Shown: piece after piece, positions 1-64,000 of the stretch | How positions within the stretch are numbered: the first letter of the stretch is position 1 | Layout of the letters: each line of letters starts with the position of its first letter | Origin: an uncultured delta proteobacterium | GTDB taxonomy: Bacteria; Desulfobacterota; Desulfomonilia; UBA1062 | Direction of reading: 5' to 3' | NCBI GenBank assembly: GCA_963752595.1 | Contig: CAVVYZ010000001.1 | Span: 288,001 to 352,000 of the forward strand | Length of the DNA stretch: 64,000 nt | Made by a program: the position numbers and the translations under genes | The notes under the pieces: generated by a model | Told to the model about the DNA's origin: nothing | What the model saw: only the letters and a program-made list of their open reading frames with translations | The model's database searches: none

Positions 1-1
1 G

Positions 2-199
2 CGCTGGTCTTATCCTCTCCACGCCATGAGCGCTTTTGTCATCGGGTCGTTCTTCGTGGTGCATCTCTACCTGGGCACCATCGGCAACCCCGGGACGGCC
101 AAGGCCATGTTCACCGGCTTCTGCTCCAGGGCCTGGTGCGAAACCCATTGCCCGCGCTGGCTTGCAGAGCGCGATAACAAGCAGATCGGCGCAGAATAA
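2..199 (+). CDS. Formate dehydrogenase gamma subunit (cytochrome b556)-like, C-terminal part (5' end outside window)
   Basis: Manual translation of frame 2: RWSYPLHAMSAFVIGSFFVVHLYLGTIGNPGTAKAMFTGFCSRAWCETHCPRW...*. This resembles the FdnI C-terminus (heme-ligand His, W..H.PRW tail). Confidence 0.7.
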   Translation, partial: RWSYPLHAMSAFVIGSFFVVHLYLGTIGNPGTAKAMFTGFCSRAWCETHCPRWLAERDNKQIGAE

Positions 200-359
200 G
201 TTCAAAGCTTGAATCAGACGCGATCCCCCTTAATGCTTTGCATAAGGGGGATCGCATTCTCTTTTTTCTCAATCCCATCGAGGAAGAGAATACAGGCGGC
301 GAGGATCTCCCTCGGTACAGCATATTTATCGGAAAGCGTGATACTATCCTGCAGAAGGC

Positions 360-2033
360 CTATCCGGAATCGCCGTTCAGGTAGAGCTTGATCTTTCTGC
401 GGATGGACTCGGGGAGCTTGATGCCGATGGCATTCAGCCGCGACTCGTACTTTCTTAACGACCTCATGTGCGGGGAGGTGGTGGAGAAGATCTTGAGATA
501 GGACTGGATGCTCCCCTCCAGCTCCTTCCGGAAGAGCCATATCCTGGTTGAGCAGGTCCTCGATCGGGGCGATGACCCGGTAGTTGATGGGCCGGCACAT
601 CGAACGGTAGGCGACGAACCGCTGCGTCATTCGCACTCGTAGTTCTTCTCGACGATGCTCTTCTCCACCCGGTTAAGTTGATGCAGTCCATGATCTGGAA
701 ATCGAACCTGTCCCTCAGTATTCCTCTGATCATTTCCGCGGTCTTTATCAGGTACGGGCACTTGTCCATGTCGCCCTCGCAGTCGGTGTCGCATCGCAGG
801 TAGAGGACGAAATCGATATCCGAGCCCGGCTGGAGACGCCCCATGTTCACCGAGCCCATGACGTCCATGGCGATGTGGCCCTGGATCTTGTCCTCGAGCA
901 ACTGGGCCACCTCTTCGAGCATGTCGATCCGTGTCTTCGGTCTCCTGGGTCTGGAACATCCGGTAAAATTTCTTGATCTCGTTGAAGAGCTCGATCTCGG
1001 GGATATGGGAGTATTTTTCAACGGTGGTATCGTAATTCTCCCTTCTTCAGGGCCTTGTACCGCTCCTGGTCGATGATCTCCTCGATCCAGACATCGTTCT
1101 TTCGGGTAGTAATCGGCCACATCGTAGATCTGTCTTCGCAGATCTTCTTGAAGATGATCTTCTGGACTTCCCGGCCGTCGATATCGATCTGGTAGAAGAA
1201 GCCGCCCTCGGTGACCTCGCCGGTCGTTTGCGTGACTTCGCCGAAGTTCGAGGGGTTGAGGAAGAGGGTGTCGTCCAGGGGCTTGACCCCCCATGCATCA
1301 TGGGCATGGCCGGTCAGGCAGAGCATGACCGGGTTGTTGTCGCAGTATGTGCGCAGCGAGGGCGAGCCGAACGGGCCGCCGTAGGATGTCTTGTCGTTTA
1401 TGCCGTAGGCAGGCTGATGGGTAACGATGATATCGGGCTTTACCGCCCTGAAGAACCGGTACATCTCATTGTGCTTTTCATTGATGCCCATGCCGGCCTG
1501 GTAATTGACGATGTAGCGCTCCGGGATGCCCGCGGTCCAGACATCTGCGCCGCCGTACCCGCATATCCTGAGGCCCTCGAGTGGTACCAGTGGAGGTGCA
1601 GGTCGTAATCGTGCAGCGAGGTATACTTGAGGTCCATGTCGTAATTGCCCGGGCAGGCAGAAGACGTGGGATTTCGGCTTCATGAAGATGATGTTCTTCA
1701 GCACCTTGTACTTCTGCTGCATGACCCGGCGGGCGCGGATGGTGTAGCTGCTGGTACCTTGGTCCCATTTGTCTCGATCTCTTCCGAGACGTTCGGGTCT
1801 TCGAGGAGATCGTCAACGAAGTCTTCGATGAGCATGTGCTCTGTGCCCATCTTCCTGCGCAGCCCGTGGAAATACGACTGGATCTCGTGGTACCGGATCG
1901 AGGTCCCCATGTTGTAGAAGGGGATGTCGATGAGGTCTCCGGCGATGATATAAACGTCGGCCACGGTCTCGCAGAGGAGGTTCTTCACCTTCTCGAAATC
2001 GCCGTGGATATCGGTTGCATAGATAATCTTCAT
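360..2033 (-). CDS. Calcineurin-like metallophosphoesterase fused to a C-terminal Pol-beta-type nucleotidyltransferase domain (several frameshifts)
   Basis: ORF pieces join into one protein: TDIHGD, AGDLID, PG(N)YD, VTHQP, GHAH, NPS (metallophosphoesterase motifs), then MGSVNMG...GSDIDFVLY (GS..DxD NTase motif). Stop TAG at 360-362 by manual reconstruction. Confidence 0.75.
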
Positions 2034-2316
2034 TTTCTGCCGTATCGGTTTTTATCAGGGGGAAAATAAACCGGTATCCGGGTTTGCCGCATCGTGCCCG
2101 CCATTGTCTGCCGCTATCTTTCACATTACCGTTATCACAAAGAGAGCGGACAAACCAACCGGTTTCTCATAAGGCCCGGTGCCGGAGTCCTCCCATTCCT
2201 CTCGCGACTTTGCTTTGCGGGTGCCCAGGGGGAGAGGATACAGGAGAGGGGATAAAATAAACGGCTTTTTGATACCCCGCTGCTTGCGGCGGCGACCTTC
2301 GTCGCAGGGCAGACAG

Positions 2317-2832
2317 TTAATAATACCACCACCAGGGGTCATAGAAAGGGTAGATAGGATAAGCCGGGTACATGCTCTGCACCTGAATCGGCCAGAGGCG
2401 GTACTCCTGCATGTCGACAACCGGATAGGTATAGGTGTACTCGCCGATCTGTGAAGACTCGCTGCCTGCAATCCTGCCCGCCACGGTGATGTCCCTGCCC
2501 TGGCAGAATACTGCAGGGTCGAGGAAGCCGTTATATCTGGCCAGAAACCTCCCGCGGGTAGTATCCACATCCTTGGGTCTTTTCTGGCTGTCGTACGGCC
2601 TTTCGAGGACCTCGATCACAGTGCCTTTCTCCCGCGGCAGGGTGCTCAGGATTACTCCGCCCCACATGACAAGGGTTCCCTGGTATGCCTTCTGGTTTAC
2701 CACTACCTTATCGAGCGTAATGGATTCATCCACCTGTTTTTTTATTCCTTCCGAGAAGGGCGTTGCGCAGCCCGCCGCGAGCAGTACGGTTATGAGAAGT
2801 AATGAAATCAGGAGATACCCTGTCCTTGTCAT
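2317..2832 (-). CDS. Slp family outer-membrane lipoprotein
   Basis: Lipobox LAAGC; VMWGGVI, GRFLA..GFLDP, YTYPVV and an aromatic-rich tail typical of Slp. Confidence 0.85.
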   Translation of the reverse strand: MTRTGYLLISLLLITVLLAAGCATPFSEGIKKQVDESITLDKVVVNQKAYQGTLVMWGGVILSTLPREKGTVIEVLERPYDSQKRPKDVDTTRGRFLARYNGFLDPAVFCQGRDITVAGRIAGSESSQIGEYTYTYPVVDMQEYRLWPIQVQSMYPAYPIYPFYDPWWWYY

Positions 2833-2928
2833 ATGAGATCCTCCCTTAAGGGCCTATGCCCTTGTAAAGACATCATAACTCTTCACCTTTGCGAATCAAG
2901 GCCAAGGAGCATACACAGGTGTATTGAT

Positions 2929-3594
2929 TCAATGATGGGAAAGAATCGGCCAGCCTCTCTTCAAAGCCACACGCCTGAGCCTTCTGGTGGGCTCCACTGC
3001 ATAGGGATTGCCTACCATTTCGAGCATCGGGATATCCGCGTGGTGGTCACCGTACGCATAGGAATTGGCCAGATCGATGTTGAGCGTTTCGGAGAGCTCG
3101 AGTGCCGCCTTCTTTTTGTTCTTGCCCGTACAGACGTACCCGTGGGGTGCGCCGGTAAGCAGCCCGTCGTTGCCCACCCTGAGGTCGGTGCATATCAGAT
3201 GGTCGAACCCGAGATCGTTCACCACAGGCTTCAGGAGGTAGCGCACCCCTGCAGAGATCATCACGAGGACATGTTCCAGCTGCTTGTGTGCTTGAACCCG
3301 TGAGAGGATATTGGGGGCGAGGTGTGGTTTGAGAACTTCGAGGTAATAGCTTTCCGAGCCCTGCTCGAAAGGGGTGAGGTTCCGTTTCCTGTAAAACGAA
3401 AGAAGGAGCCTCGCCATAACGGTTTCCGATATGAGGTTCTTCTGGTAGAACCAGTTGGCAAAGGCGATCTTCATCACATACGGCAGGGAAACCTCGCCTT
3501 TATCCCACAGATAACGGATTCCGAGCTTGGGACTGTTTTCATCCAGCAGGGTGCGGTCAAAGTCAAAGAACGCTGCAATCGGCCTTGATCCCAT
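2929..3594 (-). CDS. HAD-IB family hydrolase (phosphoserine phosphatase-like)
   Basis: AFFDFDRTL motif I, ISAG motif II, YAYGDHHADIPML motif IV. Start reassigned to MGSRP. Confidence 0.85.
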   Translation of the reverse strand: MGSRPIAAFFDFDRTLLDENSPKLGIRYLWDKGEVSLPYVMKIAFANWFYQKNLISETVMARLLLSFYRKRNLTPFEQGSESYYLEVLKPHLAPNILSRVQAHKQLEHVLVMISAGVRYLLKPVVNDLGFDHLICTDLRVGNDGLLTGAPHGYVCTGKNKKKAALELSETLNIDLANSYAYGDHHADIPMLEMVGNPYAVEPTRRLRRVALKRGWPILSHH

Positions 3595-3914
3595 GAAATT
3601 CCCTTCAAGATAAGTTTGGTCGTATAGTATACATATAGGAGCTGCCTGGCAAGGCTCCAGACTTGAAAAGGATCGAGTACGGGTGTGGCCGGCAAATTTA
3701 TCCGGAACATGGTATTTTACCGGCACTGTTGTGCATGAGGTCCTGCATTCCGTCTGCCCGTACAGGAGGCTGAAGCCCGGCGTATTGCAGGGGATACTCA
3801 TTTAAGAGGAGGAAAAAATGAAAAGATTGCCGGCCTGTCTGCTGCTCGGGTCAATGGTGCTGCTGCTTGCAGGGTGTGGGTCAACGCCGAACACAACCCC
3901 GCACCAAACACTTA

Positions 3915-5399
3915 TTGAGGTTCTCTTCATCATTCTTCCCGAAGAGAGATGCAAGCGAGTGGTTGCCCTCTCTTCGAAGAATGCGACCTAGAAACAATGC
4001 CGTTCTCCCTCGTGCCGTCCCAGTCAAACGCCGGGGTGCTGTTCTTCCCAGTTAGGCGCGGGTTCGGGTAAGGGGCAGAACCTGACCAACAAGAGCATGT
4101 ATCGAAGGAGCGAGACGGATCTCCAATCAAGCGCAACAGGCTGCGGGGTACCAATCGGGCACATCCTTTTTCAAGCACTCTTATCATGCAAGGATATTCT
4201 ATTCCCTTTCTGATCGAGGTGAATGCGTGCTCCATCCCCATATGGCTCCAGTTAGGCGTCGGACTGATCCGTCTCCTCCAATTCTTTAGTGGCTCAAGAA
4301 CTTCTCAGTATCGAAAGCCTCTTTGTTTTTCAGCAGGAAATAGACAGCTCTTCCGAGCTTGTGGGCAAGGATGGAGAGAGCTTTTCCTTTGCCGTGTTTA
4401 TGGGTAAGCCGGTCGAGGTATTTCTTTGCTGGTTCATTGCCTTTGATAAAGAGTACGGATGCTTCACTGAAAGCCCACTTGAGATGAGCATTGCCGATCT
4501 TATTGCCGCTGGTACCGTATTTTTTCCCATTGGATTCTTTGTTACATTTAACAAGACGGGCATATGAGGCAAAGTCCTGGACAGTTGCGAATCGATTAAT
4601 GGTCTCTATTTCATAGAGCATGACAAGAGCGAGGATTCTGCCGACTCCTGGGATGGTTTGCAGAAGAGTCATAGGAAAGGGGATCATGTCCATTGGCGAT
4701 CTTTATGATCTCTCGCTCGAGCGGGAGGATGATGCGGTCATAGGCTTCGATCATGGCAAGGTCCACTTCCATGTTCTTCTTCACACTTCGATCGTCGAAT
4801 CGCTCGACAACGCCCTCTCTGTTCTTCGGCTTGGCAATGCGGCCGAGAGGTTCCGGCAGGTTGTACTGGCTGTTGGTGTTCTGGATATGGGCAAAGAGCT
4901 CGGCTCGCTTCCTCATCAGATGATTTCTCCTCCTCAGGAGATCCCTGGTGGCGCGCATCTTCGCCGGATAGACATAGGCCTGGGGCAGCATGCCGCCCCT
5001 AAGGAGCACGGCAATCTTATGGGAATCGATCTTGTCGTTTTTGCTCTTTCCGCCATGGATTGCTTTCATATAGAGAGCATGGCCGAGGATAAAAGGAATG
5101 CCTTCTTTGGCGCACAGATCGGCTACCCAGTACCAGGTGAACATGCACTCTGCAGCTACAACGATGTCCTCACGAAAGGGAGCGATGAGCTCAAGAAAAG
5201 CGTCTGCATCTGTATTCATGTTCCGGTGAACCATGATATCTCCTGTGCTTCTGAGAATGCACACATACATTTTTTTGGTGTGCAGATCGATTCCACAATA
5301 AAATTTGTGCTGTTTGGTGTAGAATCTCATTTAAGCCTCCTCCTTGGTTGGTTTTTGGTGTTGGTCCAGCAAATATACCACCCATTCGAGGAGGCCTTA
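3915..5399 (-). mobile_element. IS110-family insertion sequence (~1.49 kb) with a long 3' non-coding end
   Basis: Transposase inside; CTTA present at both junctions (3911-3914 and 5396-5399); short 5' end and ~370-bp 3' non-coding region. Confidence 0.8.
4286..5330 (-). CDS. IS110 family transposase/recombinase (frameshift near 4690)
   Basis: YCGIDLH, KNDKIDS (DEDD RuvC-like domain); LQTIPGVG, ASYARLV, ESNGK, GNAHLKWAF (C-terminal Tnp20-like domain). Confidence 0.9.
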
Positions 5400-5703
5400 C
5401 AACAAGGGGATGATAACGACCCGGTTCCAGGATATCAAACCGAACGAAGCGCCGACCAATTACGACATGTTCGGTCCCGGAGAAGTTCCCAGCATCTACG
5501 TGAGCGGGTACGACGCCCAGACCGTCACCATTGAGGTTTACGACATTTCGACGGGTGACCTCGTAAAAAAATACACCTCCTATGTCCCCCAGGGCAAAGA
5601 TTACTACTGGATATGCTCTGACCTGGAGTCCGGCTCTTACAAGGCCATTGTCAGCATCGGGGGCGTGTCCCAGGACATGAAGCTCTTCAACGTCCGCAGG
5701 TGA

Positions 5704-5820
5704 CCCCTCTCCCTTGCCCTCTCCCCCGTTTCAGGGGGAGAGGGTGTGGGGGTCGGAGACCTCGCCGGGCCGGAAGCCCCTCTCCCCCGGAAACGGGGGA
5801 GAGGGTGGGGTGAGGGGGGC
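5704..5820. repeat. Inverted pair of REP-like CCCTCTCCC...GGGAGAGGG palindromes
   Basis: ccctctcccccgtttcagggggagaggg and ccctctcccccggaaacggggggagaggg, in opposite orientation ~40 bp apart, directly after a stop codon. Confidence 0.7.
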
Positions 5821-6052
5821 AAAGTTGACAAGACCCTAGCTTCTCTCCCCGGCATGCTGATATCCATGATCACCACATGCGGGTTGAGCCTGCGGGCGAG
5901 ATCGACTTGATAATGCGAAGATTCATAAACAGATATCCAAGGATTTCATTTCCTTGCAATGAAGCCTGTAAGGTGATTTAAGTAAACTCTGAGATTACAC
6001 GATCCAGCATGGATGGCATCGTATCCATTATCAGGAGAGGAGCGAAAAAGCG

Positions 6053-6832
6053 ATGAAGGTGCGGATCTCTATGGCTCGAAGTTACACGCCGGGTATTATT
6101 ATTATATTGCTCGTGTCATGTCTGCTGCTTCCGGCATACGTGAAGGCAGAACAGCCGGGATGTATGGAGGGTGACTGCGTTGCAGGGTCCGGCACCTACG
6201 TGTATCCCGACGGTTCGAAATACATCGGCGAGTTCAAGGACCGGATGCCCGAAGGCAAAGGACGGCTCTATTACTCGAACAAAAGTTTCTACTCCGGGGA
6301 ATTCAAGAAGGGAAAGAAAAACGGGACAGGAACCTTCTCCGGCCCGAACAACCGGCATTACGAGGGCGGTTTCAAAGATGACAAGCTCGACGGGAGAGGG
6401 ACGTACAAATACGGCGACGGCATGGTTTACCAGGGAGACTTCCGGGATGACAAATGGAACGGCTACGGCGATGTGACCTTCCCGGACGGCAAAAGATACG
6501 AAGGCAGCTTCAAAGACAACAAGCGCCACGGAACCGGAAGGTTCACCTGGCGGGACGGCCAGACCTATGACGGCGGGTTTGTGAATGACAAGATGGAAGG
6601 CAGAGGCGTCCTCACCTTCCCGGACGGCTCCAGATATGATGGTGACTTCAAGGATAATGTCTATGACGGGGAAGGGAAATTCTTTTATCCGGACGGAAAG
6701 ATCTTCACCGGCAGGTTCAAGGCAGGATATGCCGACGGGAAGGGGACCATTACCTATCCCGACGGCCGTGTCATGGAAGTCGAATACTCCAAGGGTGAGC
6801 CCGTCGGAAAGCCCAAGCCCAAGGCCCCGTAA
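6053..6832 (+). CDS. Secreted MORN-repeat protein
   Basis: Signal peptide, GC.EGDC, then repeated YxGxFKDxxxxGxGxxxYxDG units. Confidence 0.9.
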   Translation: MKVRISMARSYTPGIIIILLVSCLLLPAYVKAEQPGCMEGDCVAGSGTYVYPDGSKYIGEFKDRMPEGKGRLYYSNKSFYSGEFKKGKKNGTGTFSGPNNRHYEGGFKDDKLDGRGTYKYGDGMVYQGDFRDDKWNGYGDVTFPDGKRYEGSFKDNKRHGTGRFTWRDGQTYDGGFVNDKMEGRGVLTFPDGSRYDGDFKDNVYDGEGKFFYPDGKIFTGRFKAGYADGKGTITYPDGRVMEVEYSKGEPVGKPKPKAP

Positions 6833-6855
6833 GCGAAGAGCAATAGCGTTTCTTT

Positions 6856-8190
6856 TTAGATATCTTTCAAGCGCACGTTCGCATCCGATTTCTCCACCAG
6901 GCCTCTGAACGCCTTGAGGGATTTCGAGATGCGCTCCAGGGATTCCGTCTTTGCGACAGGAATGGTATCGATTCCGGCATTCTCCAATGCATCGATCACG
7001 TAAGAGATGGTGAAGGCATCGATATCACGGGACGGGTGATAGCCGGTTCCATCCCGGTTGTCCTTCTGGACGGCGATAATCAGCCCGCATTCGGAAAGCG
7101 CCCGGAGTATTTCGCAAACTGTGCCGGGAGGAATTTCGAGATTCTTCGACAGCCTGTTCGCGGTGAAAGGCTTCCCGCCATCCTTAAAGTTCATAATCAG
7201 GGAATGGATGATCTGGAGGCTCAGGAGCTTGCGGAAGGAGTGGCTGATTTTCTTGGTTTCAGCCCCGAACAGGTAGCTCTCTTCATTCTGATGGGAATCG
7301 GTGAGCTCCGCGCCGAACAGCACGATCAGCCAGCTTAAGTTGAGCCAGATGAGGAAAAGAGGCAGCGCTGCAAAGCTCCCGTAAATCGCATTGTAGCGGG
7401 ATACTCCTATCTGGAAAGTGATGTAGATCCACTGAAGGATGACGAAGATCGTTCCTGCTATGATCCCTCCCAGGATCCCTGAAGACAGCTTCACCTTGGT
7501 ATTGGGGATGAAGACGTACATGAACGTGAGCAGTATCCATATGAGGATATACGGCACGATCTTGATGATGAGGGTGATAATGGGGGAGATGACCGCCAGT
7601 ACCCCGATCTTCTCGAGGATATTATTGACCTCGCCCGCAACGAGGACCATGGCGGAGCTCGATATGATCAGGAGCACCGGGCCGATGAGCATCAGCGAGA
7701 GGTAGTCGCTGAGCTTTCTTCCGATCGTGCGCGACCTTTTGATCTCCCAGATATTGTTGAATGCCGATTCTATTGTCTGCAGGATCTGGAAGACGGCCCA
7801 GATAAGGAAGATCGCCCCTACGCCCGCCAGGATTTCCCCCTTGGTGTTTTCCAGCAGGTTGTGCGAGTAGGTCAGGAGCCGGCTGGTCACCTCTTCCTGG
7901 CCGACAAACTGCTCTTTGATCAGTTTCTCGAGGTGCTGCTGGATGCCGAACCCCTTGGCAACGGCAAACGCCATGGCAAAGATCGGGACGATGGAGAGCA
8001 GCGAGAAAAACGTCAGCGATGATGCCCATAAGGTGCAGTTGTCCTTTATGTATTCCTTGGATGCAATGATGGATATCCGTAAGTACCGGATGAAGAATCT
8101 TCTCGGCCCGTGGAGATCCTCCATGCGGATTCTCCAGATGTCGACCTTCAGAAACTGCGTGACATCCGATATCTTTCCGGTAATGTCCAT
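6856..8190 (-). CDS. YihY/BrkB family membrane protein with C-terminal winged-helix domain
   Basis: ASSLTFFSLLSIVP, IESAFNNIW, YNAIYGSFAALP. Confidence 0.9.
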   Translation of the reverse strand: MDITGKISDVTQFLKVDIWRIRMEDLHGPRRFFIRYLRISIIASKEYIKDNCTLWASSLTFFSLLSIVPIFAMAFAVAKGFGIQQHLEKLIKEQFVGQEEVTSRLLTYSHNLLENTKGEILAGVGAIFLIWAVFQILQTIESAFNNIWEIKRSRTIGRKLSDYLSLMLIGPVLLIISSSAMVLVAGEVNNILEKIGVLAVISPIITLIIKIVPYILIWILLTFMYVFIPNTKVKLSSGILGGIIAGTIFVILQWIYITFQIGVSRYNAIYGSFAALPLFLIWLNLSWLIVLFGAELTDSHQNEESYLFGAETKKISHSFRKLLSLQIIHSLIMNFKDGGKPFTANRLSKNLEIPPGTVCEILRALSECGLIIAVQKDNRDGTGYHPSRDIDAFTISYVIDALENAGIDTIPVAKTESLERISKSLKAFRGLVEKSDANVRLKDI

Positions 8191-8303
8191 ACCGACCATC
8201 CTTATGATCAACAGTCCATAATAATTGACATAGTACTTTTTATATAAGTATTAGCAGGATGAATGCAAGGAGTTATCGCAATCGAATCCAGGAGGAGAGA
8301 CTC

Positions 8304-8570
8304 ATGGCGCACAATGTGATGCTCATAAACCGTAAGGACAATGTCGGGGTGGCCCTGATGAATATCCGGAAGGGCGAGAAGGTCCTGCTTTCCACAGGCT
8401 TTGAATTCGATGCCGTCCAGGACATTCCCTACAGCCACAAGGTCGCGCTCTGCGACATCAGGGCCGGCGAGCCGGTTTTCAAGTATGGCGAGATCATCGG
8501 TCATGCGCGTTCCGACATCGGCCTGGGAACCTGGGTTCACACCCACAACCTTCAGACCATGGAGGTGTAG
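8304..8570 (+). CDS. UxaA/SuyA-like SAF-domain small subunit
   Basis: DNVGVAL, IPYSHKVAL, KYGEIIG, WVHTHN. Confidence 0.85.
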   Translation: MAHNVMLINRKDNVGVALMNIRKGEKVLLSTGFEFDAVQDIPYSHKVALCDIRAGEPVFKYGEIIGHARSDIGLGTWVHTHNLQTMEV

Positions 8571-8573
8571 CTC

Positions 8574-9737
8574 ATGGAAAAGGCAACCTTCAACGGCTTC
8601 ATCCGGCCGGACGGATCGGCAGGCATCAGAAACTACGTTGCAGTCATCTCCACGGTATCCTGCGCCAACGGCGTCGTTTCCAACATCGCCCGCGCCGTGC
8701 CGGGCACTGTGCCGCTGCTGCACGCCCACGGCTGCGGCAGGGCACTTGAGGTCCCCATGCACATGAATACCCTGGCAGGCCTGGGAAAGAACCCGAACGT
8801 GGCAACAGCCCTCGTTATCGGCCTCGGGTGCGAGACCGTCCAGGCGAACGCCGTGGCGGCCGAAATCGCCAGGACAGGCAAACCCTGCGAGTATCTCGTC
8901 ATCCAGGAGCAGGGCGGATCGCGCAAGACTTTAGAAAAAGGGGTGAAGATCGTCCAGGCCTTTATGGAGGATGCAGCCGGAATGGAGAGGCGCGAATGCC
9001 CCCTCGACCTCCTCACCATCGGCCTCGAATGCGGCGGGTCGGACGCCTTCTCGGGCATCACGGCAAACCCCGCGGTCGGCCTGGTATCCGACTGGCTGGT
9101 GGGGCAGGGCGGGACCGTGATCCTCACCGAGTCCACCGAGCTGATCGGCACCTCCCACATCCTTTCCCGCAGGGCAAAGAACCCCGAGGCAGCAGCAAAG
9201 GTGGAGCAGGTTATCTCCAAGGCGTACAAGGCCACCCGCGACATCCTGGGCGAGCTCGCCACCTATGTGATCGCACCGGGAAACATGGACGGGGGCTTGA
9301 GCTCCATCAGCGAGAAGTCGCTCGGATGCATCGCAAAAGGGGGCAGCTCGGCCATCACGGAGGTGGTGGACTACGGCCGGGCGCCCAGAGAAAAAGGCCT
9401 CATCATCATGGATGCCCCCGGCTACGACACCGAGTCCATGGCAGCCCTCGCAGCGGCAGGGGCCCAGCTTATCATCTTCACCACGGGCCGCGGCACACCC
9501 GTAGGCTTCCCCATCGTGCCCGTGATCAAGGTGGCGAGCACGAGCAGGCTCTATGAGCTCATGGAAGACGACATGGACGTGAATGCGGGGACGGTCCTCG
9601 AAGGCAGCACCCTTGAAGACGTAGCAGCCGAGCTTCGCACCCTCGCCGTGGATGTCATGAACGGGGCGCAGCCCAAGGCCGAGCAGAACAATCAGGGCGG
9701 CATTGTCTGCCTTGCTGCGATGACACCGGCGTTTTAG
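8574..9737 (+). CDS. UxaA family dehydratase/sulfo-lyase large subunit (altronate dehydratase/SuyB-like)
   Basis: GIRNYV, GLGCE, GLECGGSDAFSGITANPAVG, EKSLG, FTTGRG. Substrate cannot be determined. Confidence 0.85.
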   Translation: MEKATFNGFIRPDGSAGIRNYVAVISTVSCANGVVSNIARAVPGTVPLLHAHGCGRALEVPMHMNTLAGLGKNPNVATALVIGLGCETVQANAVAAEIARTGKPCEYLVIQEQGGSRKTLEKGVKIVQAFMEDAAGMERRECPLDLLTIGLECGGSDAFSGITANPAVGLVSDWLVGQGGTVILTESTELIGTSHILSRRAKNPEAAAKVEQVISKAYKATRDILGELATYVIAPGNMDGGLSSISEKSLGCIAKGGSSAITEVVDYGRAPREKGLIIMDAPGYDTESMAALAAAGAQLIIFTTGRGTPVGFPIVPVIKVASTSRLYELMEDDMDVNAGTVLEGSTLEDVAAELRTLAVDVMNGAQPKAEQNNQGGIVCLAAMTPAF

Positions 9738-9828
9738 GAAAGACTGATTTCCGATCGTTCCTCGTGCGCCTGTTGATTTCATGGTGCTATGACGTTATAA
9801 TGCCATAGCAGCAAAAGGAGGTGTTTCC

Positions 9829-10062
9829 ATGACAATGCAAGCGAAAAGGTCCACCATATATCTTGATCCCGACCTGCATAAGGCGTTGAAGTTGAAGGCG
9901 GTTGAAACCTCCCGATCCGTATCGGACCTGGTGAACGAGGCCGTCAGAGAATCCCTTGCAGAGGATGCCGAAGACATTCAGGCCTTTGAGGAACGGGTGT
10001 CGGAACCTCTGATCAGCTATGATGAAATGGTCAAGAGGCTGAAAAAAGATGGCCGCATATAA
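9829..10062 (+). CDS. Type II antitoxin, ribbon-helix-helix
   Basis: KRSTIYLDPDLHKALKLKA RHH motif; acidic C-terminus; overlaps a RelE-like gene. Confidence 0.8.
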   Translation: MTMQAKRSTIYLDPDLHKALKLKAVETSRSVSDLVNEAVRESLAEDAEDIQAFEERVSEPLISYDEMVKRLKKDGRI

Positions 10063-10306
10063 GGTCTTTTTCAAGAGATCCGTTGAAAAAGATTTCGAAT
10101 CCATCCCGAAAAAAGACCTCAGGAAAATCCTTGCCCGTATCGAGTCCCTCACGGAAGACCCCCGCCCTTCGGGCAGCGAAAAGCTGACCGGGCTGGAAAG
10201 GTATCGCATCCGTCGGGGACGGTATCGTATCCTGTATTCGATCCGGGATGATGAGCTGACAGTGTGGGTAGTCAAAGCAGGTCATCGGAAAGATGTGTAT
10301 CGGTAA
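10049..10306 (+). CDS. RelE/ParE family toxin
   Basis: YKVFFKRSVEKD, DPRPSGSEKL, YRIRRGRYRILY, GHRKDVYR. Confidence 0.9.
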   Translation: MAAYKVFFKRSVEKDFESIPKKDLRKILARIESLTEDPRPSGSEKLTGLERYRIRRGRYRILYSIRDDELTVWVVKAGHRKDVYR

Positions 10307-10410
10307 GAATACAAAGGTATACGGCAGACAGCTTGCAACCACCAGCAGAAATACGGAGTGACAGGAAAAGAGTGAAGCCTCTGGAAAACTGACGGGAGAG
10401 GAGGGGTTTC

Positions 10411-10725
10411 ATGAAAAACAAAAAGAAAACCCGGAATGATGATCTTGTCCAGGCCATTGGCGAACTCGCGGCCAAGACCACCCAGCTTGCTCATAGAGCC
10501 GAACGGCTGTATGCCGGGGAAGTCGAGGATATCCTGCAGTCCGGATGCTGTGATCCAAGGCGCATCGAGCACGTGCTCGACGGTATCCTTGATTTTTGTT
10601 CCGATGATTCAATGTTGCGTTTATTCAAAAAGCTCTGTCGCTACTATTATCAGATCGACCCTGCAGCAACGGCTTCATATGTCAATTTCTATCGGGAAAT
10701 GTGGGATGAGGAAGGGAAGAAGTAA
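10411..10725 (+). CDS. Hypothetical protein
   Basis: RBS GAGGAGG; 104-aa ORF with protein-like composition. Confidence 0.65.
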   Translation: MKNKKKTRNDDLVQAIGELAAKTTQLAHRAERLYAGEVEDILQSGCCDPRRIEHVLDGILDFCSDDSMLRLFKKLCRYYYQIDPAATASYVNFYREMWDEEGKK

Positions 10726-11178
10726 GAACTGCCGTCCGTAAAGTGGGACACAAACCTGATAAAGAACCAGCACATGATTCAGATAAATAATTGTCTGAAC
10801 AATAATATAATAAAAACATCCTTGACGAGCTCGCCACCTTGCCTTGGATGCAATGAACAGATTCCAGATAAATGCAGAGCAGGACCGCCAGGATGACATA
10901 GTTTGCCTTGCCCCGATGACGCCTGCGTTTAACGATTGGAATAGATCTGCCAGCTTTTGACAAGTTATTGAATTGATGATATTGGTGATTTATCCACTTT
11001 GATACTCACCATGAAAACAGCAGCTTTTCCACAGAAAAGTTTTTTTGATCCACCTTATGCCCTCCTCTCACTGAAAAAGATGAAGAGAGAAAATGTAATA
11101 AATATTTTGGTAGGACACTATATGGGGGACCAGGTCTGGTAAATTATGCAGGCTGAGAGGATGAAAAGTAGATAACTG

Positions 11179-13834
11179 ATGGATATAGCATTAACAAGAC
11201 TATGGGCAAAGACGACTAGTAACAGTGATGCAGGGTGGCATCCCCTCATTCTTCATATGCTGGATGTGGCTGCCAGTGCGGACGCTATCCTGGCGCGTGA
11301 ACCGGAATCAACCCGCATAAGGATGGCAGCAATTTTGGGGATGGAGTGGGAGGATGCCCGAGCTTGGCTTTTGCTTGTAATAGCCTGCCATGATCTGGGG
11401 AAGGCCTGTCCGGGATTTCAATGCAAGTGGACAAATCATGACAGATCTGGATTCATGCCTCGAAGCCCGAATACCGAGATCAACCATGCCTTTGTGAGCC
11501 AGATCGCCCTTACAGAACTGTTGCAGGAGAGGGGCTGGCCGGATGAATTGGCGGAGTTGGTGGCCGATGCGGTGGGATGTCACCACGGGGAACGGGCTTC
11601 TCCGACAACACTTAACTATCTTGGAAGGCGATAGAGCGTGCCACTTGGCAAGGATGAATGGGCACAAGCGCGTCGAGGGCCTCTTTGAAGCGTTGCTGGA
11701 AGTTCTTAAACCTGTCCAGATTCCCGCCAAACAGACTCTTTCCGGCCCTGACTTCATGCTGCTGTCCGGGCTCACAAGCTTTGCCGACTGGATCGGCTCC
11801 AACGAAGATTGGTTTCCTTTCGGTACTCCGGAGGACTGCGAGGATCTTGCTGGGATGGTTCAATAAGCGCAGAGCCCATGCCGACCAAGCTCTGGATGCA
11901 ATCGGATGGGAACCCCGAACCCCGCTTTCCCCGGAGCCAAAGTCTTTCGAACAGGTTTTTGGCTTTGCTCCCCGTCCCTTGCAGCAGGCTGTTGCCGATG
12001 CTTTGGCTGATGTGAAGGAGCCTGCCATTCTGCTGGTGGAAGCTCCCATGGGCGAGGGCAAGACCGAGGCGGCCTTCTTCGCGCATCTGGAACTGCAGCG
12101 ACGTTTCGGGCACCGCGGCTTGTATGTGGCCTTGCCGACCAAAGCCACCGGAAATGCCATGTTCAAGCGAACCCTGAAATTCTTGCGCCACCAGGGAACG
12201 GATCGAAAGCTCGACCTGCAACTGTTGCACGGCGCGACACTCCTCAACGACACCTTCCAGAATCTGCGTCTTTCGGGCATCCACGATCCCGAAACAGGCG
12301 GTGAGATCCGCGCGGGAGAATGGTTCACCCACAAAAAACGGGCGCTCCTCTCGGAATACGGCGTGGGAACGGTGGACCAGGCGCTCCTGCCCATTCTGCC
12401 TGTGCGGCACAACTTCGTGCGTCTGTGGGGTCTTGCGAACCGTGTGGTGGTCTTCGACGAGATCCATGCATACGATGCCTATACGGGTACGCTCCTGGTT
12501 CACCTGCTGCGCTGGCTTCTGGCACTGGGCTCGTCGGTGGTGCTTCTCTCGGCAACCCTGCCGCCTTCTATTCGACGCAAGTTGGCAGGAGTGGTGGATG
12601 CCGACTTGCCGGAACAAGAGAAGGAATATCCCCGCCTTTCCGTCTTCCGCCCGGGCGCGGTGGAACAAATACATTTCGAGGCCGATCCTGCGCGCCGCCG
12701 GACTCTGCGACTACTAGGGATTCCACCGGACCTGCCGAGCATGCGCTCTGCTCTGGAGGAGCATCTTGCCAATGGTGGAATGGGGCTGGCGCTTGTCAAT
12801 ACGGTGCAGCGAGCCCAGGATCTTTACCGGCTTTTCCCCGAGGGTGAGCACTGGAGCGCGAAGGCCAGCGTGTCGGCAAACGACTGTCCGATGGGACGGA
12901 AGTGTTTCTCTTCCACGCCCGCTTTCCGGCTGATCGACGGCAGAAGCGCGAGGATCATGCCTTGGAGACCTTCGGGCGAAGGCGGAATCAGGACAGGACG
13001 AAAAATCCTCATTGCCACCCAGGTGGCGGAACAGAGCCTTGATCTGGACTTCGACCTGATCGCAACTGACCTCGCGCCTATTGACCTTGTGCTTCAGCGA
13101 GCGGGGCGCTTGTGGCGGCATGCACGGGACTCCAGGCCTGTTTCCGAACCGATCCTCCTGGTAGCGGGACTTGCTGGCGACGAGCCGCCATCATTCGGAA
13201 AGCCACTCTGGTGGGGAGCGGTGTATCGCGAAGATATTCTGTTGCGCACATGGTGTCTTCTTACGAGAGCGACAGAGACACTTGACGCTGCCGGACGAAA
13301 TCGATACCTTGGTGCAAGCGGTTTACGAAGAGCAGGTGGACGTGCCGGAAAACCTGCAGGAGAGACTGGACAAAGCCTTGTTGGAAGGGGAAGGGGAAGA
13401 CATTGCCAAACATGGGCAGGCAAACCAGGCGATAATTGGCTTTCCCGACGATGCATCATGGAACCAGCCGGAGAGATTCGTTCTTTACGACGAAGATGAA
13501 CCTGGCGTGCATCGAACCCTCATGGCCCAGACCAGGCTTGGCGAAGATCGATCGTAGCTATTCCGTTATTTCCGGAAGACGGATTCCGTCCGGAAGCGAC
13601 GCCGGATTTCGCCCAGGCCAAACAGTGGTTCCTGCGGGCCATGAGCCTTTCGCGCAAGGGCGTGGTCAAGAAACTGCAAGGCGCTGGGGGTGCCGGAAGG
13701 CTGGAAGAAATCACCGCTCTTGCGCAATTGCTTCCCGCTGGTGCTGGATGCAGCAGGATCGCTGGACCGAGGATGCAACGGTGCGACTGGATGACGATCT
13801 GGGGCTGGTGTACGAGACAAAGGAGGCCGAATGA
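11179..13834 (+). CDS. cas3: Cas3 HD-nuclease/helicase (several frameshifts)
   Basis: LWAK, HMLDVA, CHDLGK, CHHG, ADWIGS, APMGEGKTEAA, DEIHAYD, SATL, TQVAEQSLDLD, QRAGRLWRH across successive frames. Confidence 0.95.
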
Positions 13835-15451
13835 GCCGATTCAACCTGATTGACGAGAAATGGATCCCGGTGCGGTTCCCTGATGGAACCCGCGACGAAC
13901 TGGGCATCCGCGACACCCTGCTGCGATCGAGGGAGATCGCGGCTATCGAGGACCCGTCCCCGCTGGTGGTGGCTGCCTTGCACCGCTTTCTGCTTGCGGT
14001 CCTGTACCGCGCCTTGGAAGGACCGACCGACATCGATCAGGCCAAGGCACTGTTCAAGGAGGGGATCCAGGCGAAAAAATCACAGCCTACCTGGAAAAGT
14101 GGCGGGATCGGTTCTGGCTGTTCGATGAGAAGTATCCGTTTGGGCAGATTCCCACATTCGAGCCGAAGACCTGGAGAGCTTGGACGTTCTTCGCTGCCGA
14201 GCATAATGCCGACAATGCCAAGGTTCTCTTCGATCACGTGGATGTGACAGAATCTGGTAGTATCAGCTATGCTGCCGCCGCTCGGTGGATGCTGGCCACC
14301 CAGACATTTGCCGTCTCTTCGGGCAAAAGCGAAATCTCTCATACTGGTACAGCTCCATCGGCAGGCTCTGTAATGGTCATTCCTATTGGGTTGAATCTTC
14401 AGGATACACTTTTTTTCTGCCTTGTTCCCCAAAATCGAGAAGTAATGCAAGCTGATATTCCATTGTGGGAAAGAAATCCTGAATCTGTTGAGTACCTGAA
14501 AGCCCCGAATAAAGTGTTAGACAAAAAAACTGGGAAGCAAAAAGATCGAACTGTAGAGAGGGTTTCTAATGGAATTGTAGACCTTTATACATGGAGGACC
14601 CGCTCGATTCTTTTCAAGGAATCACCATCTGGCGATGTTTCCGAGTTGGCTTTTGCTTCTGGTGTTGGGTACAAGGAATCGATGGATATTGACCCAATGC
14701 TCGGGTACCAATTAGGGAAATTACAGATAAAGAAACAAAAGAAAAGTTGAAAAAAAGAGTTACTATTCACCTTGAAGAAAGGGGATTTTGGCGAGATTTT
14801 GATTCCCTGCTCCCCGATGATGATCACCTCGCACCGCAGGTCATTGAACATGCTGTAGCATTACCGGTTGGATCGCAAGAGATTGCCCAGAGCTGTGATG
14901 GTTCTTGGTCAAAGGTATTACCCACCTCGACCAAATATCGAGTACTGGCGAAAGGAACACTTTGCCCTTCCTGAAGCAATGTCGGGGGATCGATATATCC
15001 GTCATGATATTCGAGACATTTTGATAGAGGCCGAGAAAGCTGGAAATCTTTGTGGAATGGTGAAGATGGAATTAAGGCATGCCTTTGTAGTAGTGTAGGG
15101 ATCTTTGCAAATAACTCTGAGTCGGGGTGAACGCGAGCCTGCTGGCAAGGATATTAAAAGCTTTGTCGATCAGTAATGCCGGTTCACTTGGTACTGGTCC
15201 ACCTGGAATCCCGCTTTCACGAAATCCTGCGTGAGTACACCCTTGACCGGGATTCTGAGATATCCGCTGCAGTGGCTGAAGTCTGTCCGGGAAACTTTGA
15301 GAGCCGCATGGGAGCAGCATCGTGCTTCTGTCTCCACGGGTGATGCCTGGGCTATCCGTGCACTTGTGAAAGCTGAAGGGCCAGTACTGGCAAATTGAAG
15401 GAACTGAACGATGAGATTCAAAAACTCGAACCGCAGAAGGAGGACGCATGA
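13831..15451 (+). CDS. cas8e: Type I-E Cascade large subunit Cas8e/Cse1 (frameshifted)
   Basis: FNLIDEKWIPV N-terminus, AAARWML, DLYTWRTR, FWRDFDSLL; position after cas3. Confidence 0.9.
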
Positions 15452-15964
15452 ACGGATTCATCGAATGGCTGGAAGACCTGAATGAGAAAGACACCAAGGT
15501 GAGGGCGGTGCTGCGACGAAGCCTCGCCTTTGATCCGGAGCATTCGTACCCGCTTACCCTTATGTCGAACCCTTCGTGAAGGATGAGGATAATCCTGGCG
15601 GAGGGAGATGTTCTATCTGGTGGCCGGTCTCTGGGCAGCACATTGGCGAGAGGCCGATCGGAGTGAACCGATATCACTCGGGAAGGCGTGTGCAGCTTCA
15701 TCAGAATGGCAAGCGGTTCAACGAGCACCGAACGCCGCTTCATCACCCTGCTGGATGCTGATCCTGACAGTTGCCACACCGTCTGCGCCAGATGATTGCC
15801 CTTCTCAAAGAGCAAGCCATTGATTTCGAAGACCTGTTGAAGGGGCTTCTGTACTGGAACGACGACCAGAAGCGCACCCAGAACGCTGGGCTCGCGACTT
15901 CTACCGAAATCTAGAACAATGAAACAGAAATCGAATCCATAACCGATAAGGAGATCACAAATGA
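15448..15964 (+). CDS. cas11: Cas11/Cse2 small subunit (frameshifted)
   Basis: [38 protein letters not shown] pieces from manual reading; operon position. Confidence 0.8.
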
Positions 15965-17126
15965 AGACAATAATCGAAATTCATGCCTTGCAGAACTTTG
16001 CCCCATCAAACCTGAACCGAGATGACACCGGTGCCCCCAAAGATGCCTTATTTGGTGGCACCCGCCGCGCCCGTGTGTCCAGCCAGTGCCTCAAACGTTC
16101 GGTGCGGCAGTATTTCAAAGATAGTAGAACAAAAGATATGGGTAGCTGATACGAACCAAGCGTATCGTTGATGCTCTGAAGGAACGACTCACGCTGAAGT
16201 TAAAAGACCAGAAGGGACTTCACTGAAGACAATCTGGTGAAGATAATTGAAACCGCTATGTCAAGCCTTGGCGAGCAACAAGAAGGTTACGGTGAAAGGA
16301 AGAGGAAGAGCGAGTATCTCCTGTTCTTGAGCACGCGAAATTCGAAATAGAATTCTCTGCAGAAAGTGGGATCATCACCGCATTCTTATGCTGACTCTGT
16401 CTCAAAGGAAAAAACCGTCAGACCAAGTATAAAGCAGGCTGCAAGATGCCGATCCTGAATTAAAGAAAGCACTGAAAAGTCTTCAACGGTGGAAAGCCGT
16501 TGATGTTGCACTGTTCGGGCGAATGCTGGCCGATATGCCCGAGAAGAACCAGAACGCTGCCTGCCAGGTTGCTCATGCCATTTCGACCCATTCTGTTGAA
16601 CGGGAATTCGACTTCTACACTGCCGTGGACGACCTCAAGCCCGAGGACACCGCCGGTGCTGACATGATGGGTACGGTGGAGTTCAATTCGGCCTGTTTCT
16701 ACCGCTATGCCGTGGTGGACTGGGAAAAACTTGTGGCAAATCTCCAGAATGACAAGGAACTGGCGACCAAGGGACTGCGGGCTTTCCTGGAAGGTTTCGT
16801 GGTGGCCGAACCCACCGGCAAGCAGAACACCTTTGCGGCCCACAATCCACCGGAGTTTGTTGCGGTTTCGGTGCGCCGCAATACCGCACCCCGCAACCTG
16901 GCCAATGCTTTTGAGACTGCCGTCCGCGTGAAAAAGGATGAGTCGCTGACCAGAAAGTCGGCAGAGGAGCTTGCCAAGAAGGCCAAGGCGCTGCAGGCTG
17001 CTTTTGGCGGTGAGGAGAAGACATTCGTTCTCAATCTCGTTGAGGCGAAGTTGAGATGGATTGGGAACGGACGTGGCCACTCTGAAAGATCTTCTCGACA
17101 AGGCCCTTTTGGCCGTACAGGAGTGA
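15961..17126 (+). CDS. cas7: Cas7/Cse4 backbone subunit (middle section garbled)
   Basis: [62 protein letters not shown]. Confidence 0.95.
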
Positions 17127-18492
<1,366 letters not shown>

Positions 18493-18566
18493 GAAAGCTC
18501 CGGCATCGATCCAGCGATAAACAATGTCAGCTTCTTATGCTGGTAAGGCGAGTATGAGGTGTAAAT

Positions 18567-19406
18567 ATGGAATCGAGACTTGTTGTTTTTAATGATAAAA
18601 AGATAAGGCGCATCCTTCTGGAAAATGTATGGTATTTTGCCGTGGTTGATGTAGTCGCAGCATTGACTGATAGCGATAAGCCACGAGACTATTGGTATCG
18701 TCTAAAAAAACGGGAACTGGAATCAAGTGGAGTTCAGCTGTCGACATATTGTCGACAACTCAAGCTTGAGTCAACCGACGGAAAGAGATACATTACCGAA
18801 GTTGCCAATACCGAAGGCATTTTTCGCATCATCCAGTCTATCCCGTCTCCAAAGGCCGAACCATTCAAACGTTGGTTGGCAAAGGTCGGCTATGATCGGA
18901 TTCAGGAGATCGAAGATCCTGAACTCGCAACGCAGAGGACCAGAGAATTATACAAGGCCAAGGGTTATTCGGAAGAGTGGATCGAAAAGCGGATGCGAGG
19001 AATCACCATTCGCGCAGAGCTCACCGACGAATGGAAAGGCCGCGGTGTAAAGAAAGAACCTGAGTATGCAATCTTGACAGCCGAAATATCCAAGGCAGCA
19101 TTTGGTCTTACCCCTGCAGAATACAAACAATTGAAGGGGCTGGAACGTGAAAATCTCCGCGACCATATGACCGACCTCGAATTGATTTTCTCAATGTTGA
19201 GCGAAGCTGCAACTACGGAGATAACCAGAAAACAGAATGCCCAGGGATATGACCAGAACAAGGATGCGGCACACAAAGGCGGTCGGATTGCAGGCGGAGC
19301 ACGGGAGAAGCTGGAGGCGGAAACCGGCTCGCAGATCGTTTCATCTGAAAACTATCTTGCAGAGCCTGAGAGTGTAAAACGCTTGGGAAGAAGAAAAAAA
19401 CAATGA
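18567..19406 (+). CDS. Bro-N domain DNA-binding protein inserted in the cas operon
   Basis: IRR..WYFAVVDVV, IIQSIPSPKAEPFKRWLA, NLRDHMTDLEL; intact 279-aa ORF. Confidence 0.85.
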   Translation: MESRLVVFNDKKIRRILLENVWYFAVVDVVAALTDSDKPRDYWYRLKKRELESSGVQLSTYCRQLKLESTDGKRYITEVANTEGIFRIIQSIPSPKAEPFKRWLAKVGYDRIQEIEDPELATQRTRELYKAKGYSEEWIEKRMRGITIRAELTDEWKGRGVKKEPEYAILTAEISKAAFGLTPAEYKQLKGLERENLRDHMTDLELIFSMLSEAATTEITRKQNAQGYDQNKDAAHKGGRIAGGAREKLEAETGSQIVSSENYLAEPESVKRLGRRKKQ

Positions 19407-19440
19407 ATAATCGAGCGTGTTTTTTATATCAGGTGCAACA

Positions 19441-20644
<1,204 letters not shown>

Positions 20645-20715
20645 GTATGAAGGCGTGTTTCGGTAGAATTTTGATCATTGAAAATTGATAGTGAATTTAA
20701 CGGAATACAGGAAGT
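20645..20715 (+). promoter_or_regulatory. CRISPR leader
   Basis: AT-rich stretch between cas2 and repeat 1, containing a GGTAGA motif like that of other I-E leaders. Confidence 0.75.
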
Positions 20716-23700
20716 GTGTTCCCCACACACGTGGGGATGAACCGATTCACTCAGCGTTTCATGCGCACTCACCAATACGTGTTCCCCACACACGTGGGGA
20801 TGAACCGATCGATTTTCATTGACAACTCATCCGGCATTACGTGTTCCCCACACACGTGGGGATGAACCGGGCATGGGCATAGGCGATAATCGTTAAGATC
20901 AAGTGTTCCCCACACACGTGGGGATGAACCGGACGACCATTTTCTGACGAGCCGCAAGATCGTTGTGTTCCCCACACACGTGGGGATGAACCGGTGGCAG
21001 AATACGGCCAAGCGTGCGATGTCAGGTGTTCCCCACACACGTGGGGATGAACCGTGCTGTGGATAGCAGCCATGACGATTGACAGTCCGTGTTCCCCACA
21101 CACGTGGGGATGAACCGAATTATGGCTGTACAAGATGGCGCAATCGACCGTGTTCCCCACACACGTGGGGATGAACCGGGGATTGACGGACTTAATCAGC
21201 GCAGTACTGGCGTGTTCCCCACACACGTGGGGATGAACCGGCCAGTGGGGTCATGGCGATCATCTGGACGTTCGTGTTCCCCACACACGTGGGGATGAAC
21301 CGCTCAAACTGCAATGGATTGAGTGCTGGGTCGAGCAGTGTTCCCCACACACGTGGGGATGAACCGAGTAACGGCACTTGCAGCTCAGCATACAGCGAGT
21401 GTTCCCCACACACGTGGGGATGAACCGTCTCGTCAACGATCGCCGAGAGTGCGGCGGTCCGGTGTTCCCCACACACGTGGGGATGAACCGTGATCGACGG
21501 CTTCGAGCAATCCTGTCAACCAGTGTTCCCCACACACGTGGGGATGAACCGAACCGTCACTAATCTGTCACAAGCTATGTATCCAGTGTTCCCCACACAC
21601 GTGGGGATGAACCGATGCAGGGCGGCCGCTTGATCTCGAACAGGCAGGTGTTCCCCACACACGTGGGGATGAACCGACCATCAGCTCGACAGAGCAGGAC
21701 GGATACAGGTGTTCCCCACACACGTGGGGATGAACCGTAGGTCAATGTATGCGCTACGTGTCATCGATTCGTGTTCCCCACACACGTGGGGATGAACCGT
21801 AGTTCGACATCTGCCTGAGTAGTCGCGACTATGGTGTTCCCCACACACGTGGGGATGAACCGGATCGGCGAGCGGATGGCGACGCCGGGCAACAGTGTTC
21901 CCCACACACGTGGGGATGAACCGTCGCGAATGTATGGCGAAGCTCCAAGCGTAATCGTGTTCCCCACACACGTGGGGATGAACCGGCATTTCGACTTGAG
22001 CATATGGGCTGTGATCCAGTGTTCCCCACACACGTGGGGATGAACCGCATCAGCGTGCATCGTACGGGCAAGAGCACGATGATATTCCCCACACACGTGG
22101 GGATGAACCGCGGCAGGACGTAGCAGATCGCAGACTGTATGAGTATTCCCCACACACGTGGGGATGAACCGGCTGAGTCAGCCTACGAGTTCAGATGATT
22201 GATGCGTGTTCCCCACACACGTGGGGATGAACCGTCCAGTGCGATGACTCTGATCGCACAGTCCATGAGTATTCCCCACACACGTGGGGATGAACCGTAC
22301 ATACGCTGTTCAAATGCATCCGCGCACGGTACAGTGTTCCCCACACACGTGGGGATGAACCGGTGACTGCCAGATGATGTCGCTCTACGCATGTCAAGTG
22401 TTCCCCACACACGTGGGGATGAACCGCTATGACGCCAGTGTCGCAGCGATCGACAGCGTCACGTGTTCCCCACACACGTGGGGATGAACCGACGCTGGTT
22501 CATGCCGATGCTTCATCATGACGTATTCCCCACACACGTGGGGATGAACCGCACGATGCGACACGTCGAGCATGCACTGGGCCACGTGTTCCCCACACAC
22601 GTGGGGATGAACCGGTACGATTGTTTCAGCCTGCGCATGAACCTGCAGCGTATTCCCCACACACGTGGGGATGAACCGGCTATGGCAAATGCCAAGGCTG
22701 ATCGCGCGTGAGTGTTCCCCACACACGTGGGGATGAACCGAGCTCGGTCAGCTGGCACTGTCATGACCGACGCGTATTCCCCACACACGTGGGGATGAAC
22801 CGTGATGCCGATCACTGCACCTGCGCAGTCACCGATGTGTTCCCCACACACGTGGGGATGAACCGCTATGCAACGATGCGCACAGTGCAGCCAGGCGTGT
22901 GTTCCCCACACACGTGGGGATGAACCGTTAGCAGACTGCAGATCAGCGACGATCAAAGTGAAGTGTTCCCCACACACGTGGGGATGAACCGATCGCGATG
23001 CAGATGAGACGATGGCAGGCGAATGCAGTATTCCCCACACACGTGGGGATGAACCGATCATCAAGCTCGAAGTCGCATGATGATGCATGCAGTATTCCCC
23101 ACACACGTGGGGATGAACCGGATCGTATGCATTGTGAGCGCGATGTCACGGTATGTATTCCCCACACACGTGGGGATGAACCGCGTAGCAATGCGCTGAA
23201 TGTGCATTCGGCTGCAGTATTCCCCACACACGTGGGGATGAACCGTACTGGCCATTGGCGATTCCGCGCTTCCGAACAGTATTCCCCACACACGTGGGGA
23301 TGAACCGCGGCAAGATTGCCCGACGCGCGAGCACATCGATGGTATTCCCCACACACGTGGGGATGAACCGCGTCAGATGGCAAACATGGCCTGTCCTGAG
23401 GAGCAGTGTTCCCCACACACGTGGGGATGAACCGACATCAGATGACACAAGCCGATCCGCCATGCACGTATTCCCCACACACGTGGGGATGAACCGAGCC
23501 AGTCTGGAGAGCACAGACATCGACAACGGAGTGTTCCCCACACACGTGGGGATGAACCGATATCGAGGCAGTGGCGAATACGGCGATGTCGAGTGTTCCC
23601 CACACACGTGGGGATGAACCGGCTGGAGATGATCCGGATCGTCGGAGCCGCAGGTGTGTTCCCCACACACGTGGGGATGAACCGTGCAGATCGCTGACGG

Positions 23701-26033
23701 TGGCATACGGATGACTGCAGTGTTCCCCACACACGTGGGGATGAACCGCGTGCCGGAGCATACCATGCGGAATAGGCGATGCGTGTTCCCCACACACGTG
23801 GGGATGAACCGCAACGATCGGACCACGAATCAGCGATGGAACAGTGTTCCCCACACACGTGGGGATGAACCGGTCAGCGGCCTGCGAGGCCAGCGAATGC
23901 AGCTGATGTGTTCCCCACACACGTGGGGATGAACCGCACGTTCGAGCACCCGAGTGCCGGCAGAACACGTGTTCCCCACACACGTGGGGATGAACCGCCT
24001 GCCAGAATGGATGAGTATCGACAACAGTCGAGTGTTCCCCACACACGTGGGGATGAACCGGCACGCGGCGATGCAGCCGCTGATGGACATCGAAGTGTTC
24101 CCCACACACGTGGGGATGAACCGAATCAGGCGTGGCAACTGTCATCAAGCGGTACAGCGTGTTCCCCACACACGTGGGGATGAACCGTCCATTACCGGAC
24201 GTCATACCAGGATCACGCAGAGTGTTCCCCACACACGTGGGGATGAACCGACGCTGGAAGCCGTGCGAGTCACTTCTGGAAGTGTTCCCCACACACGTGG
24301 GGATGAACCGATGTATGCTGGAATCGAGCACGAGCGCTGAATACGTGTTCCCCACACACGTGGGGATGAACCGGACTGATGCCTACAGGACAGCACAGCG
24401 TATCATGGTGTTCCCCACACACGTGGGGATGAACCGTGTCGCGACATATCGCCACGCTCGCAGCTATACGTGTTCCCCACACACGTGGGGATGAACCGGT
24501 CGATCGTGGCGATCGCAGCCATGTCTGATCGTGTTCCCCACACACGTGGGGATGAACCGATAGAATCGACACGGCAGTCTGATCCGCTATGGAGTGTTCC
24601 CCACACACGTGGGGATGAACCGGCGATATCAATACATGCAGTGCCGATGAGTACCGTGTTCCCCACACACGTGGGGATGAACCGCGCGGATGATCAGCTC
24701 ATGAGCATGCGGATGCACGTGTTCCCCACACACGTGGGGATGAACCGGCAATGCTTGTCGAGTTCAGCGGCATCTGGTTCGGTGTTCCCCACACACGTGG
24801 GGATGAACCGGTGATCTTGTCATGTATCGATGCCAGCTCGTGCGAGTGTTCCCCACACACGTGGGGATGAACCGATCGAGCACGAATCAGGCGCATGAGC
24901 GAAGCATCGTGTTCCCCACACACGTGGGGATGAACCGGATCGACAGGCTGTATGACGACGATGAGCAAGCGTGTTCCCCACACACGTGGGGATGAACCGG
25001 ATAGCATCAGCGACTCGCCGTCAATTGTCTGATGTGTTCCCCACACACGTGGGGATGAACCGACTATCATGACGTACTGTACGAGTGCATCAGTGTGTGT
25101 TCCCCACACACGTGGGGATGAACCGTCGATGTAATAGATGCCGACTGCGTCATCAGTGTGTTCCCCACACACGTGGGGATGAACCGGTAGATCGTACCGG
25201 TCCCGATGACTGCTCGTCAGTGTTCCCCACACACGTGGGGATGAACCGAAAATGGGCATGCTCAAGATAAGACACAGGGGAGTGTTCCCCACACACGTGG
25301 GGATGAACCGGCATTCGCGCTGATCCGGCAGCCTGCACAGATGTGTTCCCCACACACGTGGGGATGAACCGGTATTCAACGACAACATGACCCATGGCGA
25401 ATGTGTTCCCCACACACGTGGGGATGAACCGCGAGGGACATATGCGCAGGTTACGTATCAGGATAGTGTTCCCCACACACGTGGGGATGAACCGGCTGCG
25501 TTGCATCGGGACGGTCTGCCAGCTGACGTGTTCCCCACACACGTGGGGATGAACCGGCCTGTCACCGGCATAGCGCAGCGGCAACCCAGTGTGTTCCCCA
25601 CACACGTGGGGATGAACCGATGCACGCGATACGGCAGGCACAGCCCAGATCGTGTTCCCCACACACGTGGGGATGAACCGGATATAGCCGATCTTATAAG
25701 CAATCGCAACGGAGTGTTCCCCACACACGTGGGGATGAACCGCCGGCGATGCGGATCGCCGTGCTGCCGCCGCTGTCGGTGTTCCCCACACACGTGGGGA
25801 TGAACCGCGGGACAGATCGGTTATATATGTTGGCAAGTGTTCCCCACACACGTGGGGATGAACCGCCTCGATCTAGACCTGCAGGCCGTACCTATCGTGT
25901 TCCCCACACACGTGGGGATGAACCGGACACGCTGAGGGCTGGCCTCCATATTGTATCAGTGTTCCCCACACACGTGGGGATGAACCGGTTGCATATAGCC
26001 TGTCGGCTGATATTATACGATTCAATCCATCCA

Positions 26034-26062
26034 TTGACATAGGGGAGGTACAGTAATATGAT
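26034..26062 (+). promoter_or_regulatory. Putative sigma70 promoter inside the giant spacer
   Basis: TTGACA (26034-26039), 17 bp, TATGAT (26057-26062); RBS GGGAGG at 26079-26084 before ATG 26091. Confidence 0.7.
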
Positions 26063-26090
26063 AACCCTTTCATATATCGGGAGGTTTCTT

Positions 26091-27578
26091 ATGAAGAGGG
26101 TTGTCATGCCGTCTCTGATGGTGTGCGTCGTTTTCACGGCCTGCTATGCGGGATGGCTTTCAGGGTACAGTAGACGAGCCAAGATAGAAGCGTCCAATGA
26201 GACTGCTCTTGCCGATCAGGTGATGCAGTTGGATATGTATTACAATGTTCCCCTGATTGAGGGTGATGGGATATTGAGAAGAAATGCGATACCAACATTC
26301 AAATATTCAGGCACTCACAGTAGAACTTACTTCGGCTTCTATGATACGAACGCCACCATTAAAATACGTTACTTTGATAATACAACAAAGGCACTCAGCG
26401 CCGCAACAACGATTGTATCAAGTTGGGGCAGCGGGGATGATCATTCTGTACCGTCTGTAATCGTCTTGCAGCGACAAACGGGCGATTACGCAAGTCACAA
26501 TGGTAAAGTCCTTGTGGCTGCTGGTGAGCATGGAACCGTATTAAATGGAAGGGTGATGGGGTGGAGGTCATCTAGCGCGGAGTCGATTTCCTCTTTTGAG
26601 ACTGGAGTCAGCATAGAGGACAAGAGTGGGACGTACACGTTCCTTGTTGAAGATAGCGCCGGTAAAATATATCTATTCTATCGTCTTACAAGTTTTCCTA
26701 GTGTGAATCACTTTTCTTGGTATTATAAGACGTCTACGGATGCTGGCACAACATGGAGTTCAAGAACCCTGCTATGGGATGCAGGAGATGCTCATTCGTA
26801 TATCATGGTCTACCCGACTAATGGAGGCGAGGATATACATCTCGCTTTCAATGCAGCTTTTCACGGCGAGCCATATGTCGGGTACAGCAGATATAGAGAC
26901 ATATATTATGCAAGATATGATGTATCCGGGGCAAAGTGGTACAAGGCCGACGGAACCACTGAAATAGCCCTGCCGATGGACACATCCACCGCAGGGAGTA
27001 TTCCCGATGTTGTTCATACCACCGCAGCGACCCATTGGGAATTTCTAGGTGAAGTAAAGGTCATCGACGGATCGCCATACATACTGTCATTTGATGAGGT
27101 TCCGACAGATAACTACCCGTCATCATACGTGCATAGCGATGGGAATGTGTTTTACCACTACTATTCTGGCGGAACGTGGCATACCGAAACAGTTTGTGGC
27201 ACCGGACGATTCGGAACATACAACTATCAGGCCGGGGCAACACTCGACGCCTGGGATGAAAATGTAATCTATGCCTGTGTACCCGATGGAAGTGGTCTTA
27301 CCCAAATGCAGAAATGGGAGAAGGATGGGACATGGGGTAAGACAGAAGATATCACTCAGGCTAGTTCCGGCGATCATTTCTGGCCCTCCTTTGTAAATGG
27401 AGCATCATCCACAGACCTCTTCAAAGTCCTTTGGTGCTACACCGAGAATTACACCATGTATGATGATGGACATTGGACATCATCATTAATGGCCTATCCC
27501 GGCTATAACAATAGCTCAAACATAAAACTCAATAAGGATTCTCGAGTGTTCCCCACACACGTGGGGATGAACCGGTGA
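26091..27578 (+). CDS. Secreted BNR/Asp-box beta-propeller protein (BNR_4-like) embedded in the array; C-terminus supplied by the repeat
   Basis: Signal peptide MKRVV...ACYA; DDHSVPS, GKIYLFYR, STDAGTTWS (Asp-box); ends ...[15 protein letters not shown]. Alternative start at 26058. Confidence 0.75.
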   Translation: MKRVVMPSLMVCVVFTACYAGWLSGYSRRAKIEASNETALADQVMQLDMYYNVPLIEGDGILRRNAIPTFKYSGTHSRTYFGFYDTNATIKIRYFDNTTKALSAATTIVSSWGSGDDHSVPSVIVLQRQTGDYASHNGKVLVAAGEHGTVLNGRVMGWRSSSAESISSFETGVSIEDKSGTYTFLVEDSAGKIYLFYRLTSFPSVNHFSWYYKTSTDAGTTWSSRTLLWDAGDAHSYIMVYPTNGGEDIHLAFNAAFHGEPYVGYSRYRDIYYARYDVSGAKWYKADGTTEIALPMDTSTAGSIPDVVHTTAATHWEFLGEVKVIDGSPYILSFDEVPTDNYPSSYVHSDGNVFYHYYSGGTWHTETVCGTGRFGTYNYQAGATLDAWDENVIYACVPDGSGLTQMQKWEKDGTWGKTEDITQASSGDHFWPSFVNGASSTDLFKVLWCYTENYTMYDDGHWTSSLMAYPGYNNSSNIKLNKDSRVFPTHVGMNR

Positions 27579-27790
27579 GTGGTACGGCAAGCACCATGAG
27601 GGCATAGTGTTCCCCACACACGTGGGGATGAACCGTACGGCTACCCGGCCATTGCCACGCACTTCCTGTGTTCCCCACACACGTGGGGATGAAACGAGAG
27701 ACCCAGATGCAAGATGGAAGAGTGAAAATGGAGAGAGCGCCCAAAGGGAGATACATGAAAGAGTTTCGCGAGGAATAGGAATAGCTCAAC

Positions 27791-27828
27791 CCTGAGCGTC
27801 CCCCGGCTTTGCCGGGGGACTGCTCGGG
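27791..27828. terminator. Strong hairpin between the array and the convergent formate-channel gene
   Basis: gtcccccggc-ttt-gccgggggac perfect 10-bp stem, extended by cctgagc/gctcggg; no clear U-tract. Confidence 0.45.
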
Positions 27829-27887
27829 GAAATTTGCTTGCCTAACCTACTGCAGCAAAGCCGAGGTAAGGGTTTCTTGGGAACTCA

Positions 27888-28715
27888 CTATGACGGTGAC
27901 ATCGTGGACAGCTCTTTTTTAAAGGAATAGAAATAGACGGCACCGATAAAGATGAATCCACCCACAATATTTCCTATTGTTACAGGGATTAAGTTCCACT
28001 GGATGAATTGCGTCCATGAGACATTGGCACCCAACATGATGCCTGCGGGAATGAAATACATGTTTGCGACGCAGTGCTCAAAACCTGAGGAGACGAATGC
28101 CATGATGGGAAACCATATGCCGAAAAACTTTCCGACCATGGACTTTGATGAAAAAGCAAGCAATATTGCAACATTTACGAGCAGGTTACAGGCTATACCC
28201 TTCATGAATGCAGACCAGAGGCCGATGGTACCGGCTGCGATGTAAGGGAGAGTCTTTGCCTCTGCAATAGCGATGGCATTTTGTCCGAAGACCGTTAATT
28301 CCGGGCCGCCGCCTTTGCTGAAGGGACCGACAACCATCAGGTATGCCCAGAAAAGGGAACCGATAAAATTTCCAATATAGACCCAAAACCAGGCATTCCA
28401 CACTTTGCTCCACGTGGATTTTTTTTGAAAGACAGCCATAGGAATAAGCATCGTATCGCCGGTAAAGAGTGACATGCCTGTAAGTACGATGGCAATAAGG
28501 CCTACAGGGAAGACCGCGCCTGCGATAAGGGCCTTGAACCCGGGACCCACTGTTGTATCCAATCCTGTACCGCAGACGGTACAGAGTGCGCCGCCTACCG
28601 CGATAAAAAGCCCTGCCATGAAACTTCTTACCAGGAAATTGCTGGCACCTAAGTTTGCCTTATACATCCCTGCATTTCCAGCCAATTCAACGATTTCAAC
28701 GGGTTTGTGAGCCAT
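27888..28715 (-). CDS. Formate/nitrite transporter (FNT; FdhC/FocA family)
   Basis: VFPVGL, LFTG, GNFIGS, GIACNLLV, GFEHCVANMY, GNIVGG. Confidence 0.92.
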   Translation of the reverse strand: MAHKPVEIVELAGNAGMYKANLGASNFLVRSFMAGLFIAVGGALCTVCGTGLDTTVGPGFKALIAGAVFPVGLIAIVLTGMSLFTGDTMLIPMAVFQKKSTWSKVWNAWFWVYIGNFIGSLFWAYLMVVGPFSKGGGPELTVFGQNAIAIAEAKTLPYIAAGTIGLWSAFMKGIACNLLVNVAILLAFSSKSMVGKFFGIWFPIMAFVSSGFEHCVANMYFIPAGIMLGANVSWTQFIQWNLIPVTIGNIVGGFIFIGAVYFYSFKKELSTMSPS

Positions 28716-28911
28716 TTGTTCCTCCTCAAAGTTGATTAGAACTTTCTTTGTGATTCCGGGAGTATATGAAGTAGGAATTTGTGTGTCAAGGAGATTCCGG
28801 CCACAGGGGAAATACCCGAAAGAAGTGCGGATTGTTCATATTAAAAAGTTGATTCACTTTAGTCTTTGTTGTTAGTTTGTTTTAAAAATCATATTTTGCG
28901 GGAGGAATAAG

Positions 28912-29676
28912 ATGGAAACAATAAAGATTATGCCGTGCCTTGATATGAAAGGCGGTCGCGTTGTAAAAGGTGTAAATTTTGTAAATTTGAAAGATGCCGG
29001 CGATCCGGTGGAGAACGCGAAGTTTTATCAAAGCGAGGGTGCTGATGAACTGGCCATGCTCGATATTGCCGCAACGCTTGAAAACAGAAAAACCCGCCTG
29101 GAATGGGTGCAGAATGTTGCAGCTGTTATTTCTATTCCGCTGACGGTCGGCGGCGGTATTGCAAGTCTTGACGATATACATCTGACTCTTTCCGCAGGCG
29201 CTTCAAAGGTATCGATGAACAGCGCCGCCGTTAAAGATCCCTCTCTTATAAAAAATGCTGCACGGGAGTTCGGATCTGAGCGAATAACCGTAGCCGTCGA
29301 TGCGCGCAGAAATAAGGCAATGCCATCGGGGTTTGAACTGGTGGTTTCCGGCGGCACCAAACCTGTCGGCAAGGATGCCATTGCCTGGGCGCGGGAGTGC
29401 CAGGATCTGGGCGCGGGCATCATTCTGCCGACCAGTATGGATGGCGACGGCACGCTTAAAGGCTTTGACCTTGAGTTCACAAAGGCCATCGCAGATGCGG
29501 TCACCGTACCGGTAGTCGCATCCGGCGGCGCCGGAACACTAGATCATTTTTACGACGGGGTGGTAAAAGGCGGCGCTCAGGTCCTGCTGGCGGCATCGGT
29601 ATTTCATTTCAGAACTTTTCGTATCAGGGAAGTGAAAGAATATCTTCGCAGCCGGGGTCTGCAGGTCAATCTCTAA
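28912..29676 (+). CDS. hisF: Imidazole glycerol phosphate synthase cyclase subunit
   Basis: IMPCLD..GRVVKGVNF, GDPVE, PLTVGGG, TSMDGDGT, ASGGAG, LAASVFH. Confidence 0.93.
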   Translation: METIKIMPCLDMKGGRVVKGVNFVNLKDAGDPVENAKFYQSEGADELAMLDIAATLENRKTRLEWVQNVAAVISIPLTVGGGIASLDDIHLTLSAGASKVSMNSAAVKDPSLIKNAAREFGSERITVAVDARRNKAMPSGFELVVSGGTKPVGKDAIAWARECQDLGAGIILPTSMDGDGTLKGFDLEFTKAIADAVTVPVVASGGAGTLDHFYDGVVKGGAQVLLAASVFHFRTFRIREVKEYLRSRGLQVNL

Positions 29677-29823
29677 CAATGAACCGGCAGAGGTACGAGG
29701 GGATGTCCGTAACGAAATAACTAACTTTTGGTCAAGACCGGAGGAGGCATCCCTGGGATGGAAAGCTGATTTAGATGATTCAAGCAAAATACCCCTGGCT
29801 GACTCTCCCGGATAATGCCGGGG

Positions 29824-32106
29824 TCAATGCTCCTTGTTCTTTCCGGGAATCCTCTTGCCGTCAGTTTTCTTTTTCAAAGCGACGCGAGAGAGGTCTTTGT
29901 CAAGATTCAGGAATCTCATGTCTCCATTTATGACTTCTCGTTGTTCTTTTGCAGGAATCTCTTCTTCTTTGAAATCATACTGGGGGAGATAGATATCGAA
30001 AGTAGTTCCTTGCCCAGGGGTGCTCGTACAGTTGACGGCTCCTCCGTGGTTTACTACGATGCCGTGCACGATCGATAAGCCCAGGCCTGTGCCCTGGCTT
30101 TTCCATTTGGTGGTGAAATATGGGTCGAAAACACGCGCCATGGCCTCAGGCGATATCCCATGCCCGGTATCCCTGACGGTAAGCTTCATATACTGTCCGG
30201 CCGTCACATCCAGATCGAGGGCGGCAGCATCGTCAACAAGAACCGATTGAAGGTTTACATCCAGCTCTCCACCGGTTTTATCCATGGCATAGGCCGCATT
30301 GGTTAAGAGATTTGTCATGATCAGGTGAATCTGCACAGGATCTCCGAGGATGACCTGCGGCCCCATAAGATTTTCCCGGATCCTGATGTTTGCAGGCACT
30401 GAGGGCTGCAGCAGTTTCAATGACTCCTTGATTGTGGAGCTGAGTACGATTGGTGAATATTTCTTTTCCGGATGGCGGCTGAAAGCCAGGATATGATTCA
30501 CCAGGTCTCTGGCTCGATACGCTGCGTTGCGAACTTCATTGAGGTCGCTCCGAACCACGCTCAAGTCCTTGTCTTCTTTCTTTATCGCCATAAAATCTTT
30601 TATGGACATCTTCGTGTACCCGATGATGGACGTCAGGATATTATTGAAATCATGCGCGATGCCTCTCGATAATGTTCCGATGGCTTCCATTTTCTGAGAT
30701 TTGATATCGAGCCTTTTCTTTTCTTCTTCAATTCGTTTGAGGGCGGTTATATCCGTCATGACCATGACCATGCAGTCTTCTCCGCCATAGTGTACCGGCC
30801 TGGCGGATATGATTGTATCGAGGATGACCCCGTCTTTCCTGCGGCAGCGATGCTCTATGTTGTCAATCGGTTCCTTGTTTTTCAAGAGTTCCGTACATTG
30901 CTCGATGTCCTCCGGTGCGGCAGGCAGGTTCAGCTCAAACGGCGTCTTACCGACTGTGTCTTCAAGGGAGTATCCGGTATTTTTGCAAAAGGCATCGTTT
31001 ATATAAATATATCTGGAATCATCAGCACTCACGATGCTCACGGCATCAGGCATGCTCTGCAACGTGATACGATACCTTTCCTCATTCTCCTGCAATGTTT
31101 TCTGCAATGTGGTGCGCTCGGTTATGTCTCTTGCGACGGTTATCTCCCCCACTATATTATTATCCCGTACGAGGGGCACCCCGCTCACTTCGCCATATTT
31201 CCTTGCCCCGTCTTTCGTAACAAACTCGTAGACGGAAGAATAGACCGTCTCGCCGGAGAGCACCTTCAAGGCATTGTTTATTGCTTCCTTCATACAGTCA
31301 GGATGCAGCACATTAAGATCCAGGAAGGTCTTGCCTACCAGTTCCTCAGGCTTATATCCGAGGTTGCGCTCGACATTCGGGGTGACGCTCTGAACTCTGA
31401 ACTGTTTATCGTAAGAGAGCATGACATCGTTGCTGAGCGAAAAATATATGCGATACTTCTCTTCGCTTTCACGCAGCCTGGCTTCAGCTTCCTTGCGTTC
31501 CGCTATCTCTTTCTTCAGTTGTTCGTTTGCCTTGATCAGCTCTGAGGTACGCTCCCTGACCAGTTCTTCAAGCCGGTCGCGATGTTTCCTGAGCTCTTCC
31601 TCAGCCCGCTTCCGTTCGGAAATATCACGGGTGATTCCCATAATGTCCTTGATCCTGCCTGCTTCACCATAGAGAGGATTCATGGTCATTTCCGTCCAGA
31701 AGGTGGAACCGTCTTTGCGGATCATCTCAAACTCGGTGGTGAAGGACCAGTCCGGGCCGTGATGATGCCCGCCGATCTCCAAAAGCCGCTCTCTCTCGAA
31801 CAGCTCCAAGGCTTTTCTTGCAGATTCGGGGGTCAGCACCTCATCGAGCTTCTGTTTCATGGCCTCCTCGACGCTGTATCCCCTCAGCCGTTTGACCGAT
31901 GGACTCACATAGGTGTAGCCAAGATTGAGGTCGAAGACCCAGACCACGTCATGGGCATTTTCTACAAGGTTGCGGTATCGCTCTTCGCTCCCCCGCATGG
32001 CCTCTTCCATATGATTGCACTCATAAAGAGACTTCTCCAGCTCAGAGATACGCCGGCGTGCATCGGACAACTCTCTTTTGAGCCGTTCCACGGTCTCTTT
32101 TCTCAT
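29824..32106 (-). CDS. Multi-PAS sensor histidine kinase
   Basis: Three PAS/PAC domains, GIAHDFNNIL H-box, NLLTNA, DTGHG, FDPYFTTK, GTGLGL; no complete receiver domain. Confidence 0.9.
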   Translation of the reverse strand: MRKETVERLKRELSDARRRISELEKSLYECNHMEEAMRGSEERYRNLVENAHDVVWVFDLNLGYTYVSPSVKRLRGYSVEEAMKQKLDEVLTPESARKALELFERERLLEIGGHHHGPDWSFTTEFEMIRKDGSTFWTEMTMNPLYGEAGRIKDIMGITRDISERKRAEEELRKHRDRLEELVRERTSELIKANEQLKKEIAERKEAEARLRESEEKYRIYFSLSNDVMLSYDKQFRVQSVTPNVERNLGYKPEELVGKTFLDLNVLHPDCMKEAINNALKVLSGETVYSSVYEFVTKDGARKYGEVSGVPLVRDNNIVGEITVARDITERTTLQKTLQENEERYRITLQSMPDAVSIVSADDSRYIYINDAFCKNTGYSLEDTVGKTPFELNLPAAPEDIEQCTELLKNKEPIDNIEHRCRRKDGVILDTIISARPVHYGGEDCMVMVMTDITALKRIEEEKKRLDIKSQKMEAIGTLSRGIAHDFNNILTSIIGYTKMSIKDFMAIKKEDKDLSVVRSDLNEVRNAAYRARDLVNHILAFSRHPEKKYSPIVLSSTIKESLKLLQPSVPANIRIRENLMGPQVILGDPVQIHLIMTNLLTNAAYAMDKTGGELDVNLQSVLVDDAAALDLDVTAGQYMKLTVRDTGHGISPEAMARVFDPYFTTKWKSQGTGLGLSIVHGIVVNHGGAVNCTSTPGQGTTFDIYLPQYDFKEEEIPAKEQREVINGDMRFLNLDKDLSRVALKKKTDGKRIPGKNKEH

Positions 32107-32379
32107 GGAATACCTCCCATACTGATATCATTAAATACTTCATTAATTATTATAACCGTTCAGTTAGTAATGGCAATTATTCCCCATGTCAATAGCCGGA
32201 GCAGCGAGCAGGACCGGGCTATTGGGGCACCTGTATTTTTCATGATGACGGCGGTTGCCTGCAGCAGCATTTTTACCACACCGATATAAAAAATACTTAC
32301 AAGCCCCAGGGATTATCGGGAGCATAGATTAAAAAATAGACGCGGGGGAAGCAGCTGCTTCCCCCGGATTATTTGAGAT

Positions 32380-32937
32380 GCCCTTTGTCGTCGGTCTTGG
32401 CCCGGCCGTCCTCGGTGTCGTTGGACATCACTGGAGCAAAGGCCCGTTGTCCTGATGTCGTTGGAAAAGACTTGCGCGTTGGCCTCCACAACCTGGGCCA
32501 TGGCTTCCTTCTGGACAATGGTGAACCCGTACTTGCCGGTAAATTCGGTCCACAGCTCGACCCAGATTTCCTTGCCGTCCTTGATACTTGAAGGTTTCCT
32601 TGTTCCTGTCGGCGCCGACGATGGTGCCGCCGATTTTCTGGACCGCATTCTCGTAGTTGCGGCGGATCTGGAGCTCGCTTGGTTTCTGTTTGGCATCACT
32701 GTTCGGGTAGAAGGTGATCTTATAGAACTTTCCCTCGACCGAGGTGGTCTTCCCCTTTCCGCTTACGAAATTATAGTCGTCGAACTGCCTCTGATCGCAG
32801 TTGTAGGCCCAGGATTCCGGCATCTTGGAAAAGAGCGTAAAGTCCTTGCATTTGGCATTGTCCGTCTGTGCAGCATAAAGGCTGGTTGCCATAAGGAGAA
32901 GCAATATGCTCCCCGCAATCGCAGTGATTTTTTTCAT
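32380..32937 (-). pseudogene. OmpA-family-like exported protein, C-terminally truncated and frameshifted
   Basis: Signal peptide, SELQIRRNYENA, frameshift near 32585; sequence decays where an OmpA domain would start. Confidence 0.5.
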
Positions 32938-33414
32938 GGTCTTCCTCCTCTGGGTTGTTTCTTTAGAATTTGGCCTTGACGAAGTTTTCCAGGATCTCGA
33001 CAGCTGCAGCCCGCGCAGCCTCCCGGCTTATGGATCCGTCGATGTTGACGGTGATCTTGGTGGAATCGGTATGTGCGACACCGATGAGCCATGCCGAGGG
33101 CTTTGATTGTTTGAACTCTTCGGAACAGTCTGTGTAGTAGTCAAATACATGATCGTGCCGCCCTTGACCTTTTCTGTCCTGATCGGGTTCATACTCACGA
33201 GTTTGGAGTTGGGGCCGCGATCCTGATCCCCCTCCTTGCCCCGAAGGTTCTCGAACTTATGTTTTTCATTCTGAATCGTCTGCTGCTCCCCGAATCAACC
33301 TGCATTTTGAGGATGAAACCGTCGCCAGTGTAACGCTGCACATCAAACGTGGTGTGCACGGTGCCTTCAGTAAGAAGTGGAATTATTGACAAGGGCAAAA
33401 CCCAATTAATCCCC

Positions 33415-34302
33415 TTATCCGTCCTGAGAAGGCCGCTCCTGCTTCGGTCCGGTTCGGCCGGGGAAGAAGGCAAGGATCGGCCCGGGAATAAGATCCGAAG
33501 CCCTGCGGGTGAGCAGCCGCGTGACCGTTGACAGGACCTTCCTGGGAAGGTGCCTTGCAAACACCAGGTAGAAGATCTTGTTGACCAGGCCCGGCACATA
33601 GAGCTCCTCTCCCTTCATGAATGCCTCGACTCCCTGGCGCGTGACCTCTTCGATGCTCATGAAGGAGATCTTCATCGGGATGTAGTCGCTGGGAATGCTT
33701 GCATCTTCGATGAGATGGGTCTTCGTGAACGCAGGGTTGAGCGTGGAGATCACGACCCTGCTTCTCCCCGGCAGCTCTTCGCGCAAGGCCTCGGTCAGGC
33801 TCTGGGTGAAGGCCTTGGTCGCTGCATAGAGGGCCAGCGTGGGCACGGGCTGAAAGGCGGACACCGAGGATACGTTCAGGATGCCGCCTTCATTGCGTTC
33901 GATCATGGCAGGCAGGAAGAGGCGGCTCAGCTTCGCATATGCCATGCAGTTGAGCAGAAGCATGCTCTGGAGGCGATCCAGAGGCATGTCCCGATAATTT
34001 CCGAACCAGCATATCCCGGCATTGTTTACGAGTACATGTATGTCCGCTCCCTCGCCGGCTACCATGGCATGGAGCCTTTCAGGGCCGTCCGGGTCGGTGA
34101 GATCCGCACAGAAGGTCCATGTCTTTATCCCATAGGTATTGCTGAGTCCTTCAGCGCACTTTACCAGGTTTTCTTCTTCTCTCGGATGGTCTGCCAGAAA
34201 AAGGTTGGCCCCTTCACGGGCAAAGCACTCCGCCAGCCCTTTCCCGATGCCCATGGACGAGCCGGTTATGAGTACGTTTTTCCCCTTCACCTGAAGCTTC
34301 AT
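33415..34302 (-). CDS. Short-chain dehydrogenase/reductase
   Basis: ITGSSMGIG, NNAG, YAATK. Confidence 0.92.
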   Translation of the reverse strand: MKLQVKGKNVLITGSSMGIGKGLAECFAREGANLFLADHPREEENLVKCAEGLSNTYGIKTWTFCADLTDPDGPERLHAMVAGEGADIHVLVNNAGICWFGNYRDMPLDRLQSMLLLNCMAYAKLSRLFLPAMIERNEGGILNVSSVSAFQPVPTLALYAATKAFTQSLTEALREELPGRSRVVISTLNPAFTKTHLIEDASIPSDYIPMKISFMSIEEVTRQGVEAFMKGEELYVPGLVNKIFYLVFARHLPRKVLSTVTRLLTRRASDLIPGPILAFFPGRTGPKQERPSQDG

Positions 34303-34339
34303 GCTGCCTCCCTTTCATGAAAAAAATAACACGGATCTT

Positions 34340-35295
34340 TTACCGTTTGAGCCCGGACTCCTTCACGTGCCGGGCAAAGTTATCAAAGGCTTCTCTGGTA
34401 GTGTACCTGAAGCGATAACCGAGCTCTCCCTTCACCTTGGCGTTGCTTGCGATCCAGGGAAAACGGATCATGTTCAGGCATGGGCTGGGGAACTCGGTCA
34501 TGAAGGTGACCCGTAAGTGCCACATGAGATTATTCAGGGGCCACAGGAGCCATACCGGTAGTTTAAGGACATAGCCTCCGAGGATGCGCACCATCTCTTC
34601 AAAATTCATGGTGCCGTCTGCTGCAAGGTTGTAGATGCCCGCTTTCTTTTCCTTAAGCAGGAGTACATGAGCTCCACGAGATCGTCCTCATGGATAAACT
34701 GGAAGGGTGCAGTTTTGAGCGGCATGATGCAGATCTTTTTGCAGAGGTGCCGGGCCAGGGGGTTGGTGAACCCTGGTCCGCAGACGAAACAGGGGCGGAC
34801 GGTAATCAGGCGGATCTCCGGGTGCTCTTTCTCGAACTGGAACGTCCACTGCCCCAGCTCCCGCTTGTTTTTTGCATAGGTGAAGTCTTCGTTCCCCTTA
34901 AGCGGACTCTCCTCGGTCAGGAGCGTCGGGTTGTCGGGATGGAAGCCGTAGGCCGTGGTCGAGGAGCAGTCGAGAATCTCCCTCACCCCGTATCGGGCAG
35001 CCGTATTCATGACATTCTTCGTCCCGTTTATATTGATGTCCTCCATCAGTGCGACATCATGGATGGGGGGCAGGATGTATGCCGTATGGATAACGCAGTC
35101 GATGTCACTTCCCTCGAACACCGGTTTCAGATCATCCCGGACGTCGCACCTGATGAATGTGAACTTGGGCGAGCCGCCCGAAGGCGGCCTGATGTCGATC
35201 CCGGTGATACGCTCCACCTCGGGCCTTGACTGGAAGAACGACACCAGCTTCTGCCCGAAATAGCCCGAAGCCCCTGTGATGAGGATATACTTCAT
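34340..35295 (-). CDS. NAD-dependent epimerase/dehydratase (extended SDR), frameshift near 34640
   Basis: ITGASGYFG, SSTTAYG, YAKNK, FQFIHEDD; continues in ORF 34340-34609. Confidence 0.85.
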
Positions 35296-35362
35296 GGGAA
35301 TTCCCCAATTTATCCAATATATGCATCCTGCTTAAAAAAGCCATAGTTCATTCAGCCGGTGC

Positions 35363-37816
35363 TCACTCGATCCAGGTCACCTTGGGAAGCTCGCGGTCTA
35401 CGGGCTTGTCCGTGGGCACTGCCGGGTATCCGAGCGTCAGGACTGCACCGACCTTATCGTACGGCCATTCGATCCCGAGCCTCTTGTGGAATTTACTTTT
35501 TGTGCGCGGGTCGAGGTTCAGGGCATTGGATACGAATCCCACATAACAGGTACCCAGCCCCAGCGAATGAGCTGCGAGAACCATGTTCTGCCCGCAGATC
35601 CCTATCCCGAGGTCAGGCTCCGAGATATGGAGGTGGTGCTTCAGGAGGAATATGGCGGCCGGCGCATTGAAGAAGGCGTCAAGCCGGCCTTCGCCGAATT
35701 TGGGCGTGATGAGGGCCTGGATGGCACACATGGGCCGCTGGTCGATGGAGTTGGGCTTGATGAAGGCGAGCGATTTCTTGAGTGCGGTCCTCGCCACGCC
35801 CTTGCCCTGGTAGAGCTTCGTGAAGAGGCCGAGGAAGCCGACGGTGGCGGTAGAAAGCTCATCCAGGAGCTTCCTGTCGGTCACGACCACGAATTTCCAG
35901 CCCTGGCAGTTTCCTGCCGATGGTGCGAACCTTCCCGCTTCCAGAACCCGGTGGATCATCTCTCTGGGAACCGCGTCCGGCTTGTAGACCCGTAACGATC
36001 TGCGGCTGTAGATCACTTTCTCCACATCCGTGAGCTGTGACTGTATCTCGGAGAAGGGGAGGGGATTGTCCAGCATGAGCGGGTTCGGTATGCCTTTGCC
36101 GGTCTCGGGATAGTCGAAGTCGTAAGCCCATCTCCCCTTGTCCACCCGGTAGAAGTTGGGGAAGGAGAGAGCGCCCTGCGGGCAGATCGCCTCGCAGCTG
36201 TGGCATGCGATGCAGATTTTTCCGAAATAGGGCATGCCCGTGAATTTGGGCTCTTGCAGCCCGCATCCGAGGCAGCGGCTGCTCTCCGTGCCTGCCTGCT
36301 CAGGATTCAAGGGTTGTGCGACCTCTGCATCGGGATGCTCGAACCTCTTTGCCGCATCCAGATTCTTTGCCTCGTTCCGTTCCGCCTTTTTCCGGTCATT
36401 GAGCGGGACATCCCCGTAGGATATCTCCTTTTTCTCGGGAAGCCCTATGTGGCTGCCGTTCATGAACGCATCTATGGCCAGGGCGGCCTTCATGCCGGAG
36501 CCGATGGCCTCGGAGACCAGGCCGGGGCCCTGGGCGGCATCTCCGCCCCCGAAGATCCCCTCGTGCGGGGTGCGGCCCATGGCATCCACACCGATCCAGG
36601 ACGATCCGAGAACTTTCTCGAATCCCTGGCCGGCAAGCTCCTGCCCGACAGAGGCAATTACCGTGTCGATGTCCGTATCGAACTCACTCCCCTGAACCGG
36701 GACCGGCCTCGGCCTTCCCGAATCGTCGGGATCTCCGAGCTCCATCCTGAGGCTGGTGAGCTTTGCCTTTCCATCTGCAGAGAACCTGACCGGGGCGCAC
36801 AGGTATGCGATCTTTACGCCTTCGTCCCGGGCAGCTTGAATCTCATCCGGGTGGGCGGGCATCTGGGCTTCGGCCCTGCGGTAGAAGACGGTCACCTCCG
36901 AGCCTGTCCTGCGGGCGGAGCGGGCTGCATCGATGGCCGTATTTCCTCCGCCGATCACTGCGACCCTCTTTCCGAGCTTCAGGGGCTTGTTTTCCTTAAC
37001 CGACCTGAGGAAGGCAAGTCCGGAAAAAACCCTTTCAGCCTCCTCGCCGGGGATACCAAGTGCCGTGCCGTTCTGGGCGCCCGGCGCCACATACACTGCA
37101 CTGTATTCCTTCTTCAGCTTGTCCAGATTGATGTCTCTGCCCACGGTGACGCCCATCTTCATGGTGACGCCGAGGTCGACGATCCGTCCGATCTCCTTGT
37201 CCACAACGTTTTCGGGCAGCCGGTAGAGGGGAATTGCGTGTGCGAGCATGCCGCCCGGCTTATCTGCAGAATCGAGCACGGTCACCCGGTACCCCATCCC
37301 GGCGAGGTGGTAGGCGCAGGACAGGCCTGACGGGCCCGAACCTACCACGGCGACATGTTCCTTTCTGATCTTTGCAGGCTTTTCGAACTTCAGCCCCCGG
37401 GCGAGGCCATAGTCTCCCACGGTCCGTTCGATGCCATGGACGTTAACCGCACTGTCCACTCCCAGGCGGTTGCACGACCCTTCGCAGGGATGCGGGCAGA
37501 CTCTGCCCGTAACGGCGGGAAAAGGATTTGTTCGGGTGATGATCTTCCAGGCGTCTTCGAGGGTGCCCCCTGAAGAGAGGACCTGAAGATACCCGCGGAT
37601 ATCCGTTCCCGCAGGGCAGTGATAGGAGCAGGACGGCTGCTGCTTTTGCGATGCTTCTTTTCTGGGCGTCATCTCCAGGGTCTGACAGGGGCACTGCTTG
37701 ATGCACACGCCGCAACCGATGCACTTGTCGCCGTCAACCGTTATGGAAAACGGGCGTGTGGTGACCGGGGGATCGTTCAGATACCGGAATTTGCTCGACT
37801 CGAAATCTTGCGACAT
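35363..37816 (-). CDS. Ferredoxin / GltD-like FAD-NAD(P) oxidoreductase / nitroreductase fusion
   Basis: CIGCGVCIKQCP; GRVCPHPCE; GSGPSG; IGGGNTAID; CIACHSCEAICP; SRRSLR, APSAGNCQ, LAAHSLGLGTCYVG. Confidence 0.88.
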   Translation of the reverse strand: MSQDFESSKFRYLNDPPVTTRPFSITVDGDKCIGCGVCIKQCPCQTLEMTPRKEASQKQQPSCSYHCPAGTDIRGYLQVLSSGGTLEDAWKIITRTNPFPAVTGRVCPHPCEGSCNRLGVDSAVNVHGIERTVGDYGLARGLKFEKPAKIRKEHVAVVGSGPSGLSCAYHLAGMGYRVTVLDSADKPGGMLAHAIPLYRLPENVVDKEIGRIVDLGVTMKMGVTVGRDINLDKLKKEYSAVYVAPGAQNGTALGIPGEEAERVFSGLAFLRSVKENKPLKLGKRVAVIGGGNTAIDAARSARRTGSEVTVFYRRAEAQMPAHPDEIQAARDEGVKIAYLCAPVRFSADGKAKLTSLRMELGDPDDSGRPRPVPVQGSEFDTDIDTVIASVGQELAGQGFEKVLGSSWIGVDAMGRTPHEGIFGGGDAAQGPGLVSEAIGSGMKAALAIDAFMNGSHIGLPEKKEISYGDVPLNDRKKAERNEAKNLDAAKRFEHPDAEVAQPLNPEQAGTESSRCLGCGLQEPKFTGMPYFGKICIACHSCEAICPQGALSFPNFYRVDKGRWAYDFDYPETGKGIPNPLMLDNPLPFSEIQSQLTDVEKVIYSRRSLRVYKPDAVPREMIHRVLEAGRFAPSAGNCQGWKFVVVTDRKLLDELSTATVGFLGLFTKLYQGKGVARTALKKSLAFIKPNSIDQRPMCAIQALITPKFGEGRLDAFFNAPAAIFLLKHHLHISEPDLGIGICGQNMVLAAHSLGLGTCYVGFVSNALNLDPRTKSKFHKRLGIEWPYDKVGAVLTLGYPAVPTDKPVDRELPKVTWIE

Positions 37817-37839
37817 TGACATTACCTCCTTTTTTAACT

Positions 37840-39078
37840 TCAGACCCTTTCCAGGAGATGGATCGTCATGGAAGCCTCTTCCACTCCCAGGTTGCCGCCG
37901 CCGTTCTCGGTGAGGCCGATCCTCGCTCCCTGGACCTGGCGTTTCCCGGCCTCTCCCCTGAGCTGCGTTACCACCTCGTAGAACTGGGCGAGCCCGGACG
38001 CACCGATGGGATGTCCCCGGCATTCCAGGCCGCCGCTCGTGTTCACCGGGATCTTCCCGCCAAGGACAGTTGCTCCGGATTCAGCGAGGATTCCTCCTTC
38101 ACCCGGCGCACAGAAGCCCATGGCCTCATACTGGTGCAGCTCGCCGTAGGCAGTGGCGTCGTGAAGCTCGGCAAGATCGATGTCATCCGGCCCGAGGCCG
38201 GCGATCTCGTAGGCCTGTTTCGAGAGCCTCTCACCGATATCGATGCCATCGATGTCGCGGTCGGTCCCCGAGCCCAGCACCGAGGCCATGATCCGGACAG
38301 GCCGGCTATTTTTGAGCTTCTTCAGGTAATTCTCCGAGCAGATGATGGCGGCAGCCGCACCGTCTCCTATAGGCGCGCACATGGGCACGGTCAGCGGATA
38401 GGTTACGGGCCGGGCGTTCATGACCTCGTCTACGGTCATGGTTTCCTGGTATTGCGCCTTGGGGTTCAGCGACCCATGAAAGTGGTTCTTGGAGCAGATC
38501 ACTGCGAGCTGCTGCTTTGTCGATCCGTACTTCTTCATATGCCATCTGGCACCCATGGCATAGGCATCCATGAAAATGCTCCTGCCCTCGCCGGGAGGCG
38601 TTTCGCCGGCAGGCAGTTTGAAGTCGAGCTTCTTGTTGAGCTCCATGAACATGTTGATGTGCTGCTCGAAGTTCTCCACGTCCATGCACGTGGCATAGGC
38701 GCTGAATGACATTGCCTTGTTCTCATGGGTGATCTTTTCCGAGCCCATGGCCAGCACCACATCGTACATCCCGGACCTGACGGCCGTATATCCCAGGTGG
38801 AAGGCGGTCGAGGCACCTGCGCATGCATTCTCGCAGTTTACGATGGGGATGCCCCTGATCCCCGCATCCCAGAGCATGACCTCGCCCCGTATGGAATGCT
38901 GGTTCGCGAACATGCCCCAGAAGGTATTGGACACATAGGCCGCCTGGATGTCCTTCCGGGCGAGCCCTGCATCGGCCAGTACCAGGTCCACGGCTTCCTT
39001 GGCCATACCTCTTACCGATCCGCTGAGATACTTGCCGAACCGGGTCATGCCGACGCCGATAACGTATACATTACTCAT
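37840..39078 (-). CDS. Thiolase family protein (SCP2-thiolase type)
   Basis: ENACAGAS, DGAAA, ELHDA, NTSGGL..GHPIGASG. Confidence 0.9.
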   Translation of the reverse strand: MSNVYVIGVGMTRFGKYLSGSVRGMAKEAVDLVLADAGLARKDIQAAYVSNTFWGMFANQHSIRGEVMLWDAGIRGIPIVNCENACAGASTAFHLGYTAVRSGMYDVVLAMGSEKITHENKAMSFSAYATCMDVENFEQHINMFMELNKKLDFKLPAGETPPGEGRSIFMDAYAMGARWHMKKYGSTKQQLAVICSKNHFHGSLNPKAQYQETMTVDEVMNARPVTYPLTVPMCAPIGDGAAAAIICSENYLKKLKNSRPVRIMASVLGSGTDRDIDGIDIGERLSKQAYEIAGLGPDDIDLAELHDATAYGELHQYEAMGFCAPGEGGILAESGATVLGGKIPVNTSGGLECRGHPIGASGLAQFYEVVTQLRGEAGKRQVQGARIGLTENGGGNLGVEEASMTIHLLERV

Positions 39079-39160
39079 GCATAACTCCTTTGTTGTGATG
39101 GATTGATGCAACACTCCCGTACGAATGGCCCCGAGGGGGCTTTCCCCTGATCAGCCATAC

Positions 39161-40426
39161 TCAGTAGGGTTTCTCCCCGAAGAGTATCTCGTGGCCGATG
39201 GCGAGGCCTAAGGTCTCGTTGGAACCGTCCTCGATCCTGGTCGAGGTGATATCCCGGAAGAGCTTCTCGATGACGTACTCCTTGGATAGCCCGTTTCCGC
39301 CGAATATCTGCAGCGCCTGCTGCGCCACCTCGAAGGCCATGCGCGAGCAGAACACCTTGGACGCCATGGAATAGGTGGTATGCGGCGGGAAGCTCCAGAG
39401 ATTGTAGTTCATGACGTTCCGGGAGAGCTGCCTGGAGGCTTCGATATTGATAAACATGTCTGAGAGCCTTCTCATGACGTCCTGGTGCTTGCAGAGGAGC
39501 TTTCCTCCCTGGACCCTTTCCTTGGTGTAGGACAGCGTCTCCTCGAAGGCAGCCCTGGCGCCTCCGAGGCACATGATGGCCATGTGGGCGTTCGCCGCTC
39601 CCAGGACCAGGTCGGTCATCTGCTCATAGGCGCTTGCATCGCAGATGATCCGTTCCTTCGGGACCCGGACGTCGTCAAAGTAGAGTTCTCCCTGGGGAAG
39701 ATCCCGCTGGCCGATTTTATCAAGGGCTTTTCCCCTCGAGACCCCCGGTACCGTGAGGTCGGCGATGGCGATACCCCCGCCTGCGAGACCCATGGATGAA
39801 TCGGTGCCGAAGAACAGGAGCGCCGTGGATGCCGTGGTGCCGTTTGATACCCAGGCAGCCTTCTGACCGTTGAGTATCCAGTCGTCTCCATCCTTTCTAC
39901 CCACGAGCTGGTGGCTGATCTTGGGGTTGTGGAAATGGGGCTGATACGGTGTGAGCATGTCAGAGCCGTGCTCGGGCTCTGTGATGGCCCAGCACCCGAG
40001 GAGCGAGCAGTCCCGGTCGGCCACGTAGGGCCTGATGACCATATCCTCGAGCTCGGGATAGTCTGAAAGGATCATCGAGGTAAAGAACGAGGGAAAGACA
40101 TCCACGCCGCACGCAACGGCAAGCCCTATGCTCCCTGCAGCCATCTCTTCAAAGAAGATGTGGAGACCCAGGGGGTCGAGCCCGATGCCGCCCATCTCCT
40201 CGGGGATGAATATGGTGTGGTAGCCGAGCTCGTGCATCTTTCTCATGCACGACCAGTACGGCGAGCCTTGCTTGGCCACATCCACTGCGCTCATCTTGTC
40301 GAGCTCGATGGATGCCGGCCTCACGACCTCTGAGGCGAACTTTCTGACCGACTTCTTCAATGCCTCGTGGTCTTCGTTCAAACTGATCTGGTCTGAAACC
40401 TGCAAATCAACAAAATCATATGCCAT
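39161..40426 (-). CDS. Acyl-CoA dehydrogenase
   Basis: WAITEPEHGSD, LNGQKAWVSNG, ERVQGG, LQIFGGNG, EKLFRD. Confidence 0.92.
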   Translation of the reverse strand: MAYDFVDLQVSDQISLNEDHEALKKSVRKFASEVVRPASIELDKMSAVDVAKQGSPYWSCMRKMHELGYHTIFIPEEMGGIGLDPLGLHIFFEEMAAGSIGLAVACGVDVFPSFFTSMILSDYPELEDMVIRPYVADRDCSLLGCWAITEPEHGSDMLTPYQPHFHNPKISHQLVGRKDGDDWILNGQKAAWVSNGTTASTALLFFGTDSSMGLAGGGIAIADLTVPGVSRGKALDKIGQRDLPQGELYFDDVRVPKERIICDASAYEQMTDLVLGAANAHMAIMCLGGARAAFEETLSYTKERVQGGKLLCKHQDVMRRLSDMFINIEASRQLSRNVMNYNLWSFPPHTTYSMASKVFCSRMAFEVAQQALQIFGGNGLSKEYVIEKLFRDITSTRIEDGSNETLGLAIGHEILFGEKPY

Positions 40427-40464
40427 GGTATCCGCTCCTTATTGTGTGGTGATGCAGCCCTTCG

Positions 40465-42063
40465 TTACATGCGAAAGACATTGGATGCGCCCTTGCTGAA
40501 CTCGTCGCGCAGAACACGGTCGAGGTTCTTTTCCGATGCGGTTTTGGGAATTTCGGCCACCACCTGGAGAAACTGGGGGATGAAGCTCTTCTCCAGTACC
40601 CGGCCGAGATCGGCAGCAACCTTTCTATGGTCGATTGCCATCCCTGTAGCCGGCACGATGGCGGCGACGATGTCGCTCTCGCCCGGTGCCCCTGACTCGG
40701 CGGGTATCCCGTATACGCAGACGTCGGTTATTTCGGGGAGATCAGCCAGCGCCTTCTCGACATACTCGGGCAGGATGAAATCACCATGACGCCTCAGGCC
40801 GCCACCCTTTCTGTAGTCGAAGAACAGCCAGCCGTCCTTGTCCTTGTGGCACATGTCGCCCGTTCTGAGCACGCCTCCGCGGGTCTTCTCCTCCGAGGCC
40901 TTCTTCTTGCCCAGGTACTCCACCTCCACCTTGCCCTGCTTCTGGGCTACCACGAGCTCGCCGATCTCACCCGGCTCGCACTCGGAATCGTCATCCCGCA
41001 CGATCCTCGTATCCATGACCCCTTCGATGGGTTTGCCGAAAGACCCGATAGGCCCGGTTCCCGGTGCGTTGTGTGCAAAGCCCCCCTCAACGGCTCCGTA
41101 CCATTCGTGAATCTTCACATCGAAGCGGTTCTCGAAGTCCTCCCAGATACTCATGGGAGTGCCTGCGCTCAGGACCTTGCGGACCGGGTTGTCTGCATCT
41201 TCCGGATTTCTCGGCTCGCTGTAGATGCCCATCATCATGCCTCCCAGAAGCGAGAACGACGTGCAGCCGTATTTTCTGCATATGTCCCACAGCCTGCTCT
41301 TGGTGAACTTGCGGCTGATGACCGAGGGGATGTTCAGTACGAGGGAAGGCACCAGGGTCACGGACTGGGCATTGCCGTGGGTCAGGGATAGGCCGGTATA
41401 GAGCTTGTCTTCCGCGGTGTACTGCCAGATGAACTGGGCGAGCATCGTGAACATGGGAAGCCTGCCGCCCTTTATGACCACACCCTTGGGGTCGCCCGTG
41501 GTCCCCGAGGTGTAGATGACCTCGAAGGGTATGTTCACCTCTTTGTTGACAGCATCGGGCAGCCCGCGATCAGGACCATCGAGTATCTCGTTGAAGGAGG
41601 GATATTTCTCCGGGGCAGCCTTTCCAAAGCCTTCCTTTGATAAGACGCCGATCACATTCACATCCGGAAGTTGGGACAAAGACTTCTCCACATCGTCCAT
41701 GAATTCGGCAGTGAATATGATGCCCTTGGAATTGGAATCCCTGATCTGATAGCTGAGCTTGCTCCCCTTGGAGCGCGGATCGATGGGCACCACGACGGCC
41801 CCGGTAATGGATGCCGCAAGCATAGTATAGAGAAATTCCGGGTGGTTGCGCATGACGAGGCTGAAACGGTCGCCTTTGCCGATGCCTGCCTTCTGCAGGC
41901 CACGTGCTGCCTTGCAGCTCTTCAGGAACAGATCGCCGTACGTGACGACCTCATCTGCCAGGCCTTCTCCGTTCTCGAAGGTAACGATCTGCAAATCGGG
42001 AAACGCCTCGGCCTTTGCCCGGATCTCGTCCCAGAACAAACCGGCTGTACACTCTTCAGACAT
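40465..42063 (-). CDS. Acyl-CoA synthetase (AMP-binding, CaiC-like)
   Basis: IYTSGTTGDPKG, YGAVE, RTGD, PKTASEK. Confidence 0.92.
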   Translation of the reverse strand: MSEECTAGLFWDEIRAKAEAFPDLQIVTFENGEGLADEVVTYGDLFLKSCKAARGLQKAGIGKGDRFSLVMRNHPEFLYTMLAASITGAVVVPIDPRSKGSKLSYQIRDSNSKGIIFTAEFMDDVEKSLSQLPDVNVIGVLSKEGFGKAAPEKYPSFNEILDGPDRGLPDAVNKEVNIPFEVIYTSGTTGDPKGVVIKGGRLPMFTMLAQFIWQYTAEDKLYTGLSLTHGNAQSVTLVPSLVLNIPSVISRKFTKSRLWDICRKYGCTSFSLLGGMMMGIYSEPRNPEDADNPVRKVLSAGTPMSIWEDFENRFDVKIHEWYGAVEGGFAHNAPGTGPIGSFGKPIEGVMDTRIVRDDDSECEPGEIGELVVAQKQGKVEVEYLGKKKASEEKTRGGVLRTGDMCHKDKDGWLFFDYRKGGGLRRHGDFILPEYVEKALADLPEITDVCVYGIPAESGAPGESDIVAAIVPATGMAIDHRKVAADLGRVLEKSFIPQFLQVVAEIPKTASEKNLDRVLRDEFSKGASNVFRM

Positions 42064-42118
42064 ACGACCTCCTTGTTTCTTGGTGTTGGAAAATGTATGG
42101 AAAGCTCTGATGCAGGCC

Positions 42119-42502
42119 CTAGATGCCGTGTTTTTTCATGTACTCCGGGTACATCTCATATGCGGGCTTCAACATCGGCAGGAGCTTCATGACCTTGGCG
42201 ATATTCCCTTTTGACCTGATCTGCCTTTTCGCGAGCGCGATGGGCAGGTTGAGCTCTTTTTTCCAGAAAGCATGACACGTATCTCCGGAGAGCTGCATGG
42301 TGATGTCTGCCTTCAGGTTCTGCTCCCCGAATTCGATGCCGTCCGGGCCTACCCAGAGCACTGCGGCCGGGTCGGAGATCTCGAACTTCAGCTGGATGGA
42401 TGCGTTCTTCACCGCACTGTTGAAATCCGGCCTTTCATACAGTGCCTTCCAGAAGCCGCCCAGGACCTCGTACAGGTTATCCGTATTCTTGAATACCGCC
42501 AT
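42119..42502 (-). CDS. SCP2 sterol/lipid-binding domain protein
   Basis: Size, ADITM...ALAKRQIRSKGN..KVMKL pattern, and lipid-catabolism context. Confidence 0.75.
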   Translation of the reverse strand: MAVFKNTDNLYEVLGGFWKALYERPDFNSAVKNASIQLKFEISDPAAVLWVGPDGIEFGEQNLKADITMQLSGDTCHAFWKKELNLPIALAKRQIRSKGNIAKVMKLLPMLKPAYEMYPEYMKKHGI

Positions 42503-42909
42503 GATAAACCCCCTTTGATGTGTAAATGACTTATTGTCTTACAATTTTAGTGCTGGCCCCGAGGGTAATATGGGCGGGATTTTGAAACAATGTGAGGCGG
42601 GGTCAATTATGTTGTGACTTTCGGACAAGCAGGACGGCCGGGCTCGCTTTTCAAGCTGTGAAGGGGTTTTCCCCGAGGGTGGCCCAAAATAACAATGAAA
42701 ATGTCCTTATTACATAATACCGGGAGCTCGATTATGATATAAAAGAAGAAATGTAGAATGTGATATCATTGGTTGATATTTCCAAAAATGGATCAGGCAT
42801 TTAAGGAGTAATAGAGGGCCCTTTTCATGAGAAGCAGGGCAGGAGAGGAGAAGAATGTGATATCCTTCGGCAATAAGCGGCCACTCTCAAGCTGCCCGGG
42901 TATTCTCGG

Positions 42910-43980
42910 ATGAACGGGGTATCTATGGTAAAACAGCCGTCATATCAGAATACGATTCATGTCAGGACCGGGAACACTCTACCCCTCTTTCGCTCTATCT
43001 ACACGGTAACCATCCTGGCCGATTATGCCAAGGCACAGGGGATCAACATAGAGAGATTGCTTGCCGGCAGCGGGATACGGGTCCAGGATCTGTATGACGA
43101 TAAAATATTCATTACCCCCAATCAGGAATTCAAGGTCTTCAGAAAAGCCATTGAAATGATCCCTGAGCCGAGGCTCGGGTTACAGATAGGCAGGCATTAT
43201 AACGTCAGCGCGAACGGCAAGGTGGCAATCCCTGCAATGTTCTGCGACACCTTTCTGGATGCGATACGGATGATGTACCGTTACATCGAGCTCACCTTGT
43301 CGCTCTTCCAGTATGAGCTAAGCGTAAAAGACGATCTTGCATGCATGACCATGAAAGACCTCACTGACTTCGGTGATCTCCGCCGCTTCATCTATGAAAG
43401 AGAGCTGGTGTCGGTCTATCTGATGAGCAACGGCATACTCGGGGTCCCCCTGGTCTTGAAAGAAATGAGATTGACCTATCCCCGGCCGGAGCATGCTTCT
43501 ACGTATCAGGAGATCTTTCATTGTCCGGTATCGTTCGGCGCGGATGAGAATCAGATCTTCTTTGACCGCAGTTACCTGTCCATGCCTCTGCCCATGGCGA
43601 ATGCACTTGCACGCCAGGCGTATGAGAAAGAATGCAAAAAGATGCACACCCGCCTGAAAGAGCAGGGCACCACCCTGGATAAGATCCGGCAGGAGCTGCA
43701 ATTCCCGGATGAAGGGTTTCCTTCTTTCGAGCAGCTTGCCCGCCGCATGAACTTTTCTCCCAGGACGCTCAGGCGGCACCTCATTGCAGAGGGTACATCA
43801 TACAAGAATCTGTTGAACGAGATCCGGAAAGAGAAGGCTATCGAGCTCCTGAATACCACGAAATTCCCCATAGAAAGGATTGCCGTCGAACTCGGCTACA
43901 GCGATGTGCCCAACTTCTACCATGCATTCAAGAGCTGGACCGGAACTACACCCATGAACTACCGGAAAATGAAACAGTAA
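42910..43980 (+). CDS. AraC family transcriptional regulator (divergent from the lipid operon)
   Basis: C-terminal HTH SPRTLRRHL, IAVELGYSD..NFYHAFKSWTG. Confidence 0.92.
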   Translation: MNGVSMVKQPSYQNTIHVRTGNTLPLFRSIYTVTILADYAKAQGINIERLLAGSGIRVQDLYDDKIFITPNQEFKVFRKAIEMIPEPRLGLQIGRHYNVSANGKVAIPAMFCDTFLDAIRMMYRYIELTLSLFQYELSVKDDLACMTMKDLTDFGDLRRFIYERELVSVYLMSNGILGVPLVLKEMRLTYPRPEHASTYQEIFHCPVSFGADENQIFFDRSYLSMPLPMANALARQAYEKECKKMHTRLKEQGTTLDKIRQELQFPDEGFPSFEQLARRMNFSPRTLRRHLIAEGTSYKNLLNEIRKEKAIELLNTTKFPIERIAVELGYSDVPNFYHAFKSWTGTTPMNYRKMKQ

Positions 43981-44152
43981 CGTGAACTCCGTCGGTCATT
44001 GTCCGGATGGCCCTTCGTCCAGCGCTCATGAACATCCATATCTTTTTCTGACGGAAATCGGCGTAAATCGTATAGTTTAAACAAGGGAATGGAGGTAAGT
44101 AGAATTGGGAACGGGTCCCGGATCGCCAACCGTTTCTCGTCCGGAAGGAAGC

Positions 44153-44488
44153 ATGATTAAAAATTGTGGACGTATCGGGTTCGGTGTTTTTCTGTTTGCC
44201 TCTGCTGCATTCGCTCAGAATGCAGCAGATATGAAGGGACCCCTGCACACGGGAGTTGAAGTTATGGCTGCTGCCGGCCCATTAAGCGGCAGCAGCATCA
44301 GTCCTGCACCGTCCACCGGCGCAGGATTCGCCAAGCTTTCGGGGCTGAAAAAACTTGAATACCTCGGGCTTCAGTATGTCCCGATCAGCGACGCAAGCAT
44401 GCCCGTCATTGGGAGGAACACGAACCTGAAGAATCAGACCCTGTCTTTCACGAGGGTGTCCGATGCAGGCCTGCCGCTTGATCCGTAA
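44153..44488 (+). pseudogene. Fragment of a secreted leucine-rich-repeat protein
   Basis: Signal-like start, then only ~2 LRR units (LKKLEYLGL..VPISD; LKNQTLSFTRVSDAGL). Confidence 0.4.
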
Positions 44489-44737
44489 TCCGGGAACGGA
44501 CAGGCTGTACCGTGATTGCTGTTCAGCGGGGCGGCACGACTATGACCAAGCCCAATCCGGACATCGTCATGAGAAGGGATGGCGAGTCGTTCGTCATCGG
44601 GACCTATGATGCTGAACACGTATTCCTGCATAAATTCAACACCTGACAACACCCAGGGAATTCATGTATAGTGACCGTTAAATTCCGAGAAAACAGCCTG
44701 CGATATATACACACGGCCGGTATGGAGGAGAAGAGGT

Positions 44738-46111
44738 ATGAAAAGCATCATCACGAAAATCAATGCGCTTGCGCGGTATCACAACGAGGTGTCGCCGGAA
44801 CTGGTGAAGGCAAAGGACATCAAGCTCGGCCTGAGGAATTCCGACGGGTCGGGCGTTGTGGTGGGAATCACCTCGAAAGGCACCGTCATCGGGTATGAGA
44901 GGGTTCCCCGGAAAGACGGGCAGGGATTCGAGTTCAGGCCGGTCCCGGGCAGGCTCATTTACTGCGGGTATGATGCCATTGAGCTCGCCAGAAGCATCCA
45001 TGCCGAAAACCGGTTCGGGTTTGAAGAGGTGGCATACCTTCTCCTGACAGGCGAGCTTCCCTGCCCCGAAGACCTGGAGACTTTCACCGACATCCTCGCC
45101 AGGAAGAGGGCGTTGACAAAGCTCGAACGCGGCATCCTCATGCAGGAGGCCCAGAACGAGAACCAGATGTTCGCCCTGCATGCGGTCATCTCGCACTTGA
45201 GCAGGTGCGACCCCAACCCGGTGTCCACCGAGATCGAAGACGTGATCGAAAACTGCATCGCTCTCACCGCGAAGTTTCCCACCATCGTGGCCTATAATTA
45301 CAATGTCACCCGCTATCGCAACGGGGAAGACCTGTTCATGGTCAGGCCCGATCCGAAACTGTCCATGGCCGAGAACTTCCTGTACATGCTCAAGGGCAGG
45401 AAGCCCTTGCGGGAAGAGGCACTCCTCTTCGACCTCTCGCTCATGCTCCATGCAGAGCACGGCGGCGGAAACAACTCCACCTTTGCCGTGCGCACCGTGT
45501 CTTCCAGCGGCGCAAATACCTACATGGCCATCTGTGCCGGCATCGCGTCCTTAAGCGGCCACCTCCACGGCGGGGCTAACGAGGCCGTCATGATGATGTT
45601 GCAATCCATAAAGAAGAACGTGAAAAACTGGGAGAGCCCCAAACAGGTGAGGTCCTACCTGGCGAAGATCCTCGACAAAAAGGCCTACGACCGCGCCGGT
45701 AAGATCTACGGCATGGGGCACGCGGTATATACGCTCTCGGACCCGAGGTGCGGCATCCTGAAGGGCAAGGCGCTCGAGCTTGCAGTGAAGAAGGAGCAGA
45801 TCCAGGAGCTTCAGCTCATGGACCTCGTGGCCGAGATCGCGGCCGAGCTCATCATGGAGAGAAAAGGCCAGATCGTCTCCCCCAACGTGGATTACTACTC
45901 CGGCTTCGTCTACAAGATCCTCGGCATCCCCCTCGACCTCTTCACCCCGATCTTTGCCATGGCCAGGGTTGCGGGGTGGTCTGCCCACAGGATCGAGCAG
46001 ATCATCCAGGCAAAGCTCATCCGGCCGGCCTATATCACCTCTCTGCCGCAGGAGTTCTCATATGTCCCTCTGGACGTACGGCAGCCGGAGACCGAAGAAA
46101 AATCAGCTTGA
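44738..46111 (+). CDS. Citrate synthase family protein
   Basis: HAEHGGGNNST, LHGGAN, GMGHAVY..DPR, PNVDYYSG, ARVAGW. Confidence 0.93.
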   Translation: MKSIITKINALARYHNEVSPELVKAKDIKLGLRNSDGSGVVVGITSKGTVIGYERVPRKDGQGFEFRPVPGRLIYCGYDAIELARSIHAENRFGFEEVAYLLLTGELPCPEDLETFTDILARKRALTKLERGILMQEAQNENQMFALHAVISHLSRCDPNPVSTEIEDVIENCIALTAKFPTIVAYNYNVTRYRNGEDLFMVRPDPKLSMAENFLYMLKGRKPLREEALLFDLSLMLHAEHGGGNNSTFAVRTVSSSGANTYMAICAGIASLSGHLHGGANEAVMMMLQSIKKNVKNWESPKQVRSYLAKILDKKAYDRAGKIYGMGHAVYTLSDPRCGILKGKALELAVKKEQIQELQLMDLVAEIAAELIMERKGQIVSPNVDYYSGFVYKILGIPLDLFTPIFAMARVAGWSAHRIEQIIQAKLIRPAYITSLPQEFSYVPLDVRQPETEEKSA

Positions 46112-46257
46112 GGGCAGGGCCCGGATACACGGTTTTTTGCGGTTGACACAAGCCCGCAGGCTTTCTATAGTCATGCATAACGAAACGGGAGGGCTCAGGA
46201 GTAAGAGGGTTGAGGGGCTCTCCCTTGTTTTTCATCCGTAGAAGGACAGCACGCCCT

Positions 46258-48627
46258 ATGGCCCACCTTACTTTATCCGAATGGATCAAACGCGCGGAGA
46301 ACAACCCGCGGTTCCAGGAGAACGTCAGGGCATGGAAGCACATCGAAGCCGGGGAGGCAGTATATTCGCCGTATCCCGGATGGGTGGACGAGCGGATCCG
46401 AACGGTCCTGAGGGCGCGGGGCGTGGGAAGCCTCTACAGCCACCAGGCTAAGGCAGTTGATCTCATCCGGAAGGGTAGGGACGTTGTGCTTGTCACGCCT
46501 ACCGCAAGCGGCAAGACCCTGTGTTACAACCTACCCGTGCTCCAGAAGATTCTCGAAGACGGCGAGAACCGGGCTCTCTACATGTTTCCCACCAAGGCCC
46601 TCGCCCAGGACCAGATGCACGAGGTGCACAGCCTCATCACCGACATGAAGGCCGACATCAGGACCTTCACCTATGACGGCGACACGCCGGACGACGCCCG
46701 GCAGGCCATCCGCAAGCAGGGGCACGTGGTCATCACCAATCCTGACATGCTCCATGCCGGCATCCTGCCGCACCATACCAAGTGGCAGAAGCTCTTCTCC
46801 AACCTTGCCTATGTCGTGATCGACGAGCTGCACGTCTACCGGGGCGTGTTCGGCAGCCACCTGACGAACGTGCTCAGGCGCCTGAAGCGGATCTGCAGCT
46901 TTTACGGCGCGAACCCGGTGTTCATCTGCTGCTCGGCCACGGTTGCAAACCCCAAAGAGCACGCAGAAAAACTCCTGGAAAGGGAGATGATGCTCATCGA
47001 CAAGAGCGGGGCGCCCACGGCTGCCAAGACCTTCATCCTCTACAACCCGCCCATCGTGAACCGGGAGCTGGGCATCCGCCAGTCCGCGCTCACGCCGGTG
47101 AGGACCATCGCGGGCGAGCTCATAAAAAACCACATCCAGACCATCGTGTTCACGACGAGCAGGCTCAATGTCGAGGTGATCACCAAGTACCTCAAGGACA
47201 TGTTCAAGGGCGGCAAGCCCGTGGACGACCGTTTCGTCACCGGCTACCGGGGCGGCTACCTGCCGAAGCTCCGCCGCGACATCGAGCGGGGATTAAGGGA
47301 ACGCGAGGTCATGGGCGTGGTGAGCACGAATGCGCTGGAGCTGGGCATCGATATCGGCGCACTGGAAGCCTGCATCATGGCAGGCTACCCCGGCTCCATC
47401 GCGAGCACCTGGCAGCAGGCGGGCCGCGCCGGAAGGCGCAACGGCCACAGTCTGGCCGTGCTCATCGCCCGGAGCACGCCCATGGACCAGTTCATCGTGG
47501 AGAACACCGACTACTTCTTTTCCCGCTCGCCCGAGCACTGTCGGGTCAACCCGGACAATCTCCTCATCCTTCTGCACCACATCAAGAGCGCGGCCTTCGA
47601 GCTGCCCTTCGAGAAGGGCGAGCACTTCGGCGCCGAAGACCTGGAAGAGATCCTCGGGTATCTTGAAGAAAAGGGCGTGCTCCACCGCGTGGAAGACCGC
47701 TGGCACTGGGCTGCGGAGAGCTACCCCGCCGACGAGGTGAGCCTGCGCACGGTCAACCCCGAGAACGTGGTGGTGGTGGATACCACTGATGCATCCTCCC
47801 ACCGCATCATCGCGGAGGTGGACTGGGACGGCGCGTTCACTACGGTCCACGACGGCGCGATCTACATGGTGGAGTCGCAGCAGTACCACGTGGACAAGCT
47901 CGATCTCGAGCGCAACAAGGCCTATGTGCACAAGGTGGATTCCGACTACTACACCGATGCCATGACCTACACCAACGTGCGCGTCCTCGATGAGTTCGGC
48001 GTGAAGAAGTCGGGCGGTATCATGGCGGAGCACGGCGAGGTCCAGGTGGTGCGCAAGATCGTCGGATACAAGAAGATCAAGTTCTACACCTCCGAGAACG
48101 TGGGCTACGGCGACGTGAACCTGCCCGAGCGGCAGATGCACACCACAAGCTACTGGTTTACCATCCCCTGGGACAAGCTCCTGACACTTAACTTCCGGAG
48201 GGAGGAGATCATCGACGGCCTCCTCGGCCTCTCCTACAGCCTGCACCACCTGGCCGCCATCCTGCTCATGGCCGATATCCGCGACCTCGACCGCTGCATC
48301 GGCGACAAGAGCGGCCAGTGGTACGTCCGCCACGGCAAGGACAGGCGCATCATCACCACGGCCCCGGGCGAGGTCGCCGACAGCGATACGGTCATGATAG
48401 ATGCCTATGATCCAACGGTGTTCATCTTCGATGCGTATCCGGGCGGGATAGGCTTCTCCGAGCTGCTCTTCGACCAGCACGCCACGCTCCTCAACCTGGC
48501 TGGAAACCTCATCCGCTCCTGCCCCTGCGAGCATGGATGCCCCATGTGCGTAGGCCCCGTCCTCGACGTAGGCCCTGCCGCCAAGGATGCGGCCATGGCG
48601 ATCCTCGACCTCATCCGTCAGGGTTAG
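46258..48627 (+). CDS. DEAD/DEAH-box helicase with C-terminal Zn-binding DUF1998 (MrfA/Hrq1/SftH-like)
   Basis: TPTASGKT, DELH, SAT, NALELGIDIG, QQAGRAGRR, CPCEHGCPMC. Confidence 0.9.
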   Translation: MAHLTLSEWIKRAENNPRFQENVRAWKHIEAGEAVYSPYPGWVDERIRTVLRARGVGSLYSHQAKAVDLIRKGRDVVLVTPTASGKTLCYNLPVLQKILEDGENRALYMFPTKALAQDQMHEVHSLITDMKADIRTFTYDGDTPDDARQAIRKQGHVVITNPDMLHAGILPHHTKWQKLFSNLAYVVIDELHVYRGVFGSHLTNVLRRLKRICSFYGANPVFICCSATVANPKEHAEKLLEREMMLIDKSGAPTAAKTFILYNPPIVNRELGIRQSALTPVRTIAGELIKNHIQTIVFTTSRLNVEVITKYLKDMFKGGKPVDDRFVTGYRGGYLPKLRRDIERGLREREVMGVVSTNALELGIDIGALEACIMAGYPGSIASTWQQAGRAGRRNGHSLAVLIARSTPMDQFIVENTDYFFSRSPEHCRVNPDNLLILLHHIKSAAFELPFEKGEHFGAEDLEEILGYLEEKGVLHRVEDRWHWAAESYPADEVSLRTVNPENVVVVDTTDASSHRIIAEVDWDGAFTTVHDGAIYMVESQQYHVDKLDLERNKAYVHKVDSDYYTDAMTYTNVRVLDEFGVKKSGGIMAEHGEVQVVRKIVGYKKIKFYTSENVGYGDVNLPERQMHTTSYWFTIPWDKLLTLNFRREEIIDGLLGLSYSLHHLAAILLMADIRDLDRCIGDKSGQWYVRHGKDRRIITTAPGEVADSDTVMIDAYDPTVFIFDAYPGGIGFSELLFDQHATLLNLAGNLIRSCPCEHGCPMCVGPVLDVGPAAKDAAMAILDLIRQG

Positions 48628-48634
48628 GCCTGCT

Positions 48635-49687
48635 TTACATGAAGTTGGACAGCTTGAACATGGTCAGGAAGGGCAGCGTGGGGAGCATCTCCCTGTGGGC
48701 GCCGAAGGTCTTGATCTCGGTGCCGCCGAAGCGCGATTTGGTGAAGTACAGGCCCTGGAAGTTGAATATCCGGTTGCCGTACCTGAAAAGGAGGCGGTTT
48801 ATTTTCTTCTGGAGGAACGACTCACAGGGCATGTCGCGGTCGTCCACCTTCAGGGGGCAGAGGCCGATGTTCAGGTTCTTCACGCCTTCCTGCTTGAACA
48901 CCTCCATGGCGTGGGCCATGAGCGGGTAGAAGATGCCCGGTTTGAATCTGGTGCTGAAGCGGGAGATGTTGGGCACGTAGCCGGTAATCCGGTTGTCCTC
49001 ATAGATGGGGTCGAAATAGATGAACCCGATGAGCTCACCGTTTAGATGCGCGGAGAACTTCCTCGTCTCCTCCTGGTACTCCATGTCCATGGGACGGATG
49101 AGGAAGCCGATCTCGCGGTTCCTGACCTTGCGGGTCTTCAGCCACTCACGCGTCAGGCGCCTGCACTCTTCGTGCGTGCACTTCTCGCTGATAATGACGC
49201 CTTCCTTTATGGCATGGTTCACCGATGTCCTCAGGATCTGCTTTTTCTTACCCTTGAGGTCCCAGTTTTCGAGATCCAGCATGATCTCGATGCCGAACTG
49301 GGTGGCATAGAGGCCGAATCTTTTATGGATCAGCTCGGCCACATCCTGGGAGAGCTGGACAAAGGTCGTATGTTTGTGATCCTTGAGGAGATCCCTGAGC
49401 AGGAACTCCCGGTCTTTAACCGCGCACACCGGGTCGGCGATGGTGAGCCTTTTGCCCCACTTTTCCCGGAAGGCGATGAAGCCGATGTCCGGGACGTCGA
49501 AGTAGTGCATATCGGGCTGGAGCGTCGAGAACGACATGCAGTGGCTGCCGTACTTGCGCAGGAACGCGAGCCTCTCTTCCAGGGAAAAGAGATCGACCCC
49601 TCCCCTCATCCTGGAGCGGAAAGGGTCGATGGAAACAACGTTATCCGGTGTTTCGGCGAGCGGTTTCAGATATGCTACCGTACCCAT
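48635..49687 (-). CDS. Soluble DUF2156 / MprF C-terminal-like (tRNA-dependent aminoacyltransferase fold) protein
   Basis: ADPVC, LKGKK..LR..VN, LNIGLCPL, FNFQGLYFTKSRF; no transmembrane region. Confidence 0.75.
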   Translation of the reverse strand: MGTVAYLKPLAETPDNVVSIDPFRSRMRGGVDLFSLEERLAFLRKYGSHCMSFSTLQPDMHYFDVPDIGFIAFREKWGKRLTIADPVCAVKDREFLLRDLLKDHKHTTFVQLSQDVAELIHKRFGLYATQFGIEIMLDLENWDLKGKKKQILRTSVNHAIKEGVIISEKCTHEECRRLTREWLKTRKVRNREIGFLIRPMDMEYQEETRKFSAHLNGELIGFIYFDPIYEDNRITGYVPNISRFSTRFKPGIFYPLMAHAMEVFKQEGVKNLNIGLCPLKVDDRDMPCESFLQKKINRLLFRYGNRIFNFQGLYFTKSRFGGTEIKTFGAHREMLPTLPFLTMFKLSNFM

Positions 49688-49713
49688 ATATGCGCACTCC
49701 TTTTTTCAAAGAC

Positions 49714-51321
49714 TCAACGGTTCTTTCCCAGGCGCTCGTGGCTCGTGACCCAGTCGAGCGACGCGATTGCGCCGGCCAACGAGATCTCTCCTGCCGTTGC
49801 CGCAGCGGTCACGATCTCTGCGAACTTCAAGGCCTTGCCCTGACCATAGCACCCCAGCGACTCAAGGCACTCCCGCTGGGTGGGAAGCCCGGTGCCTCCT
49901 CCGTAGGTCGCAACGATCAGCGCGGGGAGCGTCAATGACCCATAGAAGTCGCCCTCGGGGGTGACCTCGGTGCAGACCATGCCGGAAGACGACTCGGACA
50001 CGTTGGCCACGTCCTGGCCCGTTGCCATGAAGATGGCTGCCAGGGCATTTGCCGCATGGAGTCCGTTGCTCACGGCACCTCCCATGAAGGCGCCGAGCTG
50101 GCATGCCCTGCAGAGGTAGTCGAGCGTCACGGGGTCCACCCTCATATGCTGGATCATGACCTCCCGCGGGATGCGGATCTCGCCGATGACCCGCTTGCCC
50201 CGGGTAGTGAGGTTGTTGATGAAGGAAGCCTTTTTGTCGGTGGAAATGTTGCCGTCCATGTAGAAGTGCCGGACCGTGTCCATCTGGGAGAGGATCCAGT
50301 TGCAGGCCGTGTAGGTGCACATGCTCACCATGTTCTGGCCCGCGGCATCGCCGGTGAAGTAGTTGAAGCGCAGGTATACGAGCCTGCTCGCCATGTAGCG
50401 GTCGATGCTGAGCAGCTTCGCCACCTTTGAGGCGGATTCGGCGCGCTGCCTGATCTCGTTCATGTGCGCATCGATCCAGAGCATGAAGTCCCGGCCTTCC
50501 CGGGCCGAGTCAAAGGCAAAGGCAGGGGAACGCTGCATGCGGTCCTCGATCACGGTGACCTTGACGCCCCCGCACATGTTGATGAGCTTCATTCCCCGGT
50601 TGTAGGATGCTACCAGGGTCCCTTCGCTCGTGCACATGGGGATGAGGAACTCGCCTTTCGCGTGCTCGCCGTTGACCAGGAGCGGGCCGGCAAAACCCAG
50701 CGGGATCTGTGCCACGCCGGTGAAGTTCTCGATATTGCCCTTGGTGACGACAGGGTCGAAGGAGTACTGCTTCACGTGGTTGAGAAGCGAGCCGGTGTAT
50801 TCCTCCACAAAATCCTGCCGCTGACGGACGATGTCCATGTTGTAGTTATCCAGCTTGTCGTACGGCATCTTCTTCCGGCTTGCCCTCGTCTCGATGACCG
50901 AATCTTTGGCCTCCAGGGCAAGCGATCCGTACAGGTCGGTGTCCAAGGAGATGCTGATGCTGTGCTCTACGCTTTTTGTCAGAGAGACCGAGCCCACATG
51001 GAATTCGACGTCCTCGCCCATGGGGAAGAGAAGGGGCCGTTCCGGGCCGATCTCGTCAGCCTTCAGGCACACCCCGCCGCTTCGCATGAGAATGTTTGAC
51101 AAAGGGATTTCGAGGCCGTTGATGGATATGCCCGGAAGCCCGATGATGAGGGCGTCCTTCATGGGGTTCTTCATGGCAAAGGACACGCCGTCTTCGAGAT
51201 TCTTCAGACTCCCGATGGAATAGATCTTCTTCATGATGAGCGGGGTTATGACGATATGGCTCCCGGCATCGGTTGCCTTGCGGACCAGCACGAGCCCTGG
51301 CTCTTTCGGAACATTTCCCAT
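49714..51321 (-). CDS. Class I-like HMG-CoA reductase with an extra N-terminal domain
   Basis: NIENFTG, TSEGTLVASYNRG, GDAAGQNM, TDKK, TGQDVAN, GGGTGL, SHERLG. Confidence 0.88.
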   Translation of the reverse strand: MGNVPKEPGLVLVRKATDAGSHIVITPLIMKKIYSIGSLKNLEDGVSFAMKNPMKDALIIGLPGISINGLEIPLSNILMRSGGVCLKADEIGPERPLLFPMGEDVEFHVGSVSLTKSVEHSISISLDTDLYGSLALEAKDSVIETRASRKKMPYDKLDNYNMDIVRQRQDFVEEYTGSLLNHVKQYSFDPVVTKGNIENFTGVAQIPLGFAGPLLVNGEHAKGEFLIPMCTSEGTLVASYNRGMKLINMCGGVKVTVIEDRMQRSPAFAFDSAREGRDFMLWIDAHMNEIRQRAESASKVAKLLSIDRYMASRLVYLRFNYFTGDAAGQNMVSMCTYTACNWILSQMDTVRHFYMDGNISTDKKASFINNLTTRGKRVIGEIRIPREVMIQHMRVDPVTLDYLCRACQLGAFMGGAVSNGLHAANALAAIFMATGQDVANVSESSSGMVCTEVTPEGDFYGSLTLPALIVATYGGGTGLPTQRECLESLGCYGQGKALKFAEIVTAAATAGEISLAGAIASLDWVTSHERLGKNR

Positions 51322-51410
51322 AGGAACATCCTTTCTTTGGAAACTTATAGGATAATTACAGCCGGACATACCGTTTCAATTGAGGGTAAGCAGGCCGAAG
51401 AAAATATTTA

Positions 51411-51425
51411 ACAAGAATCATGCCA
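51411..51425 (-). promoter_or_regulatory. Possible sigma54 promoter
   Basis: Minus strand TGGCATG-ATTC-TTGT against consensus TGGCACG-N4-TTGC, ~90 bp upstream of the reductase start. Confidence 0.4.
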
Positions 51426-51720
51426 GGGATGGGGGGCCGGTAATGGGCCGATTACCTCATGTAAATACAGTACCTAACGATAACTAGTGTGATAAGACGA
51501 ACGTGCTATGATATGTTCATGAGCATTTATTTTCCCTTTTTGGGAACTATATTTCTTTTTGTGTAGCGATAGGGCAGTAATTGATTGCCAATACAGGCAC
51601 TTAGGGGAGCATAAACCATACGCCATCCTTTAGGCGAGCTTCGGTGCTGTCCAGCCTTCACCCCGCAGATGGGGGGGCAGCGCCATGGACATCGCCGTAT
51701 AAAACCCGGTCTTTCATCTC

Positions 51721-52302
51721 TTATTGGTCTTCGACCTTCACAAGCTTTTTCCCCAGCTCCTCGGCTGCTTCCATGACCGCCGCGTTCTTCCCGATCTCGC
51801 CTGCCTTCATGGCGCTGCCGTAGACAAAGCCCACGATCTTTGAGCCCACATAGGCATAGGCATCCTGGAAGGTCCTCAGGGCATTGACGCAGCCCGAGTC
51901 AAAAGGATCCTCTCCGCCATAGGACATGGCGATGGCGATCCTCTTGTTTGAAAACGGGTCTTCCGCATAGGCGGGGAAAGCAAAGGAGCGGTCCATCCAG
52001 ATCTTGGTCTGGGCGGACATGGTAAACCAGTAGACAGGGCTTGCAATGACCCAGGCATCGGCCTCGATCATCTTCGGGTAGAGGTCCTGCATCTCGTCGT
52101 CGGTTGCGCACCCTGTGCTGCCCGGCCCCTGGCATGCATAGCACGACTTGCAGGGCTCAATCTTCATGCCGTGGAGGAAGACGGTCGTCACCTGCGCCCC
52201 TTCCGACTGAGCGCCTTTGGCGATTTGTCCGGCCAGAAGCGCGCTGTTACCATCTTTTCTCGGGCTGCCAAGCAGGACCAGGACTTTCTTTTTACTCTTC
52301 AT
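51721..52302 (-). CDS. Iron-sulfur flavoprotein (flavodoxin-like FMN reductase)
   Basis: GSPRKDGNS, CKSCYAC...C, ASPVYW. Confidence 0.88.
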   Translation of the reverse strand: MKSKKKVLVLLGSPRKDGNSALLAGQIAKGAQSEGAQVTTVFLHGMKIEPCKSCYACQGPGSTGCATDDEMQDLYPKMIEADAWVIASPVYWFTMSAQTKIWMDRSFAFPAYAEDPFSNKRIAIAMSYGGEDPFDSGCVNALRTFQDAYAYVGSKIVGFVYGSAMKAGEIGKNAAVMEAAEELGKKLVKVEDQ

Positions 52303-52335
52303 TGTTCAAAGCTCCTTATAGAGTAGTAATAGAGT

Positions 52336-53421
52336 CTATTTATACCTGCTGAAGTCCACGCCCCTCATGCGGCTCCTCTCATCGGACCAGTCATTTTCGG
52401 TGACAGGCGGGATTACCCTTTCTTCGGGGCTCTTATGGATAAGCCGGATGGCTTCAGCCGGGCAGGTGGTAACGCACAGGCCGCACCCGATGCACCGCTT
52501 CCGGGTCACCGTGTAGGTGCCGTCCGTCTCGGCAATAGCCTGTACCTGGCAGCGCTCGTCCGCACAGAGGCCGCAGCCCAAGCACAGCTCCTGGTCGATC
52601 TCGGCATGGTAGTGAGAGTTGATCACGTCTCCTGCCGGGATGCCCAGCTCGTTGATGGAACGAAGCGGCCCGCAGCAGCACTTGCAGCAGTTGCAGATAT
52701 AGAACCGGCCGTTCTGGACGTTGCTCGTGAGATGTACGAGACCGAGCTCCTCGGTCTTTTTCAGCAGTGCATATGCCTCTTCCTTCGTGATCACCCGGCC
52801 GATGGGCGAGTGGTCGAAAATGCCGGGCACCGGTGCCATGGCGAGGCAAACTTCCAGCGGCCTGTCGCATGGCTTGCCGAGCAGTGCGCGCTCTTTCTTG
52901 CAGATACATTCGTTCACCATGAATGCCTTGTTCTGCTCGATCAGGGCCGAGACCCTCTCGAAGGGCAGGCTCTCATGCCGGACCGTGATGGTCTCCTCGA
53001 TGGGAAGCGTCTGCATGAGCTGGGGTTTCCGGGTGAAGAAGTCGCGGGCAAAATCAGTCCCGTATTCTTCGTTCAGTTCTGCAAGTTCTTTGTCGATGCG
53101 GCCGAGCTGGAATTCAAAGACACCGAACACCCAGGGCAGCATCTTGAAAAGCCAGGTGTCTCCCAGCTGGATGGCGAAGAGCTGCCCCTTTCTGCCCATG
53201 GAGATGAGCTTGTACTCGAGGCTTTCCACCGGCCTGCCCGTGCGTTCCGAAACCTGGGGAGCGGTTTCGAAGCTCATCCGCATGTCGCAGAAAAGCTCGG
53301 CCTCGTCGGGCTCGAAGATCTTTTTGAGGATCCTGATCTCGACGCCGCTTTCCGTGGAAGGGAACCCATTGGGCAGGGTATCAAGGACCTTTGCCAGCCG
53401 CCTGTATATCTCATCGCTCAT
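52336..53421 (-). CDS. 4Fe-4S binding protein with N-terminal HTH-like region
   Basis: CICK, ICNCCKCCC, CLGCGLC, CIGCGLCVTTCP. Confidence 0.85.
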   Translation of the reverse strand: MSDEIYRRLAKVLDTLPNGFPSTESGVEIRILKKIFEPDEAELFCDMRMSFETAPQVSERTGRPVESLEYKLISMGRKGQLFAIQLGDTWLFKMLPWVFGVFEFQLGRIDKELAELNEEYGTDFARDFFTRKPQLMQTLPIEETITVRHESLPFERVSALIEQNKAFMVNECICKKERALLGKPCDRPLEVCLAMAPVPGIFDHSPIGRVITKEEAYALLKKTEELGLVHLTSNVQNGRFYICNCCKCCCGPLRSINELGIPAGDVINSHYHAEIDQELCLGCGLCADERCQVQAIAETDGTYTVTRKRCIGCGLCVTTCPAEAIRLIHKSPEERVIPPVTENDWSDERSRMRGVDFSRYK

Positions 53422-53639
53422 GCATGCACCTCCGTGAACAAAAGCATACTCCTAGACGCATCCGGGAGGAAGTTTCCGGACATTGAGTTTTATTGATCTT
53501 TCCCCTATATATGAGACCCTATATCTAGGACAACTGTTTTCCTTACCCGAAAATGATGACCCATTTTTGGATATTGGGATTCAAGGGATGAAACGCTATA
53601 GATATCTGTAAGGAATTCACAGGGAGAAGGAGAGGTATC

Positions 53640-54014
53640 ATGGATGCGACCAATAAAAACAAAGAGCGCACGTGGACCATGCTCTGCCACCTGTCGGCGC
53701 TGATCGTGCTCCTGGGCATACCGTTCGGGAACATTTTAGGGCCTTTCATCGTGTGGCTCTTCAAGAAAAACGAGTACCCCGCCGTAGACATGCAGGGCAG
53801 GGAATCCATGAACTTTCAGATGTCCATGACGATTTATGCCGGAATCGCCCTCATCCTTGCCATAGTGCTCACTCCGGTCCTGATCGGGTTCGTCTTCTAC
53901 CCCGTAGTGGGGATCATAGCCCTTGCGGACATCATCCTGACGATCATCGCAACTGTTAAGGCAAGCGATACCATCCCTTACCATTACCCGCTCACCATCA
54001 GGGTAATAAATTAA
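53640..54014 (+). CDS. DUF4870 family membrane protein
   Basis: ERTWTMLCHLS, GPFIVWL, ESMNFQ, YHYPLTIR. Confidence 0.85.
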   Translation: MDATNKNKERTWTMLCHLSALIVLLGIPFGNILGPFIVWLFKKNEYPAVDMQGRESMNFQMSMTIYAGIALILAIVLTPVLIGFVFYPVVGIIALADIILTIIATVKASDTIPYHYPLTIRVIN

Positions 54015-54083
54015 AATCGGTAAGATGCATGCAATGCAGTGCCGGTGTGACAGAGAAAGGCGCCGACCGCCTGTCTATGCCGG

Positions 54084-57068
54084 TTACGCTGCATCGAGCA
54101 CGTACCTGATCTTTTCGGTCAGGGCCTGGATGGAGAACGGCTTATGGATGAAGTGTACGCCCTTTTCAAGAATGCCGTGGTGAGCGATCACGTTGCCGGT
54201 ATACCCTGACATGTAGAGGACCTTCATGTCCGGGTAATGCTTCCTGATGCGCTCATAGAGCTGCTTGCCGTTCATTCCCGGCATGATGACATCGGTGAGC
54301 ATGAGGTGGATGGGACCATCTTTGCGTTCGAGAATCTCGATGAATTCTTCCGCAGTTGCTGCAGTAATGATATGATATCCGTGTTTCCGGAGGATCTCGC
54401 AGGTGAGGTCTCTTACCCCCTCGTCATCCTCTGCCACGATAATGGTTTCTTTGCCGTGTTTGCCTTTTCCGATGTCCGCCTTGTCGGGGATTCTCTCAAT
54501 CTCGCCTTCCACTCTCGGCAGGTAAATCTTGAAGGTAGAGCCTATGCCGGGCTCGCTGTAGACCGTAATATGTCCTTTGTGCTGAAGCACGATCCCGTAC
54601 ACCGTGGCCAGGCCCAGGCCAGTGCCTTTGCCGCGGTCCTTGGTGGTGAAGAAGGGCTCGAACATGTGGCCAAGGGTCTTTTTGTCCATGCCCGTGCCGT
54701 TATCGCTGAAGCACAGTATGACATACTCGCCGGGCTTTGTTCCCTGGTGTGACGCCGAATACGCCTCGTCCAGAACGATCACAGAGGTCTCGATGGTGAT
54801 TGCCCCGCCGCCCGGCATCGCATCCTGTGCATTCAGGGCAAGGTTCAGGATAATCTGGCCGATCTGGGATGTATCGATCTGGACTCCGGATACGGCTTGG
54901 CCGGTCATGATCCTGATCTCGATATCCTCCCTGATGGTTCTCCTGACCATCTTGCTGTAGCTCTCGATCACCTCGTTCAAATCCACGGTTTTCATGTCGA
55001 GCACCTGCTTGCTGCCGAAGGCGAGAAGCTGTTTGGTAAGATTTCTCGCCCTGTCTGCTGCAGACAGGATCTGGAAGAGGCCGTGATAATGGGGGTCGTC
55101 TTCCGCCATGCTCTGGAGAATCATCTCCGCATATCCGAGTATGGGTGCGAGCATGTTGTTGAGGTCGTGGGCAACTCCTCCCGCAAGCTGCCCGATAACC
55201 TCCATCTTCTGTGCATGCCTCAGCTGGCCTTCCATCCTGATCTCATCCGAGATGTCCCGGGCCATGCTGATGAGCGCGACCGGGCTGCCCTTCCGGTCCT
55301 TCAAGATAAAGGCGGTCGTCAGTGCCGTGAATACTGTGCCGTCTTTCCTCAGGTGGCCCATTTTCGTGGTATCACCCCCAAGCAGCTTCACCTGCCCGAT
55401 GAAAGGGGTAACCTCGCCCTGATACTGGCTTTCGCTGTGGAAGATGTTTAAGTGCTTTCCCTTGAGCTCGTCCGGGGTATATCCGTGCATCCTGGCCCAG
55501 GCAGGATTTGCATAGGTAACTATGCCGTCTAGGTCGGTCATGGCGATGCCGTCATGCGACTGCTCGATGGTCTCGCCCTGGCGCAGGAGTATCTCTTCGG
55601 ATTGCTTGCGCTCGGTGATGTCCCGGATGCATTCGATTGCACCGGCTACGTTCCCCGAGCTGTCGTAGAGCTTTGCAGCTACGGACCAGAGATATGCCCC
55701 CTTATTCCCGTAGAGTTTCGGGGCAAAGGTTTCCACGAACAACTTGTCGCCGATCTTATGGAGAAGGTCGTACCTCTTGAATATCTCTTCCCCCGGCGAA
55801 AGCAGCAGATCCAGGAGGAGGGGCTGCGCTTCCCCATAAAAGGGGACGGCATATGCATAGTCTCCTTTGCCGATGATTTCTTCCTTACGAACGCCGGTCA
55901 TGTCTTCTATGGCATGGTTCCAGGCAATGACTTTCCCTTCGGCGCCGACGGCAAAGGTTGGGTCCGGAAGGAAATCGATGATATCGGACATCCTTTGCTC
56001 GGATTCTTTGAGGGTGTGCTCCCGCTCGACAAGCTTTCCGATCAGGGAGCTGAACTCCCGTGAAAGGGTGCCGAGCTCGTCGCTCCGGGTAATCAGGTGA
56101 TCTTCTACCCGGTCAGCCCCCTTGCCTATGGCGAGGATATTGTTGGTGAGCTTTGTCACCGGTCTCAGGATCAGGAACTGGAGGAGTCCTCCGGCAACGA
56201 TCAGGAGAGCGATTCCCCCCCCGAGGATGAACATGAGTCCATATGCATAGGCTCGTGCTCCTTTTGCCATAATCTCTCGAGGGATGGATGCCCTGAGCAC
56301 GAAGGCCGGGCTGCCTCCGATATCCTCTATGAGCGAGTAGGCAATGAGCTTGTATATCCCTTCTTCTTCAAGGATCACCTTTCCGGCTGGAGGGATAACC
56401 GTGCCGGAGCCCGAGTGGCCGTATTTATTCGAATCCGAACTGTAGCCGCTCAGCTCGATATTCACCTGGTCTGCGATCTGCACGATCACATCCTGATTGA
56501 GGAACCGCCCCATGAGGATGGCGCCCCTGCTCGGGCCTTTGACCTCAGAGGTCAGAATCGGGTTCGAGGAGATCATCAGGGGGCCGTATGCGGTTTGGAT
56601 GATCCCCGTAGTCGATCTGTTCTCGTCACGCTGGGAGATGAGCTTGGAAAACACGTCCGGTCTGAGCTCGATGGAGAGGTCGAGAGGGATTTCCCTCCCG
56701 GTTTTCAGATCATAGGTTTTCCCCCCTACGAGGTTGCCTTTCAGGTTATAGATATGGATAAGGTTGAGCTTCTGGTCCCTGAAAATCTCCCACTGCAGGT
56801 TGGCATCCTGGAATTTTGAATTTCCGTCCCGGACGAACCGGTAGGTATCATCCCAGGCAGCCCAGTCGTGGACGAACCTGTCCAGGAGGCCCAGTTCGCG
56901 GTTGAGGGCAGCCGTGCAGCGGTTCATGTCCTTTTCCGCGTCCATCCTGTCGAGATCGATGAAGCTCTGGAGAATCACGAGCCGGAAAACGACGTAGTAT
57001 GAGAATGTCACTGTAAGTACAACGGAGACAAGGATGATGAGTATCTTTCCCTTAAGCTGCATCTTCAC
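54084..57068 (-). CDS. Hybrid sensor kinase (CHASE4-HAMP-PAS-PAS-HisKA-HATPase-REC)
   Basis: DWAAWDDTY (CHASE4), [32 protein letters not shown]. Confidence 0.92.
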
Positions 57069-57329
57069 TTTCCAATGAATGAACTGTTCGTGCCGTAAAA
57101 CATCTGTTGTGAAATCTCTGCCCTTTCCTGCAGGTTGCGCAGGAAGACCGTGCGTTCCCCATACTACCTTTCGGATTATGAGAGAGAAATCTTCAATAAT
57201 CAGTGAGACTATTCAATATCTTGGGTTTGCTGTCCCGGAGGTGATGCACGCAAAGGGAACAGGAAGGGCTTGACAGGCAGGCCAAGCTCGATCCATTGTC
57301 TATATCGACCATTTTCCAATGTAACGATC

Positions 57330-58631
57330 ATGAGCGTAAAAGACCGATTGAAACGCCTGACAGGGGAGGTTAAGCAACCTCTGCAAGAAGTCTCCCAGCA
57401 AGAGATTATCAGCGAGCTGCGGAAAAAAATCGATACCATCATGACCCGGAGGGCGTCCTATCCCCAGCAGACGGTCACCTGCCGGCCGAAGGCCATACGG
57501 GCGCTTCACGAAGCGATAACCGGCGAGGAGGTAGCCAATGCCCATGGGAAGTGCTACTTCAGCCGCACCACCTATCACGCCCAGTCCTGCCACGGCTGTT
57601 ACCGGATCGCAGAGCTGACCCTGGCCGATATGGAGGCCGCGGCCATCCTCGCCGGGCATCCCGGAATAGGCTCCATGAACATCAGCGATGCCCTGTTCCT
57701 GGATACCGAGACAACTGGGCTTGCCGGAGGAACCGGCACCTTTGCCTTCCTCATAGGGATCGGGTGGTTCGAGGGCGAAGACTTCGTCGTATGCCAGCTC
57801 TTTGCCCGGGATTACCATGAGGAGGCCTCGATGCTGACCCTGCTCCGGGAGATTGCACAGGACAAGCGCTTCCTCGTGACCTTTAACGGCAGGGCCTTCG
57901 ACATGACGCTGCTTTCCGCGAGGTTCATCCTCAACAGGCTTAACAATCCCTTCATCGACATGCCCCACCTCGACCTGCTTTTTCCCAGCAGGCGCATCCT
58001 CGGGCACCGGCTCGAAAACAGCAGGCTCGTAACCCTCGAAAGCGAGATCCTGGGCCTCGTCCGCACCGGAGACGTACCCGGTTTCGAGATCCCAAGGCGG
58101 TATTTCGACTGGCTTCAAAGCCGGGACGCATCGCTCCTGGAGGATGTGTTCCAGCACAACCGGCTCGATATCGTGTCCATGGCAGCGCTCGTATCCCATC
58201 TTTCGGTCCTCCTCACCGGCGGATGCGACCGGCAGGATCTGCACCATGCCGATCTCCTGGCCGCTGCGAGGCTCCATCTCCACCAGGGAAGCTTTGAATC
58301 GGGCCTGGATATGCTCCGGTCCTTGATGGTCTCTCCCGACCCGCTCATAGCCCGTGATGCCAGGGTGGCCCTCTCGCTGGCGCATAAGCGCAGAGGCCTG
58401 TGGAAACAAGCGGTGAGCGTATGGGAGGAAATGATAGCAAGCGATCCTCACGACCTCTTTGCTGCGGAAGAGCTTGCCAAGTGGCTGGAGCACCGGGCGT
58501 ATGATTATTCCCGGGCAATCGGCATCGTGACGGCAGTGCTTTCCGGCCGCAAGGCTTTATCCCGGGACGAGAGGGAAGGCCTGTCCTATCGCCTCGTACG
58601 GCTGAGAAGGAAGAGCGGTGAAGCGCTATAA
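57330..58631 (+). CDS. RNase H-like exonuclease with TPR C-terminus (YprB/MrfB-like)
   Basis: FLDTETTGL, VTFNGRAFD, HLDL, HNRLDI, ELAKWLEH. Confidence 0.85.
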   Translation: MSVKDRLKRLTGEVKQPLQEVSQQEIISELRKKIDTIMTRRASYPQQTVTCRPKAIRALHEAITGEEVANAHGKCYFSRTTYHAQSCHGCYRIAELTLADMEAAAILAGHPGIGSMNISDALFLDTETTGLAGGTGTFAFLIGIGWFEGEDFVVCQLFARDYHEEASMLTLLREIAQDKRFLVTFNGRAFDMTLLSARFILNRLNNPFIDMPHLDLLFPSRRILGHRLENSRLVTLESEILGLVRTGDVPGFEIPRRYFDWLQSRDASLLEDVFQHNRLDIVSMAALVSHLSVLLTGGCDRQDLHHADLLAAARLHLHQGSFESGLDMLRSLMVSPDPLIARDARVALSLAHKRRGLWKQAVSVWEEMIASDPHDLFAAEELAKWLEHRAYDYSRAIGIVTAVLSGRKALSRDEREGLSYRLVRLRRKSGEAL

Positions 58632-58789
58632 AGCCGGCGCGGCTCCTTGTATGAAAATGATTTCTGACTGGTCTTATTTCTTTTCACATTTTCCCCACAA
58701 AAGGTTTCATGATATAAGAATCTGAAAACTGTTTTTAATTTTATGGATTTTACGATTTCCATTACGTAGTGTTAAGGGAGGATTCTTGT

Positions 58790-60925
58790 ATGGCAGGCCC
58801 AGAAAACCATCTCCATGAACGTCTTCGTGTGCTGGCGTATAACCTCTGGTGGACGTGGCATCCCGAGGTCATCAGCCTCTTCACCGACCTGGACCCGCAT
58901 CTCTGGCGGCAGGTCGAGCACAATCCCATTGCCTTTCTCAACCGGATCACCCCGGAGCAGATCGAGGACCGGGCCTCCGAGCTGGTGCTTCACAGCCGTA
59001 TCAACTATGCCTTCAGGCGTCTCAACGAGTATATGGAACCGGAGAAGACATGGGGCAATGTCCATGGCGGCAACCTCAACAACCGCCCGGTGATCTATTT
59101 CTCGGCCGAGTTCGGCCTTCATGAATCCTTGCCCGTCTACTCCGGCGGCCTGGGCATACTTGCCGGCGACCATCTGAAGAGCGCATCCGATCTGGGCGTG
59201 CCGCTCATCGGCATCGGGCTCCTGTACCGGCAGGGCTATTTCAGCCAGCGACTGAATAAAGACGGCTGGCAGGAAGAGGACTACAAGAATCTCGACATCA
59301 ACAACCAGCCGTTGAAGCTTGTTGCAGGCCCGGATGGAAAGCCCCTTATTATCCGGATCGACACCCGTACGACGCCTCTGCTCGCACAGGTCTGGCAGCT
59401 CCAGGTAGGCCGCGTCCGCCTGATGCTTCTCGACGCAAATATCGAGGGCAATTCCAACGAAGACCGCGATCTCACCTCCCGTCTCTATGGAGGCGACATC
59501 AAACTGCGCATCCGGCAGGAGCTGCTCCTGGGCATCGGCGGTGCGCGAATCCTGCAGGCACTGAACATTTTCCCCGGGGTGCTGCACCTGAACGAGGGGC
59601 ACAGTGCATTTGCCATTCTCGAAGAGATCAGGCGCACCATGGAATATGACGATATCCCGTTCCATCGGGCGCTCAGGCGCATATCTCTCTACACCGTCTT
59701 TACCACGCACACCCCTGTGGAGGCAGGCCATGACCGGTTTCCGTCCAATCTGGTGGAGGAGCATCTCGGCGTTTTCCGGGAGAGGCTCGGCTTGAACCAT
59801 GACGATTTCATGGCCCTGGGCAGGGTCAACCCTCAGGACAGGACCGAGACCTTCTGCATGACGGTCCTTGCACTCAGGGGCTCCCGCAGGGCCAACGGCG
59901 TTTCTGCAATTCACGGGCACGTGAGCCGCCTCATGTGGAAGAACCTCTGGCCCGGCAGGACCGAGGGGGAAGTACCTATCGGTCACATCACGAACGGCGT
60001 CCATGTCCTTTCCTGGCTTGCGCCCCAGATGCACCAGCTCTTCCAGACCCGTCTCGGTCAGGACTGGCCTACCCGCATGGTGCACTCCGATGTATGGGAG
60101 AATATGGATGATATCGACGACGGCGAGCTGTGGGAGACCCACCAGAGCTTGAAAATGCGGCTCATCCGTTTTGTGCGGCGGCGGCTGCACCAGCAGGCAG
60201 AGCGTCTCGGAAAGCGGGAAACCATAAAGCAGATCGAGCGGATCCTGGACCCTGAAATCCTCACCATCGGATGCGCCCGAAGGTTTGCGACATACAAAAG
60301 GAGCGATCTCATCCTTTCGCAGCCGGAACTCCTGGAAAAGCTCATCAATGATCCGAAAAGGCCCTTCCAGATCATTTTTGCAGGCAAGGCCCACCCCAGG
60401 GACGATCAGGGCAAGGCTCTGTTACAGCGTATCGCACAACTCAGCTGTGACAAGACCTTCAGGCGCAGGGTCGTTTTCGTGGAGGACTATGACTATAATG
60501 TGGCCCGCCACCTCGTGCAGGGAGTGGATGTTTGGCTGAACACCCCCAGGAGGCCTCTGGAGGCCTGCGGTACGAGCGGCCAGAAGGTTGTCCTCAACGG
60601 CGGCTTGAACCTTTCTGTGCTCGACGGCTGGTGGAACGAGGCATATGACGGCCGGAACGGCTTTGCCATAGGCCACGGCGGCATGCATAACAATCCGGAT
60701 GTCCAGTTCAAGCGGGATGCAGAATACCTTTACAAAACCCTCGAAGAGGAAGTGATCCCCCTTTATTACAAGCGGGACACCCAGGGCATCCCCTCCCTGT
60801 GGGTCGAGCGGATGAAGCATGCCATGAGGAGCCTCGGCTGGCGCTTCATCGCGGACCGTATGGTCAAGGATTATGCCGAGCGTTTCTACCTCCCCGCAGC
60901 AAGTTCTACATCTACGGAGGTCTAA
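58790..60925 (+). CDS. glgP: Alpha-glucan (glycogen) phosphorylase
   Basis: YSGGLGILAGD, HLNEGH, RRFATYKR, EACGTSGQK. Confidence 0.93.
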   Translation: MAGPENHLHERLRVLAYNLWWTWHPEVISLFTDLDPHLWRQVEHNPIAFLNRITPEQIEDRASELVLHSRINYAFRRLNEYMEPEKTWGNVHGGNLNNRPVIYFSAEFGLHESLPVYSGGLGILAGDHLKSASDLGVPLIGIGLLYRQGYFSQRLNKDGWQEEDYKNLDINNQPLKLVAGPDGKPLIIRIDTRTTPLLAQVWQLQVGRVRLMLLDANIEGNSNEDRDLTSRLYGGDIKLRIRQELLLGIGGARILQALNIFPGVLHLNEGHSAFAILEEIRRTMEYDDIPFHRALRRISLYTVFTTHTPVEAGHDRFPSNLVEEHLGVFRERLGLNHDDFMALGRVNPQDRTETFCMTVLALRGSRRANGVSAIHGHVSRLMWKNLWPGRTEGEVPIGHITNGVHVLSWLAPQMHQLFQTRLGQDWPTRMVHSDVWENMDDIDDGELWETHQSLKMRLIRFVRRRLHQQAERLGKRETIKQIERILDPEILTIGCARRFATYKRSDLILSQPELLEKLINDPKRPFQIIFAGKAHPRDDQGKALLQRIAQLSCDKTFRRRVVFVEDYDYNVARHLVQGVDVWLNTPRRPLEACGTSGQKVVLNGGLNLSVLDGWWNEAYDGRNGFAIGHGGMHNNPDVQFKRDAEYLYKTLEEEVIPLYYKRDTQGIPSLWVERMKHAMRSLGWRFIADRMVKDYAERFYLPAASSTSTEV

Positions 60926-61372
60926 ATAGGTCCGAAGTGGCGTACCGGATCATGAGCTCCCATAATTGTCCCGCCTGAACGGAGGCCAGGCAATCGCACC
61001 CTGGAAAGCACTGCCGCTGCCCTATCCGGTGCAAAGTGATAAAATTCAGTCCGAGGAGATACGCTCATGGGCGTGAATCTCATGGCACCCATGGACCTTA
61101 CACCTAACAGGGAATCAGGAAAGAGAAACTATATGTATATCCGGGCGTATTTGCCAAGTGTTCGGACTTCTTTTCCCGCTTCGTCCACATTGTTTCCGCT
61201 CAGGCCCGCTGAAGGTGGCTATTCTTTGAAAACATGATTTTTTTCTCCAGTGCAGAGGAATATCGGGCTATGCGGGCCGGCCGGTTCGGCTTTTACTCCG
61301 ACCCGTATTCCTTTTTGTATAACAAACGTTATTATTATAAAATGAAGTAATCCTTAAGAGGAGGATGTACCC

Positions 61373-62641
61373 ATGACTTACTGGTTTCAGGATCCGGGGA
61401 TCAAGTCCCTGCTCCCACTCGCCACTTCAACATCCATCAAGGGTCTGGCAACGTTTTTCAACATGCCGGCACTGGTGATCGGAGCGAATTCCCTGGCAGA
61501 GGCGTTCATGCCTCAGCCTTCGATCATCGATATTTTCACCACGCGCTGCACCACGAAGAGGAGCTTCTTCGTCACCGACGAGTTCAGCGAACGGTTTGCG
61601 AATAAGGCAGTGATGGTGCTCCAGGGGGCGGGTTTTACCACATGCATCTGGAACAAGGCCTTACCCGAGGCGCCCATCGACAATGTGAAGGAATGCGCTT
61701 CTGCGATGACCAAATTCGAGCCGGACATGATCTTCGCCGTGGGAGGGGGCTCGGTCATCGACACTGCCAAGGCCGCATGGGTTCTCTATGAGCGGCCCGA
61801 TATCACCGATCTGGGGCAGGTCCACCCGCTGGGGCTGCTCGGGCTGCGCAAGAAGGCCGGCCTCACCGTGGTGCCGACCACGAGCGGAACAGGCTCCGAG
61901 TGCACCATGGCAGCCGTGCTCCACGATCCCCAAACTCATCGCAAAATTCCCATTGCCAACGGCGACCTGTTCCCGGACCTCGCGATCCTGGACCCGGAAT
62001 TCACCGTGAGCATGCCTCCGAAGCTCACGGCAGGCACGGGCCTCGATGCCCTGGCGCATGCCGTCGACGGGATCATGACCCCTGCCTCAAACGACATCAC
62101 GGACGCCATGGGGCTGCGCGCCATAAAACTGGTCTTTCAGTACCTGCCGCGTGCGTTCCGCAACGGCAAGGACCGCGAGGCACGGTTCAGGATGCACATC
62201 GCTGCAACCATGGCAGGGGCCTGCTTCGGCCAGAACAGCTGCGCCTTGACCCACGGGTTCGGCCATGCCGTGGGCGGCCTCTTCGGCATCCACCACGGGA
62301 TCTCGGTGGGCATTTTCATCCCGTACGCCCTGCAGTTTTACCGGCCCGTCACGGAAAAGTTCCTGGACATCTGCGAGGTGCTCAAGCTCGAAGGAAGATC
62401 CACAGACGAGCAGTTTGCAGGGCTCGTACGCTCTATGAAAGGGATCCTCACGGAGCTCGATGTGCCCCTTTCCTTCAAAGGGCTGGGCATTTCAGAGGAT
62501 GATTTCAACAGCAAGATGGAAGAGATGGTGACGTTCGCCATCGAGGACATCGACACCTTCTTCAGCCCCCGGCCTATAACCAGGGCTGAGAGCGAGAAGA
62601 TCCTGCAGTGTGCATACCACGGGCAGGACATTGATTTTTAA
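61373..62641 (+). CDS. Iron-containing alcohol dehydrogenase
   Basis: GGGSVIDTAK, PTTSGTGSE, DALAHA, HGFGH. Confidence 0.92.
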   Translation: MTYWFQDPGIKSLLPLATSTSIKGLATFFNMPALVIGANSLAEAFMPQPSIIDIFTTRCTTKRSFFVTDEFSERFANKAVMVLQGAGFTTCIWNKALPEAPIDNVKECASAMTKFEPDMIFAVGGGSVIDTAKAAWVLYERPDITDLGQVHPLGLLGLRKKAGLTVVPTTSGTGSECTMAAVLHDPQTHRKIPIANGDLFPDLAILDPEFTVSMPPKLTAGTGLDALAHAVDGIMTPASNDITDAMGLRAIKLVFQYLPRAFRNGKDREARFRMHIAATMAGACFGQNSCALTHGFGHAVGGLFGIHHGISVGIFIPYALQFYRPVTEKFLDICEVLKLEGRSTDEQFAGLVRSMKGILTELDVPLSFKGLGISEDDFNSKMEEMVTFAIEDIDTFFSPRPITRAESEKILQCAYHGQDIDF

Positions 62642-62656
62642 GGGAGGTTGCAAGAC

Positions 62657-64000
62657 ATGTACGGATACCACGGACGTTTTCTGAAAGTGGATTTGGATAC
62701 GCTGACGAGTGAAGACATGCCCATCTCCGAGGATGTGTACCGGAAATATATCGGCGGAGCGACTCTGGCTGCACACCTCATCTACCCCTATGTGAAGAAA
62801 GGTATGGACCCTCTTGCGCCATCGAGCCCGCTGGTCTTCGCCACCGGGCCATTCACCCTCACCTCCATACCCATGGTGAGCAGGTATGCCGTGGCAGGCA
62901 TATCGCCGCTCACGGGCTGGTGGGGAGAAGCGACGAGCGGCGGCGCCTTCCCGTTCAGGCTCAAAGGGGCAGGGTATGACGGAATCCTCATCACCGGCCG
63001 CTCGGACAAGCCGGTGTATCTCTTCATCGACAAAGGCAAGGCTGAGTTCCGGGACGCTTCATCAATCTGGGGTAAAGGACACCTACGAGGTCCAGACTCT
63101 GCTTAAAGAACAGATCGGCCGGGCCGGGCTCGGCATGGCGAGCATCGGGAAGGCGGGCGAGCAGATGGTCAAGACAGCCGCCATCCAGAACGATGCAGGC
63201 CGGTCGGCAGGCCGCTGCGGGCTTGGCGCGCTGATGGGCTCGAAGAACCTCAAAGCCGTGGTCGTGTCGGGCAACATGCGGCCCGAACTCGCCGATCCTC
63301 CCCAGGTGACCGGGCTCGCAAAGGAGGCGCATGCGACCATCAAGCAGAATTTCATCACCATTGCCTATAAAGAATACGGCACGCTCCTGTATTCCGACAT
63401 GGCCATGACGCTCGCCGATGTCCCGGCCAAGTATTTCACCAAGAGCGTGTTCCCGGTTGAAAAGGTCACGGGCCAGACGTTGCGGCAGAAGTACCTGGTG
63501 GAGAACTATGCCTGTGCAGGATGCCCTATCGGGTGCGGCAGGGTGGTGACGGACCTGAAGACAGGCAAGACCATCGACGGCCCCGAGTATGAGACGACCA
63601 TGGCGTTCGGGCCCTTGTGCATGAACTTCGACTTCGATTCCATCATTGCATGCAACCATCTCTGCAACACGCACGGCATCGATACCATCGCTGCAGGAGT
63701 CTCCATAGCATACGCCATGTACCTCTATGAAAGAGGGGCTATTACCAAGGAAATGGCAGGCATGGAGATCAAGTGGGGAGATGCCGAAGCCATCGTGAAG
63801 CTGGTGGAGATGATCATCAAGGGCGAAGGGATCGGCAAGCTGCTTTCCCGTGGCACGCTTGCCATGGCCAGGGAGCTCGGCCGCGACGAGGGAGAGGCGG
63901 CACAGGTCAAGGGCATGGAGCTCCCCATGCACGACCCCAGGGCGTTCCACGGCATGGCCGTCTCGTATGCGACCGGCCCTCGGGGTGCCTGCCACCTGAA
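62657..64000 (+). CDS. Aldehyde:ferredoxin oxidoreductase (frameshift near 63080; 3' end outside window)
   Basis: KYIGG, SPLTG, AGRCGLGALMGSKNLKA, CAGCPIGC, GPEYET, HDPR, RGACH. Confidence 0.9.

Follow-up and report, generated by a model that had tools for sequence, protein, structure and literature searches.

Kilobase units between CRISPR repeats have been described in archaea. SiL-E1 of Sulfolobus islandicus LAL14/1 consists of ~2 kb of pING1-like plasmid DNA between identical repeats, and its description keeps both faulty processing and spacer recombination as candidate mechanisms (PMC3718332). Locus F of S. solfataricus holds an 899-bp pNOB8-like fragment between two repeats, according to a review (PMC4390879). 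Units of at least 100 nt are also reported from arrays of E. coli, P. aeruginosa and S. thermophilus, type I-E included; 11 of the 14 long spacers listed are transposase or integrase-core hits, and the other three (394-564 nt) were left uncharacterised (PMC4524480). Integration of a prophage into a CRISPR repeat is described for the S. pyogenes phage AP1.1 (bioRxiv 10.1101/2020.10.09.333658). The origin of kilobase pseudo-spacers has been an issue since SiL-E1 was described in 2013, and because type I-E has the best-defined ruler, at 33 bp, recurrent exceptions in this type are informative. E. coli Cas1-Cas2 accommodates ~33 bp, and a 63-bp prespacer duplex was not integrated by this complex in vitro (bioRxiv 10.1101/602623). 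The half-site order in spacer integration is treated in PMC10284694, in which full-site integration needed PAM trimming.

The 64,000-nt stretch of DNA analyzed here (the window) comes from the metagenome-assembled genome (MAG) of an uncultured delta proteobacterium and carries a type I-E array in which one spacer slot is filled by a 1,558-bp insert, ~49 times the canonical spacer length of 32-33 nt. The insert is a type I-E variant of a known, unexplained rarity, and a recurrent, trailer-biased set of type I-E units is what the present analysis adds. It has in common with SiL-E1 that a kilobase foreign fragment of mobile-element type lies between two repeats of the same sequence, with further units after it. 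Collinearity of SiL-E1 with its source extends to the boundary, and the match of the present insert to its homologs reaches the 3' repeat edge at the protein level; SiL-E1 is archaeal and plasmid-derived with five ORFs, whereas this insert is bacterial, likely phage-derived and holds one truncated gene in a type I-E system with a strict 32-nt ruler, in a MAG of uneven quality. The locus F fragment is likewise archaeal and plasmid-derived, unlike the insert. AP1.1 resembles it as phage DNA within an array, but is described as a whole prophage with an integrase and attL/attR hybrids, none of which is present here. Canonical type I-E acquisition shares the slot between duplicated full repeats, the foreign origin and the junction at a repeat edge; it differs in spacer length, and the in vitro data oppose direct integration of a long duplex. 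The phenomenon is less novel than a preliminary description of the window took it to be (PMC3718332, PMC4390879). A literature search whose coverage left out most subscription journals and bioRxiv supplements found no phage-derived kilobase unit in a type I-E array.

The insert, its borders and the assembly

The features of the locus are as follows.
11179..20641, + strand: type I-E cas operon (cas3, cse1, cse2, cas7, cas5, cas6, BRO-N gene, cas1e, cas2e), assigned by family hits
20642..20715, + strand: AT-rich leader from cas2 to repeat 1, recognized by sequence, with similar leaders in relatives
20716..27696, + strand: CRISPR array of 88 repeats of 29 nt
25959..25987, + strand: repeat 85, exact consensus
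25988..27545, + strand: insert of 1,558 bp occupying the position of spacer 85, present once, GC 46.4%
26034..26062, + strand: putative promoter-like site of sigma-70 type, 11/12 consensus matches, 17-nt spacing, facing the ORF and the last three repeats
26091..27578, + strand: ORF of 495 aa (506 aa if the upstream ATG at 26058 is used)
27546..27574, + strand: repeat 86, exact consensus, its first base directly after the last conserved ORF codon
27575..27696, + strand: two normal 32-nt spacers (86 and 87) with repeat 87, and repeat 88, which is terminal and degenerate

The type I-E identity of the locus was borne out by cse1/cas8e, cas7e, cas5e, cas6e, cas1e, cas2e and cas3, which adjoin the array of 29-nt palindromic repeats; several cas family hits are fragmentary and below the cut-off because of frameshifts. 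A search of the host genome found no second array with this repeat. The polarity of the array follows from the cas genes and leader, which lie to the left, and from the terminal repeat, which is degenerate and lies to the right; it places the insert, as unit 85 of 87, at the old end, which agrees with its first description as an old unit, third from the trailer.

Repeats 85 and 86 are both identical to the 29-nt consensus and enclose 1,558 bp, as originally reported, with the repeat as the only duplicated target. The insert is present once in the host genome. Domain searches detected no transposase or integrase in the insert, whose sole long ORF matches only BNR_4/BNR_2, and no repeat-like sequence was found within it with up to 11 mismatches allowed. 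There is no terminal inverted repeat; comparison of one end with the other gives a single inverted match, a 7-mer located 6 and 38 nt inside the ends. The domain and repeat searches thus uphold the claim that the unit lacks a transposase, terminal inverted repeats and a split repeat. The 5' end of the insert is non-coding, and the left junction can be placed only to within the first ~70 nt. A promoter scan of the insert gave 5 sites compared with 3.6 expected by chance, and the site at 26034..26062 was the best match.

The insert had also been described as AT-richer than the host genes. Its GC content of 46.4% is lower than the 53.0% of the genome, but 6.9% of 2,631 genome segments of equal size are equally low, and GC content by itself is a weak sign of foreign origin. 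The GC3 of the ORF is 0.47 compared with 0.52-0.86 in five genes of the window, and the host hexamer score of the insert is 0.006 compared with 0.035-0.09 in four core genes. By these two measures the insert differs from core genes and resembles the cas island.

The MAG has a completeness of 84% and a contamination of 6.8%, and the region around the array is an unpolished long-read consensus. Spacers 1-84 are 29-36 nt long and depleted of homopolymers. Exactly 32 nt is the length of 13 of these 84 leader-side spacers compared with 2,143 of 2,223 units in relatives, and adjacent-base identity is 0.14 compared with 0.24-0.29 in eight related arrays. Spacers 81-84 measure 36, 29, 31 and 33 nt, and the errors extend as far as spacer 84; the trailer-side spacers 86 and 87 are both 32 nt, an outcome with a chance of ~0.02 at the leader-side rate. 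The cas operon has at least 12 frame switches relative to relatives, and most of its genes are broken by single-base indels, which are likely consensus errors; cas1 is 93% identical to its relatives yet carries two such indels. A hexamer-based Viterbi analysis for frameshifts was insensitive in the cas genes. Between a point 4.4 kb to the left of the window and position 2167, host genes show ~1 indel per 100 bp relative to genome G004, and the right flank aligns to the same genome with few gaps. Error patches occur genome-wide, with 5 or more inferred frameshifts in 16% of 426 10-kb bins. The insert has a normal homopolymer content and an unbroken frame. At the cas-operon rate ~1.8 frameshifts are expected in the ORF and the probability of none is ~0.16, so the intact ORF is no proof of better local sequence quality. 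The insert is present in the assembly and probably in the cell.

The open reading frame and its origin

The ORF encodes a hydrophobic N-terminus followed by a complete BNR_4 beta-propeller and is preceded by a ribosome-binding site and the promoter-like site. Its C-terminal 10 residues are encoded by repeat 86, and the TGA stop at 27576-27578 lies in spacer 86. Homology persists to the final codon before repeat 86 and ends at the first base of the repeat, as expected from the earlier observation that the ORF is cut off at the repeat boundary. In a 13-row alignment, 8 of 12 homologs extend past the break into a DUF2341 domain with a conserved DF-D-RF motif; the remaining four end earlier or diverge, and some natural homologs terminate just past the propeller. 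None of the homologs has a repeat-like sequence at the break position. Judged from this alignment, the ORF is truncated at repeat 86. A random cut in a 61-nt unit would meet the repeat edge in ~1-3 of 61 cases, and the exact 3' junction therefore counts in favor of spacer-like joining. Cas6e would be expected, from its known cleavage, to cut a transcript of the ORF in repeat 86 ahead of the stop codon.

The ORF protein is recorded on one contig only, and its nearest homologs are 47-50% identical. An AlphaFold model (mean pLDDT of 82) resembles beta-propeller lyases and glycosidases, and the best structural match is a PL25 ulvan lyase (E = 1.7e-17, TM = 0.66, 16% identity), a predicted similarity that indicates the fold and not the activity. 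Propeller-only homologs are found in four bacterial genomes, and on an IMG/VR contig, genes for terminase and portal proteins lie downstream of one 38%-identical homolog.

Searches of 60 relatives with the insert DNA gave no match, and no homolog of the ORF protein was found in 121 other genomes of the class. By these comparisons the insert is foreign to the host class, and the viral-contig homolog makes a phage origin likely, with other homologs residing in bacterial genomes. The search for a source of the insert proposed in the preliminary description was run in phage, viral and metagenome sets and returned nothing close. Single-protein scans gave one weak match in the viral set and none in metagenomes, and tblastn against GenBank phages found no close source. 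Neither spacer 86 nor spacer 87 nor the start of the insert had an exact match in the viral contigs scanned. The spacers of the host array had no convincing match in their own genome or in the homolog loci.

Oversized units in related type I-E arrays

Related arrays were located by repeat pattern, and the arrays analyzed are those among the matches listed. Parallels were defined as at least 200 bp of DNA, free of N and IS sequence, between perfect repeats. The screen of other arrays for repeat-flanked inserts suggested at the outset recovered three such units among 52 related segments and none among 22 segments of another class (3 of 74 outside the host MAG), with lengths of 533-1,434 bp and positions 1, 2 and 6 units from the trailer. 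In G232 the unit is the last of 207 and measures 1,372 bp, in G463 it is the second-last with 1,434 bp, and in G441 it lies sixth from the trailer with 533 bp; all are bounded by perfect repeats. The three inserts differ in sequence and all come from one family (f19). All three lie in the last six units, which make up 11% of the units in 41 arrays with a trailer (p ~ 0.001, a post hoc value because the six-unit cut-off was picked after inspection). This bias could reflect acquisition in young arrays, or it could mean that older spacers, silenced by their position behind a long insert, were lost. The length of three of the four inserts, counting that of the window, is within 2 nt of 32+61n; the locus F fragment is likewise described as near whole repeat-spacer units in length (PMC4390879).

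The G232 and G463 inserts are Mu-like head-gene DNA (gpF plus Com and gpF plus protease, respectively), and their ORFs are open at both repeat edges, meaning that the genes are cut at both ends. The other spacers of these two arrays are 32-33 nt. Genome G476 carries the G232 piece at 79% identity and runs on past both ends without repeats; similarity reaches both repeat edges of the G232 unit, and neither end of the G476 DNA matches the repeat. A scan of viral contigs with the G232 gpF piece found nothing close. A canonical type I-E spacer derives from DNA with an AAG PAM on its 5' side, the G of which becomes the final base of the repeat. For this repeat family AAG was confirmed as the PAM once, by a G232 spacer on a G475 prophage. 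At the left junction of the G232 insert the next codon of the homolog is Leu, which is compatible with an NAG PAM; at that of G463 it is Asn or Asp in 57%-identical homologs, which is incompatible.

Among the 52 segments, five N-gaps and four units hiding an indel-bearing repeat were left out, as were a 138-bp unit of G091 whose left repeat is damaged, a 79-bp unit of G435 with a partial repeat and the units with variant repeats in G203 (208 and 858 bp) and G484 (277, 234 and 723 bp). In the 22 segments of the other class, the long gaps left out are a single run of N, two cas operons, a 425-bp unit flanked by variant repeats and two elements that are presumably IS-like.

Routes into the array

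On the reading that we consider moderately probable, the insert is a genuine piece of phage DNA which Cas1e-Cas2e took into the still short array without trimming, as an oversized spacer. Of the long DNA, one free end would have been joined at the leader-side edge of a repeat, where Cas1 attacks first; the joining of the other end, at the far edge, would be due to the second Cas1 site, another complex or repair. Fill-in would have duplicated the repeat, and 84 ordinary spacers would have been inserted upstream afterwards. A 3' end on the first base of a repeat is the product of the leader-side attack of Cas1. Support for this reading comes from the exact 3' junction, the foreign DNA, the parallels, the trailer bias and the SiL-E1 precedent; the in vitro failure of the 63-bp duplex counts against simple full-site integration of a long duplex. 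The initial proposal of foreign DNA integrated in the manner of a spacer stands for the foreign DNA, the spacer slot, the exact 3' junction and the parallels in cleaner assemblies, but not for Cas1-Cas2 as the sole agent, against which the same in vitro failure speaks.

Exact repeat borders would also arise, with no long DNA integrated, if two co-oriented spacers from one phage with protospacers 1.5 kb apart had guided recombination and the phage DNA between them had replaced the intervening units. Such recombination is a candidate mechanism for SiL-E1 (PMC3718332), recombination between spacers and phage is cited in bioRxiv 10.1101/2020.10.09.333658, and the PAM-compatible left junction of G232 fits it. 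It predicts an internal AAG at -35..-33 from the right end, which none of the four inserts has; G at -33 is absent from all of them. Non-AAG spacers are common in naive adaptation, and with AAG confirmed once this test is of moderate strength; we regard recombination as unlikely. The two routes could also have combined, recombination accounting for the left end and joining by Cas1 for the right. Junction sequences can separate Cas1 integration from spacer recombination, and G232 with its 79%-identical source homolog is the best test case. In an artefact of assembly, phage DNA from that sample would have been fused, at the array, into a long-read contig of low coverage. This explanation draws on the incompleteness and contamination of the MAG, its genome-wide error patches and the irregular spacers 81-84. 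It would require two chimeric joins back into one array, at least one of them base-exact, and the same anatomy recurs in three further assemblies, whose spacers are a regular 32 nt; these points and the well-aligned right flank make it quite improbable.

A prophage or integrative element could have entered with the repeat as attB and then shed its interior, leaving the insert as a remnant. Integration into repeats is published for AP1.1 and the insert is phage-like, but this origin is very improbable: there is no integrase, both repeats are full consensus and not attL/attR hybrids, and the missing 3' part of the gene was not found at the left end of the insert. The homologs without a repeat-like sequence at the break and the G476 DNA without a repeat match at either end speak against it as well. 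In relatives, 4 of 22 array segments are split by a cas operon or an IS element, which gives some precedent for two separate arrays around a native gene or for an inserted IS or mobile cassette. These options are largely refuted by the break in the ORF, the anatomy of the insert and its absence from the class genomes, and we give them hardly any weight. The ORF is truncated, no homolog of it was found in the 121 class genomes, and repeat 86 has no leader before it; the insert is single-copy and without transposase, terminal repeats or a split spacer. The IS case in G857 looks different, with a spacer split in mid-array.

Untrimmed integration by Cas1e-Cas2e would make the insert an accident of adaptation retained as a fossil, not a working captured gene. 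The notion of the array as a gene-capture site, put forward in the preliminary description, is unsupported because the gene is truncated, the G232 and G463 parallels are useless head-gene fragments cut at both ends and the Cas6e cut is expected before the stop. A broader proposal is tentative and, taken jointly, rather doubtful: type I-E Cas1-Cas2 may rarely, and independently of its ruler, achieve full integration of phage DNA of 0.5-1.6 kb with duplication of the repeat. Young arrays, or new hosts whose trimming nucleases are mismatched, would be the main settings, and trailers may keep gene-sized fossils of the first phages. The present insert, with its promoter-like site and complete propeller, could then drive transcription of the oldest spacers, and a length rule could lie behind the 32+61n lengths. 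Kilobase integration at a defined site, if Cas1e-Cas2e is capable of it, would be relevant for tools of DNA recording and insertion. Software for array detection would overlook such fossils if it splits long units or drops them.

Insert lengths and the array unit

Insert length was compared with the type I-E unit, a 32-nt spacer plus a 29-nt repeat. In this post hoc comparison, three inserts between perfect repeats fit 32 + 61n within 2 nt: 1,558 bp in the window (25988-27545; +1), 1,372 bp in G232 (L089:2303-3674; -2) and 1,434 bp in G463 (L172:3554-4987; -1), the latter two from related arrays. The 533-bp insert of a third relative, G441, departs from the rule, as do the majority of the long units flanked by variant repeats. 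One review (PMC4390879) makes a comparable length remark on an 899-bp Sulfolobus insert.

Two comparison genomes, G203 and G484, carry long units bounded by variant repeats:

L173:5822-6679 (G203), 858-bp unit at the trailer, containing two intact small genes
L175:3143-4495 (G484:C91), short array in which five variant repeats enclose units of 277, 234, 32 and 723 bp

The two G203 genes resemble, and may encode, an antitoxin and a PemK/MazF-type toxin. The 723-bp unit of G484 has an intergenic element in common with sequence upstream of Mu-like protease genes.

Mu-like inserts and trailer flanks in relatives

Two inserts are Mu-like:

L089:2303-3674 (G232:C11), gpF-to-Com fragment, last spacer of a 208-repeat array
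L172:3554-4987 (G463), second Mu-like insert

The G232 fragment has an uninterrupted homolog in G476 (L137, G476:C460; 79% identical), and for analysing the junctions this pair is the most useful test case. The 60 bp directly past the terminal repeat of G463 (G463:C8:3403-3463) are an 87% match to the same protease gene as the insert, hinting that one phage region may have been sampled repeatedly. On the trailer flank of G232 (L089:1173-2300), an ORF is open at the terminal repeat and extends 1.1 kb into the flank. The G441 insert (L088:211-743) is 76% similar to part of this ORF region, and no PHROG match was found.

The window locus

The cas operon includes one further gene:

18567-19403, BRO-N domain gene between cas6 and cas1

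In G019 and G034 the corresponding position is occupied by genes that share 73-75% identity with it. A variant third base occurs in 13 of the repeats numbered 23-45 (22082-23497), with consensus copies interspersed. The very start of the insert (25993-26040) holds an imperfect palindrome and a divergent promoter-like site (26040-26012; 10/12 matches), which together suggest a phage-type regulatory region. A short way past the terminal repeat lies a 16-codon ORF (27728-27778) that we take to resemble the start of an IS3-family OrfA; a second copy was not found elsewhere in the host genome. Left of the array, host genes (349-2167 and G000:C1 283556-288174) show ~1 indel per 100 bp versus comparison genome G004, which makes the split ORFs at 349-2167 likely assembly errors rather than pseudogenes.

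Follow-up and report, generated by a model that had tools for sequence, protein, structure and literature searches.

Gene content and layout of the locus

The window, by which we mean the whole 64,000-nucleotide stretch of DNA analyzed here, holds a type I-E CRISPR-Cas locus, recognized from Pfam matches and from the sequence itself, in which cas3-cas8e-cas11-cas7-cas5-cas6e-cas1-cas2 lie beside an array of 29-nucleotide (nt) hairpin repeats. All on the forward strand, cas3, cas8e, cas11, cas7, and cas5 (positions 11179 to 17821; assigned by Pfam and by frameshift-aware alignment to homologues) are followed by cas6e (17814 to 18492), the only PF08798 gene found in the genome, which carries four one-base insertions as assembled, by an intact Bro-N domain gene within the cas operon (18567 to 19406), and by cas1, with two indels, and cas2, an intact open reading frame (ORF) (together, 19441 to 20644). 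The Bro-N gene, a possible regulator or cargo, sits in the same place between cas6e and cas1 in genome G019 and at locus L052. Just upstream of cas3, a ParE/RelE-type toxin gene of a toxin-antitoxin system was found (10049 to 10306). Elsewhere in the genome (G000:C7:51400-64600) lies a second CRISPR system with a different repeat, which includes an intact cas1, an adjoining reverse-transcriptase-like ORF, and Cmr-like genes (the latter two named from sequence motifs); an IS-like ORF adjoins its array end.

The array consists of 88 copies of the 29-nt repeat (20716 to 27696), and its orientation is supported both by the end of cas2 at 20644, which adjoins repeat 1, and by the degeneracy of the last repeat, number 88. 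Repeats 1 to 85 and spacers 1 to 84 occupy positions 20716 to 25987 of the forward strand, with spacer sequences that are unreliable (29 to 36 nt, poor in homopolymers). Within this part, repeats 23 to 45 (22082 to 23496) include a block with the variant start GTATTC (12 copies) and a single ATATTC, reflecting either a real variant lineage or an effect of polishing. Between the end of repeat 85 (25987) and the start of repeat 86 (27546), the spacer slot measures 1,558 bp (25988 to 27545, forward strand; GC content, 0.46; single copy in the assembly). This is not a canonical spacer of 32 to 33 nt; across 52 related arrays, 1,843 of 2,007 gaps between repeats measured 32 nt. Repeats 85 and 86 are both perfect and complete copies, and the insert junctions fall exactly at the repeat borders. 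Beyond the insert, the array continues on the same strand with two 32-nt spacers, repeat 87, and the degenerate terminal repeat 88 (27575 to 27696), which makes the insert the third-oldest slot. A strong G+C hairpin at 27790 to 27829 (z, -3.4 for 27696 to 27840), located 3' of both the array and a convergent formate/nitrite transporter gene, is a likely terminator. Homology to the related genome G004 starts at 27783. No Rfam match was found within 25900 to 28900.

Promoter match and start region of the captured gene

A single ORF of 495 codons, co-oriented with the array, fills the insert. The sequence-only reading had reported a promoter, a ribosome-binding site (RBS), and this ORF, and all of its coordinates were correct: a -35 box, TTGACA, at 26034 to 26039; 17 nt further on, a -10 box, TATGAT, at 26057 to 26062; GGGAGG as RBS at 26079 to 26084; and the ATG at 26091. 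The sigma70-type promoter match (26034 to 26062, forward strand) scores 11/12, and since only 61 sites scoring at least 11/12 occur in 8.25 Mb (both genome strands), with about 0.001 expected in the 140 nt before a given ATG, it goes beyond chance. The in-frame extension upstream of the ATG, MITLSYIGRFLM, resembles MIIQSCYIARWIM of homologue P0004, a likeness which, going by a back-translation of P0004, suggests that the promoter-RBS region probably arrived with the gene and is native to it. Given this rare promoter match, the RBS, and an ORF free of frameshifts against three homologues, the claim that the gene looks expressible holds at the sequence level.

An imperfect inverted repeat of 17 bp (26058 to 26107, forward strand) spans the -10 box through codon 6 and holds the RBS in its loop (z, -2.6; 3 of 200 shuffles, for a region that was picked after being seen); it may act as an operator or, in read-through transcripts, as a hairpin that masks the start codon. 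In folding predictions, the AUG was 1% unpaired in leader-derived RNA versus 17 to 52% for transcripts starting at 26068 to 26070. With the AUG thus predicted to be buried in the leader-driven transcript, protein should come mainly from the internal promoter, and the long leader-driven RNA is, by this model, unlikely to be the translated species.

On the opposite strand, a possible divergent promoter, ATGTCA-17-TATAAT (10/12; 26012 to 26040, directed toward the array; 0.064 such sites per kb in the genome), with a perfect TATAAT, would drive antisense transcription of the younger part of the array. As this candidate reaches into the first 32 nt of the insert, those bases seem to stem from the same donor intergenic region.

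The ORF is cut off at a repeat border

The captured part of the gene comprises 485 codons (26091 to 27545, forward strand), encoding a signal peptide, an N-terminal piece of a DUF2341-associated module, a BNR_4/PL25-like beta-propeller, and a linker. As had also been read from the sequence, translation then passes in frame through repeat 86 and ends in the next spacer (27546 to 27578), so that repeat 86 and spacer 86 add a 10-residue tail before the TGA at 27576 to 27578.

Judged by its homologues, the ORF represents only the 5' part of a longer gene. In the two full-length homologues nearest to it (48% and 47% identity), the alignment holds up to the last codon before the repeat, past which both continue, reading IKLNKTSR-SDFGDLRFT and LKLNKNSR-TDFGDIRFT across the equivalent of the repeat border (hyphen). 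When 29 homologues picked from the top of the match lists were aligned, 15 carried a DUF2341-type motif right past the junction point, 13 were propeller-only proteins that end just past the last blade, without the linker, and 1, on a short contig, ended earlier; the end point of our ORF was matched by none of the 29. All 15 homologues that share the linker run into DUF2341 where the repeat begins here, and in one of them, P0003, the Pfam DUF2341 domain starts at residue 480, two residues past the junction-equivalent R478. Protein homology extends to the last codon before repeat 86, and for the first 103 nt of the insert no homologue was identified. General decay of the ORF was ruled out: 4 of 44 conserved columns deviate, which is within the range of close homologues and no excess over them.

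A polysaccharide-lyase-like propeller

The encoded protein has a hydrophobic N-terminus (signal peptide, approximately residues 1 to 20) and no transmembrane stretch further on. A BNR_4 match marks the beta-propeller, which is complete (approximately residues 48 to 472), the linker behind it being cut just before DUF2341. Compared with solved structures, the predicted model (pLDDT, 84.7 overall) best matched seven-bladed propellers, namely, PL25 ulvan lyase, GH145, PL42, and PL24, with 5uas as the top match (E, 6e-18; TM, 0.63 to 0.70; identity, about 15%), so that model and structure comparison together assign a PL25 beta-propeller fold; by sequence, an identity of 15% is too low to place the protein in the PL25 family. 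Among viral structures, the best matches include a minor tail protein. In a profile alignment, with the numbering worked out by hand, H118, Y182, and R198 correspond to PL25 His123, Tyr188, and Arg204 (for the catalytic roles of the PL25 residues, see PMC8377490) and are likely catalytic, and H147 fits PL25 His143 by motif, a pair that the profile alignment left unpaired. The protein thus resembles the PL25 ulvan lyase PLSV_3936 and the GH145, PL42, and PL24 enzymes in its fold and in the aligned His, Tyr, and Arg of the PL25 site, and it differs from PLSV_3936, in addition to the low identity, in that the propeller lies within a DUF2341-associated module and in that Arg431, the near-invariant Arg of an RP motif, is replaced here by Trp431, one base away from an Arg codon. 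On the strength of the model, we consider the insert to encode a predicted secreted polysaccharide-lyase-like protein.

P0003, P0004, P0007, P0009, and their relatives form a family of proteins that carry an inserted PL25-like propeller immediately ahead of the Pfam DUF2341 core. Members of this propeller-DUF2341 family were found both in a surface-polysaccharide island of a bacterium and in a phage-like module.

The completeness and modeled quality of the propeller, the three aligned active-site residues, the rarity of the promoter match, and the occurrence among the homologues of natural propeller-only proteins with a similar end point (13 of 29) would all agree with a working secreted lyase that was kept for use, made in full with its 10-residue tail, with the array serving merely as a landing site and with Cas6e either too slow on translated RNA or dead, as its frameshifts in the assembly might indicate. 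We regard this as unlikely, if the best of the alternatives: the near-invariant Arg is Trp431, the indels in the cas genes look like errors and not decay (see below), and no close homologue was found in 51 family genomes, leaving no sign that the lineage depends on the protein.

Quality of the assembly and state of cas6e

The six cas genes compared by frameshift-aware alignment (cas11 excluded) contain 35 to 36 single-base indels in about 7.7 kb, or about 4.5 per kb, with frameshifts as assembled distributed over cas3 (10), cas8e (9), cas7 (6 to 7), cas5 (4), cas6e (4), and cas1 (2), versus a background that does not exceed 0.27 per kb (17 frame changes over 63 kb of alignment, with cas1 counted three times). 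Three in-frame stops inside cas8e, cas7, and cas5 are located among the frameshift calls. The adjoining spacers 1 to 84 are likewise aberrant: only 13 of the 84 measure 32 nt, they are without homopolymers, and their mutual likeness is above that of shuffled sequences. The fraction of adjacent identical bases in these spacers is 0.11 to 0.19 versus 0.22 to 0.29 in eight loci of relatives, whose spacers are 32 nt almost throughout. From these patterns, the noise in the upstream cas genes and in spacers 1 to 84 looks like consensus blurring, not biology. Moreover, codons 14 to 170 of cas1 (157 codons) differ from those of a relative by 60 synonymous and 10 nonsynonymous changes, with no stops, which argues for errors rather than decay as the source of the cas indels; cas6e, as far as can be judged from the sequence, is probably intact. 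Spacers 1 to 84 of this assembly are unsuited to target searches, and a similar spread of spacer lengths was seen in arrays L034, L045, and L103.

The insert and the two oldest spacers, by comparison, are clean, the chance of finding no indel there at the cas rate being 0.002. The fraction of adjacent identical bases is 0.176 for spacers 71 to 84 versus 0.109 for spacers 51 to 70, and this rise in quality toward the insert is as expected if reads were anchored in the insert. In one DNA run, we found near-identical contigs downstream of the array, with the insert and its junctions uncovered at a depth of 2 to 3, an outcome that speaks neither for nor against the insert. Foreign sequence joined into the array by a noisy consensus would be consistent with the blurred spacers, with the excess of indels in the cas genes, and with our finding no independent copy of the insert, and yet we consider such an artifact improbable, somewhat more so than a lyase kept for use: a random chimera is unlikely to produce two joins that both coincide with repeat borders, the spacers gain in quality the closer they lie to the insert, the trailer runs on into host DNA that is syntenic with G004, and a mis-join in the assembly graph via two real spacers needs a protospacer-adjacent motif (PAM) before the last 32 nt, where ATA was found and not AAG, the type I-E PAM. 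The sequence thus favors an insert that is probably real.

Probable foreign origin of the insert

At third codon positions, the insert ORF has a GC content (GC3) of 0.47 versus a median of 0.66, a value within the bottom 3% for 1,223 long ORFs (a set that includes shadow ORFs). On the basis of this composition and of its absence elsewhere in the 84%-complete genome, the insert is likely foreign DNA, and the low GC3, the single copy, and a gene severed just before DUF2341 fit a foreign origin with an arbitrary cut point in the donor. An origin from within the genome was rejected, as no 3' remainder carrying the missing DUF2341 part was found elsewhere in it at 84% completeness. The closest homologue with genomic context lies in a relative's chromosome (L001; housekeeping proteins 62 to 86% identical), ahead of glycosyltransferase and O-antigen polymerase genes, and another lies in a phage-like structural module (L002). 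Together with the low GC3, these contexts point to a phage, a plasmid, or a surface-polysaccharide island as the likely donor.

Searches for that donor returned no protein with more than 50% identity among near-length, shorter, or longer candidates. An alignment search with four rows found no relative of the insert in viral contigs or genome contigs, two pieces of the insert and the two oldest spacers had no exact match in viral contigs, annotated phages did not match the insert, and plasmids gave only haloarchaeal matches of 26 to 30%. A propeller homologue was present in none of the 51 family genomes (two of which had DUF2341-only matches), and weak partial matches were found in 2 of 400 phylum genomes. 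The spacers of the window, 1 to 84 of which are too error-prone for a fair test, matched neither L001 or L002 nor the rest of the genome, and none of them, with the same proviso for spacers 1 to 84, was shared with 349 spacers of relatives.

Probable route of capture

Our best explanation, which we hold with a probability of about 68%, is that the insert is a kilobase pseudo-spacer carrying a truncated gene, a passenger whose output would be passively dampened and not a selected switch. A piece of likely foreign DNA would have been joined at both ends exactly to repeat borders by a CRISPR-linked event, likely early in the life of the array, as the third-oldest slot implies. The likeliest such event would be integration of an untrimmed piece by Cas1-Cas2, which we prefer by a modest margin (about three to two) to a one-sided recombination through a matching 5' spacer, that is, the first 32 nt of the insert. 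In either case, the 3' part of the gene, encoding DUF2341, would have been left behind, such that translation enters repeat 86 and ends at the first stop met.

Several other routes were rejected. Insertion of an IS element or transposon would have involved a transposase, terminal inverted repeats, or a target duplication, none of which was found; indeed, the insert contains no terminal duplication, no terminal inverted repeat, and no repeat remnant. Prophage integration in a repeat, or use of a repeat as attB, was dismissed because the flanking repeats are perfect, with no attL/attR hybrids, and because the insert contains no integrase. Recombination through two spacers is unlikely here, as there is no terminal repeat and as ATA precedes the last 32 nt. 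RNA capture by the second, reverse-transcriptase-linked Cas1 of this genome was rejected since that system uses a different repeat and since the insert includes DNA upstream of the promoter. Counting against the capture model itself, 1.56 kb is far outside the 32-nt ruler, and an insert that keeps its promoter, signal peptide, and whole propeller also fits a recent capture or retention for use.

Expected fate of the transcript

The repeat has no stop codon in two frames, and in the third its stop lies at nt 23, past the Cas6e cut, which we take to fall after nt 21 (27566/27567 in repeat 86) by the E. coli type I-E rule (8-nt handle, ATGAACCG). Among the loci examined, a stop codon ahead of the cut site was found in none of 42 repeat variants in any frame. 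Any co-oriented ORF that loses its end at a repeat of this kind will therefore automatically terminate past the cut, and the stop past the Cas6e cut seen here follows from a gene cut off at a repeat. The TGA used here is the first possible codon past the repeat; among 2,097 repeat-spacer units taken from loci other than this one, some of which overlap, only 4% share this feature, a detail in favor of the sequence-only reading. In its context, the C-G stem of repeat 86 was predicted to form with a probability of 0.66 to 0.99.

Provided that the promoter is used and Cas6e functions, cleavage at 27566/27567 would turn some of the mRNA into a nonstop RNA, as the sequence-only reading had proposed; this RNA would measure 1.5 kb. 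The genome does contain a tmRNA gene, whose tag reads ADDYSYALAA. From the internal promoter, the cut RNA would be 1,498 nt long, ending in frame after VFPTHVG, while a leader-derived RNA would, after cleavage at both repeats, be 1,587 nt long with a normal 8-nt handle, resembling a crRNA. Ribosomes and Cas6e would compete for such RNA, and products rescued by tmRNA are degraded. Cut transcripts would accordingly be rescued and their product lost, and ribosomes outrunning Cas6e would make the propeller with its 10-residue tail. The insert would thus be a passenger with its output passively dampened by CRISPR processing. The internal promoter may also boost the two oldest spacers.

That the arrangement meaningfully ties protein output to Cas6e activity, as had been suggested, was not borne out, since the position of the stop is automatic and since the same situation recurs in the unrelated phage-derived insert of L038 (see below). 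Neither the placement of the stop nor conservation goes beyond what truncation brings about: all 42 repeat variants give this outcome, and the insert was found in 0 of 11 genus genomes. Nothing in these data points to selection for the link. Coupling of the gene to Cas6e is possible but unsupported. An evolved circuit, in which Cas6e processing sets enzyme output and the internal promoter is retained as a booster of the two oldest spacers, is very unlikely. In its favor, promoter, tmRNA gene, and an ORF running through an intact repeat are all present in the sequence, the nearest possible stop is used, and the insert has stayed in place through the addition of up to 84 later spacers. Against it, the stop position is automatic, the arrangement occurs in one genome only, spacers at the trailer end are in any case the part of an array that changes least (PMC4524480), and Cas6e is not known as a regulated signal here. 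In the same far-fetched range we place the broader idea that the CRISPR integrase trimmed a two-domain protein to its catalytic propeller and so created a natural Cas6e-throttled mRNA, from which a secreted lyase would be made whenever Cas6e runs short or is inhibited; if true, the array would act as both a gene-capture site and a regulator.

Precedents and a second case

In our judgment, the insert is a bacterial example of the known pseudo-spacer architecture, with an intact-looking catalytic domain. The precedent is SiL-E1, a pseudo-spacer in CRISPR_2 of Sulfolobus islandicus LAL14/1 (Jaubert et al. 2013, PMC3718332), with which it shares kilobase foreign DNA (1.9 kb in SiL-E1) lying exactly between two complete repeats, further spacer-repeat units after it, and strain specificity. 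It differs from SiL-E1 in that its array is a bacterial one of type I-E that keeps strictly to a 32-nt ruler and in that it holds one truncated, co-oriented gene with its own promoter that is read into the repeat; also, SiL-E1 is 82% identical to pING1-like plasmids, whereas our searches yielded no donor. For SiL-E1, the same two routes as those weighed here were proposed, namely, faulty processing of a protospacer or recombination with existing spacers (PMC3718332).

Spacers of at least 100 nt have been described in arrays of E. coli, P. aeruginosa, and S. thermophilus, type I-E arrays included (Kupczok et al. 2015, PMC4524480), and these are likewise oversized inserts in a spacer slot; most of them are transposon-like, unlike the present insert, which lacks a transposase, terminal repeats, and a target duplication. 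Foreign DNA is also reported to enter arrays through recombination between a spacer and its target in phage DNA (Varble et al. 2019, Nat Microbiol 4:956) and through integration of prophages into repeats (bioRxiv 10.1101/2020.10.09.333658), and such DNA can change the expression of downstream spacers. In contrast to those cases, the present insert has neither a duplicated spacer nor an integrase, its flanking repeats are not split, and AAG is absent in front of its last 32 nt; integration of a prophage into a repeat proceeds by another mechanism. Engineered control of mRNA by a Cas6 protein, Csy4 (Borchardt et al. 2015, PMC4604432), is similar in that a repeat hairpin makes the fate of an mRNA Cas6 dependent, but that system is synthetic, mammalian, and based on Cas6f, while the hairpin here would lie within the last codons by an accident of truncation. 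No natural Cas6-regulated gene was found in the literature searched, which took in a minority of the subscription papers.

A second gene-sized insert was found in 1 of 52 partial arrays among 80 loci identified with cas7. In this independent type I-E array (L038; MGPQ01000018.1), a 2,802-bp fragment of Mu-like phage head genes (gpF, gpG/S, and gpI) lies between two repeats (13472 to 16273), and the last ORF of the insert, encoding a Mu-like protease, also stops inside the repeat. AAG precedes its last 32 nt; the final base of the repeat upstream is T, and ATGAACC is common to that repeat and a phage reading frame. From its sequence, it looks like a scar of spacer-target recombination, or else a short-read mis-join; with its AAG and its altered repeat end, it fits the recombination pattern better than the present insert does. 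At L073 (13315 to 13489), about 115 bp of extra DNA apparently lies inside a repeat of a type I-E array.

What the insert means for type I-E arrays

As a regulatory system, the feature is unsupported; what had been noticed are real features with an ordinary cause. The insert adds one more natural record of a strict-ruler type I-E array taking up a gene-sized piece of DNA precisely at its repeat borders. In print, this path of gene transfer has been described once, for Sulfolobus, and its mechanism is not solved. A general rule also follows: a co-oriented gene truncated at a type I-E repeat would give a nonstop mRNA once processed, and with no stop before the cut in type I-E repeats, arrays would tend to silence such cargo. 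The construct found here may serve as a ready test of the competition between Cas6e and ribosomes on a translated repeat.
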